Source: Actinomycetota bacterium
GTDB lineage: Bacteria; Actinomycetota; Acidimicrobiia; Acidimicrobiales; Aldehydirespiratoraceae
Direction: 5' to 3'
Assembly: GCA_029979265.1 (NCBI GenBank)
Contig: JAPOHW010000014.1
Location: forward strand, 22,552-86,551
Length of the DNA: 64,000 nucleotides
Position numbers and translations under genes: made by a program. The notes under the pieces are model-generated. The model saw only the letters and a list, made by a program, of their open reading frames with translations, was not told the origin of the DNA and ran no database searches. This document shows, one piece after another, positions 1 through 64,000 of this stretch; the first letter of the stretch is position 1, and each line of letters begins with the position of its first letter.

Positions 1-62
1 CTGTGACCGGTTCGGCACCGAGCGGGCACTGGCCGAGACGGCATCGTGTGTCGCTGGTTCGG

Positions 63-260
63 TCAGCGGTTGGCTTTCGCAGTGATCGCCCAGAACACGG
101 CGGCCACGATCGCAATCACGATCAAGATGACGCGGAGCGTTCCGAGGACTGTGAGCACGATCCATCGGAGCAACACGACGGCGATCAGCGCCACCACCGC
201 GCCGATGCAGATCCGGGCCGCAGCCGACCGGCCGGTCGATGGGGGCTGCTCCGTCGTCAT
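63..260 (-). CDS. small membrane protein, hypothetical
   Basis: 65 aa with two hydrophobic stretches; TAGAAT -10-like hexamer 6 nt upstream of ATG. Confidence 0.6.
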   Translation of the reverse strand: MTTEQPPSTGRSAAARICIGAVVALIAVVLLRWIVLTVLGTLRVILIVIAIVAAVFWAITAKANR

Positions 261-305
261 GGCCTGATTCTACGACGGTCGGCCAGGCAGGGACCGTCAG
301 GGCTG

Positions 306-509
306 TCAGGCTGCGAAGTCGAAGGGCCGATCCGGTTCGCGCTCGCGTAGTCGGACCAGCGCCGAGGCGACGTGTCGGAGTGCATCGGCGTCGTGGTGGG
401 CCGCCATCGACTGCTCGACCAACCCCCGGACGTCTTGTTCGGGTGTGCCGCTGAGGCAGGCGACGAATTCGCTCAGCCGGTCATGAAGCAGGGCAAGTTC
501 AGCAGGCAT
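306..509 (-). CDS. hypothetical protein (67 aa)
   Basis: ATG at 509 preceded by GGAG; helical-looking sequence MPAELALLHDRL...; no recognised motif. Confidence 0.45.
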   Translation of the reverse strand: MPAELALLHDRLSEFVACLSGTPEQDVRGLVEQSMAAHHDADALRHVASALVRLREREPDRPFDFAA

Positions 510-652
510 GGAACACTCCGGTTGTGAGGGAGACCTGTTGGGATAGTTGTCGTCCCCACATGGCGTCGGCTGAACCATTTTTGCCCCACCCGGTCCGGCA
601 GTCGGACCGGTGCCACGCTCTCGCTCAGTGTGCGTCGATACCATCGTCACCC

Positions 653-925
653 ATGGCCATGGTCAGGATCGCCAACAGTCTGCGGCCGCTCGTGGGTGGA
701 GTGGCCGAGGTCGATGTCGAGGCCGGTGACCTGGGTGCGGTGATCGGGTCGCTCGCAGCAACGTATCCGGGGCTTGCGGAGCGGATCATCGACGAGAGCG
801 GCCGCCTCCACGGCTTCGTCAACGTCTTCGTGGGCGAGGTCGAGTGCCGCACGCTCGACGGTTTGTCGACGCCGATCGATCCTGATGCCGTCGTTGCCGT
901 CGTGCCCGCAGTCGCTGGCGGTTGA
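653..925 (+). CDS. MoaD/ThiS family sulfur-carrier (ubiquitin-like) protein
   Basis: C-terminal PAVAGG, VNVFVG motif, about 90 aa; TACCAT 8 nt before ATG 653. Confidence 0.85.
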   Translation: MAMVRIANSLRPLVGGVAEVDVEAGDLGAVIGSLAATYPGLAERIIDESGRLHGFVNVFVGEVECRTLDGLSTPIDPDAVVAVVPAVAGG

Positions 926-968
926 TCACCGAAACCTGGGTTGCGATTTGGGGGCTACCGCGGTTCAC

Positions 969-2643
<1,675 letters not shown>

Positions 2644-2709
2644 CGCCACCATGCATGCCTGAGGAGTCGGCGGGACCGTTGCGGCCCGGCTCTCCAACGA
2701 ACGAACGCC

Positions 2710-2745
2710 CGGCCCCCGCTTCGTGCGGGGGCCGAGGCCGTTTTG
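2710..2745 (+). terminator. intrinsic terminator after groEL
   Basis: 10-bp stem CGGCCCCCGC/GCGGGGGCCG, loop TTCGT, TTTT shortly after. Confidence 0.75.
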
Positions 2746-2766
2746 TCGGTCGGTTAGGGTTCACAC

Positions 2767-3255
2767 ATGTCGGGTCTTGTGTTGCACCCCTTGAACGCTG
2801 CGCTGATTCCGCTTCTCGGTGAGTGGCAGGGTCCTGGAGAGGGGACGTATCCCACGATCGAGTCGTTCTCGTACGGCGAGACGTTGGTGTTCGGTCATGT
2901 GGGCAAACCGTTCGTGGCGATGAATCAGCGCACGAGTGCCCGTGGATCGGGGTTGCCCCTGCATGCAGAGGCCGGGTACTTCCGCCCCCAGGGCGATGGC
3001 ACGGTCGAATTAGTGGTGAGCCAACCGTCGGGGATCGTCGAAATCCTCACCGGATCGATCACCGAAACCGAAGCCGGAGTCGAGGTCGACATGTCGTCCG
3101 TCGGTGTGCACACCACACCTTCGGCGAAGCTCGTGCGAGAGACCCGCAGACGCTACGTGGCCGAGGGTGACACGCTCACCTGCGATTTCTGGATGGCGGC
3201 GATGGGCGAACCGCTCACCCATCACCTCAGGAGCAGTCTGATCCGCCGGGCATAG
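2767..3255 (+). CDS. FABP-like/nitrobindin (DUF1794) beta-barrel heme-binding protein
   Basis: LLGEWQGPGEGTYPTI, LHAEAGYFR, C-terminal HHLRSSL. Confidence 0.85.
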   Translation: MSGLVLHPLNAALIPLLGEWQGPGEGTYPTIESFSYGETLVFGHVGKPFVAMNQRTSARGSGLPLHAEAGYFRPQGDGTVELVVSQPSGIVEILTGSITETEAGVEVDMSSVGVHTTPSAKLVRETRRRYVAEGDTLTCDFWMAAMGEPLTHHLRSSLIRRA

Positions 3256-4122
3256 TCACGCCGACAGGCGGGGCCGAACGTCGGCTTGGAAACGCTCGAC
3301 CTGGCCGACGGGATCGGGGCCGAACGGGATGAGAACGAGCGAGTCGAGCCCGGTCGTCATCACCGGCTGGAGCGCGGCGACCATCTCGTCGATGTTGTCG
3401 GTGACGGCGACCCAGGGTTGGGCTCCGTCCTCGGACGGTGGCGGCAGTCGGTCGAGATCGCCGAGGTAATAACCGACGAAGACGGCGAGCCGGTGGGGGT
3501 GGCGAGCGGTGCTCGACTGTCGTCCGGTGCTGATCTGATCCTGGGCCCACTCGATGCGTGGCCCGTCGAACCCTTCGGGGAGCAAGGTGCCGTCGGCGAC
3601 CATCCCACTGAGTTCGAGTGACCGTGGACCGGTGACACCCGCCAGGATGGGAGGGACGACCGACGGAGGGAACTCCAACTCCACCCCCCGGATTGTGATG
3701 TACCGACCGGTGTACTCGACGGCCTCACCCCGCAGGATCTGCTGGGTGCATTCGATCGTCTCGCGCAACAGGGTGAGAGGGGACTCGACCTTTTCGCCGA
3801 TCCACTCCATCCAGTGGGGGAGTCCGTGGCCGATGCCACAGTGGAGCCGGCCCGGATACATCCTGGCGAGGGTGGCCCACTCCATGGCCAGCGCTGCCGG
3901 GTTGCGGAACGGTGCCGGTGCGATCCCGTGGCCGAGCACCGGTCGTCCACAGTCGTCGTTGTCGGTCGCCTCGAGGATCGTGCCGAGTTGACTGATACCG
4001 CCCGCCCAGTTGAGATCTTCGATGATCCACAGTTCGTCGACGTGTGGTGCGATCGCTGTCGCTCGTTCCACGAGCTCCTCGGGCGGGATTTCTCGCATGA
4101 GCATGGCCCCGATGTCGGTCAT
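3256..4122 (-). CDS. LLM-class (luciferase-like) flavin-dependent oxidoreductase
   Basis: LWIIED, RNPAALAMEWATL, GPRSLELSGMVADG motifs. Confidence 0.85.
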   Translation of the reverse strand: MTDIGAMLMREIPPEELVERATAIAPHVDELWIIEDLNWAGGISQLGTILEATDNDDCGRPVLGHGIAPAPFRNPAALAMEWATLARMYPGRLHCGIGHGLPHWMEWIGEKVESPLTLLRETIECTQQILRGEAVEYTGRYITIRGVELEFPPSVVPPILAGVTGPRSLELSGMVADGTLLPEGFDGPRIEWAQDQISTGRQSSTARHPHRLAVFVGYYLGDLDRLPPPSEDGAQPWVAVTDNIDEMVAALQPVMTTGLDSLVLIPFGPDPVGQVERFQADVRPRLSA

Positions 4123-4228
4123 GCCCGGACGCTATCGCTCGTCGTCGGACTGCACCGGGGACTCGATCGAGGCCGGGCGGCGGCGCCCGGCGTGCCCGCC
4201 GGCTCGACGGCGGGCGTAGCCTGACCTC

Positions 4229-5020
4229 ATGAGCCCTCGCAAGCGCAGCGAGCAGCGTCTGGTTCGGCCCTGGTCCGCCGACGACCCCACGCGCGGACGA
4301 CGTCCGGTCACCCTTGCCACCGAAGAACCGATGGCGATCGAACTCGACGGCCATCGTGTTGCGACCACGATGCGAACACCGGGCAACGATTTCGAACTCG
4401 CGGTCGGGTTCTGTCACAACGAGGGCCTGCTCGCCGGACACGCGGTGCTCGAGGTGAAGTACTGCGCCAACGGGTCGGCGGCTGCGACCGCATTCAACAT
4501 TGTGAGTGTCTCGACCGGCGGCAAGGCCCCTGAGCCTGCGCCCCGACTCGCCACCACCACCTCGTCATGCGGGTTCTGCGGTACCGACGAGATCGATGAG
4601 CTGGCATCGAAGCTTCCCCCGGTCGTCGGCGAGCAGATCGACTGGGGCGTGCTTGCCGACGCGCCCGACAAGCTCCGTTCGATGCAGGACCTCTTCGGCA
4701 TCACCGGTGCGGTTCACGCCGCCGGCGTGGTCGATCCCGACGGTGGGGTGCAGCTCACCCGCGAAGATGTCGGTCGGCACAATGCGGTCGACAAGCTCGC
4801 CGGTCGCATGTTGCTCGACGGCGATCTACCGGCGACGGGCAGGGCGGTCGTGGTCAGTGGTCGCGCCAGCTTCGAACTGGTGCACAAGGCCTGGGCCGCA
4901 GGCTTTCGCGCGTTGGTGGCGGTCAGCGCGCCGACTGCCCTCGCAGTCGCCACGGCTGAGCGGGCCGGCCTCCAACTCGCAGGGTTCGCTCGTGACGGCT
5001 CGCTCGAGATCTACGTATGA
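4229..5020 (+). CDS. fdhD: formate dehydrogenase accessory sulfurtransferase FdhD
   Basis: EEP...TMRTPG, SSCGFCG, TGAVHAA, REDVGRHNAVDK, VSAPT motifs. Confidence 0.95.
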   Translation: MSPRKRSEQRLVRPWSADDPTRGRRPVTLATEEPMAIELDGHRVATTMRTPGNDFELAVGFCHNEGLLAGHAVLEVKYCANGSAAATAFNIVSVSTGGKAPEPAPRLATTTSSCGFCGTDEIDELASKLPPVVGEQIDWGVLADAPDKLRSMQDLFGITGAVHAAGVVDPDGGVQLTREDVGRHNAVDKLAGRMLLDGDLPATGRAVVVSGRASFELVHKAWAAGFRALVAVSAPTALAVATAERAGLQLAGFARDGSLEIYV

Positions 5021-5820
5021 GCGTCAAGGTCCTCGGTGTGCCCTACGACGTGCACTCGTCCTATCTGCGGGGCCCAGCTGCGGCGCCACCGGCTGTGCGC
5101 GCTGCGTTGCGCAGTGGATCGGCCAACTGGTGCACGGAGGATGGGCGCGATCTCGCCCCCGACGTGAATGCTGACTGGGCTGATCTGGGAGACCTGATTC
5201 TCCCCGACGATGTGCACGAGGCGACGGCGCTGATCCGTGGCGCCGCATGCGACGCGATCGCAGACGGCGCGAAGCTGCTGGCACTCGGCGGTGACCATCT
5301 CGTGACCTGGCCCCTCGTGCAGGCGATGTCGGACCGCCACGACGACATCACGATCGTGCACTTCGACGCACACCCCGATCTCTACGACGAACTCGATGGT
5401 GATCGCTATTCGCACGCGTGTCCGTTTGCCCGGATCATGGAAGAGGGCAGGGTGGCTCGCCTGGTGCAGATGGGGATTCGCACCATGACGCCGCACCAGC
5501 GCGACCAGGCCGATCGGTTCGGTGTCGACGTGCTCGAGGCCCGCAACCCCGGGGCGGTCGTTCCGGCGCTCGAGGGTCCGGTCTATGTCTCGATCGACAT
5601 CGATGTGCTCGACCCCGCCTTTGCTCCCGGCATGTCGCACTTCGAACCCGGCGGCTGGTCGACTCGTCAACTGCTCGACGCGCTGGGCCAGATTGCAACC
5701 CAGGAGCTCGACGTCGTCGGTGCCGACCTGGTGGAGATCAACCCCGACCGTGACGTGCACGGACTCACGGCGATGGTGGGAGCCAAGATCGTTCGTGAAC
5801 TGCTCGGTTTGATGCTCTAA
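5017..5820 (+). CDS. agmatinase/arginase (ureohydrolase) family protein
   Basis: GGDH, DAHPD, SHACPF, DIDVLDP metal motifs; ATGA overlap with fdhD. Confidence 0.9.
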   Translation: MSVKVLGVPYDVHSSYLRGPAAAPPAVRAALRSGSANWCTEDGRDLAPDVNADWADLGDLILPDDVHEATALIRGAACDAIADGAKLLALGGDHLVTWPLVQAMSDRHDDITIVHFDAHPDLYDELDGDRYSHACPFARIMEEGRVARLVQMGIRTMTPHQRDQADRFGVDVLEARNPGAVVPALEGPVYVSIDIDVLDPAFAPGMSHFEPGGWSTRQLLDALGQIATQELDVVGADLVEINPDRDVHGLTAMVGAKIVRELLGLML

Positions 5821-5906
5821 GTGGCCGCTCGGCGCCGCTCTCGACGCGAACTGGGTAGCCTTTTGACGTTCTCGGAATGTCGAGAACGAAACCCTCTGGA
5901 GGATTC

Positions 5907-6686
5907 ATGTCCAAGCGACTGCTGCAGCTTCTTGCCCTGCTGCTCACCCTCGGTCTGTTCGCCGCTGCATGTGGCGACGACGACGGCGGTGAGCTCGGCC
6001 TTGTCACCTCGGGCACGCTCACCGTGTGCACCGATGTTCCCTACCCGCCGATGGAGTTCGAGGACCCGAGCGCCGAAGGTGGTTTCACCGGGTTCGACAT
6101 CGAACTAATGCGCGCCATCGCCGACGATCTCGGTCTCGGCCTTGCGGTTGCGACTCCGGGCTGGGACGCCATCACCAGCGGCCTCGCCACCGAGGCCGGC
6201 GACTGCGACATCTCGGCCGCCTCGATCACGATCACCGAGGAGCGCGAGGAGAACATCGACTTCTCCGAGCCGTACTTCGAAGGCAAGCAGTCGCTGCTGG
6301 TCTCCGACGACAGCTCCGCCGGTACCCTCGCCGATCTCGGTGCAGTGGCCGTCCAGTCGGGAACCACCGGCGAGATCTGGCTGCAGGACAACACCCCGGC
6401 CGGGGTGGAGGTCGTCGCATTCGACGACATCGGTGCGCTGTACCTGGCCCTCGAAGCCGGCGACGTCGACGGCGTCATCACCGACCTCGTCGGAAACCAG
6501 GGCTACGCGGACGACACCGGTGGCGCCATGGTCATCGAGTCGTACGAGACCGGTGAGTTCTACGGCTTCGCTGTCCAGGAAGAGGGCGCCGAGGAACTCC
6601 TCGCTGCCGTCAACGAGTCCTTGGCCAAGCTGCAGGGCAACGGCACGTACGACGACATCTACGCCGAATGGTTCCCGGGCGCCTGA
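5907..6686 (+). CDS. polar amino-acid ABC transporter substrate-binding lipoprotein
   Basis: GGAGGA RBS, lipobox AAAC, YPPMEF, GFDIEL, ITITEERE, QSGTTG. Confidence 0.92.
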   Translation: MSKRLLQLLALLLTLGLFAAACGDDDGGELGLVTSGTLTVCTDVPYPPMEFEDPSAEGGFTGFDIELMRAIADDLGLGLAVATPGWDAITSGLATEAGDCDISAASITITEEREENIDFSEPYFEGKQSLLVSDDSSAGTLADLGAVAVQSGTTGEIWLQDNTPAGVEVVAFDDIGALYLALEAGDVDGVITDLVGNQGYADDTGGAMVIESYETGEFYGFAVQEEGAEELLAAVNESLAKLQGNGTYDDIYAEWFPGA

Positions 6687-6711
6687 GCCTGAACCACGAC
6701 GGTTGATCTGA

Positions 6712-6751
6712 CGAGGGGTCGGGCCGTATGGTCCGGCCCCTCGCACGTTTT
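6712..6751 (+). terminator. intercistronic stem-loop after the SBP gene (partial terminator or mRNA stabiliser)
   Basis: 14-bp stem CGAGGGGTCGGGCC/GGTCCGGCCCCTCG (two G-U pairs), loop GTAT, followed by CACGTTTT. Confidence 0.6.
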
Positions 6752-6757
6752 CGCACC

Positions 6758-7555
6758 ATGACCTCACTCACTCCCCGCCAACGGGCCCGCTACTACCAGA
6801 TTGCGATGTATTCGGCCGCGGCTGTCATCACGGTGGTGGTCGTGTTCGCAGCGGACTGGTCGAAGATCCAGAAGAACTTCTTCAACCCCGAGATCGCAGC
6901 TGAGATGTTCCCCGAGGTCATCACCTCGGCGGTGAAGAACACAGCGCTCTACACGCTGCTGTCGTTCGTGCTCGGCATGGTCCTTGCCCTCGGGTTGGCG
7001 CTGATGCGCCTGTCGAGCCTCAAGGCGTTCCGAGCATTCGCGATTGGATACATCGAACTCTTCCGGGGTCTGCCCGCGTTGATCACCCTGTTGTTCGTGG
7101 GCTTCGGTCTGCCGATTGCGTTCAGTGGATTCCGGATTCCGGGCGGGGTGCTCGGCCGCGGTTCTGTCGGCTTGGCGCTCGTTGCCGGTGCGTACATGGC
7201 CGAGACGATCCGGGCCGGGATCGAGGCTGTCCCCAAAGGTCAGACCGAGGCAGCGCGGTCGCTCGGCATGTCGCAGACGCGCACGATGTTCACGATCATC
7301 CTGCCGCAGGCGTTCCGCATCATCATTCCGCCCCTCACCAACGAACTCGTGCTGTTGATCAAGGACACGTCGCTGTTCTTCATTCTCGGGTCGACCCCCG
7401 GGACCAAGGAACTCACGAAGTTCGCTCGTGACTTCATGAACGCCGAACGCAACGCCACACCGCTCACCGTTGTCGCTGCGCTTTACCTTCTCATCACCCT
7501 GCCGCTCACGTTCCTCGTACGGCGGCTCGAACGATCGGCAGCGAAAGCCCGATGA
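6758..7555 (+). CDS. polar amino-acid ABC transporter permease
   Basis: [30 protein letters not shown] (EAA), LIKDTSL. Confidence 0.93.
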
Positions 7556-8289
7556 CACACGCCATCGACGTCCGACAACTCCACAAGTCCTTCGGTGATC
7601 TCGAGGTTCTGAAGGGAATCGACTTCACCGTCAATGCCGGTGAGGTGGTTTGCGTACTCGGCCCCTCCGGCTCGGGAAAGTCGACGTTGCTTCGATGCCT
7701 GAACCGACTCGAAGAGTCGAATTCGGGAACGATCCTCATCGATGGTGAGGACATCACCGACATCGATGCCGATGTCGACCAGCTGCGCAGCAATATCGGC
7801 ATGGTCTTCCAGCAGTTCAACCTCTTCCCGCACCTCACGGTGCTGAAGAACCTCACCGTGGCGCAGACCGGCGTGCTCAAGCGACCCAAGGACGAAGCGA
7901 TCGGTATCGCCCGCGAGATGCTCGACCGGGTCGGCCTGTCCGACAAGATTCACGAGTATCCGGCTCACCTGTCGGGCGGTCAGGCACAGCGGGTCGCCAT
8001 CGCCCGCGCCCTCAGCATGAAGCCGAAGATGATGCTGTTCGACGAGCCCACATCTGCGCTCGATCCCGAACTCGTGGGCGAGGTGCTCGATGTCATGCGC
8101 ACGCTCGCCGGTGAGGGCATGACGATGATGGTCGTCACCCATGAGATCGGCTTCGCTCAGGAAGTGGCCGACCGTGTCGTCTTCATGGATGACGGGGTTG
8201 TGGTCGAGGAGGGCAGCCCGGAAGCGGTGCTGCGCAACCCGAACGAGGAACGCACGAAACAGTTCCTTCGCATGGTGCTCGAGACCTGA
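7552..8289 (+). CDS. polar amino-acid ABC transporter ATP-binding protein (GlnQ-like)
   Basis: [25 protein letters not shown]. Confidence 0.95.
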
Positions 8290-8292
8290 TCG

Positions 8293-9075
8293 ATGCCGAG
8301 CCCGATCCGATTCCGCCAGGCCCTCGTGCGGCCTCCCACGCCGAGCGTCGTCGACGGGTTGCGCGCGGTTGACGGGCCCGACCCCGACTATGCGCGTTTC
8401 GTCGACGAGCACGCGTCGTACGTCGCTGTGCTCCAAGCCGCCGGTGTGGTCGTGGAGGCCATGGCCGAGTTGCCCGGGCACCCCGACGCAGTGTTCGTCG
8501 AGGATGCGGCGCTGTGTATCGGTCCTCTCGCCGTCGTGCTGCGGCCTGGCGCTCCGAGCCGAGCGGGAGAGGCCGACGCGATCGTTGGCGACCTCGAGGC
8601 CCGCTTCCCTACGGTCGGCCGAGTCTCGGAGGGCTTCGTCGATGGAGGCGACGTCCTCGTCACCGCCACCGAGGTGTTGATCGGTCTGTCGGCCCGTACC
8701 GACCGAACCGGTGCCGAGGCACTGCTGGCGGCGCTGGCGCCGACCGGACTTGCGGTCCGGATCGTCGAGACGCCGAGTGACGTCCTGCACTTCAAAACCG
8801 ACTGTGCGATCGTCGACGAGCACACGATCTTCTCGACCGGTCGACTCGCCGCCAGTGGCTGTTTCGACGGCTACGACGTCATCGTCTGTCCCTCCGGCGA
8901 GGAAGCAGCCGCCAACCTGGTACGAGTGAACGATGTCGTGATGATGCGAACCGGATTCCCCGCCACCGAGGGGATCCTCACGAAGGCGGGGTATGACGTC
9001 GTGACCGTCGAGGCCGACGAAGCCGCCCGTGTCGATGGGGGGCTCTCGTGCATGTCCCTCCGATGCAACTGGTAG
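8293..9075 (+). CDS. dimethylarginine dimethylaminohydrolase (amidinotransferase superfamily)
   Basis: PDAVFVED, RPGAPSRAGE, DGGD, LHFKT, C-terminal DGGLSCMS catalytic Cys. Confidence 0.88.
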   Translation: MPSPIRFRQALVRPPTPSVVDGLRAVDGPDPDYARFVDEHASYVAVLQAAGVVVEAMAELPGHPDAVFVEDAALCIGPLAVVLRPGAPSRAGEADAIVGDLEARFPTVGRVSEGFVDGGDVLVTATEVLIGLSARTDRTGAEALLAALAPTGLAVRIVETPSDVLHFKTDCAIVDEHTIFSTGRLAASGCFDGYDVIVCPSGEEAAANLVRVNDVVMMRTGFPATEGILTKAGYDVVTVEADEAARVDGGLSCMSLRCNW

Positions 9076-9076
9076 C

Positions 9077-9784
9077 TCAGACGGCGTAGCGGAGAAGTCG
9101 CTCGTACAGCGGTAGCGCTGTCTCGAGGATTGGACCGAGACGATCGGGCACCGGATGGTCGGACGGCGGACGCGAGGCGAAGCCGGTGGTCTGGTGAACG
9201 CTGTGGTACCAGTGTTTGGCCCACACCCCATCCTCTGGTTTGGGACCGGCGGGCCAGGACAGCACGGTCGGGTCGAAGGTGAGGCCGAGTTCGGCACACA
9301 CGGTGCCGAGCACACCGGCGGGGTCGGCCAAGAGCCGTTGGGAGTCGATCACGATCGGTGTGCCCCCCTCGGCCAGGACGGCATCGAGCAACTCGACGCT
9401 TTCGGTCAGGCCGGTGTCGGCAAGCGTGCAACCGGGAAGCTGGATCGACAGCGACGCCAACATCTGCACCGGGTCTCGCGTGAGCAGCAGGTTTTCGCAC
9501 CGGGCGAGGTGGGAGCGATCGACCCCCTTGAGGTGATGCGCCATCTGCTTGACGTAGACGTGGGGCGTCGGGTGATCGCCGAAGATCACGTTTTCGATCA
9601 CATCGTTCGGATCGGTCGACTGGCTGGCGATGACCTCGTCGGTGCCGGGGTGCCCACGGGTGTCGAGTGTCATGTTGAAGGCGTAGAACGGCTCGTCGAG
9701 CACGGTGAAATCGGATCGCTCCCGCCACGAATACATCAGGGCGGTCGAGATGTTGCGCGGTCCTGACCAGCACTGGATGATCAT
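9077..9784 (-). CDS. sulfotransferase-like (Sulfotransfer_5-type) P-loop protein
   Basis: WSGPRNISTALMYSW, DEPFY, KQMAHH, DGVWAKHWY motifs. Confidence 0.8.
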   Translation of the reverse strand: MIIQCWSGPRNISTALMYSWRERSDFTVLDEPFYAFNMTLDTRGHPGTDEVIASQSTDPNDVIENVIFGDHPTPHVYVKQMAHHLKGVDRSHLARCENLLLTRDPVQMLASLSIQLPGCTLADTGLTESVELLDAVLAEGGTPIVIDSQRLLADPAGVLGTVCAELGLTFDPTVLSWPAGPKPEDGVWAKHWYHSVHQTTGFASRPPSDHPVPDRLGPILETALPLYERLLRYAV

Positions 9785-9824
9785 TGCCGAGCACCGTACG
9801 GGCCGACAGCAGCAGCTCCCGGGG

Positions 9825-10745
9825 TCATGAGCGATCGCTCACGTCGGCTTCGATCTCGGCTTCGTAGAGTTCGCGAAGCCGGACCGTCAGTGGGCCCTGT
9901 TCGCCGGTGCCGATCGTGCGGCCGTCGACGGTGTGCACCGGGGTGAGCCCTCCGAACGTGCCGGTCACGAATGCCTCGTCGGCCGCGTACACGTCGGTCA
10001 ACGAGAACGGTGCCCGATGCACCGGGATGCCAGCAGCCTCGGCCACCTCACACACCAGCGCCGAGGTGATGCCGTTGAGGTTGTATTGGCCCGTCGCCGT
10101 CCAGACCTCACCCGATCGGATCACGAAGAAGTTGGTGGCGTTGCACGTCGCAACCGCACCGGTCGGGTCGAGCATCAGGGCCTCGTCGGCGCCGGCGTGG
10201 GTCGCCTGGATCAAGGCGATGACCTCGTGGAGCTTGCTGTGGCAGTTGAGCTTCTGATCGAGCGTGTCGGGTGGCGGTCGACGCACGGTGGCGGTGAAGA
10301 GGGAGATGCCGCGGTCGCGCACATCGGGATCGGCGGCCTTGTGTTCGGCGATGATCACCATGTTCGGGCCGCCGATGTTGTTCGACGGATGTTGACTCGG
10401 TGTTTTCTTGTCACCGCGGGTCACCATCAGGCGGACGTGCACCAGGTCGTCCATGCCGTTGCGGTCGACCGTTGCCCGCAACGCCGCCTCGACCCCTGCC
10501 CGGTCCATCCCGATGTCGAGATCGATGGCGGCGGCGCCGGCGAAGAGCCGATCGAGATGACGGTCGAGATGGGCGAAGCGGCCGTGGTGCAGCCGGATGC
10601 CTTCCCACACCCCGTCACCGACGAGGAAACCGGAATCGAAGACCGAGATCTTTGCCTCATGGCGGGGGAAGAACTCCCCGTTGATGTAGATCTCGATCGT
10701 CTCGTTGCGCTCGTCGGCGAGCGCCTGATGTGTGCTGCGGGCCAT
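9825..10745 (-). CDS. class IV PLP aminotransferase (D-amino-acid/BCAT-like)
   Basis: SVFDSGFLVGDGVWEG, HLDRL, GADEALMLD, GIT, ADEAFVTGT; start reassigned to ATG 10745 (TAACGT 7 nt upstream). Confidence 0.9.
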   Translation of the reverse strand: MARSTHQALADERNETIEIYINGEFFPRHEAKISVFDSGFLVGDGVWEGIRLHHGRFAHLDRHLDRLFAGAAAIDLDIGMDRAGVEAALRATVDRNGMDDLVHVRLMVTRGDKKTPSQHPSNNIGGPNMVIIAEHKAADPDVRDRGISLFTATVRRPPPDTLDQKLNCHSKLHEVIALIQATHAGADEALMLDPTGAVATCNATNFFVIRSGEVWTATGQYNLNGITSALVCEVAEAAGIPVHRAPFSLTDVYAADEAFVTGTFGGLTPVHTVDGRTIGTGEQGPLTVRLRELYEAEIEADVSDRS

Positions 10746-10755
10746 GGCCGCCACG

Positions 10756-13700
10756 TTACGCCGAGGCGGTGGCGGCGCGGTGAGCCGGTGGCAGGTTGCC
10801 GAACCGATGCAGTGTGGTGCTGACCGCTTGCTCCCGGACGAAATGCAGGAGTTCGATTCGACCGACGGTGTTGACCCGGGCATCGGCGAGATGCAGGTTT
10901 GCTTCGAGTGCGGCGGCGCGAAGCGCTGGTCCGATCGGTGTGCCAACGACTCGAATCCTTCCGACATCGAGCGAGTCGAGGCGTTGGGCGAGTGTCTCCT
11001 CGGGCTCGGATGCGGCGTCGCTCTCCACGAGTTCCACACCGGCTGTCGTGGCAGCGTGGCGAACCAGGTGCAGGTCGCGAGCATCGGCGTCCGGGCCGTG
11101 GCGCAGGAGGACGCGTCGGAGTCTGCGGTAACGGAACACGTTGCGTTCGCACAAGAGGGAGGTCGGGTCGTGTTCGGGCACGAAATGCTCTCCCCAGACC
11201 TGTTCGAAGTCATCAGCCTCGAGGTCGGTCGGCGACCAGGTTCCGAGCTGGGCGATGTAGTTCGGCCCACCCGCCTTCGCTCCCGGTCCGACCGTCGATC
11301 GTTTCCATCCGCCGAAGGGCTGACGCTGGACGATTGCGCCGGTGATGGGACGGTTCACATAGGCGTTGCCGACCTCGACCGTCTCGGTCCACCGCTCGAT
11401 CTCGGTCGGGTCGAGGGAGTGCAGGCCGCCGGTCAGGCCGAAGGCGGTGTCGTTCTGGAGCCGGATGGCGTGCTCGAGATCGGTGGCCTGCATGAGGCCG
11501 AGCACCGGCCCGAAGCACTCCGTTCGGTGAAACCATGAACCTGGCTCGACGCCGACTCGAATACCCGGAGACCAGAGATTCGTTTTGTGATCGACGAGAG
11601 TCGGTTCGACCAGCCAGGTCTCACCTGGCTGGAGTTGGTCGAACGCACGTTGCAGCCGCTCGTTCGGCGCCCCGATCAGGGGGCCAAGAACGGTGCCGGG
11701 TTCATCGGCACTCCCGACTCGCAATGACCTGACGGCGTCGGACAGTTGCCGACGAAATCGCGGAGAGGTGAAGACCGAACCCACGAGGATCGCCAGACTC
11801 GCAGCCGAGCACTTCTGCCCGGCATGCCCGAAGGCGGAGCGAACCAGGTCGGCCACAGCGAGATCGATGTCGGCATTCGGGGTGATGACGAGTGCGTTCT
11901 TGCCCGAGGTCTCGGCGAACAGGCGCATCGCCGGATCCCAGCTCCTGAAGAGGTCGGCGGTCTCCGTCGACCCGGTGAGGATCACTGCGTCGGCTGTCTC
12001 GACCACTCGACGACCGGCTTCGTCGTCGGCGGTTCGCACAAAGGCGCACAGATCCGGTGGGACACCGGCCGCGATGATGGCGTCGTGCACGATCGATGCA
12101 CAGCGGACGGTTTCCGGTGCCGGTTTGAACAGCACTGCGTTGCCCGCCGCCAATGCGGCGAGCACGCCTCCGGCGGGTATCGCCACGGGAAAGTTCCACG
12201 GGGGCACCACCGCCACGAGACCGTGGGGAGTGAACCGTGCTCGTGGGTGGTCGAGCTCGTCGATTCGCTCTGCGTAGTAGCGAGCGAAGTCGATGGCCTC
12301 ACAGATTTCGACGTCGGCTTCGGCGAAGGTCTTTCCGGCTTCGTCGGCCATCGTTCGCAGGAGGAGATCGCGCCGGGTGTCCAGTTCGTCACCGATGCGA
12401 TGGAGCACCCGTGTTCGATCACGGGCCGGGACGTCACGCCACCGCAGCTGGGCCTGCCGAGCGCACTTCGCCGCTGCGTCGATCTCGCGCGGGTCGGTGA
12501 TAGAGGGGCTTTTGATCCGGGCAGGCTCGAGGGCGCGGACGGTTCGCAACCACTCCCGGTTCGACGGCAGACTCGGATCGGTTTCTGCATCGTTTCGGAA
12601 CGGCTGGCCGGGCTCGAAGGCCCTGGTCGAGCCTCGGGCTCGAGTCTGCTCGCGTCGTGGGCCCACCGAGGGTGCCGTCCGATGTGTGACCGATGCTCGG
12701 AATCGCGCCGCTTCGCTCTCGAAGACGGCGGACCCACGCTGCAGATCGAAGAGCGCCCGAAGAAAGTTGTCCGGTGCTGCATTCTCGTCGAGGCGTCGGA
12801 AGAGGTACCCGACTGCGACGTCGAAGTCGGCCGGGCCGACCGCCGGCGTGTAGAGGAGCGGCCGAAGGTCGTCGGGGAGCGTCGCCTTGACCGCTGCGGC
12901 TTGGCCCTCTGCCATTCCCTGCAGCATCTCGACCTGAACCCGGTCGCCGACCCCCCGATCCTGGGCGAGAAGCAGCGTCCAGGCGACATGGAAGAGATTG
13001 TGGCTTGCGAGCCCGATGCGAAGGCCGCGCAGTCGTGCGGGGTCGAGCACCCAGTCGAGGCAGCGGACGTAGTTGGCGTCGGTGTCGGCCTTCGTCGTGT
13101 AGGGCGCTTGTTCCCACCCGTGGATGGCCGCATCGACCTGTTCCATTGCAAGATTCGCACCCTTCACCAACCGCACCTTGATGGGCGCGCCGCCAGCGCC
13201 GACTCGGTCGGCAGCCCAGCTGCTCAGGCGTTGCAGGGCCCCGAGCGCGTCGGGGAGATAGGCCTGGAGGACGATTCCGGCCTCGACGTCGCGCCGAGCC
13301 GGGTGGCCAAGCACCTGCTCGAAGGCTTCGAGCGTCAGTTCGAGGTCGTGGTATTCCTCCATGTCGACGTTGACGAACGTCGGCGGGTCGGCCATTCGCG
13401 CGTGGTCGACCAACTCGGCCAATCGCTCGCAGACTCGGTGCAGGCTTTCCTCCCATGCCCAGGGGTTGAGCTGGGCGACGACGCTCGAGAGCTTCACCGA
13501 CACGTAGTCCACGTCGGGCAAGGTGAGGAGATCGATCAGAGCGGCGTGGCGGCGGGAAGCCTCGTCGTCGCCGAGGACCGCCTCGCCGAGCAGGTTGACG
13601 TTCGATGCCCACCCTTCGGTGCGCTGTTCGTTCAGGTGTTTGCTGAGCTCGTCTGCATCGGCGGGGGCGATGAGGTGTCCCACAAGGGAGCGCATGCGGC

Positions 13701-14049
13701 GACGGGCGAGGGGAATGACGAGCCATGGGACGACGATCCCGAGGCGGGAGCCGGCTCGAAGCAGCAGCCGATCGAACGACGTAAGGAAACGGGGGAGGGG
13801 ACCGTTGTCGACGACGGCTCGGAGCTGTCGAGCGGCCACACGGCTGTCGTCGGGTCGTGCGACCCGATCGATGAAGTCCATGACGAAGCCGAGGCCGATG
13901 GGATCGGTGACCACGCCCTCGAGTCGCGACATCGTTGCGCGGGACCGATGGGTCTCTCGGGTAGTGGCATCGTCGAGCCAGCGTCCGACGAGCGCAATCG
14001 CCGGTTCGATCGCAGCGACTGCGTCGTCCTCGGCATCACCAATTGGCAT
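10756..14049 (-). CDS. putA: bifunctional proline dehydrogenase / L-glutamate gamma-semialdehyde dehydrogenase
   Basis: NLLGEAVLG, VDMEEY, VLQAYL, VRLVKGAN, YLFRRLDEN; ALDH motifs PPWNFP, ETSGKN, GQKCSA, ECFGP. Confidence 0.96.
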   Translation of the reverse strand: MPIGDAEDDAVAAIEPAIALVGRWLDDATTRETHRSRATMSRLEGVVTDPIGLGFVMDFIDRVARPDDSRVAARQLRAVVDNGPLPRFLTSFDRLLLRAGSRLGIVVPWLVIPLARRRMRSLVGHLIAPADADELSKHLNEQRTEGWASNVNLLGEAVLGDDEASRRHAALIDLLTLPDVDYVSVKLSSVVAQLNPWAWEESLHRVCERLAELVDHARMADPPTFVNVDMEEYHDLELTLEAFEQVLGHPARRDVEAGIVLQAYLPDALGALQRLSSWAADRVGAGGAPIKVRLVKGANLAMEQVDAAIHGWEQAPYTTKADTDANYVRCLDWVLDPARLRGLRIGLASHNLFHVAWTLLLAQDRGVGDRVQVEMLQGMAEGQAAAVKATLPDDLRPLLYTPAVGPADFDVAVGYLFRRLDENAAPDNFLRALFDLQRGSAVFESEAARFRASVTHRTAPSVGPRREQTRARGSTRAFEPGQPFRNDAETDPSLPSNREWLRTVRALEPARIKSPSITDPREIDAAAKCARQAQLRWRDVPARDRTRVLHRIGDELDTRRDLLLRTMADEAGKTFAEADVEICEAIDFARYYAERIDELDHPRARFTPHGLVAVVPPWNFPVAIPAGGVLAALAAGNAVLFKPAPETVRCASIVHDAIIAAGVPPDLCAFVRTADDEAGRRVVETADAVILTGSTETADLFRSWDPAMRLFAETSGKNALVITPNADIDLAVADLVRSAFGHAGQKCSAASLAILVGSVFTSPRFRRQLSDAVRSLRVGSADEPGTVLGPLIGAPNERLQRAFDQLQPGETWLVEPTLVDHKTNLWSPGIRVGVEPGSWFHRTECFGPVLGLMQATDLEHAIRLQNDTAFGLTGGLHSLDPTEIERWTETVEVGNAYVNRPITGAIVQRQPFGGWKRSTVGPGAKAGGPNYIAQLGTWSPTDLEADDFEQVWGEHFVPEHDPTSLLCERNVFRYRRLRRVLLRHGPDADARDLHLVRHAATTAGVELVESDAASEPEETLAQRLDSLDVGRIRVVGTPIGPALRAAALEANLHLADARVNTVGRIELLHFVREQAVSTTLHRFGNLPPAHRAATASA

Positions 14050-14085
14050 AACATCACCTTGCCTGGGCTGCCCGGCAGGTTCTTG

Positions 14086-14167
14086 TACGATCCGCCCACC
14101 GAAGGTGGACGTTTCGCACAATCGTGTGCTTATACGATCCGCCCATCGAAGGTGGACGTTTCGCACA
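14086..14167. repeat. two 35-bp direct repeats (47-bp period), each with internal dyad symmetry
   Basis: TACGATCCGCCCA(C/T)CGAAGGTGGACGTTTCGCACA at 14086-14120 and 14133-14167, 34/35 identical. Confidence 0.95.
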
Positions 14168-14173
14168 GTGTTG

Positions 14174-14932
14174 ATGAAGCCGAATGCCGACGACGGCATG
14201 TTCGCATGCCAGCCCGAACTGCTCGGGTTGCTCGAGACGCTGGTCAACGTCATCTTCTGCGCCAAAGACCGCAATGGGATCTACGTCGAGGTGAATTCGG
14301 CGTTCGTCCGCCGAACCGGCAAGTCGTCGAAGGCTGCGGTGATCGGCACGAATGCATCGGATCACTTCGCCCCCGAGTTGGTGGAGCGCTACGAGGAGCA
14401 GGATGCGCAGGTCTTCGGCAGCGGTGAGCCGCTCTACGACGAACTGGAGCTGATCCGACGACCCGACGGTCGCCTGGGTTGGTATCTCACCACCAAGCTT
14501 CCCGTTCGGGGCCCGGGTGACCAGGGGGAGGAGATCGTCGGGCTCGTGTCGGTCAGCCGTGATCTCGTTGCCCCACCCGACGACCGGATCGGACTCGATC
14601 AACTGCGCGATGTGGTGCGTCACATCCAGGAGCGCTTCGCCGAACCGATCCGGCTCGCCGATCTCGCGGTACTCGCCGACTGTTCCGAAGCACAGCTCGA
14701 GCGACGGATGAAGCGTGTGTTCGGTGTCACGGCGACCCAACACATCCTCCGTGTGCGTGTCGAGGCCGCCACCCGGCTCCTCACCGACACCGACCAGCCG
14801 ATCGCGCAGATCGCCACGAACTGCGGCTTCTACGACCAGCCGGACTTCACCCGCCGCTTCGCTCGGTTGACCGGAACGACCCCGGCACAGTTTCGAGCTC
14901 ACGCTTCGGTTGTCGAGACCGACCCCTCATAG
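14174..14932 (+). CDS. AraC-family transcriptional regulator with N-terminal PAS domain
   Basis: FCAKDRNG...VN, WYLTTKLP (PAS); IAQIATNCGFYDQPDFTRRF...TPAQFR (AraC HTH). Confidence 0.92.
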   Translation: MKPNADDGMFACQPELLGLLETLVNVIFCAKDRNGIYVEVNSAFVRRTGKSSKAAVIGTNASDHFAPELVERYEEQDAQVFGSGEPLYDELELIRRPDGRLGWYLTTKLPVRGPGDQGEEIVGLVSVSRDLVAPPDDRIGLDQLRDVVRHIQERFAEPIRLADLAVLADCSEAQLERRMKRVFGVTATQHILRVRVEAATRLLTDTDQPIAQIATNCGFYDQPDFTRRFARLTGTTPAQFRAHASVVETDPS

Positions 14933-14941
14933 ACTCGGCCC

Positions 14942-15619
14942 ATGCTCGAACCCGTGATGACCTCCGAGGGTGTCGCTGTCGTTCATCTTTTCTGCACCCG
15001 AACGGCCGACACCGACGACGAGCGCGTCATCGCTGCAGTCGAGGCTGCGGAGGCTGCAGAGGTACAGGTCGTCACCGTTGCGATTCTCGGTCACAAGGCG
15101 GAGCTGTGTTTCATGGCTCTGCACGCCGATTCCTGGAAACTCCGTGACCTCCAGACCGGGCTGACCAATGCGGGCCTCATCGTGGTCGACAGCTTCGTGT
15201 CGATCACCGAACTCTCCGAGTACGCGCAGGGGATTCCGGAGGAGATGCGGAACATGCGGCTCTATCCGGACCTGCCGCCGGACGGGAAGAACGCATGGTG
15301 CTTCTACCCGATGACCAAACGTCGACAGGCCGAACAGAACTGGTACCGGCTTCCCTATGACGAACGCAAGGCACTGATGTACGAGCATGGTGCGTCGGGC
15401 CGAAAGTTTGCCGGGCGGATCGTGCAGCTGATCACGGCCTCCACCGGTCTCGACGACTGGGAGTGGGGTGTGACGCTGTTCGGCGTCAAGCTCGATGACC
15501 TCAAAGACACCGTCTATACGATGCGCTACGACACCGCATCGGCGCTGTACGCAGACTTCGGGCCCTTCTACACGGGTATGACCGGGCCCGTCGCAGATGT
15601 GCTCGCTCGTACCCGCTGA
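14942..15619 (+). CDS. hemQ: coproheme decarboxylase (chlorite dismutase family, HemQ/ChdC)
   Basis: FYPMTKRR...NWY, EHG, STGLDDWEWGVTL; hemE-hemY elsewhere in window. Confidence 0.85.
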   Translation: MLEPVMTSEGVAVVHLFCTRTADTDDERVIAAVEAAEAAEVQVVTVAILGHKAELCFMALHADSWKLRDLQTGLTNAGLIVVDSFVSITELSEYAQGIPEEMRNMRLYPDLPPDGKNAWCFYPMTKRRQAEQNWYRLPYDERKALMYEHGASGRKFAGRIVQLITASTGLDDWEWGVTLFGVKLDDLKDTVYTMRYDTASALYADFGPFYTGMTGPVADVLARTR

Positions 15620-15730
15620 GCAGTCGACTGTGGCTCACCGCCGCCTCAGCGGGCTATAGTAGGGGACTTGACGGCTCTGCGGTGCCGTTCCATACACCGC
15701 GCAATGTTCCCAATGGAGGGGATTGAACCT

Positions 15731-17047
15731 ATGAAGCTTTCACGCAAGCTGATGATGCTGCTTGCCGTACTGCTCTCCTTCTCGATGGTTGCCGCTGCGT
15801 GCGGCGACGACGAGGACAGCAGTGCGGACGGTGGCGATGACATGGCCGATGACAGCGCCGATTACCTCGGCGATGGGTCCCTCGGAACTGTCATCGTCGA
15901 ACCAGGTGCTGCCATCCAAGTCCGTTCGTTGAACGCGATCTCGGGTGACGTGGCCTTCCTCGGAATTCCGAACGAGCGTGGCGTCGCTGCTGCGATCGCC
16001 GACTACGGTCAGATCAAGGGCTTCGACGTCGATCTCGGCGCCGGTCTCGACGACCTGTGCTCCGCCGACGGTGGCCAGGCCGCTGCTCAGCAGATCGTTG
16101 CCGACGAGCAGGTTGTCGGTGTTCTGGGTACCTCATGCTCGGGTGCTGCTACCGCTGCTGCTCCGCTGATCAGCGAGGCTGGCCTCGTCATGATCTCCGG
16201 CTCGAACACCTCGCCGGCGCTTACCTCGGACCTTGCTGGCACCGCTGGCGAGAACTACAGCGTGGGCTACTACCGCACCGCCCACAACGACCTGTACCAG
16301 GGCGCCGCAATGGCGAAGTTCGTGTACGAGGAACTCGGCATGACCACCGCAGCAGCCATCCACGATGGCGACCCCTACACCCAGGGTCTTGCCCAGGCCT
16401 TCTCCGACGCCTTCGAGGCGCTCGGCGGCACGATGACCGGCTTCACCGGTGTGAACAAGGAAGACACCGACATGGTGCCGGTCCTCACCGAGATCGCTGC
16501 TGGCTCACCCGAGGCACTGTTCTTCCCGATCTTCCAGCCGGCCGGTGACTTCGTCGCCGATCAGGCGCCTGGCGTCGCTGGTCTCGAGAACACCCAGCTC
16601 CTTGCCGCCGACGGCCTGTTGGTCACCGGCTTCTTCGAGCTCGAGCAGTCCGAGGGCATGTACTTCTCGGGTCCCGACGTCCGCTTCGGCGACAACCTGA
16701 ACGAGAGCACCGGCAAGACCGCTGCTCAGGTTCTGGCCGACTACGAGGCCGCTCACGGTGAGGCTCCGTCCGCTCCGTTCTGGGGTCACAGCTACGACTC
16801 GGCTGCGATGCTGCTCGATGCCATCGATGCGGCCAGCTACGTGGATGGTGACGGCAACCTCGTCATCGACCGCGCCGGCGTCCGCATGTACCTCGACAGC
16901 ATCTCGGGCTACAGCGGTGTCATCGGCACCATCAGCTGTGACGACTTTGGTGACTGCGGTTCGCAGAAGATCACGGTTGTCCTGCACACCGATTCCGGTG
17001 ATGTGGACATGGGCATGTCGAACGTCGTGTTCGACTACGCCCCGTAA
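15731..17047 (+). CDS. branched-chain amino-acid (HAAT) ABC substrate-binding lipoprotein
   Basis: GGAGG RBS, lipobox AAAC, DDLCS, GTSCSG, SNTSPALT, RTAHND, IHDGDPY. Confidence 0.9.
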   Translation: MKLSRKLMMLLAVLLSFSMVAAACGDDEDSSADGGDDMADDSADYLGDGSLGTVIVEPGAAIQVRSLNAISGDVAFLGIPNERGVAAAIADYGQIKGFDVDLGAGLDDLCSADGGQAAAQQIVADEQVVGVLGTSCSGAATAAAPLISEAGLVMISGSNTSPALTSDLAGTAGENYSVGYYRTAHNDLYQGAAMAKFVYEELGMTTAAAIHDGDPYTQGLAQAFSDAFEALGGTMTGFTGVNKEDTDMVPVLTEIAAGSPEALFFPIFQPAGDFVADQAPGVAGLENTQLLAADGLLVTGFFELEQSEGMYFSGPDVRFGDNLNESTGKTAAQVLADYEAAHGEAPSAPFWGHSYDSAAMLLDAIDAASYVDGDGNLVIDRAGVRMYLDSISGYSGVIGTISCDDFGDCGSQKITVVLHTDSGDVDMGMSNVVFDYAP

Positions 17048-17090
17048 GGCTTGATCCGCCGCTGATCACCTGATCAGCACTCGAATTCCG

Positions 17091-17127
17091 GAAACGGCCC
17101 TCGCTCCATGTGAGCGGGGGCCGTTTC
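17091..17127 (+). terminator. intercistronic stem-loop after the liv SBP gene
   Basis: GAAACGGCCCTCGCTC/GAGCGGGGGCCGTTTC 16-bp stem (one G-U pair). Confidence 0.65.
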
Positions 17128-17172
17128 GCGTTACGATGTCGCCGCCACACGGCTGGGTTGGAGGGGAAGCAA

Positions 17173-18297
17173 GTGACAGCAGCTGTTCGATCCAAGGCGG
17201 CGCCGCGCACCGGCGTCGACTGGTTCCTTACCTTCATGCGGGTGGGGCTGAGCTTTTTCTTCATCTCGGGCGTCATCATGTTCGTTCTGCAACAGATCGA
17301 TCCGCAGAACCCGATCGCCCAGGTGTTCAACCCAGACGCCACCGGCCTGACCGCTGACCAGTTCGAGGGTTTGATCATCTCCGGTCTTTCGCAGGGTGCC
17401 ATGTACGGCCTGATCGCCCTCGGATACTCGATGGTCTACGGCGTGCTCGGGTTCATCAACTTCGCCCATGGTGAGGTGTTCATGGTCGGCGCAATGACCG
17501 GCATGATCACGTCGAACAAGCTCGAGGAGGCCGGTCTGTGGGAAGACGCCTTCTTCGTGTCGCTGGTGTTCATCATCCTCGTTGCCATCGTCTGCTCGAC
17601 GGCCACTGCCGTGATCATGGAGCGGGTCGCGTATCGACCGCTGCGAGGGTCCCCACGGTTGATCCCGCTCATCACCTCGATCGGTGTGTCGTTCCTTATT
17701 CAGAACATCTCGATCGTCTTGCTCGGGCCGGGGGCCAAGGCCTATCCCTCCCTGCCGGACTGGCTGTCGCAGAAGCGAACGGTCCTCTTCCTCGAGGTCG
17801 AGGGCACCAAGCTGATGGTGATTCTCGTCGCAGCCATCTCTATGGCTGGCCTGTGGTACCTCGTCGAGCGCACCAAGACGGGACGAGCGATGCGAGCCGT
17901 GGCCGAGGACAAGGAAATCGCTTCGCTGATGGGCATCGACGTCAACCGCACGATCGTCACGACCTTCGCAGTGGGCGGTGCAATGGCTGGGGTGGCCGGC
18001 ATTCTGTGGGGCATCCTCTTCCGGTCGGTGATCCACACCACCGGGTTCCTGCCGGGCATCAAGGCGTTCAGCGCTGCGGTGGTTGGTGGTATCGGCAACC
18101 TGGGTGGCGCGATGGCCGGCGGCCTCACGCTCGGTTCGGCCGAATCGCTCGCACCGCTGATGGTGCTCGAACCGTGGGGCATCAACGGGGTGTCGCAGCT
18201 GCGGGACGCCGTCGCCTTCCTGGTGTTGATCTTTGTTCTGTTGGTGAGGCCCACCGGCTTGTTCGGTGAGCGTCTGTCTGCGGAGGACCGGGCATGA
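17173..18297 (+). CDS. livH: branched-chain amino-acid ABC permease LivH
   Basis: GAMYGLIALGYSMVYG, NFAHGE, GRAMRAVA, KAFSAAVVGGIG; GTG start after GGAGG. Confidence 0.92.
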   Translation: MTAAVRSKAAPRTGVDWFLTFMRVGLSFFFISGVIMFVLQQIDPQNPIAQVFNPDATGLTADQFEGLIISGLSQGAMYGLIALGYSMVYGVLGFINFAHGEVFMVGAMTGMITSNKLEEAGLWEDAFFVSLVFIILVAIVCSTATAVIMERVAYRPLRGSPRLIPLITSIGVSFLIQNISIVLLGPGAKAYPSLPDWLSQKRTVLFLEVEGTKLMVILVAAISMAGLWYLVERTKTGRAMRAVAEDKEIASLMGIDVNRTIVTTFAVGGAMAGVAGILWGILFRSVIHTTGFLPGIKAFSAAVVGGIGNLGGAMAGGLTLGSAESLAPLMVLEPWGINGVSQLRDAVAFLVLIFVLLVRPTGLFGERLSAEDRA

Positions 18298-20138
18298 GTG
18301 CACCCATGGCAACCAACGAGACCCTTCCGGCCCGCGCCGCGCTCGACCAGGAGTGGCGCAAGGTCGTCAACCACGGCTTGCTCCTGGCACTGGTGCTGGT
18401 CTTCGTGTCGCTGGCGAACATGCCGGTCAGTCTCGATTCCCGCATGATCATCGAGCCCATGCTGAGCATGGGCTACCTCTCGTTGCTCTGGATCCCCGTC
18501 GTGATGGGATTCATTGTTTCGTCGGAGAAGGTGCTGGAGGGCATCGCGTACCACGCCAAGGGGGCCCGTGAGGTCCTCGCCGGAGGGCTCGTCGGTCTGA
18601 TCGGCGGGCTCGGGTTGTCGTTGCTGGTCGTCCTGATCGACAACTTCGATCTCCGAGACCCACTCGTCAACTGGAGTCCCGCACTGCTCGACCTGCTGCA
18701 GTTCGGCAACGGCATCGGGTTCGGGGTGATCATCTGGCCCGTCCTCGGCTTCGGACTCGGCGTGTTCGGCGGCGCCTTGCACATCTTCACGGCAATGACC
18801 CGCACGATCGTCGGCTGGGTCCTCGGAGCCGTTCTCGGCATTGCGGTTTTCGAGACCGTGATCATCGACCTGCTCACCGAACGGCTTCCCTTCGAGTTCA
18901 TCACCGACTGGTTCTATTTCATCCGAGGGGGCCTCTCGCAACAGGGCGCGGTCACCGCAGCACTCATCGGTGGCGGTCTCGGGTACCTCCGAGTCCTCGC
19001 CCAGCGGGGGGTGGTGCCGACCCCAGTGCAGGACTACAAGCAGCTGGTCGGTCCGGAGCGCACCCGGGCCAACACGATCATCATCATCACCTGTGGCGTA
19101 GCCACGGCGATCCTGCCCCTGTTGCTCGGCCGGATCACCAACGAACTTCTTGCCAACGTGGGGCTGTTCGTGCTGTTGGCGCTCGGCCTGAACATCGTGG
19201 TGGGCCTCGCCGGCATTCTCGATCTCGGGTACGTGGCCTTCTTCGCTGTCGGCGGCTACGCCACTGCGATCCTCACCTCGCCCAATCGCGGTGACTCGTG
19301 GCCCGACTGGGTACCACAGAGTCATTGGTTCGCCGCCCTGATCGTGGTGATCCTGTTGGCCATTTTGACCGGCTTGTTCATCGGGGCCCCCGTCATCCGT
19401 ATGCGTGGTGACTATCTGGCGATCGTGACCCTCGGCTTCGGTGAGATCATTCGTCTGCTGTTCCTGTCGGATTGGCTCGGGGGGTACACCGGCGGTGCGC
19501 AGGGTGTCACGAACATCCCCGGGGTCGATCTCGGCTTCGTCGAGATCAAGGGCACTGACCCGCGGGCGATCTTCTACCTCGTGGCCGTGTTCTGCGCGAT
19601 TGCGATCTATGTCTCGTGGCGGCTCGAAAAGTCACGGCTCGGCCGAGCCTGGATGGCGATTCGCGAAGACGAGTCGGTTGCCGAAGCGATGGGCATCAAC
19701 ACGGTGAACGTGAAGCTGATGGCGTTCGTGGTCGGTGCGGTGCTGGCGTCGTTCTCTGGTGCCATCTTTGCGGCCAAGGTCGGTTCGATCTTCCCGACGT
19801 CGTTCATCATCTTGGTATCGATCGTGATCCTCGTGGTCGTCATCGTGGGCGGTATGGGCAACATCGTTGGTGTGATCGCCGGCGCCGCCGTGCTGATCGG
19901 CGTGCTCGGGGGTCCGAAACAACCCGGGCTGCTTGCGGAGTTCTCCGAGTTCAAGCTTCTGATCTACGGCGCGTTGCTGATCTTCATGATGCTCAAGCGG
20001 CCCGAAGGCCTCGTTCCGAACGTTCGCCGAACCCGAGAACTCCACCAGGAGGAGTTCTTGCAGGACGCGTGGCTTCGAAGTCAGGTCGATGCCGATGAAC
20101 AAGACGGAGCTCCGAGCGGGGAGGTGGCGCCCGCATGA
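18294..20138 (+). CDS. livM: branched-chain amino-acid ABC permease LivM with long N-terminal membrane extension
   Basis: LGLNIVVGLAGILDLGY, GDYLAIVTLGFGEI, GRAWMAIREDE. Confidence 0.9.
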   Translation: MSAPMATNETLPARAALDQEWRKVVNHGLLLALVLVFVSLANMPVSLDSRMIIEPMLSMGYLSLLWIPVVMGFIVSSEKVLEGIAYHAKGAREVLAGGLVGLIGGLGLSLLVVLIDNFDLRDPLVNWSPALLDLLQFGNGIGFGVIIWPVLGFGLGVFGGALHIFTAMTRTIVGWVLGAVLGIAVFETVIIDLLTERLPFEFITDWFYFIRGGLSQQGAVTAALIGGGLGYLRVLAQRGVVPTPVQDYKQLVGPERTRANTIIIITCGVATAILPLLLGRITNELLANVGLFVLLALGLNIVVGLAGILDLGYVAFFAVGGYATAILTSPNRGDSWPDWVPQSHWFAALIVVILLAILTGLFIGAPVIRMRGDYLAIVTLGFGEIIRLLFLSDWLGGYTGGAQGVTNIPGVDLGFVEIKGTDPRAIFYLVAVFCAIAIYVSWRLEKSRLGRAWMAIREDESVAEAMGINTVNVKLMAFVVGAVLASFSGAIFAAKVGSIFPTSFIILVSIVILVVVIVGGMGNIVGVIAGAAVLIGVLGGPKQPGLLAEFSEFKLLIYGALLIFMMLKRPEGLVPNVRRTRELHQEEFLQDAWLRSQVDADEQDGAPSGEVAPA

Positions 20139-20926
20139 GCGAACGGCTGCTCACCATCGACAATCTGAGCGTCACCTTCGGTGGCCTTCACGCCCTGAAG
20201 AACCTCGACTTTCATGTCGACAAGGGCGAGATCGTCTCGGTCATCGGGCCCAACGGCGCAGGCAAGACGACGTTCTTCAACATGATCTCCGGCATGGTCG
20301 AGCCGACCGAAGGTGACATCGTCTTCAAAGGCGAGTCGCTGATCGGACTCGACCCCAACCAGGTCACGGCTCGAGGGATCGCCCGGACCTTCCAGAACGT
20401 CCGGCTGTTCGCCAACATGACGATCCTCGAGAACGTCATGGTGGCGCAGCACTGTCGGACCAAGCAGGGCGTGTTCGGCGCCCTGTTCAACACCAGTGGA
20501 TTCAAGCAGGAAGAGGCCGAGATCCGCGAGTGGGGCGAAAAGGTGCTCGGCTTCTTCGGATCTCGACTCGTGGGGTACCGGCTCGACCAGCCTGCGTCGG
20601 TTCTCTCCTACGCCAATCGCCGCCGCCTCGAGGTTGCCCGAGCGATGGCCACCAAACCGGAGGTCATCCTGCTCGACGAGCCCGTTGCGGGCATGAACCC
20701 CAGGGAATCCGAGGAGCTCACCGGCTTGATCGGCCAGCTCCGTGACGAGTGGGGTTTCACGATCGTGATGATCGAACACGACATGGGCGTCGTGCGCGAC
20801 GTCTCCGATCGTGTTGTCGTGCTCGACCACGGCGAGACGATTGCCCAGGGGAGCTACGAGGACGTCTCGACCAACCCTGACGTGATCGAGGCCTACCTCG
20901 GTCGTCCTGCGGAGGAAGCATCATGA
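20135..20926 (+). CDS. livG: branched-chain amino-acid ABC ATP-binding protein LivG
   Basis: GPNGAGKTT, GIARTFQN, LLDEPVAG, IEHDM, VIEAYLG. Confidence 0.93.
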   Translation: MSERLLTIDNLSVTFGGLHALKNLDFHVDKGEIVSVIGPNGAGKTTFFNMISGMVEPTEGDIVFKGESLIGLDPNQVTARGIARTFQNVRLFANMTILENVMVAQHCRTKQGVFGALFNTSGFKQEEAEIREWGEKVLGFFGSRLVGYRLDQPASVLSYANRRRLEVARAMATKPEVILLDEPVAGMNPRESEELTGLIGQLRDEWGFTIVMIEHDMGVVRDVSDRVVVLDHGETIAQGSYEDVSTNPDVIEAYLGRPAEEAS

Positions 20927-21666
20927 GCGACGTGACCGACACCTCGACCCCGCTGCTCGAGTTCCGGGGGGTCAACACCCACTACGGCGCAGTCCACATC
21001 CTGAAAGATGTGGATCTCGCCATCTACCCCGGTGAGCTCGTGTGTCTGCTCGGCGGCAACGCCTCGGGAAAGTCGACCACCCTCAAGACACTGCTCGGGA
21101 TGGTCACTCCCACCACCGGCGAGGTCGTGCTCGACGGCGAGGTCGTCAACAACAAGCCGACGTCCTATCTCGTCGAACGAGGGGTCACCATGGTCCCCGA
21201 GAACCGTCGGCTCTTCAAACGGCTGTCGGTGAAGGAGAATCTCGAACTCGGCGCCTACCTCCGGACCGACAAGGACGGGATCGAGGAAGACCTCGAGCGG
21301 ATCTACGAGATGTTCCCCAGAGTCAAGGAGCGTCTGAACCAGAAGTCCGGAACCCTTTCGGGGGGTGAGCAGCAGATGGTCGCCATGGGCCGTGCCCTGA
21401 TGGCCCGACCTCGTGTCCTGCTGATGGACGAGCCGTCCATGGGACTGGCTCCGGCGCTGGTGCAGACCAACTTCGAGTTGATCCAGCAGATCCACGAAGC
21501 AGGTGTGGCGATTTTCATGGTCGAGCAGAACGCCAACATGGCGCTCTCGATCGCGGACCGCGGGTGGGTGCTGCAGACGGGTCGGGTTGTGCTCGACGAC
21601 ACGGCGCCCAATCTGCTCGCCAACCCGGACCTTCGGGCCAGCTACCTCGGCGAGGGTGACCGCTAG
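20923..21666 (+). CDS. livF: branched-chain amino-acid ABC ATP-binding protein LivF
   Basis: GGNASGKST, LSGGEQQM, DEPSMGLAP, VEQNA. Confidence 0.93.
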   Translation: MSDVTDTSTPLLEFRGVNTHYGAVHILKDVDLAIYPGELVCLLGGNASGKSTTLKTLLGMVTPTTGEVVLDGEVVNNKPTSYLVERGVTMVPENRRLFKRLSVKENLELGAYLRTDKDGIEEDLERIYEMFPRVKERLNQKSGTLSGGEQQMVAMGRALMARPRVLLMDEPSMGLAPALVQTNFELIQQIHEAGVAIFMVEQNANMALSIADRGWVLQTGRVVLDDTAPNLLANPDLRASYLGEGDR

Positions 21667-21700
21667 CTCTGGTGACGAGCTGCCGCCAGTCGGGAGGCGC

Positions 21701-23350
21701 TCAGGCTCGCAGATCGTCGACGGACGCCCACGGCGTCAGGCGGTCCGGTGGCATGACCAGATGGAGCAGCGCACCTGTCGGTGACGCCATCGCTCGCTGC
21801 ATTGCCGGACCGAACTGCTCGGTGCGATCGACTCGTTCGGCGTGCATGCCGTAGGCGGCGGCAATTGCGACGAAGTCCGGGTTGACGATCGGCGTCCCAC
21901 TGATGCGCTCGGGGTATGAGCGTTCCTGGTGGGCTCGGATCGTGCCGTACATGGCGTTGTCGAACACGAGCACGATGGGCTCGAGTCCGGCCTGTCGAGC
22001 CGTGCCCAGCTCCTGCATCGTCATCTGGAAGTCACCATCACCGGCGAAACAGACGACCGTGCGGTCGGGGTGAGCGGCCTTGGCTGCGATCGCAGCGGGC
22101 AGGCCGTAGCCCATGGTTCCGTTCTGAGGAGCGAGGAGCCGGGCTCGGCTTCCGTACCGGAAGAGCTTCCCGTTCCAGATCGAGAAGTTCCCGGCCCCGT
22201 TGGTGATGATCACATCGTCAGGCAGGTTGGCCTCGAGCCAGCGCATGCCCTCGGCCATGTCGAGATCACCGGGCTGGGGTGGTGCGCCGAATCCGTCGAG
22301 GAAGGCTGCTCGACGGGTGGCCCGCCATTCGGCTCGCTGCGCAGCTTTCGCCACGGTGCGGTTGCGAAGCAGACCGATGGTGACCGACGGATCGCCGCAG
22401 ACGCCCACGGTGGTCGGGTAGATCCGGCCGATCTGGGTTCGCTCGGGGTGAATGTGGACGATCCGCTGCGTCGGTTCGTCGAGATCGATCAGGGTCCAGG
22501 CTGCCGTCGTCATCTCGCCGAATCGGATACCGAGTCCAACGATGACATCGGCGTCCACGATCGTGTCGCGCACCGCTGGCACCATGGCAATGCCCGCTTC
22601 ACCGACGTAGTGGTCGCTGTGGTTGTCCATCAGGTCGTGGAACCGCCACGCAGCGACGACCGGGATGTCGTTGGCCTCGGCGAACGCAGCCAGATCGTCG
22701 CGCGCCTCGAGCGTCCAGCGACCTCCACCGGCAATGATGACCGGACGTTCGGCCGCTTCCAGTTCGGCGATGATGGCATCGATCTCGGCATCGGTCGGGG
22801 TGGCACGCTCCACCTCGAGCGGTGTCACGTCGGTCGCTGCGGTGGAGGCTCGCAGCATGTCCTCGGGCAGGGCGATGGCCACCGGTCCGGGCCGGCCCGA
22901 CACGGCGATCTTGAATGCGTGTTGCATGGTTTCGGCGAGATCGTCGACACGGTCGACCTGGTGGACCCACTTGGTGAGCGAGCCGAGCACGCGTTGGTAG
23001 TCGAGTTCCTGGAAGGCTTCGCGCCCGATCTCATGGGTGCTGACCTGTCCGATCAGCACCACCATCGGTTGGGAGTTTTCGCGTGCTGCGTGGATCCCGA
23101 CCGAGGCGTTGGTCGCTCCGGGCCCGCGGGTGACCATGCAGATACCGGGCGTGCCGGTGAGTCGACCCCAGGCTTCGGCCATATAGGCAGCCCCGCCTTC
23201 CTGGCGGCAGATGACGAAGTCGATGTCGGTGTCGTGGAGTGCGTCGAGCACGGCAAGGTAGCTCTCGCCGGGAACACCGAAGGCGTGGGTGACGCTGTGG
23301 GCGACGAGGGCGTCGACGACGACCTGGCCACCGGTGCGGATCTCGCCCAC
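21701..23350 (-). CDS. thiamine-pyrophosphate-dependent enzyme (acetolactate synthase large subunit-like)
   Basis: FGVPGESY, RQEGGA, TRGPGATN, GDGDFQM...N ThDP motif. Confidence 0.9.
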   Translation of the reverse strand: MGEIRTGGQVVVDALVAHSVTHAFGVPGESYLAVLDALHDTDIDFVICRQEGGAAYMAEAWGRLTGTPGICMVTRGPGATNASVGIHAARENSQPMVVLIGQVSTHEIGREAFQELDYQRVLGSLTKWVHQVDRVDDLAETMQHAFKIAVSGRPGPVAIALPEDMLRASTAATDVTPLEVERATPTDAEIDAIIAELEAAERPVIIAGGGRWTLEARDDLAAFAEANDIPVVAAWRFHDLMDNHSDHYVGEAGIAMVPAVRDTIVDADVIVGLGIRFGEMTTAAWTLIDLDEPTQRIVHIHPERTQIGRIYPTTVGVCGDPSVTIGLLRNRTVAKAAQRAEWRATRRAAFLDGFGAPPQPGDLDMAEGMRWLEANLPDDVIITNGAGNFSIWNGKLFRYGSRARLLAPQNGTMGYGLPAAIAAKAAHPDRTVVCFAGDGDFQMTMQELGTARQAGLEPIVLVFDNAMYGTIRAHQERSYPERISGTPIVNPDFVAIAAAYGMHAERVDRTEQFGPAMQRAMASPTGALLHLVMPPDRLTPWASVDDLRA

Positions 23351-23353
23351 GGG

Positions 23354-24160
23354 CTAGAGGTCTTCGATCGGGGGAAACGTGTCGGGGTGGACGATGTCGA
23401 CGGTTGCCGACCGCTGCTGGGCAAGCATGCCGCCGTCGACCTTGATGACGTCACCGGTGACGTAGGCCGCGTCGTCGCTGGCGAGGAACAGCGCTGGTCC
23501 GGTCATGTCGTACGGGTCGCCGATTCGTCCTGCGGGGATGTTGACGCCGCGGTAGGCCCGAGCCTCCTCGTCCATCCCGGCGGTGTCGATCGAGCCGGGC
23601 ATCAACGCGTTGACCCGAACGTTGTAGGGGCCGAGGTCGAGGGCCATGGCCCGCGTGAGGGCCTCGATCCCACCCTTGCTCGCGTCGTAGGCGGTGAAGC
23701 TCCGATGGGCACGAGTGGCGCCTCCAGAGCTCATGTTGATGATCGAACCGCCCCCCTTCTTGGCCATGATGCGGGCGGCGACATGGCAGCACAGGAAATG
23801 CCCGGTGAGGTTCACGTCGATGATTCGTCGCCACCACGCTTCGTCGGCGTCGAAGAAGTGCAACATCGGGCTGACGAGACCGGCGTTGTTGACCAGCACG
23901 TCGACGGTGCCAAAGGTGTCGATCGTCTGGTCGAACATGCTCTTGACCTGCGTACTGTCGGACACGTCGGCGGGGGCGGCGATCGCCGTCCCGCCGGCAT
24001 CGTTGATCCCGGCGGCCACCCCTTCCGCCGCCGTTTCGTCGATGTCGTTGACGACGACCGACGAGCCGACCGAACCGAAGCGTTCGGCGATCGCCTGGCC
24101 GATTCCCTTGCCGGCGCCGGTGACGACGACGACCTTCCCTGCGAGGTCCGGGTGAGTCAT
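23354..24160 (-). CDS. short-chain dehydrogenase/reductase
   Basis: TGAGKGIG, NNAG, YDASK. Confidence 0.93.
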   Translation of the reverse strand: MTHPDLAGKVVVVTGAGKGIGQAIAERFGSVGSSVVVNDIDETAAEGVAAGINDAGGTAIAAPADVSDSTQVKSMFDQTIDTFGTVDVLVNNAGLVSPMLHFFDADEAWWRRIIDVNLTGHFLCCHVAARIMAKKGGGSIINMSSGGATRAHRSFTAYDASKGGIEALTRAMALDLGPYNVRVNALMPGSIDTAGMDEEARAYRGVNIPAGRIGDPYDMTGPALFLASDDAAYVTGDVIKVDGGMLAQQRSATVDIVHPDTFPPIEDL

Positions 24161-24201
24161 GCGCCGTACGCTAGCGTCCGCGTTCTGCAGGAGGAGCGGT
24201 C

Positions 24202-24783
24202 ATGGCGTGGATCGAACGGATTCCGGACGACGAATGGATCGGCGAGCTCGAGCCGCTCCGCGAACGGGTCGTGGATCGTGACGCGAACCGGATCGACAAC
24301 ATCATGAGTGTCCACTCACTCAACCCTGCGAGCGTCGCCGCCCACGATGCGGTGTACCGATCGGCGATGGCGGGTACCAAGACGTTGCGCAAGGTGGAAC
24401 GAGAGTTGATCGCTTACGTCGTCTCCGACATCAACGGCTGTCACTATTGACTCACGCATCACCGGCGCGGTCTGCGCCGACTGCTCAAGGACGATGCACT
24501 GCTCGCTCGCATCGATGAAAGCTGGGAAACGGCCGGACTCGGCCCGAAGCGGACGGCGATGCTCACCTACGCCGTCAAACTCACACGGACACCGGGCGAG
24601 ATGGTCGAGGCCGACGTCGATGCGCTGCGAGCGGTCGACTTCACCGACCGCGATGTCCTCGACATCTGCGACGTGACGGCCTACTACGCGTACGCCAATC
24701 GGATCGCCGACGGCCTCGGGATCGAGGTGGAAGACTGGTACCCACCGGAGCCACCGATGGGTCATTGGGGGGACGACAGGTGA
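24202..24783 (+). CDS. AhpD-like/carboxymuconolactone decarboxylase-family peroxidase-related enzyme, predicted selenoprotein (CxxU, 193 aa)
   Basis: ORFs 24202-24450 and 24559-24783 are in one frame, separated only by TGA 24448-24450; read-through gives ERELIAYVVSDINGCHYULTHH...YAVKLTRTP...AYYAYANRIADGLG; SECIS-like hairpin follows. Confidence 0.85.
24451..24480 (+). other. putative bacterial SECIS element
   Basis: Stem CGGCGC/GCGCCG (24463-24479) with loop GGUCU; GGUCUGC occupies +22 to +28 counting from the U of UGA. Confidence 0.75.
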
Positions 24784-25709
24784 GGTTCTTCACCGATGCC
24801 GACATCGGCGCAGCGCTGCCGTGGCCTGCGTTGATCGAATCGATCGAACAGATCATGATCGAGCCCGACGCCACTGCGCCGGCTCGGACGCTCCACACGG
24901 TGCCCGACGGCAACGGCAACGATGCCTCGTTCCTGTTGAAGCCTGGGTGGGTCGCTGGGGAGTTGATCGGAGTGAAGGCGGTGACCGTCTTTCCCGACAA
25001 CGGCGCGCAGGAGCTTCCGATGGTGCAAGCCGGTGTCCTGCTGTTCGACGGCACAACGGGATCGCTCGTCGGAGCCTGCGAGGCAAACGTGCTGACCACG
25101 CGCCGCACCGCGGCAGCGTCTGCAGTGGCGGCAAAGCGACTCGCCCGAGCCGATGCCCGAACGCTGCTGGTGGTCGGATCTGGTGCGCTGGCACCGATGG
25201 CCGTGCAGGCCCATGCGGCGGTTCGGGACTTCGACGTCATTCGGGTGTGGGGGCGAGATCGAGCAAAGGCCGCCGCAGTCGTCGATGCAGTTGCTTCAGA
25301 GGGCCTGTCGGCCGAGGTGGCCGTCGATCTCGATGCCGCTGTGGCCGACGCGGACGTCATCTCCTGCGTCACCGGCGCAACCCAGCCGATCATTCGTGGT
25401 GCGTTGCTGCGACCGGGCTCGCACGTCGATCTGATCGGTGGCTTCAATCACGCCATGCGAGAAGCCGACGATGACGTCATTCGCCGTGCGTCGGTGTTCG
25501 TCGACACCTATGACGATGCGGTGATCGCGGGCGATATCGCGCAGCCCCTCGAGTCTGGCGTCCTCACCCGAGATGATCTGGCCGCCGACTTGGCCGAGCT
25601 CGTCGCCGGTGCCCATCCGGGTCGCAGCCGAGACGACGAGATCACGATGTTCAAGTCGGCGGGAACGGCACTCGAGGATCTGGCGGCTGCTCGCCTCGCA
25701 TTCGGCTGA
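24780..25709 (+). CDS. ornithine cyclodeaminase/mu-crystallin family imine reductase (possible Delta1-pyrroline-2-carboxylate reductase)
   Basis: GVKAVTVFPDN, TTRRTAAASA, VVGSG, FKSAGTALEDL; GTG start overlaps the upstream stop (GTGA). Confidence 0.88.
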   Translation: MRFFTDADIGAALPWPALIESIEQIMIEPDATAPARTLHTVPDGNGNDASFLLKPGWVAGELIGVKAVTVFPDNGAQELPMVQAGVLLFDGTTGSLVGACEANVLTTRRTAAASAVAAKRLARADARTLLVVGSGALAPMAVQAHAAVRDFDVIRVWGRDRAKAAAVVDAVASEGLSAEVAVDLDAAVADADVISCVTGATQPIIRGALLRPGSHVDLIGGFNHAMREADDDVIRRASVFVDTYDDAVIAGDIAQPLESGVLTRDDLAADLAELVAGAHPGRSRDDEITMFKSAGTALEDLAAARLAFG

Positions 25710-25784
25710 ACATCGACCTGGATGGTCGAACCGATCGTGCGGCTCGACGAAGCCGACCCGGCCGATCCTGAACGCTTCGCTGCG

Positions 25785-26195
25785 TCAGCCGGTGGTGATC
25801 GTGCCGTCGGGTGCCATCACGACAGCGTCGGCCCTGGCAAGGTCCCGGTAGGTCGCATCATCGACGGTGAAGATCGGCACGGTGATGTCGTAGAGCTCTT
25901 CGGCGACGAGCGCACCGATCACGAGAATCTCGTCGGCGTGCTGCATCACGATCCCCGCTGGACCGATCCCGGCTCGGAGGACCTCGGTCAGCACCGACGA
26001 CCCGCTGCTCGAGCCTCGTCCTGCGGGAAGGAGGAGGATGCGGCCGACGATGGACTCCCCGACCTGGGGGTGGGCCTGGTCGATGATGATGCCGGTCCAC
26101 GGGTCGAGGCCGCCCCAGAAGCTGATCGGTTCTTCGAGATGAAGCATCGGACCGCGGGCCTCGCCGGCCATCAACACCCGCTCGGCTTCAGGCAT
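25785..26195 (-). CDS. aconitase X swivel-domain small subunit (DUF126)
   Basis: PISFWGGLDP.TG, HPQ.G, GRGSSSGS. Confidence 0.88.
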   Translation of the reverse strand: MPEAERVLMAGEARGPMLHLEEPISFWGGLDPWTGIIIDQAHPQVGESIVGRILLLPAGRGSSSGSSVLTEVLRAGIGPAGIVMQHADEILVIGALVAEELYDITVPIFTVDDATYRDLARADAVVMAPDGTITTG

Positions 26196-27456
26196 CGACC
26201 CACACACCGTCGTCGCGGACGATCTCGCCGCGTACCGCTGACTCAATGCACTCCTCGACCGACCCGAACGCCACGTCGAGGCCCAGATTGCCAGGCGCGT
26301 AGTAGGCCCATTTCGCCGAGTCGGTCATGGCAACGCCCTCGACATCCTCCATGATCGGCGTGATGTAGGTGCAGGTGTCGGTGACGATCTGCACCCCGCT
26401 GGCCTCCAAGCGAGCGACCCATCCCCGCAGTGCGATCTCGTTGGCAACACTGCGACCGGTGTTGATGTAAAGACGAACATGCGGGTGGACCTGCCGGTCG
26501 TCGAGGACATCGACCACCCGCCCGAACTCGGCCACCGAATAATGCGGTGTCCCCAGACTCACGACCCCGAGCCGGGACGAGGTCGAGGTCGTCAGTTGAT
26601 CGCGGGCCAGCCGAAGATCGGCGGCCGTCACGACGTGGGTCTCGGCTGCAGGAGCGCCGCCGAGGGCTGCCTCGAGGGTCGGAGCCTCCGGGGTCGAGCC
26701 GACGAAGTGGAACATGGCGAGCGCGCCGGCGGCTGCGCCGGCTGCGCCGAGGGCCTTGAGGAGATGTTCGGGAACCTGGTCGGGGCCGCCGACCACCACT
26801 GGCACCGACCGGCCGACCCGCTTGCCGATGTGATGGCCGAGCAGCGGGTAGAAGGCGTCGAGGGTGATCAGGCGTTCGGGCACGGCACCCACATCGAATA
26901 CGACCGTTGCGCGGCGATGTTCGTCGAGATGCAGACCGGCGAGCGGAGCGCGTCCCGTGATCGCAGCAGAGATGTCGAGGAAATCGCCGTAGCGGTGCGT
27001 GCGCGCACCGAGGACCGAGTTGGCGAAGACGATGGCGTTGGACTCGGCCCAGGCCACGTGCTCGCCCGGGTTCGGGCGGTTGTCGTGTTGGTACGGAGCG
27101 CACGTGAAGGTCGGTCGGCAGCCCATGCCTTCGTACAACTCCATCAACAATCGTCCCTGTGACGCGGTGTGGGCATCGCCCCGAAAGAGTTCGGGGTGGA
27201 TCAGGTCGAGCGAGCTGACGTTGAGAGTGGAAGGCACCACCACCTGTGCACCGCCCTCGGCGAGACGCCGGGGGAAGTCGACACTCGCCTGCCCGTTGTA
27301 GAGGCACGAGTCGATGTGGGCACCGGTGATGTCGACCAACCGCTCGGCCCGCATCACCTCTGCGGTCCGGCTGACGACGCGCATTGCGAGGGCGGCGGCC
27401 GGACCGCCGTCGCCGTTGAGGAGCGCTTGGTCGCGATCGTCGAGGGTGAGGGGCAT
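26188..27456 (-). CDS. aconitase X catalytic large subunit (DUF521)
   Basis: AHIDSC, TFTCAPY, AWAESNAIVFANSVLGART, LGTPH, DTC, TDSAKWAYY. Confidence 0.9.
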   Translation of the reverse strand: MPLTLDDRDQALLNGDGGPAAALAMRVVSRTAEVMRAERLVDITGAHIDSCLYNGQASVDFPRRLAEGGAQVVVPSTLNVSSLDLIHPELFRGDAHTASQGRLLMELYEGMGCRPTFTCAPYQHDNRPNPGEHVAWAESNAIVFANSVLGARTHRYGDFLDISAAITGRAPLAGLHLDEHRRATVVFDVGAVPERLITLDAFYPLLGHHIGKRVGRSVPVVVGGPDQVPEHLLKALGAAGAAAGALAMFHFVGSTPEAPTLEAALGGAPAAETHVVTAADLRLARDQLTTSTSSRLGVVSLGTPHYSVAEFGRVVDVLDDRQVHPHVRLYINTGRSVANEIALRGWVARLEASGVQIVTDTCTYITPIMEDVEGVAMTDSAKWAYYAPGNLGLDVAFGSVEECIESAVRGEIVRDDGVWVDA

Positions 27457-27479
27457 TGGCGTCACCGTAGTCTGACCGC

Positions 27480-27959
27480 ATGGACGCGCAGCCCGAAGCG
27501 ACGCTTGCAGACGACGAGGCCCAGCTGGCTGCGTTTGCGCTCGACCTCGGTGATCGCATCGAGGCTGCGATCCCGGACTGGGTCGAGCGTTCACTTCGAG
27601 CACGAGGGGGTGCGGCATTCGATGCGGTGGCGGCTGCCGGTGTGGCAGCTGCGACCGCAGAGGAGGTCATGTCACCGCTTCGCATGGTCCTCGCAGCTGA
27701 TGTCGATCGTGCTGCGGGCTCCCCGCTGGCGGCGCTGAGAACGGGTGTCGGCCCGATGACCAGATGTCTGGACGCCTGGGGTGTGCCACGTCCGATGAGG
27801 GACGAGTTCCAGCAGCGTCGGTTTCCGAATGATCCGTTCGAACTCGGCCCGGCGGCCTTCAGCGAGGTCGACCCGTCGCTGCATGAACCGGGACTCGTGT
27901 GGGGGGCGGCCCGGGCCCATGTTCACCTTCGACGTCGTCGGGAGGCCGGCGGTGGCTGA
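27480..27959 (+). CDS. hypothetical protein
   Basis: 159 aa with GC-type codon usage; TAGTCT 6 nt before ATG; WGAARAHVH C-terminus. Confidence 0.65.
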   Translation: MDAQPEATLADDEAQLAAFALDLGDRIEAAIPDWVERSLRARGGAAFDAVAAAGVAAATAEEVMSPLRMVLAADVDRAAGSPLAALRTGVGPMTRCLDAWGVPRPMRDEFQQRRFPNDPFELGPAAFSEVDPSLHEPGLVWGAARAHVHLRRRREAGGG

Positions 27960-28251
27960 GCGGGTGGTGATCACCCGAGACCTGATGGATGCCAGCCGTT
28001 TTCGATCGGCTGCGCCCGGCGTTGCCATCGTGCGTTCGGCGACCGACGATGCACTCTGCGATGCCGCCGTGGTGCTGGTCGACCTCACACTCGGCATCGA
28101 TCTGGCGTCGATCGTGGCCGAGGGACGGACGGTCATCGCCTATGGCCCACACGTCGACGACGACGCCCTCGTTGCGGCCAAGGAGGCGGGTTGTGACGAC
28201 GCACTGGCGCGGTCGGTCGTCTTTCGCCGCGCCGCCGAGCTGCTCCGCTGA
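27952..28251 (+). CDS. small receiver-domain-like hypothetical protein
   Basis: GTG after GGAGG; VVLVDL, IAYGPHVD, AKEAGCD resemble a truncated CheY-like fold. Confidence 0.6.
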   Translation: MAERVVITRDLMDASRFRSAAPGVAIVRSATDDALCDAAVVLVDLTLGIDLASIVAEGRTVIAYGPHVDDDALVAAKEAGCDDALARSVVFRRAAELLR

Positions 28252-28266
28252 GCGGGTGTCGGTCCG

Positions 28267-28304
28267 GTAACAGACGCATCAGCCTCCGGAAACACTCTGG
28301 AAAT
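28267..28304 (+). promoter_or_regulatory. putative GlnR box upstream of amt
   Basis: GTAAC-n6-(ATCAG)-n6-GAAAC-n6-GAAAT on an 11-bp phase; TACCGT -10 at 28315-28320. Confidence 0.6.
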
Positions 28305-28368
28305 CTTCGCTCTTTACCGTTCGGTCAGGCCCTGGGGGAGCCGCGGGGCGAAGGACTGGAGGAAGTCG

Positions 28369-29565
28369 ATGGAAGGCAACACCGCATGGATGTTGATGAG
28401 CACGGCGCTCGTGTTGTTCATGGTGCCGGGTCTGGCCCTGTTCTACGGGGGCATGGTCCGTTCGAAGAACGTGCTGAACATGCTGAACATGAACACCTAC
28501 TGTCTCGGCATCGTGCCGCTGCTGTGGGTGCTGCTCACGTTTTCGTTGGGCAACAGTGGCGACGGTGAAGGGTTGGAGGCCTTCATCGGCAACCTCGACG
28601 CGCTCGGTCTCGCCGACGTCAAGGGCACCGATGCGCTGATTGCCGTTGCCTTCTCGATGACGTTTGCAGCGATCACGCCGGCGCTGATCGCGGGCGCCGT
28701 CGCCGATCGAATGAAGTTCGCGGCATGGGCGGTCTTCGTACCCCTCTGGAGCCTCCTCGTCTACACGCCGGTGTTCTACTGGGTCTACGTCGGCTGGCAT
28801 CACAGCAAGCTCGACCCGGCCGCCATCGATTTTGCAGGCGGCACCGCGATCCACATCAATGCCGGTGTTGCGTCACTGGCGCTGGTGATGGTGCTCGGCA
28901 AGCGGGCTGGGTGGCCGAGCACGGCCATGCCGCCTCACAACCTGCCGTTCGTGATGCTGGGTGCAGGCATCCTGTGGTTCGGGTGGTTCGGCTTCAACGG
29001 TGGATCGGCCTTTGCCGCTGACGGGGTGGCGGCCCAGGCTGTCCTCAACACCTTCGTGGCCGGCGCTGCGGGCATGATCGTCTGGCTGTTGATCGAGCGC
29101 ATTCGCGACGGTCACGCCACGACCCTGGGCGGCGCCTCAGGCGTGGTTGCCGGCCTCGTTGCCATCACCCCGGCTGCGGGCTTCGTCGGTGGGCTCTCGC
29201 CCATCGTCTTCGGTGGCCTTGCGTCGGTCTGCTGCTACTACGCCATCCAGCTGAAGACGCGATTCGGCTATGACGACAGCCTCGACGTTGTCGGTATCCA
29301 CATGGTCGGCGGCATCGTCGGTGGTGTCCTGCTCGGGTTCTTCGCCGATGCGAGCATCGGCGGTGTCGATGGGTTGTTCTTCGGTGACGGCGCCCTCGTG
29401 GTCAGCCAGGTCATCGCCATCGTCTCGGTCATCGCCTTCTCGTTCGTAGTCACCTTCGTCATCGCCAAGGTGCTCGACAACGTGATGGGGATTCGGGTCA
29501 GCGCCGACGACGAGGTGGCCGGTCTCGACCAGACCCAGCACGCCGAGACGGCCTACGTCGACTGA
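28369..29565 (+). CDS. amtB: ammonium transporter
   Basis: PGLALFYGG, DFAGGTAIH, LWFGWFGFNGGS, DDSLDVVGIH (twin His). Confidence 0.96.
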   Translation: MEGNTAWMLMSTALVLFMVPGLALFYGGMVRSKNVLNMLNMNTYCLGIVPLLWVLLTFSLGNSGDGEGLEAFIGNLDALGLADVKGTDALIAVAFSMTFAAITPALIAGAVADRMKFAAWAVFVPLWSLLVYTPVFYWVYVGWHHSKLDPAAIDFAGGTAIHINAGVASLALVMVLGKRAGWPSTAMPPHNLPFVMLGAGILWFGWFGFNGGSAFAADGVAAQAVLNTFVAGAAGMIVWLLIERIRDGHATTLGGASGVVAGLVAITPAAGFVGGLSPIVFGGLASVCCYYAIQLKTRFGYDDSLDVVGIHMVGGIVGGVLLGFFADASIGGVDGLFFGDGALVVSQVIAIVSVIAFSFVVTFVIAKVLDNVMGIRVSADDEVAGLDQTQHAETAYVD

Positions 29566-29616
29566 TCGGCAACCGGTACCCTCGGCGGTGTGTGCTGTCG
29601 GCGGTTCCGTTGAACG

Positions 29617-31905
29617 ATGAAGACCATCCCCGCAACCGCCGCCGTCGTCGCCGACCGTTCTCTGGTCGGAACGGCGCTGGCGGCGGCGTACACCGCTGAA
29701 GTCGACAGCTGGTTGCGCTCGGTGATCGACGAAGTCGGTGATCTTCCCGGCTTCGCCCTCGCCGCAGTCGGAGGCTATGGCCGCGGTGACCTCAGCCCTG
29801 GCTCCGATCTCGACCTTCTGCTCGTGTGTCAATTCGAGGGTTCGGCCGCAGGGGTTGCCGAGCGCATCTGGTACCCGATCTGGGATTCGGGCATGAAGCT
29901 CGGCCATGCCGTTCGCACGGTCGACGAGGCCCTCGATCTCGCGGCGAAGGATCTCGACACGGCGACATCGCTTCTCGAGATTCGCTGCCTCGGTGGCAGC
30001 GAGACGCTCGTCGACGACCTGCGGCGACGTGCCCTCACGCAGTGGCGAGACAACCGCGACGGCATGCTCGATCAACTGACCGTGCGTTGCCGTGAACGGC
30101 ATGCGTCGTCCGGTGAGCTCGCCTTCCTCCTCGAACCCGACCTCAAGCTCTCCCAGGGGGGACTGCGCGACCTCCACACGCTTCGGTGGATCGACCTCGC
30201 CGACCCTGAACTTCTCGAGGACAGCGAACGTCAGGCGCTCGACTGGCCCCACCATGTCTTGCTGTCGGCCCGCATCGAGCTCCATCGTTCGACGGGTCGA
30301 GCCAACAACCAACTCCTGCTGCAGGAGCAGGACGAAATCGCCGAACGCCTCGGCTACGGCGACGCCGACGACCTGATGGCCGATGTGACCACCGCGGGCC
30401 GGACCGTGCAGGGCATCCAGGATGCGGTGTTGCATCGCATCCATCTTCGGGGCCAGCGTCGTCGCCGACTGCGCAAGACCCGAGAGCTGGGACATGGCAT
30501 CGAGCTTGCCGACGACGCAGTGCGACTCGCCTCCGATGCCGATGCCAGCGACCCGATCATGCCGCTTCGCATCGCGCTCCACGCAGCACGCCACGACGCG
30601 TTCATCGAGCGTGATGTGCTCGATCGCATCGCCGAGGAAGGCACTGCGCTGCCCGACCCGTGGCCCGACGAGGCTCGCGATCTTTTCGTCGATCTGCTGC
30701 TCACCGGCCACGACATGATTCGAGTGATGGAGGCGCTCGACCAGGTCGACCTCCTCACACGGCTCATCCCCGAGTGGGCGCCCAATCGCCACCGACCGCA
30801 GCGCAACGCCTATCACCGCTTCACGGTCGATCGTCATCTGCTCGAGGCCGCCGCAGAGGCAGCCGAACTCGTCGACCGGGTCGAGCGGCCCGACCTGCTG
30901 GTGCTCGGTGGCCTCTTTCACGACATCGGGAAGGGCTATCCGGGCGATCACAGCGAGGTTGGCGTCGGGCTGGTCAACACGATCGCCCTACGCATGGGGT
31001 ATCCGCCCGAGGACGTCGAGATCCTGGAGGCGTTGGTGCGTCACCATCTGCTGTTGCCCGATCTTGCCGCCCGCCGTGATCTTGAGGACATCGGCACGAT
31101 CATCGCGGTGGCCGATGCGGTCGGTTCGGTCGGTACCACCGAATTGCTTGCTGCGTTGACCGAGGCCGACTCGATCGCCACCAGCAAGTCGGCGTGGGGT
31201 GGGTGGAAAGCCGAACTCGTCAACGACCTTGCCACCCGAGTCGTCGCCTATCTGCGCGGAGAGCACGAGGAACATGCGGAGTCGGTCTTCCCGTCCGACG
31301 TTCTGCTCGAGCGAGCATCATCGGGCCAACAGCTGGTAGAGATCGAGGGCAACCTCATCACGATCGTCACGCCAGATCGCCCGGGTGTGTTCAGCCGGGT
31401 GGCGGGCGCGTTGGCGTTGCACGGCATCGACATTCTCGATGCCAACCTCACCACCGCAGGTCACATGGCGATCGACGAGATTCGCGTCGAGGGGGGCGTC
31501 GCCCTCCATGAACGGCCCGAGGCTGTCACCCGCGACATCGACCGTGCCCTTCGCCGCGAACTCGCGATCACCGCTCGGCTGCTGCGGCGGGCCAAGTCGT
31601 ATCGCTTCCAGCGGGTGACGACGGCGCGTCCGGCGGACCCCAGAGTGATCGTCGACAACGACATCTCTGCCATCGCAACGGTCCTCGAGGTGCGAGGACC
31701 TGACTCGATCGGCTTTTTGTACCGAGTGACCCGGGCATTCGTGGAGCTCGACCTCGACATCACTCGGGCGAAGGTCCAGACACTCGGTGCCGACGTGGTC
31801 GACACCTTCTATGTGCGAGGCCCGAGCGGCACGAAGGTCACCGATCCCGACTACCTTGCAGAAATCGAACTCGCTGTGCTGTCGGCCATCGGCGCCGACG
31901 CCTGA
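29617..31905 (+). CDS. glnD: [protein-PII] uridylyl/adenylyltransferase
   Basis: AVGGYGR...SDLD, EPDLK...GGLRD, HRFTVDRH, HDIGKG, two C-terminal ACT domains. Confidence 0.95.
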   Translation: MKTIPATAAVVADRSLVGTALAAAYTAEVDSWLRSVIDEVGDLPGFALAAVGGYGRGDLSPGSDLDLLLVCQFEGSAAGVAERIWYPIWDSGMKLGHAVRTVDEALDLAAKDLDTATSLLEIRCLGGSETLVDDLRRRALTQWRDNRDGMLDQLTVRCRERHASSGELAFLLEPDLKLSQGGLRDLHTLRWIDLADPELLEDSERQALDWPHHVLLSARIELHRSTGRANNQLLLQEQDEIAERLGYGDADDLMADVTTAGRTVQGIQDAVLHRIHLRGQRRRRLRKTRELGHGIELADDAVRLASDADASDPIMPLRIALHAARHDAFIERDVLDRIAEEGTALPDPWPDEARDLFVDLLLTGHDMIRVMEALDQVDLLTRLIPEWAPNRHRPQRNAYHRFTVDRHLLEAAAEAAELVDRVERPDLLVLGGLFHDIGKGYPGDHSEVGVGLVNTIALRMGYPPEDVEILEALVRHHLLLPDLAARRDLEDIGTIIAVADAVGSVGTTELLAALTEADSIATSKSAWGGWKAELVNDLATRVVAYLRGEHEEHAESVFPSDVLLERASSGQQLVEIEGNLITIVTPDRPGVFSRVAGALALHGIDILDANLTTAGHMAIDEIRVEGGVALHERPEAVTRDIDRALRRELAITARLLRRAKSYRFQRVTTARPADPRVIVDNDISAIATVLEVRGPDSIGFLYRVTRAFVELDLDITRAKVQTLGADVVDTFYVRGPSGTKVTDPDYLAEIELAVLSAIGADA

Positions 31906-31923
31906 TGTGCTGCCACGATCTCC

Positions 31924-32619
31924 ATGAACGACCGCCCTGCCACCGAACGAGAACTGCTGCGGTGGGCGGAGGCGTTGTCGGCCACTGCGATCACGGGGCT
32001 CGGTTTCACCGACAATCTGTACGAACGGGAGCGTTTCGAGCAGGTACTCGAGATCGCGGCCGACATTCGTGCCCACGTGTCGGGTGGACTCGATCCGAGT
32101 CGTCAGGTGCAGGAGTGGCTTGACCGCATCGGGAGTGGGGTCGCGGGCTATCAGACACCGAAGATCACCGTTGGCGCCGTTGTGGGCAACGACGACGGCG
32201 AACTGCTCATGGTGAAGCGAGCCGATTCCGGTGTCTGGCTGTACCCGACCGGGTGGGCCGACATCGGATACTCACCAGCCGAAGTCGTGATGAAGGAGGT
32301 GAAGGAGGAGACCGGCATCGAGTGTGATGTTGTGCGGCCGATTGCCGTCCTCGACGGTCAACGTCGCGGGTTCACCCGCATCCCGCTCGTCTCCCTCGTC
32401 TTTCACTGTCGAGCCACGGGTGGCGTGCTCGAACCTCACCCGCTCGAGTGTGCCGATGTCGGCTTCTTCGCCGAACATTCGCTTCCGGAGCCGACGGTCG
32501 GTGTCGACCTGTGGGCCGAACATGCATTCCGAGCGATCCGGGGCGAAGATGTGCCCGTCTTGTTCGATTCGCCCCGCGATCCTGTCTGGAGGGGTGACCC
32601 CATGTTGGAGATCGAGTGA
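31924..32619 (+). CDS. NUDIX hydrolase with N-terminal helical domain
   Basis: GYQTPK, GWADIGYSPAEVVMKEVKEETG Nudix box. Confidence 0.88.
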   Translation: MNDRPATERELLRWAEALSATAITGLGFTDNLYERERFEQVLEIAADIRAHVSGGLDPSRQVQEWLDRIGSGVAGYQTPKITVGAVVGNDDGELLMVKRADSGVWLYPTGWADIGYSPAEVVMKEVKEETGIECDVVRPIAVLDGQRRGFTRIPLVSLVFHCRATGGVLEPHPLECADVGFFAEHSLPEPTVGVDLWAEHAFRAIRGEDVPVLFDSPRDPVWRGDPMLEIE

Positions 32620-33449
32620 CCGTTACGGCAACCATCGACCACGGAACGACGCGCGACGGACTGATCCAGCTCCGACGCCGCTGGAGCCCGTCCGGTCCAG
32701 CCACGGCGACGGCGCTGCTGGTTCACGGGATGGGTGAGCACAGTGGCCGTTACGAGCATGTCGGAACTCGACTCGCCGAGCGCGGGATCGACACGGTTGC
32801 GATCGACAACCGGGGTTACGGCCAATCGGGGGGGAAGCGGGCCTTCGTCGCCGATTGGGAGCACTTTCACAACGACATCGAGGACCAACTGGCCGAGATC
32901 CGCTCGCTCGGGCTGCCGACGGTGCTGATCGGTCACTCGCTCGGTGGTCTGATGGCCGTCGGGTACTGCGGCTCCAGCCGTCCACAGCCCGACGCACTGA
33001 TCGTGTCGGGTCCTGCGCTCGCGGCAGAGCTTGACGGTCGGGCGAAGACGCTTGTCACCCTCGGCCCGGCCATCCGTCGCTTCGCGCCTGGATATGAACA
33101 TCGCGATGCGTGGGACGCGACCGTCTACGCCGAGGATGTCTCGGTCGGGGAGCGGTTCATGGAAGATCCGCTGCGCGTCGACTTTGTGACGATCTCCTTG
33201 GCCCTCGAGTCGATCGATGCGATCCGTCGGGCCCGGGCCTCGGTCGGAGACATCGACATCCCGGTCCTGTGCGTCCACGGGGCCAAGGACAAGCTGGTTC
33301 CGGTCCGGGCGTCGGAGATTCTGTCGACGGTGCCGGGCGCGAGGCGCATCGTGTACGACCACCTCGGCCATGAGGTCTTCAACGAGCCGGAAGGGCTCGA
33401 CATCGTCGACATCTGCGCCGAGTGGGCGGTCGACGTGCTTGGCGTCTGA
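32616..33449 (+). CDS. alpha/beta hydrolase, lysophospholipase family
   Basis: HGMGEHSGRY, GHSLGG, HEVFNE. Confidence 0.9.
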   Translation: MTVTATIDHGTTRDGLIQLRRRWSPSGPATATALLVHGMGEHSGRYEHVGTRLAERGIDTVAIDNRGYGQSGGKRAFVADWEHFHNDIEDQLAEIRSLGLPTVLIGHSLGGLMAVGYCGSSRPQPDALIVSGPALAAELDGRAKTLVTLGPAIRRFAPGYEHRDAWDATVYAEDVSVGERFMEDPLRVDFVTISLALESIDAIRRARASVGDIDIPVLCVHGAKDKLVPVRASEILSTVPGARRIVYDHLGHEVFNEPEGLDIVDICAEWAVDVLGV

Positions 33450-33452
33450 CGC

Positions 33453-34322
33453 TCAGTCGACGTCGCGAAGGAACTCCTCGACCTCGGCGACCAGAAGTTC
33501 TGGGTCGTCGTCGAGGTTGTCGGCGTCGTCGAGGTCCCACGCCTCCTCGAGGTCGCGAACGTACTCGAGGGTGTCGTCGTCTTCGGTGACGAGTTCGTCC
33601 ACCTGGCGCTCATAGGCGGCAGCGGCGATCTCGAGGTCGGTGACGAAGACGCTGGTACCGAGGAGTTCGCAGACCTTGTGCACCAGGGCCAGGCCCGCTT
33701 TCGGGGATGGGGCGCCCGGAACGTATGACGGGACAGCGGCCCAGAACGACGCAGTGGGGAAGCCGGCTGCGGCGGCTTCGGTGGAGAGGACACCGACGAT
33801 GCCGGTCGGTCCTTCGTAGCTCGACGGTGCGAGGTCGAGTTGGCTCATCAGTACCGGGTCGTCGGTGGCCCCGTAGATCTCCACGGGCCGAGTGTGCGGC
33901 ACGTCGGCCAGGAGTGCCCCGAGGGTGACGATTCGGCTGGCTCCGATCTGGCGAGCGGCAGCGACGACCTGTTCGCAGAACGTGCGCCACCGCAGTTGCG
34001 GTTCGAGGCCGAGCAGTACCGCGATGTCGTGGCCGCTCGACGGTGCCCGCCCGACGAGGAGTTCGTTCTCGGGCCAGGTGATCGAGCGGTTGCGGTCTTC
34101 GTCGAGGTGAACGAGCGGCCGGGTGGTACTGAAGTCGTAATAGCGTTCGGGGTCGATCAGTGCGAGCGGGGTGGCGTCGAACCGTTCGGCGAGGTGGCGT
34201 GCTGCGATCGTTGCGGCGTCGCCGGCGTCATTCCAGCCCTCGAACGCAACGACGAGAACAGGGTCACGAAGATCGGGTGTGGGGCGGAGCCACTTCAGAT
34301 CGTCGGCAGAGTTCTCGGCCAC
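33453..34322 (-). CDS. PAC2 family (proteasome assembly chaperone-like) protein
   Basis: AFEGWNDAG, EPQLRW, PHTRP, YEGPTGI, acidic tail EVEEFLR. Confidence 0.9.
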   Translation of the reverse strand: MAENSADDLKWLRPTPDLRDPVLVVAFEGWNDAGDAATIAARHLAERFDATPLALIDPERYYDFSTTRPLVHLDEDRNRSITWPENELLVGRAPSSGHDIAVLLGLEPQLRWRTFCEQVVAAARQIGASRIVTLGALLADVPHTRPVEIYGATDDPVLMSQLDLAPSSYEGPTGIVGVLSTEAAAAGFPTASFWAAVPSYVPGAPSPKAGLALVHKVCELLGTSVFVTDLEIAAAAYERQVDELVTEDDDTLEYVRDLEEAWDLDDADNLDDDPELLVAEVEEFLRDVD

Positions 34323-34377
34323 CGAATCAAGCTATCGGCGTGTCGATCGAACCAATCGGCGGATCGGTTCGGCGGGG

Positions 34378-34827
34378 TCAGGATCCGGTGGACAGGTCGG
34401 GCTTGTGGTACCGGTAGACGTTGGTGTCTCGTGCCTCGAACCCGATGCGCTGATAGAGGCGATTCGCCGCCTCACGCGATGGACGAGAGGTCAGATCGAC
34501 GGTGATCGCCCCCTGGCCGAAGGCATGTTCGATGGCTGCTTCGTTGAGGAGCCGACCGACGCCCTTTCCGCGTGCTGCGTCGTCGACGATGACGTCTTCG
34601 ATCCATGCCCGAATACCGGTCGGGATGGGGAACACGACGAGGGTCAGGACGCCAACGATGCCGGTCTCGTCGGAGGCGACGAAGAACGAGTTCGCCTCAT
34701 GGCGGCACACACGGTCGAGTTCGTCGAACGACGGTGGCGGATTCGACGACGACAGTTGCGGCACCAGACGCTGCATTGCGGCATGGAGATCGTCGGATGC
34801 TCCGGTTGCGATGGTGACGTCGACCAT
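34378..34827 (-). CDS. GNAT family N-acetyltransferase
   Basis: WIEDVIVD..ARGKGVG, LTSRPSREAAN.LY. Confidence 0.9.
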   Translation of the reverse strand: MVDVTIATGASDDLHAAMQRLVPQLSSSNPPPSFDELDRVCRHEANSFFVASDETGIVGVLTLVVFPIPTGIRAWIEDVIVDDAARGKGVGRLLNEAAIEHAFGQGAITVDLTSRPSREAANRLYQRIGFEARDTNVYRYHKPDLSTGS

Positions 34828-34888
34828 GCCGCCACGGTATTACGCCGGGAGGGGCGTCGGTCGTTCCTCGCAGGAACAAACCGACGGA

Positions 34889-36190
34889 TCATGCCGGCAC
34901 GAGCCGGACGACAGCCCCAGACAGCGACAGCGCGACCAACTCGCCGTTCGGATCGACACTGAAGTCGACGAGCTTCCCACCCGGCATGGAGATGTCGAGG
35001 TCGACGAAGACGACCTCGCCGGAGGCGACCGAGATGGCCCACAGGTCCGAGGTGCAGTAGTCGCCGAAGACGTACGCACCGACGAGGCCGGGAATTGCAT
35101 CGCCGCGATACACCTCGCCGCCGGTGATGCTGCAGCCACCGACCTCGCCGGTGTGGCTGTAGACGAACACCGGGTCGACGTTGCCCTCGGGGCGTTCACC
35201 CCGAAATGCTTCGGTGCCCTCCCGGAGATTCCAGCCGAGGTTTGTGCCGAGCCCCCACCCGTTTGCACCGAGGAGGAGGGTGACCTCTTCCCAGTGGTCC
35301 TGCCCGACGTCGGCGATCCAGAAGTCGCCGGTTGCACTGTCGAACGACATCCGCCATGGGTTCCGGACGCCGATCAGAAAGGTCTCGGGAATACCACCCT
35401 CGCCAGCAAACGGGTTGTCCGTCGGGATCGCATAGGGCCCGCTGGGCGCGGCAGGTGTCGGGTCGATCCGGAGAATCGTTCCGAGCGCGGTTCCGGGATC
35501 TTGGCCGGCTCCAAGGGGATCGCCCGAGCCGCCTCCGTCCCCCACCCCGACGTACAAGTGTCCGTCGGGTCCGATCGCAAGGGCCCCGCCGTTGTGGTTG
35601 CCGAAGGGCTGCTCGAGGGTCAGCAGCACCACGCGCTGGCCGGGTCGGCCGGTTTCGTCGAGCAGGAACGCCTCGATGCGGGTGTCACCACGCCGGTCGG
35701 TGTAGTTGACGTAGAGCGCGTCGTCGTCGATTGCGAGGCCGAGGAGTCCCCGCTCGCCGCCGCTGCTGGTCTCGTCGTCGAGATCGAGCACGGTATCGCC
35801 GACCGTGCCGCTGTCGGGATCGACGACGATGACCCGGCCGGCCCGTTCGGCGATCCACCACTCGCCGTTGGGTGCGACCACGGCGTCGATCGGCGACTCG
35901 AGTTCGACGACCCGTTCGATCGTGAGATCGACACTGCGGAATGCGGCGGTGTCGGCTGCGTCTGAGCGGGCGGCGGTCGCTGCTGCTGCATCTGCGGGCT
36001 CGTCGATCGACGGCTCGGCGTCGCCCGTGTCGGCGCGGTCGCCGCTGAGTCCCTCGGCCCCGTCGGCCGCCACGGTGACCTGAGGCACGGTGGTGTTGAC
36101 GGTGAGGGAAGCGAAGCCTGGCTCGTCGTCGGCGCCGCAGGCGATGGCGAGCACCATGGTCGCAGCGAGGACAGCAGCGAGGCGCCTCAC
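34889..36190 (-). CDS. PQQ-dependent sugar dehydrogenase family (GSDH) lipoprotein
   Basis: lipobox AIAC, ERGLLGLA, NHNGG, GVRNPWR, DVGQ..WEEV, SITGG. Confidence 0.88.
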   Translation of the reverse strand: MRRLAAVLAATMVLAIACGADDEPGFASLTVNTTVPQVTVAADGAEGLSGDRADTGDAEPSIDEPADAAAATAARSDAADTAAFRSVDLTIERVVELESPIDAVVAPNGEWWIAERAGRVIVVDPDSGTVGDTVLDLDDETSSGGERGLLGLAIDDDALYVNYTDRRGDTRIEAFLLDETGRPGQRVVLLTLEQPFGNHNGGALAIGPDGHLYVGVGDGGGSGDPLGAGQDPGTALGTILRIDPTPAAPSGPYAIPTDNPFAGEGGIPETFLIGVRNPWRMSFDSATGDFWIADVGQDHWEEVTLLLGANGWGLGTNLGWNLREGTEAFRGERPEGNVDPVFVYSHTGEVGGCSITGGEVYRGDAIPGLVGAYVFGDYCTSDLWAISVASGEVVFVDLDISMPGGKLVDFSVDPNGELVALSLSGAVVRLVPA

Positions 36191-37032
36191 GACGGACCGA
36201 TACGCCGGATGAGCCCTTCCTGCACGACGTTGGCGATCAATCGTCCGTCGCGCGTGAACACTCGACCGGTGGCGAGGCCGCGCCCGCCGCTGGCCGACGG
36301 CGTGTGCTGGTCGTAGAGCAACCATTCGTCGGCACGAAACGGCCCGTGGAACCACATCGCGTGGTCGAGGCTCGCCATCATCAGCTCCCCTTCGGGTGGG
36401 CGCCCATGGGGGAGAAGCGAGCTGTCGAGCAGGGTCATGTCGGATGCGTACGTGAGCAGGCAGGTGTGCAGCACGGGCCCGTCGGGAAGCTCACCGTTGG
36501 TTCGGAGCCACACCTGCTGGGTGGGTGGTTCCGGACCGGTCCGCTGGAGGGGGTCGGTGGTGACGTAGCGCATGTCGATCGCACTCGGCCCCCAGCGGTC
36601 GTCAAGACCTGCGGCTGCGAACCGTTGCTCACGGGTCGGGAGCTCCTCGGGGCCGACCACAACGGGCATCGGGTCGCTGTGGGAATAGCCAGGTTCGTTC
36701 ACGTGGAACGAGGCCGACATGTGAAAGATGGCCCGGCCGTGTTGGATGGCTACGACGCGCCGGGTCGTGAACGACCGACCGTCCCGTATGCGGTCGACCT
36801 CGTACAACACCGGAACACTGGGGTCACCAGGGCGCAAGAAGTAGGCGTGGAGGGAGTGGACGGGACGGTCGTCGTCGACGGTTCGCGCTGCCGCGACCAG
36901 CGCCTGCCCGGCCACCTGACCGCCGAAGATTCGCTGGCGATCCTCGTCGGGATTGACGCCGCGGAAGATGTTGACCTCGATCGACTCCAGGTCCAACAGA
37001 TCGACGAGAGCGTCGACGAGGGCTTGCTGCAT
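36187..37032 (-). CDS. tesB: acyl-CoA thioesterase II
   Basis: IFGGQVAGQA, HSLHAYFLRPG, RDGRSF, YASD, ASLDHAMWFH, QEG. Confidence 0.93.
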   Translation of the reverse strand: MQQALVDALVDLLDLESIEVNIFRGVNPDEDRQRIFGGQVAGQALVAAARTVDDDRPVHSLHAYFLRPGDPSVPVLYEVDRIRDGRSFTTRRVVAIQHGRAIFHMSASFHVNEPGYSHSDPMPVVVGPEELPTREQRFAAAGLDDRWGPSAIDMRYVTTDPLQRTGPEPPTQQVWLRTNGELPDGPVLHTCLLTYASDMTLLDSSLLPHGRPPEGELMMASLDHAMWFHGPFRADEWLLYDQHTPSASGGRGLATGRVFTRDGRLIANVVQEGLIRRIGPS

Positions 37033-37085
37033 AACGTCAGTCTGCCCGCTCTGGGCGGTGAGTCGGAGTCGACCGGGCCGACGCG

Positions 37086-37565
37086 ATGGTGGTGACAGTA
37101 ACCTGCACGCTCGTGGCACCGACGATCGCACCGAGCAGGAACTTCATCGCCGAGCACGGCGAGAAGCTGTTGCGGTACTGCGGTGTGTCGCTCGTCAACG
37201 TGGTCTTCGGACAGGGACTCCTTGCGCTGTGTCTCGCCGTGCTCGGGTTGGGCGGGGTGGTGTCGCAGGTGATCGCGGCAAGTGTGTCGGCGATACCTGC
37301 CTACCTCCTCAGCCGCCGGTGGGTATGGAAGCAGCGTGGCCCCGATTCCCTGCGCGCCGAGGTGCTGCCGTTCTGGGTCATGGCGCTCGTCGGCCTGGCG
37401 TTCGCCGTGTCGGCCATCGCCGTGATGGAGCGGTTCACCGAGTCGACGCTCGTACTGATGGCCACCAGCCTGGCTGCCTATGGGGTGGTGTGGGTCGCCA
37501 AGTACGTGGTGCTCGACAAGATCATGTGGCACACGCCGTCCAGTGCCGATACCTCCTCGGCCTGA
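37086..37565 (+). CDS. GtrA family small membrane protein
   Basis: four TM segments, LRY..VS, RRWVW, KYVVLD. Confidence 0.75.
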   Translation: MVVTVTCTLVAPTIAPSRNFIAEHGEKLLRYCGVSLVNVVFGQGLLALCLAVLGLGGVVSQVIAASVSAIPAYLLSRRWVWKQRGPDSLRAEVLPFWVMALVGLAFAVSAIAVMERFTESTLVLMATSLAAYGVVWVAKYVVLDKIMWHTPSSADTSSA

Positions 37566-37572
37566 CGTGGTG

Positions 37573-38202
37573 ATGCACGCAACGCTGCTCGCCCATGCCG
37601 AGGCCGCCCGAGGCTTCATGCCGCCCGACGAGGGGTTGGCGTTGTTCGAAGCAGCAGAAGCGGTGGACGTGGGGGGCCCGTTTCTCGAGGTCGGCAGCTA
37701 CTGCGGCAAGTCCGCGGTGTACCTCGGTGCGGCTGCGCAGGCGGCTGGTCGTGTGTTGTTCGCGTTGGACCATCACCGAGGGAGCGAGGAGAACCAGGCC
37801 GGGTGGGAGCACCACGAACCCGATCTTGTCGATCCTTCGATCGACAAGATGGACACCTTGCCGATCTTTCGTCGCACGATCCACGATGCGGGACTCGAAG
37901 GCACCGTCGTCGCACTCGTTGGTGATTCGCCGACCGTTGGCTCGATTTGGCAGATCCCGTTGGCCCTACTTTTCATCGATGGCGGCCATGGCAGCGAACC
38001 CGCCCATCGTGACTACGAGACATGGGTACCTCACGTGGCACTGGGCGGCACGCTGCTGATCCACGACGTGTTCCCCGACCCGGCTGACGGCGGCCGGCCA
38101 CCGTTCGAGATCTACTGCCGCGCCATGGAGTCCGGGGCGTTTCGCGAGGTCGCCGTCACCGGCTCGCTGCGCCGACTCGAGCGGATCGCCGGCGGGATCT
38201 GA
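37573..38202 (+). CDS. class I SAM methyltransferase resembling MMP 1-O-methyltransferase MeT1
   Basis: GFMPPDEG, EVGSYCGKS, DHHRGSEE.Q.GWE.H, FIDGGH, HDVFPDP.DGG match my recollection of mycobacterial MeT1. Confidence 0.8.
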   Translation: MHATLLAHAEAARGFMPPDEGLALFEAAEAVDVGGPFLEVGSYCGKSAVYLGAAAQAAGRVLFALDHHRGSEENQAGWEHHEPDLVDPSIDKMDTLPIFRRTIHDAGLEGTVVALVGDSPTVGSIWQIPLALLFIDGGHGSEPAHRDYETWVPHVALGGTLLIHDVFPDPADGGRPPFEIYCRAMESGAFREVAVTGSLRRLERIAGGI

Positions 38203-38270
38203 TCACGTCCTCGGAGACCGGAACGCGCTGCGACGCGTTTCGCCTTGTTGGATCCGTCGAATGCCGTTGG

Positions 38271-39344
38271 TCAGTCGAGGACGGACACGTCGGTGTCGAC
38301 CGGGTCGATGTCGATGATCGGGGGGAGGAAGGAGTGGTCCGCGAACAGGCGGGCCGCCGGACTCGTGCCCTCGATCGCCTCGGCGCAGAGCACGACGGCG
38401 GCGGCGCTGTAGGTCGATCGCTCGTCGGTGGGGAAGAGAATGCGCTCGGGGTGGACGATGCCGGTGATGTACTTGCCGTCGTGTTCCCGGGTTGCCTGGG
38501 CGGCTCGGAACAACTCGATGGCGATCTCGCGCTCACCGACGCCCAGGTGGGCCAGCGCACACTCACAGGTCTCGGCGGTGGTGATCCAGGGTCGATCGCT
38601 GACACAGCGGATGCCCTTGTCCTCGAGGTTGAAGGTGTCGAAGCGTGCGGCAAGGTGCGCTCGCCCCGCCTCGCCGGAGATCACGCCGGAGAGGACCGGG
38701 TAGTACCAGTCCATCGCCCAACGATGCTTCGGTGAGAATGCGTCGGCTCGCTCGTGTCGGATGGCGTGGGCGAGTTGGCCGAGGGAGAGTTCCCAGTCGG
38801 GTCGCTCCTGCCCGAGTTCCTGGGCGATGGCGATGCCGCAGCGCAGTGAATGGGCGATCGATGATGATCCGGTGAGCAGGGCGAACGACCACGGTGTGCC
38901 GTCGGGGTGACGGGCCCACAGGATCTCACCGCGTGGTTGTTGCAGGTCGAGGACGAACTCGATGGCGCTGTCCACCACCGGCCACATCGACTCGATGAAC
39001 CCCTGATCGCGGTAGAGCAGGAAGTGATGCCAGGCACCCGCAGCGATGTAGGCGATGACGTTGGCATCGAGCTTGTCCTGCTCGACCTCGTGTTCGAGGT
39101 AGTACTGGTGCCAGGATCCGTCGGGACGTTGGATGTCGACGAGCCACTGGTAGGCCGACTCGGCTTCGTCGCGATGCTCGCCGATCGCAAGCGCCATTGC
39201 GGCCTCGACGTGATTCCACGGGTCGGCGTGGCCGCCGGGGAACCACGGGATCATGCCCGACGGCAGCTGCCAGTCGGCGATGTGGGCCGCAGTGTCGCGG
39301 ATCTGGGCGGCGGTGATCAGGCCGGGGAGGTCAGGAGCCGGCAT
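38271..39344 (-). CDS. (alpha/alpha)6-type protein usually annotated 'prenyltransferase'; probable MMP hydrolase (MmpH-like)
   Basis: IPWFPGGHADPWNHVE, QRPDGSW, ALLTGSSS, MDWYYPVL, DRPWITTAETCE; gene context. Confidence 0.7.
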   Translation of the reverse strand: MPAPDLPGLITAAQIRDTAAHIADWQLPSGMIPWFPGGHADPWNHVEAAMALAIGEHRDEAESAYQWLVDIQRPDGSWHQYYLEHEVEQDKLDANVIAYIAAGAWHHFLLYRDQGFIESMWPVVDSAIEFVLDLQQPRGEILWARHPDGTPWSFALLTGSSSIAHSLRCGIAIAQELGQERPDWELSLGQLAHAIRHERADAFSPKHRWAMDWYYPVLSGVISGEAGRAHLAARFDTFNLEDKGIRCVSDRPWITTAETCECALAHLGVGEREIAIELFRAAQATREHDGKYITGIVHPERILFPTDERSTYSAAAVVLCAEAIEGTSPAARLFADHSFLPPIIDIDPVDTDVSVLD

Positions 39345-40107
39345 TGGCAGCCTCTCGGATCTCGGTCAGCCGCTCGGTACGCAGCGGCGACTTCGTCGCT
39401 TGGACGATCAAGCTCTTGCCCAGCACCGGGTTGAGCAGCTTCTCGGCCGTGCGGGTCAGCCACGGCTGTTTCACGATGTCCCATTCGAGGAGCTTGTGGT
39501 AAGAGCGAACCGACCAGTTGTCGTCGATCTCGTTGTTGACGCCGACCGCACAGCGGATCCACCAGTACGGCGAATGCAGTGCGTGCGCCTTGTAGGAGAC
39601 GGTGGGATCGAGCCCGGCCCCCGACAGCTTCTCGCGCACCTCCGACTCGGTGTAGATCCGAACGTGACCACCGACTGCCTTGGGGGCGTGGTACTCGTCG
39701 CTGATCTTCCAGCACAGCCGCTCGGGGAGGGTCGCCGGGATGGTTGCGGCGATCGTGCCTCCGGGCTTCAGAATGCGGAAGAACTCGTCGTACGCCGCAA
39801 TGTCGTCGGGAATGTGCTCGAGGACTTCACTGGCGATGATCTTGTCGAACGTGTTGTCGGGGAACGGCAGGGACGTTCCGTCGCCCTGCACCTGCACGTG
39901 CAGCAGTTGTTCGTCGAACAGACCGTCGTCGATCAGCATCGGCGCCGTGTTCCGGATCGCCTCGAGTTCCGGCAGCGCCATGTCGCAACTCACAACATGG
40001 GCACCCCGCACCAGCGCCTCGTAGGTGTGGCGACCGAACCCGCACCCGAGGTCGAGCAGGAGGTCGCCGGCCCGCACGTCGAACTTCGTGTAGTCGACGG
40101 TCAACAT
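39331..40107 (-). CDS. class I SAM methyltransferase (putative mannose 3-O-methyltransferase)
   Basis: MLTVD, DLGCGFGRH, SEVLEH, GGHVRIY, HALHSPYWW, GKS. Confidence 0.8.
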   Translation of the reverse strand: MLTVDYTKFDVRAGDLLLDLGCGFGRHTYEALVRGAHVVSCDMALPELEAIRNTAPMLIDDGLFDEQLLHVQVQGDGTSLPFPDNTFDKIIASEVLEHIPDDIAAYDEFFRILKPGGTIAATIPATLPERLCWKISDEYHAPKAVGGHVRIYTESEVREKLSGAGLDPTVSYKAHALHSPYWWIRCAVGVNNEIDDNWSVRSYHKLLEWDIVKQPWLTRTAEKLLNPVLGKSLIVQATKSPLRTERLTEIREAANAGS

Positions 40108-41390
40108 CAGCTGTTGATCCGCTCTGCATGCTCGGTCAGTACCGCTCGGTACTGATCGACGGTCTTGATGGCGGTGTGGCGCCACGACCATTGGTGTTTC
40201 ACCCGGTCGCGACCGGCCGAACCGACCTTGGCCCGAAGCTCTGGATCGTCGAGGGCATCACGAATCGTTGCGGCCAGTGCATCGCTGTTGCCGGGTTCGG
40301 TCTGGAAGCAGGTCTCGCCGTGGTTGCCGGTGACCTCGGGAAGGGCTCCACCGGTTGTGGCCACCAGGGGCACGCCACACGACATTGCCTCGATCGCCGG
40401 CAACGAGAAGCCTTCGTAGAGCGACGGCACGCAGGCCAACTCGGCTTCGCTGTAGAGCTCGACGATGCGTTCGTCGGGTACCCCGCTGACGAAGTTGACA
40501 CAGTCGTCGAGCCCGAGGGCGGTCATGGTCTGTGACGCATGGGAGTCGGGCCGGCGCTTCCCGATGATGGTGAGCTCCATGTGGCGTTCGGTCCGGAGTT
40601 TGGCGACGGCCTCGAGCAAGAACTTGAGGCCTTTCATGGCGACATCGGCCGAGGCTGTGGTGACGATGTGGCCGGGTCGCCGTTCGACGCCGGGTACCGG
40701 CAGGAACAGGTCGGGATCGACACCGACGGGAACAACATGGATCTTGTCGAGGTCGACTCCCTTGTCCGCTGCGATGTCCTGTTTGGAATTCTCCGACACC
40801 GAGAGGATGCGGGGCATGCGCCGCGCGACCTGGGTTTGCATTTTGGTGAAGGCGTACCAGCGGCGTTTGCCGAACGCCTCCCACGGGGTCCGGGCGTGTT
40901 CGAGTTCGAGCTTGCGGTCAACGGTGATCGGGTGGTGGATCGTCTCGAGGATCGGCCAGCCCTCTCGGTGGAGCCGCAGGATGCCCCAGCCGAGGGTCTG
41001 GTTGTCTTGGATCAGGTCGAAATCGTTGCGGCGCGTGCGCAGTTCTCGCCAGGCCCGCCAGCTGAACGCCATCGGCTCGGAGAAGTTGCCGGTTGCGAAC
41101 GACAGGTGCTCGAGTGCGTCGGTCCAGTCCTTCCACTCCCACAACCGCGGCTTGCGCATCGGGTGTGGATCGGCCCAGATGTCGAGGCTGGGAAGCGGGT
41201 GAAACGGGATGCGGTCGTCGATGATGGGGTAGGGCGGCCCGCCGTACACCTCGACGTGGTGGCCGAGATCGACGAGCGCCTTGGTGAGGTGACGGCTGTA
41301 GACGCCCTGGCCGCCAACGTGCGGTTTGCCCCGGTAGGTCAGGTACGCGATCCGAAGCGGCGCGTCGGGATCGGGGGGCGTCCACGGCAT
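40107..41390 (-). CDS. glycosyltransferase family 4 (ManT-like alpha-mannosyltransferase)
   Basis: YRGKPHVGGQGVY, DNQTLG, TIHHPIT.D, SLYEGFSLPAIEAM (EX7E). Confidence 0.88.
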   Translation of the reverse strand: MPWTPPDPDAPLRIAYLTYRGKPHVGGQGVYSRHLTKALVDLGHHVEVYGGPPYPIIDDRIPFHPLPSLDIWADPHPMRKPRLWEWKDWTDALEHLSFATGNFSEPMAFSWRAWRELRTRRNDFDLIQDNQTLGWGILRLHREGWPILETIHHPITVDRKLELEHARTPWEAFGKRRWYAFTKMQTQVARRMPRILSVSENSKQDIAADKGVDLDKIHVVPVGVDPDLFLPVPGVERRPGHIVTTASADVAMKGLKFLLEAVAKLRTERHMELTIIGKRRPDSHASQTMTALGLDDCVNFVSGVPDERIVELYSEAELACVPSLYEGFSLPAIEAMSCGVPLVATTGGALPEVTGNHGETCFQTEPGNSDALAATIRDALDDPELRAKVGSAGRDRVKHQWSWRHTAIKTVDQYRAVLTEHAERINS

Positions 41391-41432
41391 AGGGCGTCAA
41401 GGCTAGGACTACCGGGGGGTAGGTTGCGACCC

Positions 41433-41870
41433 GTGAGAGCGTTGGTCCAGCGAGTACGTGAGGCATCGGTCACCGTCGACGGGGACGTCGTCGGCCGAAT
41501 CGGGCCGGGGGTCGTGGCGTTGGTCGGCGTCACCCACGACGACACCGAGACCCTTTCGCTCAAGCTGGCCGACAAGATCTGGAACCTGCGGATCTTCGAC
41601 GATGCCGATGGGGTGATGAACCGCAGCGCGGCCGACAACGGTCTCGAGGTGCTCGTGGTCAGTCAGTTCACGCTGTACGGCGACACTCGCAGGGGACGCC
41701 GCCCGGGGTACTCCGATGCCGCCCGTCCCGAGTTCGCCGAGCCGCTCGTCGAGGCGGTCGTCGATGCGTTACGGGCCCGTGGTGCCGTCGTCGAGACCGG
41801 ACGCTTCCGGACCGAGATGGCGGTCGCTCTGGTCAATGACGGACCGGTCACGCTCCTGATCGAGGTGTGA
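41433..41870 (+). CDS. dtd: D-aminoacyl-tRNA deacylase
   Basis: RALVQRV, LRIF.D, SQFTL, NDGPVT. Confidence 0.95.
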   Translation: MRALVQRVREASVTVDGDVVGRIGPGVVALVGVTHDDTETLSLKLADKIWNLRIFDDADGVMNRSAADNGLEVLVVSQFTLYGDTRRGRRPGYSDAARPEFAEPLVEAVVDALRARGAVVETGRFRTEMAVALVNDGPVTLLIEV

Positions 41871-43337
41871 GTCGGTTCGGCCCGGCCGCCAGGCCACGGC
41901 CAGCGCCAGGAACCCGAAGACGATCATGGGCCAGGCGCCCCACCGAACCGCGAGGGTCGTGCCGCTGCGCAGCTCGATCGTGTCGTACAGCACCTTCTGC
42001 TCGCTGATGCCCGTTCGTTGTTCGACGTGACCGTCGGGGTGCACGACCGCCGAGAACCCGGTTGGTGCGGCTTGGAGGACCCAGCGGTCGGTCTCGATCG
42101 CCCGGAGACGGCTCGATGCCACCTGTTGGGTCTGCACGATCGTGAGCCAGTAGCTCGATCCGTTGGTGGGATTGAGGAGTGCCTGACCGCCGTTGCCGAT
42201 CGCGTCTCGGGCGCGATGGTCGAAGAACACCTCCCAGGAGATGACGACCCCGAGTCGGCCGATGTCGGTGTCGAGCACTGCGGGTTCGGTGCCGGGCCGG
42301 ACGTCGCGAGACGGCAGTTCGTCGGAGAAGCGTTCGATCATCGAACGCAGCGGCACGAACTCGCCGAAGGGGACCAGACGCACCTTGTCGTAGCGATCGG
42401 TCACCGTGCCGTCGGGCGATTGCGCGATCGAATAGTTCGCGTTCGCACGACCGTCGTCGGTGCGTTGGAACCAGCCGCTCACGACAACGGCGTCGACGTC
42501 GGTGGCGTGCTGGGTGAGTCGTTCGGTTGCCTCGGTGATGCCGAGCAGCGGGTCGGTGCACCGGTCAGGGGTCGGCCACTCGTCGGGAGCGGGGTGGACG
42601 ACGTCCTCGGGCCAGAGCACGAGGTCGACACGACGGTCGATCGATGCACTGGCTTCCATGTGTCGCTCAAACACGGCGCGGGTCTCGCAGATGTCGGCTC
42701 GGGTGTTCTGGGGCCCGCCGCCCTGCACCACGGCAACATCGATCGTGGCAATCGTTTCCACGGCGTTGCCGGCGAGGTTGCCGCCGATCGTGCCAACGGT
42801 AAGGGCGGTGGCTACTCCCAGTGCCGGCAGCCACCGGCGTTCGAAGAGGTCGGCCACACCGACGCCGGCAAGAGCGACGAGCCCCGCCAGCAGTGGCGAG
42901 CCGAAGAGTCGGGCGCTCAGTGCCCATGGTGTGCCGACGCCGATCATCGCGTAGGTCGCAATGGGCGTGCCGCCGAACGGCTGGTTCCAGCGAAGCAACT
43001 CGATCAGAACGAGCGCCCCGACGAAGGCACACCGCTTGGGCCACCCGTCATCGGCGGGGGTGGCGGCGCCGATGACGCCGGTCAACGCCGCGAAGATGAG
43101 CACGGCGATCGGCCATCCCGGCGCAGTGAGGTCGACCATCCAGAGGGTGGCGGGCGTGGCCCATGCCAGACCGACCATGGCCGAAAGGCCGAAACGGTGA
43201 CGCGCCGACGCAACGCCGATGAGACGGAACCAGATGGCGATGCCGAGCAACGCCAGTGGTCCCCAACCCCACGGTGGAAGCCCTGCGGCGATCAGCAGAC
43301 CGGACGCAACGGCCTGGACTCGGCGACTCGTCATCAC
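41769..43337 (-). CDS. lnt: apolipoprotein N-acyltransferase homolog (Ser at catalytic Cys position)
   Basis: N-terminal TMs, VAVVQG, LWPE, YDK..LVPFGEF.P, VISWE, RAIETDR. Confidence 0.88.
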   Translation of the reverse strand: MMTSRRVQAVASGLLIAAGLPPWGWGPLALLGIAIWFRLIGVASARHRFGLSAMVGLAWATPATLWMVDLTAPGWPIAVLIFAALTGVIGAATPADDGWPKRCAFVGALVLIELLRWNQPFGGTPIATYAMIGVGTPWALSARLFGSPLLAGLVALAGVGVADLFERRWLPALGVATALTVGTIGGNLAGNAVETIATIDVAVVQGGGPQNTRADICETRAVFERHMEASASIDRRVDLVLWPEDVVHPAPDEWPTPDRCTDPLLGITEATERLTQHATDVDAVVVSGWFQRTDDGRANANYSIAQSPDGTVTDRYDKVRLVPFGEFVPLRSMIERFSDELPSRDVRPGTEPAVLDTDIGRLGVVISWEVFFDHRARDAIGNGGQALLNPTNGSSYWLTIVQTQQVASSRLRAIETDRWVLQAAPTGFSAVVHPDGHVEQRTGISEQKVLYDTIELRSGTTLAVRWGAWPMIVFGFLALAVAWRPGRTDSHLDQERDRSVIDQSDRHLGPEASGLDDGTTGP

Positions 43338-43378
43338 CTGTCGTTTCGCGGCCGATGCACAGCCGCGAGGCTAGCGAC

Positions 43379-43753
43379 CTAGACCTTCTTGCCGCAGACG
43401 GGCCATGGCTGACGACCGCGTTCGCTCCACAGCGCCCGAGTCATGGCGTCCTGCCACCAGGGTTCGACGTCGATCGGGTCGATGCCTGTGAGCCACGGAA
43501 AGTGCCGACCGGCGACGTCGTCCCAGGTGGTCTGGTCGAACTGGTAGGCGCCGCGATAGGTGCCCGACGGTGAGATTGCCCGATAGTTGTCGGTCGACTC
43601 GCACATCCGGAGCCGAAGCAGTTCGTCGGGCGACAGCACGTCGCGGGTCGGGGCGGTCGACTCGAGGTACAGCGCCATTTCCTGGGGGGTGCAGGCCGAA
43701 CCGATCAGCATGACGCCCACGGCGAACGCGGCAAGGCGGATTCGGATGCTCAT
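43379..43753 (-). CDS. resuscitation-promoting-factor-like lytic transglycosylase lipoprotein
   Basis: GAGGAGG RBS, lipobox GSAC, CESTDNY, YRGAYQFDQTTW, PWPVCG. Confidence 0.85.
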   Translation of the reverse strand: MSIRIRLAAFAVGVMLIGSACTPQEMALYLESTAPTRDVLSPDELLRLRMCESTDNYRAISPSGTYRGAYQFDQTTWDDVAGRHFPWLTGIDPIDVEPWWQDAMTRALWSERGRQPWPVCGKKV

Positions 43754-43903
43754 GAGGGGGTCCTCCTCGGGCAGGGGCCCGATCGAGCGTCTGTTCTGGC
43801 GATCCGTTCTCACGACCGCTGGTCGTGGGCAGGGGGCGGGCGAATCACCGACGCCAACAAGCGCTCGACAAGCTACATCGTGTTTGTCACACAATCGCAA
43901 CAT

Positions 43904-43919
43904 TGTGGCAGACGTCACA
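43904..43919. promoter_or_regulatory. putative CRP/GlxR site upstream of the rpf-like gene
   Basis: TGTGG-N6-TCACA versus TGTGA-N6-TCACA in a locally AT-richer stretch. Confidence 0.5.
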
Positions 43920-43995
43920 GTGACGTGACGGGCGCTGCGGGGCGAGGTCGTGGCGGTTCGAGCCGAGGAACGTCCCGGTCTGCTGGGCGATCGAC

Positions 43996-45357
43996 CTACT
44001 CGGCGCCGGCCAGACGGCCCTGCCGCACGCAGGCCGGGAGCCCGAGTCCGCGCATCTGCGCACCGGTCAACGTGACACCGGGCATGGAGACCGCCAGCGC
44101 TTCGTCGAGGGCGTCACAGCGATCGAGATGACCGGGCCGGTACTGGGGGAGCGATTGCTTCCACGGAGTCAGACGCACGATCGGTTCGCCGCGAAGGCCC
44201 ACCGTCTCGGCAAGTTCGGCACAGAGTTGGGCGACAAGCTCCTCGGAAGTCAGTTCGAGCCACCGCAGATCGTCGGTGCGACCCGCCGACACCCGCAGGA
44301 TCGCATGGGTGCCGTCGTCGTAGTGGGCCCACTTCGACGATGCCCACGAGCACGCCGTCATGAGCAGACCCTCGGTGCGCGGTGCGAGAAACCCCGAACC
44401 GTCGAGTGGGTGCTCGATGTGGGACCTGTCGATCACGAAGGTGACGAGGACTGCGTCGCCGTAGGGGAGTTCAGTGAGGGTGGTAGCAGCGTCGGGCGCA
44501 TGGGACGAGACAAGACCGGCGCTGATCCAGGCGGGGGTCGCAAGCACAACGCGGTCGGCTGGATAGCTCGCAGCTGCGGTGCGCACCGACCAACCGGTGC
44601 CGTTGCGTTCGAGTCGCACCACGGCCTCGCCGGTTCGAACCCGATCGCCGAGTTCGGTGTGGAGCGCATCGATGATGCGGCGGTTTCCGCCGGTCACGCC
44701 GTTGAACACTGGTCCGGCGGCAGCCGCCTGCGCCTCACTCACCTGTCTGCGGAGCGCGTCTCGCAGCGAGCCACCGACCCTCGCGGCAGCGGCGAGTTGA
44801 GCTGCGCCGGCATCGATCGACAACCCGTCGGCGTTGCCTGCGTTGATCCCCCCGAGCAACGGGTCGATCAGGCGTTCGAAGACCTCGTCACCGACACGGG
44901 GTCGCAAGACCTCGCCCACCGATGCGTCCTCGACGAGTGGCGCAGCGATCGTGTCGATCCGGTTCGCGAAATCCTTGACCCCCGTCTCGGACACGATGCC
45001 GCTCGCCGCGACGGCATCGACGTCGAACGGGACCCCGAGCACCGAAGGTGAGGGGATGCTTCGCAGTCCACCGTTCGCCCAGATGAACGCCTGCGCCCCG
45101 GTGGGCGACACGAGGTCGTTGCCGAGCCCAAGTTCGTGACACAGATCGACGACCTCGGGCTGGCGAGCGAGGAAACCATCGGCCGCCATGTCGACCGGGA
45201 AGGGAAGGGCGGCGCCGTCGACGAAGCCGGAGTCGATCTTGCCCCCGACGCGAGCGGTCGCTTCCAGCACCGTCACGTCCCGCCCGAGACGGGCGGCCTC
45301 GTGGGCTGCGGCAAGGCCGGAGATGCCTCCACCGACCACCACGACCCGGTCGCTCAC
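43996..45357 (-). CDS. hemY: coproporphyrinogen/protoporphyrinogen oxidase (HemY/CgoX)
   Basis: VVGGGISGL, RVGGKI, SGFL, SSKW, PQYRPGH, GLGLPACV. Confidence 0.93.
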   Translation of the reverse strand: MSDRVVVVGGGISGLAAAHEAARLGRDVTVLEATARVGGKIDSGFVDGAALPFPVDMAADGFLARQPEVVDLCHELGLGNDLVSPTGAQAFIWANGGLRSIPSPSVLGVPFDVDAVAASGIVSETGVKDFANRIDTIAAPLVEDASVGEVLRPRVGDEVFERLIDPLLGGINAGNADGLSIDAGAAQLAAAARVGGSLRDALRRQVSEAQAAAAGPVFNGVTGGNRRIIDALHTELGDRVRTGEAVVRLERNGTGWSVRTAAASYPADRVVLATPAWISAGLVSSHAPDAATTLTELPYGDAVLVTFVIDRSHIEHPLDGSGFLAPRTEGLLMTACSWASSKWAHYDDGTHAILRVSAGRTDDLRWLELTSEELVAQLCAELAETVGLRGEPIVRLTPWKQSLPQYRPGHLDRCDALDEALAVSMPGVTLTGAQMRGLGLPACVRQGRLAGAE

Positions 45358-46415
45358 GGGGTCTCGGATCCTCGATGTTCGACGGTGCCCTCCTCGTGGA
45401 CCACCCGCACGACCTCGGCAAGGACGTCGGGGTCGGTCGTCGGCATCACCCCGTGGCCGAGGTTGAACACATGACCGGGGTGCCCGGCGTTTGCTGCGAG
45501 CACGTCGCGAGCGGCGTCGCAGGCGATCTCGACGCCGGCGAAGGCAACGGTGGGGTCGAGATTGCCCTGCAGTGCTTTGCCGTCGCCGACCCGTTCACGG
45601 GCGGCCCCGAGCGGAACCCGCCAGTCGACACCGACGACGTCAGCCCCGGTTGCGGCGATCTGCGGGAGCAGCTCGCCGGTTGTCACGCCGAAATGGATGC
45701 GGGGCACACCGGTGTCGGCGATCGCGTCGAGCACCTTCTGGCTGTGCGGGAACACGTAGCGCTGGTACTGCGCCGGGCTGAGCGATCCGGCCCACGAATC
45801 GAAGAGTTGGACCGCCGAGGCACCGTTGTCGATCTGGCTGCGAAGTGAGGTGATCGCTAGGTCGGCGAGGCGGTCACACAGGGCGTGCCAGAGGCTCTCG
45901 TTCGCGAACATCATCGCCTTGGTGTTCACATAGTCGCGGCTTGGGCGACCTTCGATCAGGTAGGACGCAACGGTGAAGGGTGCCCCGGCGAACCCGATGA
46001 GCGGCCGGTCGAGTTCGGCGACGAGTTGCCGGACAGTCTCGAGCACGTACGGCGTGTCGGCTTCGGGGTCGAGTGGACGGAGACGGGTGAGGTCGTCCTC
46101 GTGGCGGAATGGTTCCTCTACCTCGGGACCGACCCCGGGGGTGACGGTGAGGCCGAATCCGATCGCATGGGCGGGAACGACGATGTCGGAGTAGAGAATT
46201 GCTGCGTCGACGTCGTAGCGGCGGATCGGTTGCAGTGTGATCTCGGTCGACAGGTCAGGGTCGGCGATCGCATCGAGAATGGTGCCGCTGCCGCGAATGG
46301 CGCGGTACTCCGGCAGCGACCGGCCGGCCTGACGCATGAACCACACCGGGACTCGGTCGTGGGGAAGTCCCCGGCAGGCCCGGATGAAGGGATGGTCGTC
46401 GAACCGCTCGTCCAC
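45354..46415 (-). CDS. hemE: uroporphyrinogen decarboxylase
   Basis: PVWFMRQAGRSLPEY, GFAGAPFT, QLFDSW, QGNLDP, FNLGHG; GTG start 7 nt after TAGCCT. Confidence 0.96.
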   Translation of the reverse strand: MDERFDDHPFIRACRGLPHDRVPVWFMRQAGRSLPEYRAIRGSGTILDAIADPDLSTEITLQPIRRYDVDAAILYSDIVVPAHAIGFGLTVTPGVGPEVEEPFRHEDDLTRLRPLDPEADTPYVLETVRQLVAELDRPLIGFAGAPFTVASYLIEGRPSRDYVNTKAMMFANESLWHALCDRLADLAITSLRSQIDNGASAVQLFDSWAGSLSPAQYQRYVFPHSQKVLDAIADTGVPRIHFGVTTGELLPQIAATGADVVGVDWRVPLGAARERVGDGKALQGNLDPTVAFAGVEIACDAARDVLAANAGHPGHVFNLGHGVMPTTDPDVLAEVVRVVHEEGTVEHRGSETP

Positions 46416-46479
46416 GACGTCGAGGCTACCGGTGCGGGGTGAATCAACGAGGAGGTGGGAGGCCCGTACGATGCGGGCC

Positions 46480-47403
46480 ATGCGGCGCATCCCCCTCGTC
46501 ACGATCGCAGTTGGGGTGATGGTGTTGGTCGGGTGTGGCACGGTGTCGGTCGAGACCACGACCGGCTCCGACGTCGGCAAGGTCGGGGTCGAGGCGGCAC
46601 CGAGCCGTGGTGCTGATGCTGCGGTCGAGACGACTGCACTGGTTTCGACTACCAGTTGGGCGCCGAATCTGCCCGAGGGGAGGGTGTCTCCCGGTGGTGA
46701 CGACGGTGAGAGCGAGCCGTCCGGCTCACCCGACGCCGTCCCGAACGACTCGACCACGACGGGTGCGCCGACGGTGTCGACGACGACCGGGGCAGCTGGG
46801 GGTCAACCAACCACGACGCAGGGCCCCACGACGACGACCACCCCGGCGACGACGGTGCCGCTCGAGTACCACGAGGTCGGTTACATCCACTTCGCATGGG
46901 CCGGGGATCTCGCCGTCTTCTTGCCCGTCGCTCGATACGAGACGGTTGGGTTCCACGAGTCGGGGCACGACGGCGCCTTTCAACTCGACGTCGTCGGAAT
47001 CACCGACTGGGTGACGCTGGCATCGCGCGGGCGGGGGACCGGGTCGCGCACAGCCGCCGACATCGTGGTGCCTCCCGACGAAGTGATCATCGCTCCCGTC
47101 ACCGGTGTGGTGATCCGGGCCGGGACCTACACGCTCTACTGCGACCACTCCGACAATTTCGTGGTGATCGAACCTGCGGGCCGCCCCGGCTGGGAACTGA
47201 AGATCTTCCACTTCGAAGGTCTGGCGGTCGGTGTGGGCGACGACGTCGTTGCCGCAAAGACGGTGATCGGCTCGTCGGGTCGGGTGCTGCCCTTCGAGTC
47301 ACAGGTCGACGAGTTCACCGCCGAGCCGTCGAACGCACACGTTCACCTCGAGGTGATCGACACATCGATTCCCGACCGCCCCAGCACCGGAGGCGGTTGC
47401 TAG
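46480..47403 (+). CDS. lipoprotein with Thr/Pro-rich linker and C-terminal M23 peptidase-like domain
   Basis: lipobox LVGC, APVTGVV, HF.GL.VGVGD.V, IGSSG, HVHLEV; TACGAT 7 nt before ATG. Confidence 0.75.
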   Translation: MRRIPLVTIAVGVMVLVGCGTVSVETTTGSDVGKVGVEAAPSRGADAAVETTALVSTTSWAPNLPEGRVSPGGDDGESEPSGSPDAVPNDSTTTGAPTVSTTTGAAGGQPTTTQGPTTTTTPATTVPLEYHEVGYIHFAWAGDLAVFLPVARYETVGFHESGHDGAFQLDVVGITDWVTLASRGRGTGSRTAADIVVPPDEVIIAPVTGVVIRAGTYTLYCDHSDNFVVIEPAGRPGWELKIFHFEGLAVGVGDDVVAAKTVIGSSGRVLPFESQVDEFTAEPSNAHVHLEVIDTSIPDRPSTGGGC

Positions 47404-47407
47404 CGGC

Positions 47408-48355
47408 TCAGTTGGCGGCGGTGCCGAGGATCGCCCGGATGCCGTCGCCGTCTCGACCGGCGAGCACTCGCTCGGTGGCGGCGCGCCCCGCTTGGCAGGC
47501 CCGACGACGCAGCGTGTCATCGGTTCGCGACAGTTCGGCCAGCTCGGGTTCGGCCGGCTCGATGACCACGACCGCCGTGCCTCTGCTTCGGATCTCGGCG
47601 ACTTCACTGTCGAGTTTGTTGCTGAACCACCAACGTTCGGTATCGCCGGTCCAGCTGCGAGTGTCCGGGGTTGCCGTCTTGACCGACGAGATGATCACGA
47701 GGTCGAACCCGAGCGTGGCGACCAGATCGGCGTTGGTCGACGAGTGGACGGCACCGTCGATGTACTCCCGGCTGCCGATCGTGGTTGGTGTGTAGATCGC
47801 TGGGATGGCCGATGACGCCTGCGACGCCTGACCCGGCGTCCCACGAACGTCGTCTCGCCCGAAAACGATCCGCTTCCCGTCGTTCGTGCGTACGGCGACG
47901 ATCCACAGGGGTTGCGACGGCCAGCCGTCGGGAAGGAGTTCGTCGATGCGGGTGGCGATCGCCTCGCCACTGCGGGTGCCGTTGGGGAGCAGTCCGAACG
48001 CAACCCGAACGGGATCGATGCTCCACGGGGGCCACGCAGCGCGCAGCGCCATCTTCGGCGACGACGGCACGGGCGCTCGGTCGGTAACCGGCTCGTCGTA
48101 GGGCGTCACGATCCGGCTCGTGATCGCCTGACCGTCGGGTGTGAGTTCGCGACCCAGATGCCGGTTCTCGACGTCACCCGGGCCAAGCCCGGCGCGCAGC
48201 GCCGTCGAGGTGAACGATCCGGCGGAGGTGCCCACCAGCAATTCGGCCGTGCGGGCGTCGAAACCGGTGTGCTCGGCGAGCGCGCCAACCACGCCGCTGT
48301 GCCAGGGGTCGCCCTTCGGGCCACCAGCACTGAAAACGACACCGACCGAGACCAT
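47408..48355 (-). CDS. patatin-like phospholipase
   Basis: GTSAG nucleophile, ASSAIP, YIDGA; ATG 6 nt after TACCCT. Confidence 0.85.
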   Translation of the reverse strand: MVSVGVVFSAGGPKGDPWHSGVVGALAEHTGFDARTAELLVGTSAGSFTSTALRAGLGPGDVENRHLGRELTPDGQAITSRIVTPYDEPVTDRAPVPSSPKMALRAAWPPWSIDPVRVAFGLLPNGTRSGEAIATRIDELLPDGWPSQPLWIVAVRTNDGKRIVFGRDDVRGTPGQASQASSAIPAIYTPTTIGSREYIDGAVHSSTNADLVATLGFDLVIISSVKTATPDTRSWTGDTERWWFSNKLDSEVAEIRSRGTAVVVIEPAEPELAELSRTDDTLRRRACQAGRAATERVLAGRDGDGIRAILGTAAN

Positions 48356-48454
48356 GCAGGCAGGGTACCGAGCCGATCCGGCGAGGCGTTTCGTCCAGTC
48401 CGGATCGAGTCCAGATCTCGCTAGGCTCTTCTGCTCCCCTTCTGAGGAAAGTCC

Positions 48455-50527
48455 GTGTCGGAGCGTCATCCCGAACTCGATGCTGAGCAGGCGTACCTCG
48501 ATTGGGCGTACGCGTGCCTGGAAGACGCCAGAGAGCGCGCCGCCGGGGTCACCAGCGGCTACGAACCCCAGCGGGGTGGCACCGAGCAGCATCGTCATGA
48601 GCGCGAGTCCATCGTGGAGGTCGCCGTGCAGCGGCTCACCCAGCTGAACCTCGGCGATCGGGCGCTCGTTTTCGGTCGCATCGACCTCGAGGGGACGGGC
48701 GAAGCCTTCTACATCGGTCGTCTCGGCGTCTGGGATCGCACGCAGGATCCGGTGGTCGTCGACTGGCGGGCACCGATCGCCGAGCCGTTCTACCGGGCGA
48801 CTGGACGCGAATCGATGGGCATCGAGCGACGGCGGCACTTCGCCACGCGCGGTCGCACGCTGCTCGGGATCGACGACGAACTGTTCGGCGACCTCGCCTC
48901 GGGAACGGCCGAGGGAGAGGTGCGGGGACAGGGGGCGCTGGTCGCCGCTATCGAAGCGTCGCGTACCGGCCGTCTGGGCGACATCGTCGCCACGATCCAG
49001 GGCGAGCAAGACGAGATCATCCGCGCCCCGATGGCCGGTGTTGTGCTGGTGCAGGGTGGGCCGGGGACGGGCAAAACCGTTGTGGCACTGCACCGCGCCG
49101 CCTACCTGCTCTACACCCACCGGTTCCCGCTCGAGGGCCAAGGCGTGCTCGTTGTCGGCCCCAACCGTTTGTTCCTCGCCTACATCGAGCAGGTGCTGCC
49201 GTCGCTCGGCGAGGCCGGAGTCGAGATCGCCGTGCTCGGTGACCTGTTGCGGCCGAGGGTGCGGGTCGACCGCCTCGACGACGAAGCGACCGCAGCCGTG
49301 AAGGGCGATCTCCGCATGACCAGGGTGCTCGCAAAAGCAGTCGATGATCGCGAGCGGCCACTTCGCGAAGACCTCCATGTCGGCTTCGGTGTGCAACGCC
49401 TGCGCCTCACCGTGGGCGACTCCCGAGCGATCATCCGAGAGGCCCGACGTCGGTCGCGGGGCCACAATTCCGGCCGCAAAGTCGTGGAAGAACTGGTCTT
49501 TGCGAAGCTGGCGGCGAGTGCTCGCAAGTCGGTCGAGGCCGCTGCGGTGCGGGAGCGACTGCGTGGCGAGTTGCCCCTGCGCGAAGCCCTCGAATGGATG
49601 TGGCCGGTCCTGACCCCGGCCCACCTGCTCCACGACCTCTTTGGATCCACAGCGCTGCTTCGCTCGGCCAATCGGGCCGGCACGGGGGCAACGTTCACCG
49701 ACGACGAGATCGTGCGGCTGTATCGGCCTCGCTCGAGACATGCCGAGGCTGTCATCTGGCGGTTCTCCGACGTGCCGTTGCTCGACGAGGCACGAGCGCT
49801 GCTCGGCTATCGACCCGGCAAACGGGACGAAGACGCAGTCCGTACGTACGGCCACATCTGTATCGACGAGGCTCAGGATCTCTCACCGATGGAGCTCCGC
49901 ATGGTCGGACGACGTTCGCTGAACGGGTCGATGACCGTGGTCGGCGACATCGCTCAGGCCACAGGGGCGTGGGCCAACGACGGGTGGGACAACGTCCTCG
50001 ACCGACTGCCCCGCAAGCGCGAGGTGCAACGCCGGGAACTGTCGATCGGCTATCGGATTCCGGGCCCGGCCATGACGCTCGCCAACCGAGTGCTGCCCCA
50101 TGCTGCGCCGGGCCTTCGGCCCCCTCGACCGGTGCGTGAGGACGGCGATGCCCCCACGATTCGCCGGCTCGACCGTCTCGCTGACGGTCTTGTCGATGTG
50201 GTGCTGTCGGAACTCGAGGCGGTTGGAGAGGGCAATGTCGCCGTGATCGTGCCCGACTCGCTTGTCACAGCGGTCAATGCCGTGTTCGAGTCGGCCGCCA
50301 TCGCGATCGGTGGTGCCAACCGTCACGGTCTCGACCAGCGGGTCACCCTGGTGCCGGTTCGACTGGTGAAGGGCCTCGAGGTCGACGCAGCAGTCGTGGT
50401 CGAACCGGCGCGGATCATCGAGGAGGAAGTGCAGGGGGTTCGATCGCTGTACGTTGCGCTCACGCGGGCCACGAAACGAATCGCGGTCGTGCATGTCGAT
50501 CCGCTTCCTGCGATGCTGCGCGAATGA
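48455..50527 (+). CDS. HelD-like SF1 helicase / RNA polymerase recycling ATPase
   Basis: FGRID, VDWRAP, DIVATIQ.EQD, GGPGTGKTVVALHR, IDEAQD, KGLE.D, LYVALTRA. Confidence 0.9.
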   Translation: MSERHPELDAEQAYLDWAYACLEDARERAAGVTSGYEPQRGGTEQHRHERESIVEVAVQRLTQLNLGDRALVFGRIDLEGTGEAFYIGRLGVWDRTQDPVVVDWRAPIAEPFYRATGRESMGIERRRHFATRGRTLLGIDDELFGDLASGTAEGEVRGQGALVAAIEASRTGRLGDIVATIQGEQDEIIRAPMAGVVLVQGGPGTGKTVVALHRAAYLLYTHRFPLEGQGVLVVGPNRLFLAYIEQVLPSLGEAGVEIAVLGDLLRPRVRVDRLDDEATAAVKGDLRMTRVLAKAVDDRERPLREDLHVGFGVQRLRLTVGDSRAIIREARRRSRGHNSGRKVVEELVFAKLAASARKSVEAAAVRERLRGELPLREALEWMWPVLTPAHLLHDLFGSTALLRSANRAGTGATFTDDEIVRLYRPRSRHAEAVIWRFSDVPLLDEARALLGYRPGKRDEDAVRTYGHICIDEAQDLSPMELRMVGRRSLNGSMTVVGDIAQATGAWANDGWDNVLDRLPRKREVQRRELSIGYRIPGPAMTLANRVLPHAAPGLRPPRPVREDGDAPTIRRLDRLADGLVDVVLSELEAVGEGNVAVIVPDSLVTAVNAVFESAAIAIGGANRHGLDQRVTLVPVRLVKGLEVDAAVVVEPARIIEEEVQGVRSLYVALTRATKRIAVVHVDPLPAMLRE

Positions 50528-51483
50528 CGGACACGGCAAACCCTCCGTACGACGTGTCGCTGTTGCCGCCCGCCGGTGATGCGCCTCGCTGTGCCGTGCA
50601 CACGGCATCGATTGCCGTCGATCTGGCCGGCTCAGCGCTGCATGTCGACGAAGTGGTGATGATCGATGTGCCGTTGCCGTGGCCCAAACCGGTGTGGGCG
50701 GCGGATGGGTTCACCCACGTCCCCGAAGCCGTCCTCGCTGCCGGCGACAACGGTCGTCGGGTGCGGGCACTGGCGGCGGTCCCGCTCGACGATGGTGTTC
50801 GGCGCATCGTTGCCTACGAACGTGCCGATGGGCTCGGCCCGATGGTCCGTCACGAGTGGCACGCCCCCGAGGACGAGATCCCCGCCTTGGCCGACCAGCT
50901 CGTGCGGGCCGGCGTGGGTGCCGGTGACCACGCTCGGGTCGATGGCGGATCGGGTCGTCGTGAGGTCGCCATCTGTGCGCAGGGCTCACACGACGTCTGT
51001 TGTGGTGCCGACGGGATGCGGCTTGTCAACGACGTGCGCGAGGCTCGGCCGGGCCTGTCGATCCGAATGGTGAGCCATACCGGAGGGCATCGCTTCGCCC
51101 CGACCGGCCTGACCTTTCCCGATGGTCGCATGTGGGGGTTCGTTTCCGTCGAGGAGATGGTCCGTATCGTCGACCGAGCCGGCTCACCGGCCACCGTCGC
51201 CGATCGTTGTCGGGGCTGGATGGGAACCGAACCCGTGGGTCAGGTTGCCGAGCGGGCCGTGTTCGCTGCGGTCGACGACTGGTCGGTCGACGACGCGGTC
51301 CGCACGGTCGAGGTGCGCGACAGCCCGGAAGGCTGGGCATGTGTGGTCCGGCTCGAGGGGCGGGTGTTCGATGTCGAGGTTGTGCCGGGACGGGCAGTGC
51401 CCTCGATTGCCTGCCGGGCCGACGGTGGCCTGCCGGCAAAGCCGGGTCGAGAGTTCCGGGTGGTGTCCGTGGCCCAACGGTGA
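50524..51483 (+). CDS. sucrase/ferredoxin-like (thioredoxin-fold 2Fe-2S) protein
   Basis: CAQGSHDVCCG and SHTGGHRFAP. Confidence 0.85.
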   Translation: MTDTANPPYDVSLLPPAGDAPRCAVHTASIAVDLAGSALHVDEVVMIDVPLPWPKPVWAADGFTHVPEAVLAAGDNGRRVRALAAVPLDDGVRRIVAYERADGLGPMVRHEWHAPEDEIPALADQLVRAGVGAGDHARVDGGSGRREVAICAQGSHDVCCGADGMRLVNDVREARPGLSIRMVSHTGGHRFAPTGLTFPDGRMWGFVSVEEMVRIVDRAGSPATVADRCRGWMGTEPVGQVAERAVFAAVDDWSVDDAVRTVEVRDSPEGWACVVRLEGRVFDVEVVPGRAVPSIACRADGGLPAKPGREFRVVSVAQR

Positions 51484-51588
51484 CCGTCCCGCCGCTCGAC
51501 TGCCAGGCGGGTTGCTGTCTCGGCGCAGTGCCGTTCGGCGCGTCGCCGGTGTGAAGTGATCAAGGGTGCTGCCGGTAGCGTGTAAAGC

Positions 51589-52665
51589 ATGCCTGACACG
51601 GCGCTGACTCCGAAAGGGTTCTCGGTCGACTCGGTTTGCGTTCGTCTTGCCGGCGGTGACGTGCTTCGTGGGGTCGATCTGCGCGCCGATCCCGGGCAAC
51701 AACTTGCCGTGCTCGGCCCGAGTGGCTGCGGCAAGACGACGCTGCTGCGGGCCCTGGCCGGGTTGCAGTCGATCGACGCTGGTGAGATTGCCATCGGTGA
51801 GCGGGTCGTGGCGTCTGCTTCGACGCATCTCGTCGCGGAGGATCGTGGTGTCGGCCTGGTGTTCCAGGACTGGGCGCTGTTCCCTCATCTGACGGTTGCG
51901 GCCAATGTGGCCTACGGCCTTCCCGCTGGTGTGCGCGGTCGCTGGTCGTTCGGTCGTCGGGGCCAGGCCCGCATGCGCTCGTCGGTGCAGCACCTCCTCG
52001 ACATGGTCGGTATCGGTGAACTTGCCGACCGGATGCCTGGTTCGCTGTCGGGTGGCCAACAGCAGCGGGTTGCGCTCGCTCGTGCCCTCGCCCCTGCCCC
52101 CTCGGTCTTGCTTCTCGACGAGCCGTTTTCGAGCCTCGACACCAGCCTGCGGACGTCGCTGCGAACAGAGGTGGCTGCACTGTTGCGCGAACTTGCGATC
52201 ACGGCGGTCTTCGTCACCCACGATCAGGATGAGGCGTTCGTGCTCGGTGACGAGGTTGCGGTGATGTGCGACGGCGTGGTCGTCCAGCAGGCCCCACCCG
52301 CCGAGCTGTACGCCCATCCATCCACGCCGTGGTTGGCCCGGTTCGTCGGAGATGCCGATGTGCTCGCCGGTGAGGGTCGAGGCGACAGCGCAACGACGGC
52401 GATCGGGCAGGTGCCGTTGGAGGCGATGACCGTCGGCGGAGTCGATGTCCTGGTCCGTCCCGAAGACGTCGTGCTCGAGGCGGGAGGTGACACCATCGTG
52501 TGTGCGGTTGAGTACTACGGGCACGATGCGGTGACCTCGGTGCGGGCGTTGTCGGGTGATGTGGTGCGCAGCCGCACGACGGGCGCTCCGGCGTTTGCGG
52601 TGGGGGATCGGGTGTCGGTGCGTCACTCGGGGGTGAAGAGCATCGCCTTCCCTCGTACAGTGTGA
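51589..52665 (+). CDS. Fe3+ ABC transporter ATP-binding protein (FbpC-like)
   Basis: GPSGCGKTT, VFQDWALFPH, LSGGQQQR, THDQ, TOBE domain. Confidence 0.9.
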   Translation: MPDTALTPKGFSVDSVCVRLAGGDVLRGVDLRADPGQQLAVLGPSGCGKTTLLRALAGLQSIDAGEIAIGERVVASASTHLVAEDRGVGLVFQDWALFPHLTVAANVAYGLPAGVRGRWSFGRRGQARMRSSVQHLLDMVGIGELADRMPGSLSGGQQQRVALARALAPAPSVLLLDEPFSSLDTSLRTSLRTEVAALLRELAITAVFVTHDQDEAFVLGDEVAVMCDGVVVQQAPPAELYAHPSTPWLARFVGDADVLAGEGRGDSATTAIGQVPLEAMTVGGVDVLVRPEDVVLEAGGDTIVCAVEYYGHDAVTSVRALSGDVVRSRTTGAPAFAVGDRVSVRHSGVKSIAFPRTV

Positions 52666-52678
52666 CAGATGTCATCTA

Positions 52679-52697
52679 TTAGGTACGCCTAACAACA
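52679..52697. promoter_or_regulatory. DtxR/IdeR-family operator (iron box)
   Basis: TTAGGTACGCCTAACAACA, 15/19 to TWAGGTWAGSCTWACCTWA, core dyad TTAGG-N4-CCTAA; abuts -10 TACGTT (52700-52705). Confidence 0.75.
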
Positions 52698-52713
52698 GCT
52701 ACGTTGCGTGACC

Positions 52714-53736
52714 ATGTTCAGCACAGTGCGCCTGCGTTCCGGCCTGCTTGCCCTCGCCCTGCTCGTGAGTGCGTGCGGTGCAGGCGAAGAAACCCGCGAC
52801 GACGGTGGCGCGATCACCGTCTATTCCGGTCGCAGCGAAGATCTCATCGGGCCCTTGCTCGATGCCTTCACCGCCGAGACAGGGATCGAGGTCGAGGCGC
52901 GCTTCGGTGATTCGGCTGAGCTCGCGCTCTTGATCCAGGCCGAGGGTGAGAGCTCACCCGCCGATGTGTTCATTTCCCAGAGTCCCGGTGCGCTGGGTCT
53001 GCTCGCTGGAGAGGGTCGTCTCGCCCCCCTCGGCGACGACCTCACGTCGCTGGTCGGTGCCGGGTTCAGCGCCTCCGACGGCACCTGGGTCGGCATCACC
53101 GGCCGGATTCGGGTGGTGGTCTACAACGCCGATCTTGTCGACACCGCCGATCTGCCCGATTCCGTGCTCGACCTGACCGATCCGGCCTATGCCGGGCGCG
53201 TCGCCGTTGCGCCCAGCAACGGATCGTTCCAGGACTTCGTCACTGCGATGCGCAACGAACTCGGCGACGACGCCACGCGTGCGTGGCTCGAGGGCATGGC
53301 CCGCAATGGTGCGCCGAACTACCCGAAGAATTCTGCCATCGTCGAGGCCGTCGGCCGGGGCGAGGTCGACATGGGTCTGGTCAACCACTACTACAACCTG
53401 CGCGCCCTCGAAGCGGACCCGTCGGTTGCGTCGGTCAACCACTTCCTTCCCGCCGACGACCTCGGTGCGCTCGTGATCGTCACCGGCGGTGCAGTCCTGG
53501 GCTCGAGTGAATCGCCGGCTGCCGCCCGGCAACTGCTCGAATGGCTGCTCGGCGACGCGGCGCAGGCGACCTTCGCCGCCCAGACCCAGGAGTACCCGCT
53601 GCGCACCGGTGTTGCGGGCCCCGCCGGGGTGCCGTCACTCGACGGCCTCGCCGTCGACACCATCGACTACAGCCTGCTCGGTGACGGTCTCACAGGAACG
53701 ATCGAGCTCATCCGCGCCAGTGGTATCGAGCAGTAG
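52714..53736 (+). CDS. Fe3+ ABC transporter substrate-binding lipoprotein (FbpA/FutA-like)
   Basis: lipobox VSAC, VYSGR, EG..SPADV, LVNHYY iron-binding tyrosines, EYP. Confidence 0.9.
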   Translation: MFSTVRLRSGLLALALLVSACGAGEETRDDGGAITVYSGRSEDLIGPLLDAFTAETGIEVEARFGDSAELALLIQAEGESSPADVFISQSPGALGLLAGEGRLAPLGDDLTSLVGAGFSASDGTWVGITGRIRVVVYNADLVDTADLPDSVLDLTDPAYAGRVAVAPSNGSFQDFVTAMRNELGDDATRAWLEGMARNGAPNYPKNSAIVEAVGRGEVDMGLVNHYYNLRALEADPSVASVNHFLPADDLGALVIVTGGAVLGSSESPAAARQLLEWLLGDAAQATFAAQTQEYPLRTGVAGPAGVPSLDGLAVDTIDYSLLGDGLTGTIELIRASGIEQ

Positions 53737-53761
53737 TTCGGCTCCGCCGAGGGTGCGGGCA

Positions 53762-55366
53762 GTGGGCGCTGTCCCTGACGCCGACGCGCCTCGGCTCGGG
53801 GTCGGGTCCGGGACGGTGGTCGTGGTGATCGGGCTGGTGTTCCTCAGCCCCTTCGTCTACGTGCTGTGGCGCAATGTCGATCTGGGCGCCGACGTCGGGG
53901 AGATCATCTGGGACGCCAACACGCTGCATCCGTTGCGCCGCAGTCTGTCGTTGGCGAGCACCGTTGCGTTGAGTTCGGTCGTCGTGGGAACCGGGTTGGC
54001 CTGGCTCACCATCCGAACCGATCTCCCCGGTCGTCGAATCTGGCGTGTCCTTGCCCCCCTTCCCCTGGTATTTCCGAGCTTTGTCGGCGCCACTGCGTTG
54101 CTGGCCGGTTTCGCGAGCGGCGGACTGGTCGAAGAGCTCCTCGGCCCACTCGGCATCGAGACGCTGCCGAGTGTTCGGGGCTATCGGGGCGCATGGCTGG
54201 TCCTCACCCTCTTCACCTATCCCTACGTCTACCTTCCGGTCGCAGCCCGGCTCTCGGCGCTTCCACCGTCTCTGGAGGAGTCGGCCCGGATCCTCGGACG
54301 GTCGCCGTGGTCGGTGTTTCGGACGGTGGTGCTGCCCCAGACCAGCCCGGCGATCTGGGCCGGTGCTCTGCTCGTGTTCCTGTATGCGGTCAGCGACTTC
54401 GGTGCCGTTGCGCTCCTCGGGTACGACACGCTGACCGAGCAGATCTACGCCGACCGACTGTTCAACCAACCGCGAGCGATGGGTCTGTCGCTCGTGCTCG
54501 GTTGCGTTGCCCTCGTGGTCGTGATGATGGAGCGGTCGCTCGATCGACGCCGGCAGCAGATCGAGGTGTCGCGTGCGCGAGCGTCGTTGTTGGTCGGGCT
54601 GGGCCGGTGGAAGCCGGTTGCGTGGATCGCCGTGGCCGGTTTTTTCGTCGCTGCGCTGATCGGCCCCGTGGCGGTGCTCGGCTTCTGGACCTGGCGGGGT
54701 CTCACCGCCGATGTCGAGACGGTCGGCCTGTCGACCGATCTGGGTGCGCTTGCCGGCCCCATCGTCAACTCCGCGCAAGCCGGGTTGCTCACCGCAGCGG
54801 TGGCGGTGGCCGTGGTGCTCCCGGTTGCCTGGGCCGCCGCCCGGCACCGCAGCCGGATGGCCGGGGCGGCCAACGCCATGGTGGTGGCCGGGTTCGCGTT
54901 GCCAGGCGTGGTCATCGCCCTGTCCATCGTGTTCTGGGCGATCGACACGCCGTTGATCTCGGCGTGGTACCAGACGCTGCCGCTCCTCGTCATCGCCTAC
55001 GTGCTCCACTTCGGTGCGCAGGCGACCCGCGCGGCGCGGGTCGCCGTCGATGCAACACCTCGTCGCATGAGCGACGTGGCTGCCACGCTCGGCGCCTCCA
55101 GAACGCGTCGGTTCGTCACTGTCGAGTTGCCGTTGATGCTGCCCGGTCTGCTGGCCGGGGCCGGTCTGGTCATGTTGTCGACCATGAAAGAGTTGCCGGC
55201 CACGTTGTTGCTTGCGCCGATTGGGTTCGACACGTTGGCGACCGAGATCTGGAATGCCGGTGACGCCGGGGCCCTTGCCCAGAGTTCCCTTGCCAGCCTG
55301 GTGCTCGTTGCGTTGAGCGGGGTGCTCACCTGGGCGGTGGTGCTGCGCCGGATCGACAACTACTGA
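53762..55366 (+). CDS. Fe3+ ABC transporter permease (FbpB-like, two EAA modules)
   Basis: YPYVYLPV, LEESARILG, SDFG, MKELPATL; start approximate. Confidence 0.88.
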   Translation: MGAVPDADAPRLGVGSGTVVVVIGLVFLSPFVYVLWRNVDLGADVGEIIWDANTLHPLRRSLSLASTVALSSVVVGTGLAWLTIRTDLPGRRIWRVLAPLPLVFPSFVGATALLAGFASGGLVEELLGPLGIETLPSVRGYRGAWLVLTLFTYPYVYLPVAARLSALPPSLEESARILGRSPWSVFRTVVLPQTSPAIWAGALLVFLYAVSDFGAVALLGYDTLTEQIYADRLFNQPRAMGLSLVLGCVALVVVMMERSLDRRRQQIEVSRARASLLVGLGRWKPVAWIAVAGFFVAALIGPVAVLGFWTWRGLTADVETVGLSTDLGALAGPIVNSAQAGLLTAAVAVAVVLPVAWAAARHRSRMAGAANAMVVAGFALPGVVIALSIVFWAIDTPLISAWYQTLPLLVIAYVLHFGAQATRAARVAVDATPRRMSDVAATLGASRTRRFVTVELPLMLPGLLAGAGLVMLSTMKELPATLLLAPIGFDTLATEIWNAGDAGALAQSSLASLVLVALSGVLTWAVVLRRIDNY

Positions 55367-55400
55367 GTGCCGACCCGGCTGCCGACGACGCTCGACCGGC

Positions 55401-56069
55401 TCAGTTCGCAGTCACGAGGATCCGGGCGCTCGCAAAGCCACCGACCCCGACGGCGGCGCCGCCGATGTGGACCGTGGCGGTCCCATCGGGTGACATCGCC
55501 GTGACCGTTCCCTCGGAGCCGGGCGTGATCGATGACGCCTCGAGAAAGTCGAGCATGCCCTCGGTGAACTCGAGTTCTTCGGGGATGCGCTGGACCACGA
55601 ACTGGTTTCCCACGCCGACTTCGTCGAGTGCGATCAACGCCGGTGCTTCGTAGGCGCTGCCCGGGATGGGGTTTCCGTGCGGGCAGGTGGTGGGGTCGTC
55701 GAGGCGGGCCATCATCGCCTTTTCGACCGTGGGAGAGATGACGTGTTCCCACTTGCCGGCTTCTTGATGAGCCTCGGCCCACGACAGACCGAGGATGTCG
55801 GTGAGGAAACATTCGGCCAGTCGGTGCCGGCGGACGACGATCTCGGCCAGGTGCATGCCCTTCTCGGTGAGGATGATCTCGCGGCCTGATTCCACCAGAC
55901 CCTCGGCCTCGAGTCGCTTCATCATTTCGCTGACAGCCGGCCGGGACACGTCCATGCGTTCGGCGATGCGGGCCTGGATGACGTCGAGGTCGTCCTCGTC
56001 GAGTTCGTAGATGGTCTCGCAGTACTCCTCGAACGCAGGGTGCCATTCCGGGGATTCGTACTCGGACAT
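55401..56069 (-). CDS. DtxR/IdeR/MntR family metal-dependent repressor with FeoA-like domain
   Basis: EEYCETIYEL, SRPAVSEM, RRHRLAE, EAGKWEH, CPHGNPIPG. Confidence 0.92.
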   Translation of the reverse strand: MSEYESPEWHPAFEEYCETIYELDEDDLDVIQARIAERMDVSRPAVSEMMKRLEAEGLVESGREIILTEKGMHLAEIVVRRHRLAECFLTDILGLSWAEAHQEAGKWEHVISPTVEKAMMARLDDPTTCPHGNPIPGSAYEAPALIALDEVGVGNQFVVQRIPEELEFTEGMLDFLEASSITPGSEGTVTAMSPDGTATVHIGGAAVGVGGFASARILVTAN

Positions 56070-56078
56070 GTCCGCAGC

Positions 56079-56987
56079 CTAGTGGCCTGGCGGGGTGCCG
56101 TCTCCGTCGCCGAGATGGGCCTCGAGCCATCCGTGGTCGAGGGTGGCGGGCAGACCGATCGCAACGATCTGCGACTGGCGCACCACACGGTCGGTCGGCA
56201 GGAGTGACCATCGTTCACCGACCCGTTGGAAGACGAGCGATCGTGCGGGGGTCGTGACCAGACCTTTGGCCCGCACGATCCCGGACGGCAGTGCGTCGGC
56301 CATTGCCCGCACCGTCGCCTCGTCGAGGGTGCCGCCGCGCCAGCTCCAGGTCTCGAACGGCACCCCATGGTCGTGGATGTGGCCCGGTTCGTGGTGATCG
56401 GCGCGCGGTTCGAGATCGAGCAGGATCCGAGGGTCGATCTCGGCGTGGGTTGCCGCCACGGTCGGGACGCTCGGGGCATGTTCGGCGACCACGGCTGCCG
56501 CCGCTGCCGAGTCACCGAGGTCGGCTTTGTTGAGCACGATCAGGTCGGCGGCGCGGAGCTGGGCCCGGATGGTCTCGCCGACATAGGGGTCGCTGACCTG
56601 ACGGCTGATGTCGACCGCGTCGACCAGCACGACGACGAGGTCGAGCCGATACGGCTTGGCATGGCAGTAGGCCGCGATACCGGCGGGATCGGCGACACCA
56701 CTCGCCTCGATCACGAGCCGCTGGGGGAGCGGCTCGACCATCGAGAGATCGTCGAGTGCACCGGCGAGCCCGTCGACCAGCGAACAGCAGATGCAGCCGT
56801 TGGGAAGCGTCACCGTTTTCCCGTCGCCCTGGTCGACGAGTTGCGCGTCGATGTCGAGTTCTCCGAAGTCGTTCACCATGATGGCGACGCGTTCGTCGGC
56901 GACTGAGAGCAGGTGATTGAGCAGGCTGGTCTTGCCGGCGCCGAGGTAGCCACCGAGCACGGTGACCGCGACGCGATCGCCGGTCAC
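56079..56987 (-). CDS. COG0523/CobW-family metallochaperone GTPase
   Basis: GYLGAGKT, VNDFG, GCICC, EASG, NKAD, His-rich DHHEPGHIHDH, RAKG. Confidence 0.92.
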   Translation of the reverse strand: MTGDRVAVTVLGGYLGAGKTSLLNHLLSVADERVAIMVNDFGELDIDAQLVDQGDGKTVTLPNGCICCSLVDGLAGALDDLSMVEPLPQRLVIEASGVADPAGIAAYCHAKPYRLDLVVVLVDAVDISRQVSDPYVGETIRAQLRAADLIVLNKADLGDSAAAAAVVAEHAPSVPTVAATHAEIDPRILLDLEPRADHHEPGHIHDHGVPFETWSWRGGTLDEATVRAMADALPSGIVRAKGLVTTPARSLVFQRVGERWSLLPTDRVVRQSQIVAIGLPATLDHGWLEAHLGDGDGTPPGH

Positions 56988-56991
56988 GGCC

Positions 56992-58656
56992 TCAGGCGCC
57001 GGTTGCGGCAGGGAACTTCTTGCCGCCGAGCACCGTGCCCCACACGCCGATGTTCTTGAGTTCCATCGGATCGACGTCGTAGGGGTCGTCGTCGAGGATG
57101 GCAAAGTCGGCGAACTTGCCCGACTGGATCGATCCGATCTCGTGGTCGAGTTTGAGTTGGCGGGCCGCGTCGATGGTGGCGCCTCGCATGGCGGTCTCGA
57201 CCGAGATGCATTCGTCGGGTCCGAGTGTCTTGCCGGTGGATGTCTGGCGGTTCACCGCACACCACATGACGTGGAGGTGACCCATGGGGGTGACCGGCGC
57301 GTCGGAATGGAACGAGAACGGCACACCGAGACGTTCGGCTGTGCCGCACGCATCCATACGGGCGGCCCGCTCGGGGCCGACGGTGAACTCGGCGTGTTCG
57401 TCACCCCAGTAGAAGATGTGGTTGCTGAAGATGTTGGCGTGCATGCCGAGCGCCGCCATCCGGGCGTACTGGGCCGGCGTGGTCAGCTGGCAGTGCTGCA
57501 CGGTGTGGCGATGATCCCAGCGGGGATGTCGTTCGAGCACGGCCTCGACCGCCGAGATGAACACCTCCGACGCCTCGTCGCCGTTGCAGTGGCAGTGCAC
57601 GGTGAGCCCGGCCCGGTGGAAGATCTCGAGCGTGTCGGGCATCGTCTCGGGGGCCATGACCCAGATGCCGTTCTCGGCGTTGCCTTCCGGCGGATTGTGG
57701 TAGTGAGGCCACGAGATCCGGGCGGTGAATCCCTGGATCGAACCGTCGAGCATCAGTTTGATGATGCCGAACTTGAGCTTGTCGTTCGAGGGGTTGTCGC
57801 GACGCTCGACTGCCCGCTGGGCGAGCTCGTGGAGATCCATCGGCCCACTGAACGTCGAGCCGGCAACCATGACGCGGGCCGGGTACTCGGGATCGTCGGT
57901 GACCTGACGCCACTCGTCGAGACCCTCGTCGGTGAACAGGCTGCCCCCGAGATCCGTGATGGTCGTGTGGCCGGCATTGCGAGCCTCGAAGGCGTACCCC
58001 CACTTCGTTTCGGGGCTGCTGATGTCGAGTCGCATTTTGCGAAAGCCCGACGTCGCCAGTCGCATCGCGGCGGGTTCTTGGAGTTCCCCGTTGGGTTTGC
58101 CGTCCTCGCCGAGTTGGATGCCGGGCGTTGGGTTGTGCTCGGTGATCTCCTCGCGACGGAGCATTTCGCTGTTGACCGTGGCGAGGTGACCGCTGGCGTG
58201 CTGGATGAAGATCGGGCGCGTCTCGGAGACGGCGTCGAGGTGGCGGCCGACCAAGCGCTCACCGCGCAGGTAGATCGGGTCGAGTCCCCAGCCGACCAGG
58301 GTCTCGGACGGATCGTCCATGTCCATCTCGGCTTCGCGCAGACGTTCCTGAATGGCCTCGATCGTTTTGCATCCGGCCCAGATCTTGCCGTCGGGAGCCC
58401 GTCGGTCGAAGAAACCCAGGTAGGTGTTTGCCCACATGCCGCCGGTCATGTTGTGGCTGTGGGCCTCGACGAAGCCCGGTGTGATCACATGGTCGACGAA
58501 GGTTTCGTCGACGGTGTGCGGTCCCCAGGCTTGCAGTTCGGCGAGATCGCCGACGCCGAGGATGCGATCGCCTCGCACCGCGACCGCTTCGGCGAATGGA
58601 AAGCCGGGATTCATCGTGATGATCCGGCGGCCGGGATAGATGACGGTTTCGTTCAC
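56992..58656 (-). CDS. amidohydrolase 3 (YtcJ-like) metal-dependent hydrolase
   Basis: PGFVEAHSH, HASGH, K..LDGSIQG, HCNGD, QHCQ, HSDAP, GKFADF. Confidence 0.88.
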   Translation of the reverse strand: MNETVIYPGRRIITMNPGFPFAEAVAVRGDRILGVGDLAELQAWGPHTVDETFVDHVITPGFVEAHSHNMTGGMWANTYLGFFDRRAPDGKIWAGCKTIEAIQERLREAEMDMDDPSETLVGWGLDPIYLRGERLVGRHLDAVSETRPIFIQHASGHLATVNSEMLRREEITEHNPTPGIQLGEDGKPNGELQEPAAMRLATSGFRKMRLDISSPETKWGYAFEARNAGHTTITDLGGSLFTDEGLDEWRQVTDDPEYPARVMVAGSTFSGPMDLHELAQRAVERRDNPSNDKLKFGIIKLMLDGSIQGFTARISWPHYHNPPEGNAENGIWVMAPETMPDTLEIFHRAGLTVHCHCNGDEASEVFISAVEAVLERHPRWDHRHTVQHCQLTTPAQYARMAALGMHANIFSNHIFYWGDEHAEFTVGPERAARMDACGTAERLGVPFSFHSDAPVTPMGHLHVMWCAVNRQTSTGKTLGPDECISVETAMRGATIDAARQLKLDHEIGSIQSGKFADFAILDDDPYDVDPMELKNIGVWGTVLGGKKFPAATGA

Positions 58657-58786
58657 GACAGTCCTTGCGCGCTCGATCGGTTGTGGGATTACTATCAGGC
58701 CAACTGGTAAAGACCTTAACGTAATCGTTAGGGTCCATAACTGGGGGAGACGGCGCCGCCGTCTCGGACAACAGGAGGGGACCTCT

Positions 58787-60526
58787 GTGAGGAAACGACT
58801 ACTCGCGTTGCTGGCGATCCTGCTCAGCTTTGCAATGCTCGCCGCTGCGTGCGGTGATGACGACGATGCTGGTGGCGACGCTGGCGACGACACGGCGACG
58901 GAGGATGACTCCGGCGACGACATGGATGACGAACCAGCGGAGGACGACGACGAGTCGACCGCCGACATGTCCGATGTGGCCGAGGAGGCCGAGGGCAGTG
59001 ACGACGGTGACTCCGGCGCGGTCGACACCGGCCCGGTTGCCGGTGGCACGCTGCTGATCCAGAGCACGCAGGTACCGCGTCACCTCAACGGCACGGTCCA
59101 GTCGGGCTACGCCACTGCCGTGCCCGGCACGCAGCTCAACGCCTCGCCGTTGCTGTTCGACGAGAACTTCCAGCCGCAGCCGTACCTGGCCGAGAGCTGG
59201 GAGATCGCGGACGACGGCCTGTCGGTGACCCTCAACCTGGTGCAGGGCGCCGTGTTCCACGACGGCGAGCCGATCACGTCCGAGGACGTGAAGTTCTCGC
59301 TCGAGACCTCCCAGGCCAACCACCCGTTCAAGACGATGTTCGCCGCCGTGTCGAGCGTCGACACGCCCGACGACTACACCGTGGTCATCAACCTGAGCGA
59401 ACCGCACCCAGCGATCCTGCTCGCCATGTCGCCTGGTCTGCTCCCGATCATTCCCGAGCACGTCTACAACGACGGTCAGGAGATCAAGGAGCACCCGTGC
59501 AACGCCGGTACCGACTGCTTCGTCGGCTCGGGTCCGTTCACCCTCGCCGAGTACGAGGCCGGCTCGATCATTCGGCTCAAGGCCTTCGAGGACTTCTTCA
59601 TTCCCGATCGTCCGTATCTCGACGAGATCATCATCGAGATTGTGCCCGACCCGGCGTCGATCGTCATCGGCCTCGAGAACGGCGACACCGACCTGTCGGC
59701 CACCCTCGGCGGTGCCGCCAATGTGATTCGTCTGCAGGAGAACGACGACGTGATCGTCACCGCTGACGGCCATGCCGCCGTCGGTCCGATCCAGTGGCTC
59801 GAGTTCAACCTGGCAGATCCCGCACTGTCGAACGTCGTCGTACGGCAGGCGATCGCCGATGCGATCGATCGTGAGTTCATGAGTGACGTGCTCGATCTTG
59901 GGACCACGTTCCCGGCCACCACGGGTATTCACCCGGGCAGCCCGTTCCACAACCCGAACACCGAGCAGTACGGTGCCGGCATCGAGGCGGCGCAGGCTCG
60001 CCTCGCCGATGCGGGTATCGATCCGGGCACGATCTCGTTGGCCATCGACTACATCCCGGTGTCGGGCTCGCAGCTCGCATACGCCGAGTACATCGTGCAG
60101 CAGCTTCAGGACGTCGGCTTCGACGCCGAGGTCAACACGCTGCCCGACTTCCCGTCGTGGGCCGGCCGTGTGGCCGCTGGTGAGCACCAGATGACGGTCA
60201 ACAACGTCTGGAACTGGGGCGACCCGGTGATCGGCGTGCACCGCACCTACCTGAGCACCAACAACGTCGGTGTGATCTGGACCAACAACACGGGCTACAA
60301 CAACCCCGACGTCGACGCGTTGCTGGCGCAGGCCGGTGCCGAGTTCGACTTCGACACCCGTGTCGATCTCTACGCTCAGGCGCAGGAGATCATCAACCAG
60401 GACGTGCCGATGGTGTATCTCAACACCCCGCCGTTCTGGCAGGCCTTCCAGCCACGGGTCCAGAACCCGCCGATCGGCATCTGGGGTCAGCTCGGCCCGA
60501 TGCACGAGGTGTGGCTGGCCGAGTAG
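58787..60526 (+). CDS. family 5 (peptide/nickel) ABC substrate-binding lipoprotein
   Basis: AGGAGG RBS, lipobox AAAC, P.LAESW, FHDGEPITSEDVKFS, GSGPF, VRQAI..AIDR. Confidence 0.92.
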   Translation: MRKRLLALLAILLSFAMLAAACGDDDDAGGDAGDDTATEDDSGDDMDDEPAEDDDESTADMSDVAEEAEGSDDGDSGAVDTGPVAGGTLLIQSTQVPRHLNGTVQSGYATAVPGTQLNASPLLFDENFQPQPYLAESWEIADDGLSVTLNLVQGAVFHDGEPITSEDVKFSLETSQANHPFKTMFAAVSSVDTPDDYTVVINLSEPHPAILLAMSPGLLPIIPEHVYNDGQEIKEHPCNAGTDCFVGSGPFTLAEYEAGSIIRLKAFEDFFIPDRPYLDEIIIEIVPDPASIVIGLENGDTDLSATLGGAANVIRLQENDDVIVTADGHAAVGPIQWLEFNLADPALSNVVVRQAIADAIDREFMSDVLDLGTTFPATTGIHPGSPFHNPNTEQYGAGIEAAQARLADAGIDPGTISLAIDYIPVSGSQLAYAEYIVQQLQDVGFDAEVNTLPDFPSWAGRVAAGEHQMTVNNVWNWGDPVIGVHRTYLSTNNVGVIWTNNTGYNNPDVDALLAQAGAEFDFDTRVDLYAQAQEIINQDVPMVYLNTPPFWQAFQPRVQNPPIGIWGQLGPMHEVWLAE

Positions 60527-60566
60527 GCCCCACCCTCACACGGACGGAGTACATGGAGTACATGAC

Positions 60567-61544
60567 GTGAACCACATCACGGCCAGGGTCGCCTGGAGTC
60601 TCGGGCTGATCCTGGCCGTGATCGTCATGTGCTTTACGCTGATCCACCTCGCCCCCGGCGATGTCGCGATCGTCATCGCCGGTGACAGCGGTGCCGGTGA
60701 TCCCGAGGTCATTGCCGAGATCCGCGAAGATCTAGGGCTCGACGATCCGTTCTTGGTTCAGTTGGGTGGGTATGTCGGCGACGTCGCCCAGGGCGATCTG
60801 GGGACTTCCTACCGGTTCAACGAGCCGGTGACCGAGCTGATCGTGACCCGACTGTGGCCGACCTTCCTGCTGGTCGGCACTGCGGTCAGCTTCGCCATCG
60901 TGCTCGGGGTGCTGGTGGGGGTGTTCACCGCCCGGCGACCGGAGAGCCCGATCAGCCATGGCGTCACCGTCTTCTCGCTCACCGGCTATTCGATGCCGGT
61001 CTTTTGGACCGGTCTGCTGCTCGTCATCATGTTTGCGTCGAACGTGCAGTGGTTCCCCGTTTCGGGGATGCGAGACGTCCGACTCGAGGGCAACTGGCTC
61101 GAGGAGTGGATCGACGTCGCTCACCATCTGGTGTTGCCGGCGATCACACTCGGTGTGATCTATCTGGCGCAGTACTCGCGTCTGTCTCGGGCGTCGATGC
61201 TCGAAGTGCTGCAGTCGGACTATGTGCGCACCGCTCGGGCCAAAGGGCTGGCCGAGCGTCGGGTCGTGTACAAGCACGCCCTGCGCAACGCCGTGATTCC
61301 GGTGGTGACGGTCGCCGGTCTGCAGTTCGGTCAGATGCTGTCGGGCGCGTTGCTGGTCGAGACGGTCTTCAACTGGCCCGGCCTGGGGCGACTGGCCGCT
61401 GATTCGGTGTTCCAGCGCGACGCACCGGTGTTGCTCGGCATTCTCATCCTGTCGTCGACCCTCGTGGTGATCATCAACATCCTCACCGACGTCGTGTATC
61501 GACTCATCGATCCGCGCATCCGAGTGGGGGGTGCGTCCCAGTGA
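60567..61544 (+). CDS. peptide ABC permease (DppB/OppB-like)
   Basis: APGD, GDLGTS, SMPVFW, DYVRTARAKGL, VETVFNWPGLG, IDPRI. Confidence 0.92.
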   Translation: MNHITARVAWSLGLILAVIVMCFTLIHLAPGDVAIVIAGDSGAGDPEVIAEIREDLGLDDPFLVQLGGYVGDVAQGDLGTSYRFNEPVTELIVTRLWPTFLLVGTAVSFAIVLGVLVGVFTARRPESPISHGVTVFSLTGYSMPVFWTGLLLVIMFASNVQWFPVSGMRDVRLEGNWLEEWIDVAHHLVLPAITLGVIYLAQYSRLSRASMLEVLQSDYVRTARAKGLAERRVVYKHALRNAVIPVVTVAGLQFGQMLSGALLVETVFNWPGLGRLAADSVFQRDAPVLLGILILSSTLVVIINILTDVVYRLIDPRIRVGGASQ

Positions 61545-62428
61545 CCCTTCCCGTGACCGGCGTCTCGCCCGAGCAGGGCGATCTCGGGCCGCCGGGCCGT
61601 CAGGCCCTGCGTCTGTTCATCCGCAACAAGGCGGCGGTGTTCGGCCTGGTCCTGCTGGCTGCCATCGTCTTCATGACCCTGTTCGGCTCGTTCTTCTACG
61701 ACCAGGACCCGAGCCGGATCATCGCTCGCCCGCTGCAGGGGCCCGGTGAGGGCGACGCACCTGCGCTCGGTACCGACTATCTGGGTCGCGATGTGCTGGC
61801 CGGCGTGGTGAACGGCGGGTCGACCAGCCTCACGGTTGCGCTGGTGGCGGTGTTGCTCGTGGCGGTGATCGGCGTGAGCCTTGGGGCGATCTCCGGTTAC
61901 TACGGGGGCTGGATCGATGTTGCGCTGATGCGCGTGACCGAGTTGTTCCAGGTGCTCCCTGCCCTGCTGTTCGCCATGGTGATCGTTGCCCTCTTCGAGC
62001 CGAGCACTCGGTCGGTGGCGATCGCGATCGGTCTTGCGTCGTGGCCCCAGACGGCCCGCCTGACCCGAGCCGAGTTCCTGCGGCTCAAGAATCTCGAGTT
62101 CGTGAAAGCCGCCCGGGCCAGCGGGGCCAGCGACTTCCGGATCATCTGGCGGGTGATCTTCCCCAACGCGCTCCCGCCGTTGATCGTGTCGATCACGCTG
62201 ATCATGGGGGCCGCGATCCTGTTCGAGTCGGGGCTTGCCTTTCTCGGTCTCGGAGACCCGAACTCCCAGAGTTGGGGTCTGATGATCGGCTTGAGCCGGC
62301 AGACGTTCCTCAACGGCTGGTGGACGGTGACGTTCCCCGGTATGGCGATCTTCGCCACCGTGCTCAGCTTCAGTCTGATCGGCGACGGTCTGCAGGACGC
62401 GTTCAACCCGAAGCTGCGAGGGCGCTGA
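61541..62428 (+). CDS. peptide ABC permease (DppC/OppC-like)
   Basis: LGTDYLGRD, EFVKAARASG, FLGLG, SWGLM, GDGLQDAFNP. Confidence 0.92.
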   Translation: MTLPVTGVSPEQGDLGPPGRQALRLFIRNKAAVFGLVLLAAIVFMTLFGSFFYDQDPSRIIARPLQGPGEGDAPALGTDYLGRDVLAGVVNGGSTSLTVALVAVLLVAVIGVSLGAISGYYGGWIDVALMRVTELFQVLPALLFAMVIVALFEPSTRSVAIAIGLASWPQTARLTRAEFLRLKNLEFVKAARASGASDFRIIWRVIFPNALPPLIVSITLIMGAAILFESGLAFLGLGDPNSQSWGLMIGLSRQTFLNGWWTVTFPGMAIFATVLSFSLIGDGLQDAFNPKLRGR

Positions 62429-63279
62429 TGGAGCCGCTGCTCAGCGTTCGCGGTCTCACGGTCACGTTCGGTTCGTTCACTGCGGTGGAGGACGTGTCCT
62501 TCGACATCCATGCCGGGCAGACCCTTGCTGTCGTCGGCGAGTCGGGATCGGGAAAATCGGTCACCGCGCTGTCGATCATGCGACTCGTCGAACTCGGGAC
62601 CCGGGGCAAGATCGAGCGCGGCGAGATTCTGTTCCGCACCCCGGACGGCGACATGATCGATCTGGTCCAGCAGTCCGAGGATGCGATGCGGGCCATTCGG
62701 GGCAACCAGATCTCGATGATTTTCCAGGAGCCGCTCACCAGCCTCAACCCGGTCTACTCGGTGGGCGACCAGGTCGCTGAGGCCGTGATCCTGCATCAGG
62801 GTCTCGACAAGGACGCGGCGAACGAACGAGTGCTCGAGATGTTTCGGCTTGTCCGTATTCCCGAGGCCGAGAAGCGGATGGCCCAGTTCCCCCACGAAAT
62901 GTCGGGCGGTATGCGCCAGCGGGTGATGATCGCCATGGCGTTGTCGTGTGACCCGAAGGTCTTGATCGCCGACGAGCCGACCACTGCACTCGATGTGACC
63001 ATCCAGGCCCAGATCCTCGGCTTGATGCGTGACCTGCGGGAGCAGACCGGTGCTGCGGTGCTGATCATCACCCACGACATGGGTGTGGTCGCCGAGGTCG
63101 CCGACGATGTGGTTGTCATGAACCGGGCGAGGGTCGTCGAGCGCGGTTCGGCAACGCAAATCTTCGAGTCGGCCGCCGAGCCCTACACGAAAGCGCTACT
63201 GGCGTCGGTGCCGCGGCTCGGGTCGATGGCCGGTCGCGACGAACCAGCGCCGTTCGATCTTGTCGAGTATCAGTCGTGA
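62428..63279 (+). CDS. peptide ABC ATP-binding protein (DppD-like)
   Basis: [28 protein letters not shown]. Confidence 0.93.
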
Positions 63280-64000
63280 GCCCGCTCGTCGAGGTACGGG
63301 ACCTCTGCAAGCACTTTCCGGTCGGCGCCGGTGCCACGGTGTACGCCGTCGAGGGAGTGTCGCTCGAGGTCGGGCGGGGGGAGACGCTCGCCGTTGTCGG
63401 TGAGAGCGGCTGTGGCAAGTCGACGCTCGCCCACACGATGATTCGCCTTCACGATCCGACCAGCGGTCAGGTCGTGCTCGATGGGGTCGACATCTCCACC
63501 CTCGGCAACCGGGCGTTGCGCGAACACCGTCGCAAGATGCAGATCATCTTCCAAGACCCGTTCGCCAGCCTCGACCCGCGTCGTCCGGTAGGTCGGGCCG
63601 TCGCCGAACCGCTGCTGATCCACGGGTTGGCGACGGGGTCCGAGGCCGAAGATCTCGTGGCCGACCTGTTCGTCAAGGTCGGGCTCGAAGCCGACATGAT
63701 GCGCCAGTATCCGCACCAGTTCTCCGGTGGTCAGCGCCAGCGGGTCTGCATCGCTCGGGCGCTCGCCACCAACCCGCAGCTCGTGATCGCCGACGAGGCG
63801 GTGTCGGCGCTCGACGTGTCGATCCAGGCGCAGGTCATCAATCTGATGATGGGACTCCAGGACGAGCTGGGGCTCAGCTATCTGTTCATCAGCCACGACC
63901 TTGCCGTCGTCGAGCGGATGAGCCACCGGGTCGCAGTGATGTACCTCGGCCAGATCGTCGAGATCGGTCCGCGGCGGGCCATCTTCGAGAACCCGCAGCA
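63276..64000 (+). CDS. peptide ABC ATP-binding protein (DppF-like), truncated by window end
   Basis: own translation from GTG 63276: GESGCGKST, IFQDPF, YPHQFSGGQRQR, DEAVSALD; absent from the ORF track because it has no stop in the window. Confidence 0.9.
   Translation, partial: MSPLVEVRDLCKHFPVGAGATVYAVEGVSLEVGRGETLAVVGESGCGKSTLAHTMIRLHDPTSGQVVLDGVDISTLGNRALREHRRKMQIIFQDPFASLDPRRPVGRAVAEPLLIHGLATGSEAEDLVADLFVKVGLEADMMRQYPHQFSGGQRQRVCIARALATNPQLVIADEAVSALDVSIQAQVINLMMGLQDELGLSYLFISHDLAVVERMSHRVAVMYLGQIVEIGPRRAIFENPQ

What the first reader, a model, noticed from the sequence alone, without database searches (positions are those of the whole stretch)
24202..24783. Hidden selenoprotein: AhpD-like peroxidase with CxxU and a positionally conserved SECIS
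Seen: the track shows two fragments, but TGA 24448-24450 falls exactly on the second Cys of the AhpD motif (SDINGC-H-Y-TGA-LTHH), and the frame stays open to 24783 with family-typical C-terminal motifs. Directly downstream is the hairpin CGGCGC-GGUCU-GCGCCG. Counting from the U of UGA, GGUCUGC lies at +22 to +28, the same sequence and offset as I recall for the SelB-binding apex of the E. coli fdhF SECIS. Known: AhpD-like (COG2128) CxxU selenoproteins have been described, but Sec use is patchy in Actinobacteria. Inference: this lineage decodes Sec, and automated annotation would split or pseudogenise this gene.
Basis: partly seen in the sequence, partly recalled or inferred. Interest (0 to 1): 0.85.

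Follow-up and report, generated by a model that had tools for sequence, protein, structure and literature searches.

The report
AhpD-like selenoprotein gene with SECIS
This is one real gene for a small redox enzyme that uses selenocysteine at an in-frame TGA, a protein family already known from ocean metagenomes, so it is a sound but ordinary find that automatic annotation tends to cut in two.

Summary
Window 24202-24783 (+) is one 193-codon gene of the AhpD-like / peroxidase-related family (TIGR01926, 133.5 bits against a cut-off of 81.8). Its TGA at 24448-24450 sits on the second Cys of the CxxC centre (C80-H-Y-U83). The hairpin CGGCGC-GGUCU-GCGCCG follows at 24463-24479.

The genome carries tRNA-Sec (UCA), selA, selB and a Sec-form selD. 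In 116 of 117 related loci that cover the codon it is TGA. The one TGC locus keeps the same peptide but has lost the loop U and two stem pairs.

The stem covaries: 95.9% of cells pair, 13 cells change on both sides, and 0 of 500 shuffles reach this. The loop codons GGT and CTG are frozen in 86 of 86 distinct sequences, while other invariant residues vary freely at their third positions. GGUCUGC at +22 to +28 is identical to E. coli fdhF, read here from NC_000913.3.

The family has been in print as a CxxU selenoprotein since 2005-2008, so this is a new member of a known kind. The thermodynamics of the single hairpin are not significant; the case rests on comparison. Selenium insertion and enzyme activity are untested.

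The parts
24190..24196 (+). Shine-Dalgarno-like GGAGGAG, 5 nt before the start codon
   Evidence: Read directly; inferred role.
24202..24783 (+). Complete AhpD-like / peroxidase-related selenoprotein gene: 193 codons plus stop, with Sec at codon 83
   Evidence: translation with TGA=U. (Pfam CMD PF02627, 1.1e-10). (TIGR01926, 133.5 bits, cut-off 81.8, residues 31-176, spanning the TGA). (PDB 3c1l, 7.2e-31, residues 29-180, spanning the TGA).
24403..24405 (+). Glu68, invariant. Candidate proton-relay residue by analogy with AhpD.
   Evidence: Invariant in alignment A3. The role is inferred from recalled M. tuberculosis AhpD work.
24439..24441 (+). Cys80, first residue of the CxxU redox centre
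   Evidence: TGT/TGC in 86 of 86 distinct sequences.
24448..24450 (+). In-frame TGA read as selenocysteine (U83), at the second Cys position of CxxC
   Evidence: TGA in 116 of 117 related loci. Cys in solved homologues at this column.
24460..24462 (+). His87, invariant, four residues after Sec
   Evidence: Invariant in A3 and in 86 of 86 (codon +4). The role is inferred.
24463..24479 (+). SECIS hairpin: 6-bp stem CGGCGC/GCGCCG and apical loop GGUCU (24469-24473), lying inside codons R88-R93
   Evidence: minimum-energy structure of the 45-nt stretch. (covariation). (GGT and CTG frozen in 86 of 86). (6 of 6 pairs in 100 of 116 TGA loci; loop GGTCT in 114 of 116). (same loop and spacing as E. coli fdhF).
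24781..24783 (+). True stop TGA. It overlaps a possible GTG start (24780) of the downstream OCD/mu-crystallin gene.

Best explanation
Window 24202-24783 is one intact gene for a 193-residue AhpD-like (carboxymuconolactone-decarboxylase fold, TIGR01926 'peroxidase-related enzyme') selenoprotein of an Acidimicrobiales bacterium.

**Shown.** The UGA at codon 83 replaces the second Cys of the CxxC redox centre. It is followed 12 nt later by a 6-bp hairpin with apical loop GGUCU. Both are conserved and the stem covaries across relatives. The genome holds the full Sec machinery.

**Inferred.** During translation, SelB carrying Sec-tRNA(Sec) binds the hairpin through its C-terminal winged-helix domain (G23/U24 of the loop). 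It delivers Sec to the UGA instead of letting release factor 2 terminate. The product uses a Cys80-Sec83 selenenylsulfide couple, helped by Glu68 and His87. It most likely reduces peroxides or oxidised partner thiols, as AhpD does for AhpC. The hairpin lies in the coding sequence, so it also fixes the peptide R-R-G-L-R-R.
For: - **Family.** TIGR01926 at 133.5 bits (cut-off 81.8) over residues 31-176, and PDB homologues (3c1l at 7.2e-31, also 2pfx, 2oyo, 2prr, 6k40). All align across the TGA and have Cys there.
- **Machinery.** tRNA-Sec at 64 bits with anticodon tca. SelA at 3.4e-94. SelB wing domain at 58.9 bits in a 584-aa frame. SelD at 4e-109, itself with U in SHGAG-U-GCK.
- **TGA conservation.** The codon is TGA in 11 of 11 best loci in the order, 80 of 80 species-representative loci and 25 of 26 metagenome loci. 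All 10 other TGA-form genomes have SelA.
- **Translation past the TGA.** Invariant residues downstream have free third positions, for example Arg at codon +34 with 1.81 bits. A 95%-alike contig differs at third positions in 24 of 32 in-gene sites, 11 of 16 of them after the TGA.
- **RNA-level constraint.** The stem at columns 16-21/27-32 pairs in 95.9% of cells. Pair 18-30 reads GC 61, GU 7, CG 6, AU 3, UG 1, with 0 of 500 shuffles reaching this. The competing hairpin shows no change on both sides. GGT and CTG are frozen in 86 of 86.
- **Controls.** The one Cys locus, L124, encodes the same HHRRGLRR but reads CGT CGG GGC CTG, with loop GGCCT and 4 of 6 pairs. Nineteen Cys or other paralogue loci have 0-4 pairs and no GGTCT loop. 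L023 changes the peptide to GEGLLR yet keeps a paired stem and the GGTCT loop.
- **Other selenoprotein genes of this genome.** An FdhA-like gene has GGUCU at +22, a GPx gene has GGUC at +25, and selD has GGUCG at +36.
- **E. coli comparison.** fdhF has the identical GGUCUGC at +22 to +28.
Against: - No experiment shows selenium in the product.
- The hairpin alone is not more stable than shuffles (z = -0.76, -1.52). Simple TGA-plus-GGTC-hairpin matches are common: 86 in the genome.
- No Rfam family matches.
- The stem has no bulged U like U17 of fdhF.
- A few TGA loci have weakened stems: 3 of 116 have 4 or fewer pairs. One has another hairpin and loop (L022) and one has AGUCU (L142).
- Only one Cys-form locus could be read as DNA, so that control has n = 1.
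- Many of the 116 loci are close kin and therefore not independent (100 distinct 60-mers).
- The peroxidase or reductase role is inferred from family membership only. The gene neighbourhood is conserved only among close relatives: OCD lies downstream in 21 of 90 loci.
Confidence: 0.94

Rival explanations
1. The TGA is a nonsense mutation or an assembly or base-call error, and the gene is a pseudogene.
For: the ORF listing splits the frame. Gene callers cut homologues in two.
Against: The same codon is TGA in 116 of 117 loci from many species. Contigs of three DNA runs from three studies show no difference at 24448-24450 (some may be the source sample). The protein downstream is under purifying selection.
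Confidence: 0.01
2. Two separate small genes are made: an 82-residue N-terminal protein that ends at the TGA, and a C-terminal protein restarted just after it.
For: Forty-eight database entries start at the residue after the TGA. Termination at UGA always competes with Sec insertion.
Against: The AhpD-core domain and the solved homologues run unbroken across the site. The codon after the TGA is CTC here and varies (CTC, GTG, ATC, ACG) in relatives, so there is no conserved start. No ribosome-binding site was seen. The active-site Cys would be split from its His87 partner.
Confidence: 0.02
3. The UGA is read through without selenium (Trp, Cys or another near-cognate tRNA). The hairpin only slows the ribosome or is a by-product of the R-R-G-L-R-R peptide.
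For: Six database entries were translated with W at the site. The hairpin lies in coding sequence, and the peptide is conserved even in Cys forms.
Against: All four sel genes are present. Synonymous sites are frozen exactly in the loop, and the Cys form with the same peptide has lost them. The loop equals the SelB-binding loop of fdhF. The same loop follows the TGA of FdhA-like, GPx and SelD genes in this genome. This gene also uses TGA as its ordinary stop.
Confidence: 0.03

Closest known systems
AhpD-like protein selenoprotein family (AhpD-like 1, COG2128 / TIGR01926, CxxU), from the Sargasso Sea and GOS metagenomes
   Same: Same HMM family, over its cut-off, and the same CxxU motif with Sec at the second Cys. 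The family is listed with 299 Sec members in GOS (PMC2398784, table passage) and as 'AhpD-like protein, TIGR01926, CxxU' in a 2026 review table (PMC13188914, passage).
   Different: This copy is from an Acidimicrobiales genome. Within its clade Sec is nearly fixed (116 of 117 loci), whereas the published family has more Cys than Sec members (902 Cys against 299 Sec in GOS). The SECIS details given here were not seen in the passages read.
Escherichia coli fdhF SECIS
   Same: GGUCUGC at +22 to +28 from the U of UGA, inside the reading frame. The hairpin is directly downstream, and the loop falls within the 16-37 nt range stated for bacteria (PMC10778597, passage).
   Different: The window has a perfect 6-bp G+C stem and a 5-nt loop closed by C-G. 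There is no bulged U17, no A21-U26 closing pair and no long lower stem reaching the UGA. The importance of U17, G23 and U24 for SelB is recalled, not read here.
Mycobacterium tuberculosis AhpD and solved AhpD-core proteins (3c1l Mlr4105, 2pfx, 2oyo, 2prr, 6k40)
   Same: Same fold family by sequence (E = 7.2e-31 to 1.7e-19). The motif E...C-x-x-C-x-x-x-H aligns column for column.
   Different: All the solved proteins have Cys where this one has Sec. M. tuberculosis AhpD proper (TIGR00777) scores only 25.9 bits against a cut-off of 191.95, so this is not an AhpD orthologue. No AhpC partner was looked for.
NF041238 AhpD_rel_CFYUT alkylhydroperoxidase-related (seleno)protein
   Same: A CxxU selenoprotein with an AhpD-like domain.
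   Different: It scores 43.8 bits against a cut-off of 175 and matches only the C-terminal part of a 357-position model. Not a member.

Membership tests
AhpD-like protein selenoprotein family (TIGR01926, CxxU) | Scores above the curated cut-off of the family model | tested here: met
   133.5 bits against 81.8, residues 31-176 on profile positions 29-175 of 178.
AhpD-like protein selenoprotein family (TIGR01926, CxxU) | CxxC redox motif with TGA at the second Cys | tested here: met
   C80-H-Y-TGA. Cys is aligned there in the solved homologues and in 38 database homologues.
AhpD-like protein selenoprotein family (TIGR01926, CxxU) | Peroxidase or thiol-reductase activity that depends on the Sec residue | not testable with these tools
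To my knowledge the family itself is uncharacterised biochemically (recalled).
Bacterial SECIS element | Hairpin in the reading frame directly after the UGA, with the apical loop 16-37 nt from it | tested here: met
   The stem starts at +16 and the loop at +22, 18 nt after the UGA. The range comes from a passage in PMC10778597.
Bacterial SECIS element | G followed by U in the apical loop (the SelB contact) | tested here: met
   Loop GGUCU, the same letters and offset as fdhF, in 114 of 116 TGA loci. That G23/U24 contact SelB is recalled.
Bacterial SECIS element | Structure conserved through compensatory change | tested here: met
   Four of 6 pairs show changes on both sides, in 13 cells, with 0 of 500 shuffles reaching this. 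Slid registers pair in 18-53% of cells against 95.9%.
Bacterial SECIS element | Bulged U in the 5' arm, as U17 of E. coli fdhF | tested here: not met
   The stem has six contiguous pairs and position 17 is a paired G. This is a feature of the E. coli element (recalled), not of all bacterial SECIS.
Bacterial SECIS element | Binds SelB and directs Sec insertion | not testable with these tools
   Needs a binding or reporter assay.
Sec-decoding trait | selC (tRNA-Sec, UCA), selA, selB and selD present in the genome | tested here: met
   (C9:64039-64130). (C9:79638-80684). (C9:82292-82426, in a 584-aa frame). (C14:6213-7139).
Rfam SECIS families | Match to a curated covariance model | tested here: not met
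   No hit at the gathering threshold in the window. No SECIS hit at E up to 10 in 24380-24560. A preprint notes that bacterial SECIS are poorly covered by Rfam (10.64898/2026.04.03.716425, section 19 read).
AhpD proper (TIGR00777) | Scores above the equivalog or subfamily cut-off | tested here: not met
   25.9 bits against 191.95.

The most novel reading that the evidence does not exclude
In Acidimicrobiales this AhpD-like clade is close to obligately selenium-dependent: 116 of 117 loci have TGA. Its SECIS has written itself into the protein. The conserved peptide R-R-G-L-R-R, and above all Gly90 (Ala or Ile in Cys paralogues and in solved structures), would exist because the RNA needs CGG CGC GGU CUG CGC CGN.

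The apical loop and its spacing are letter-for-letter those of E. coli fdhF. They recur after the TGA of the FdhA-like, GPx and SelD genes of this genome. The SelB-loop recognition code would then be shared between Actinomycetota and Proteobacteria, and this gene might be expressed as a selenoprotein in E. coli without any SECIS engineering.
Probability: 0.4. Interest if true: 0.4.

Novelty: new member of a known kind. Interest (0 to 1): 0.3.

Why it matters
**Annotation.** This gene and dozens of its relatives sit in public databases as two fragments or as 'hypothetical protein'. Recognising the TGA as Sec restores a complete redox enzyme and corrects the selenoproteome of a widespread group of aquatic Actinomycetota.

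**Biology.** It adds little that is new. The family, the CxxU motif and Sec use in Acidimicrobiia are all in print.

**What is useful.** The data set is very clean: 116 TGA loci, one Cys convert and 19 paralogue controls. It shows how a SECIS constrains synonymous sites and even the amino-acid sequence. It also offers a candidate natural selenoprotein gene whose SECIS loop matches the one E. coli SelB recognises.

Tried and rejected
- **Rfam.** The whole window at gathering threshold and 24380-24560 at E up to 10 gave no SECIS family, only three chance-level hits to unrelated families.
- **Competing hairpin.** The 53-nt fold preferred a hairpin at columns 20-25/32-37.
- **Thermodynamics.** The z-scores are not significant, so I did not use them as support.
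- **Genome-wide scan.** The scan for TGA plus a GGTC-loop hairpin at +20 to +25 gave 86 candidates. Of these, 25 had 30 or more open codons on both sides. I looked at 15 of the 25 by eye and sent 3 to Pfam. FdhA-like and GPx were confirmed. The C40 candidate had no family and stays open. The other 12 looked like out-of-frame, Arg-rich translations and were dropped without a search. The scan window missed selD, whose loop is at +36.
- **Synteny.** It holds only among the closest relatives, so it gave no functional lead for the wider family.
- **Cys forms.** The close Cys forms P0006-P0009 and P0013 could not be read as DNA.
- **P0003.** Its L at the Sec position could not be explained.
- **RNA-library contig.** The contig in X15 covers the gene, but contigs cannot show transcription, so I count it only as a sequence variant.
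- **Not run.** Structure prediction and complex prediction, because solved homologues already span the site by sequence. Supplements of the papers are closed, and the member lists of the AhpD-like family (GOS, BSepDB) that might already hold this lineage were not seen.
- **Unpublished genomes.** G042, G065 and G143 are marked unpublished. They enter only the tallies 44 of 151 (G042, a weak Cys-paralogue hit) and 102 of 151 (SelA in all three). No TGA locus, alignment or SECIS claim rests on them.

Full report
**What is in the sequence.** Window 24202-24783 (+) starts with ATG five bases after GGAGGAG. It runs in one frame to TGA at 24781-24783, with a single internal TGA at 24448-24450. A mechanical ORF list cuts it into 24202-24450 and 24559-24783. 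The internal TGA follows TGT CAC TAT, so the motif is Cys80-His-Tyr-TGA. Twelve bases later come CGGCGC (24463-24468), GGTCT (24469-24473) and GCGCCG (24474-24479).

**What the protein is.**
- Read through, the 193 residues match Pfam CMD (PF02627, 1.1e-10).
- They match NCBIfam TIGR01926 'peroxidase-related enzyme' at 133.5 bits (cut-off 81.8), over residues 31-176, that is, across the TGA.
- AhpD proper (TIGR00777) and the CFYUT selenoprotein model (NF041238) are far below their cut-offs.
- Solved structures 3c1l, 2pfx, 2oyo, 2prr and 6k40 align at 7.2e-31 to 1.7e-19 across the site. They have Cys where the window has TGA, within the conserved E...C-x-Y-C-x-x-x-H pattern.

**Does the organism decode Sec?** Its genome is 3.31 Mb in 105 contigs, 93.7% complete. 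It holds:
- tRNA-Sec at C9:64039-64130 (64 bits, over the Rfam cut-off; ARAGORN anticodon tca);
- SelA at C9:79638-80684 (3.4e-94);
- a SelB winged-helix domain just downstream, in a 584-aa frame;
- SelD at C14 (4e-109) with its own in-frame TGA in SHGAG-U-GCK.

In a sample of 151 genomes of the same order, SelA is over its cut-off in 102. That tally includes three unpublished genomes, G042, G065 and G143. Sec use is therefore common here, not patchy.

**Relatives.**
- *Protein databases.* A word-indexed search gave 115 homologues. Of these, 48 begin at the residue right after the TGA position and 7 end at or before it. Six have W there, one has L, two have S and 38 have Cys. This is the footprint of gene callers stopping at a conserved TGA.
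- *Same order.* At the DNA level, the 11 best places in 151 genomes of the order (identity 99 to 36%) all have TGA at that codon. The weaker hits are CxYC or Cys-less paralogues.
- *Species representatives.* A scan found 586 relatives. The best 80 were kept, and 80 of 80 have TGA. Seventy-three of the 80 record titles name Actinomycetota, mostly Acidimicrobiales (checked in part). Three name other phyla and four say only 'bacterium'.
- *Metagenomes.* A scan seeded with the close Cys forms returned 27 loci, of which 26 cover the codon: 25 TGA and one TGC.
- *Total.* 116 of 117 loci have TGA. These comprise 100 distinct 60-mers, and many are close kin.

**The hairpin.**
- *Pairing and covariation.* On the 91-sequence alignment (82 distinct rows), the stem at columns 16-21/27-32 pairs in 95.9% of cells. 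Four of six pairs show changes on both sides, in 13 cells. Pair 18-30 reads GC 61, GU 7, CG 6, AU 3, UG 1, other 4. None of 500 shuffles reaches the observed values, and slid registers pair in only 18-53% of cells. The competing hairpin from the 53-nt fold shows no change on both sides.
- *Frozen codons.* Positions 18 and 30 are third codon positions of Arg codons, so the covariation is between synonymous sites. Among 86 distinct sequences, Gly +7 is always GGT and Leu +8 is always CTG. Other invariant four- or six-fold degenerate residues have third-position entropies of 1.6-1.8 bits: Arg -16, Ala -12, Leu +11 and Arg +34.
- *Three controls.* L124, the one TGC locus, encodes the same HHRRGLRR but with CGT CGG GGC CTG. 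Its loop is GGCCT and only 4 of 6 pairs remain. Nineteen paralogue loci have 0-4 pairs and never GGTCT. L023 changes the peptide to HHGEGLLR yet keeps a paired stem (GGAGAA/TTCTCC) and the GGTCT loop.
- *Exceptions.* L022 has another hairpin with loop ACCUC. L018 and a few others have weakened stems. L142 has AGUCU.
- *Single-sequence stability.* The hairpin is the minimum-energy structure of the 45-nt stretch, but it is not more stable than shuffles (z = -0.76).

**Comparison with E. coli and with other genes of this genome.** fdhF was read from NC_000913.3. It has TGA followed by GGTCTGC at +22 to +28, exactly as in the window. The fdhF stem has a bulged U and an A-U closing pair that the window lacks.

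A scan of the genome for TGA followed by a GGTC-loop hairpin found 86 places. Three of them were sent to Pfam:
- an FdhA-like molybdopterin oxidoreductase (CNRT-U-HAPSV, PF00384 across the TGA, loop GGUCU at +22);
- a glutathione peroxidase (NVASR-U-GLT, PF00255 across the TGA, loop GGUC at +25);
- a C40 candidate that matched no family.

selD has GCGCA-GGUCG-UGCGC with its loop at +36. All four recognisable selenoprotein genes thus carry a GGUC loop within the 16-37 nt range quoted for bacterial SECIS (PMC10778597, passage).

**Reads.** Contigs of three DNA runs from three studies cover 24150-24850 with 0-1 differences and none at the TGA. Some of these runs may be the source sample. A contig from an RNA library covers the gene with 37 differences, and none lies between 24418 and 24506. 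Of the 32 in-gene differences listed, 24 are third codon positions, including 11 of 16 after the TGA. So the same frame is under selection on both sides of the TGA. Contigs cannot show transcription.

**Mechanism.**
- *Shown:* the gene, the conserved TGA, the conserved and covarying hairpin, and the Sec machinery.
- *Inferred from established knowledge of bacterial Sec insertion:* SelB with Sec-tRNA(Sec) binds the loop and decodes the UGA.
- *Inferred from recalled AhpD work:* Sec83 is the attacking nucleophile, Cys80 resolves, and Glu68 and His87 relay protons.

The substrate is unknown.

**What is known already.** 'AhpD-like 1, COG2128, CxxU' has 299 Sec and 902 Cys members in GOS (PMC2398784, table passage). 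A 2026 review lists 'AhpD-like protein, TIGR01926, CxxU' (PMC13188914, table passage). BSepDB uses the family as its browsing example (PMC13326102, passages). A 2026 preprint reports the Sec machinery and about five selenoproteins per genome in Actinomarinales, another order of Acidimicrobiia (10.64898/2026.04.03.716425, section 19 read). My searches for the family together with Acidimicrobiia (find) found no passage naming this clade or its SECIS. Supplements were closed and may hold it.

**Verdict.** It is a new member of a known family, so its interest is modest.

Noticed in passing
G000:C14:6213-7139 (-), locus L011 2397-2395: The genome's selD is itself a selenoprotein gene (MTKRLTEFSHGAG-TGA-GCK). 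It has two hairpins after the TGA; the second is GCGCA-GGUCG-UGCGC with its loop at +36.
   Followed up: partly
G000:C13:42621-44648 (-), locus L151: An FdhA-like molybdopterin oxidoreductase with an in-frame TGA (CNRT-U-HAPSV). PF00384 spans the TGA. The SECIS loop GGUCU starts at +22, the same offset as in the AhpD-like gene and in E. coli fdhF.
   Followed up: partly
G000:C94:114562-115098 (+), locus L152: A glutathione peroxidase with an in-frame TGA (VNVASR-U-GLTPQY). PF00255 spans it. The hairpin is ACGCA-GGUC-UGCGU with its loop at +25 (z = -2.28).
   Followed up: partly
G000:C40:11836-12501 (-), locus L153: A frame that is open on both sides of a TGA (EPYG-TGA-GKKFEV), with a GGUC-loop hairpin but no Pfam match. 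It could be chance or an unknown selenoprotein.
   Followed up: partly
G000:C9:64039-82426: tRNA-Sec, selA and selB lie within about 18 kb on one contig, with selB directly after selA.
   Followed up: no
window 21701-27618: The gene neighbours are a TPP enzyme (-), an SDR (-, divergent from the AhpD-like gene), an OCD/mu-crystallin gene (+, a possible GTG start at 24780 overlapping the TGA stop as GTGA), a 210-aa ORF with no Pfam match, and AcnX (-). From recall, AcnX with an OCD-family reductase suggests hydroxyproline catabolism. The SDR and OCD neighbours are kept only in the closest relatives (32 and 21 of 90 loci).
   Followed up: partly
proteins P0002, P0004, P0010-P0012, P0015; P0003: Six database homologues show W at the Sec position, presumably because gene calling read TGA as Trp. 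One NCBI entry (P0003) shows L there, which I could not explain.
   Followed up: no
L055, L065, L091: Three of the 80 closest loci come from MAGs labelled Gammaproteobacteria, Planctomycetaceae and Verrucomicrobiales, yet they are 64-73% identical to the Acidimicrobiales gene. Mis-binned contigs or gene transfer could explain this.
   Followed up: no
L142:1747-1806, L022:1315-1374: Two TGA loci depart from the GGUCU loop. L142 has AGUCU (Gly to Ser). L022 has a different hairpin, GCACG-ACCUC-CGUGC, with no G-U in the loop.
   Followed up: no
window 24418-24506: In a contig about 95% identical, from a salt-marsh RNA library (X15), the 89 bases around the TGA and SECIS carry none of the 37 differences. 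This is the longest difference-free stretch in the first 385 bases of the gene.
   Followed up: partly
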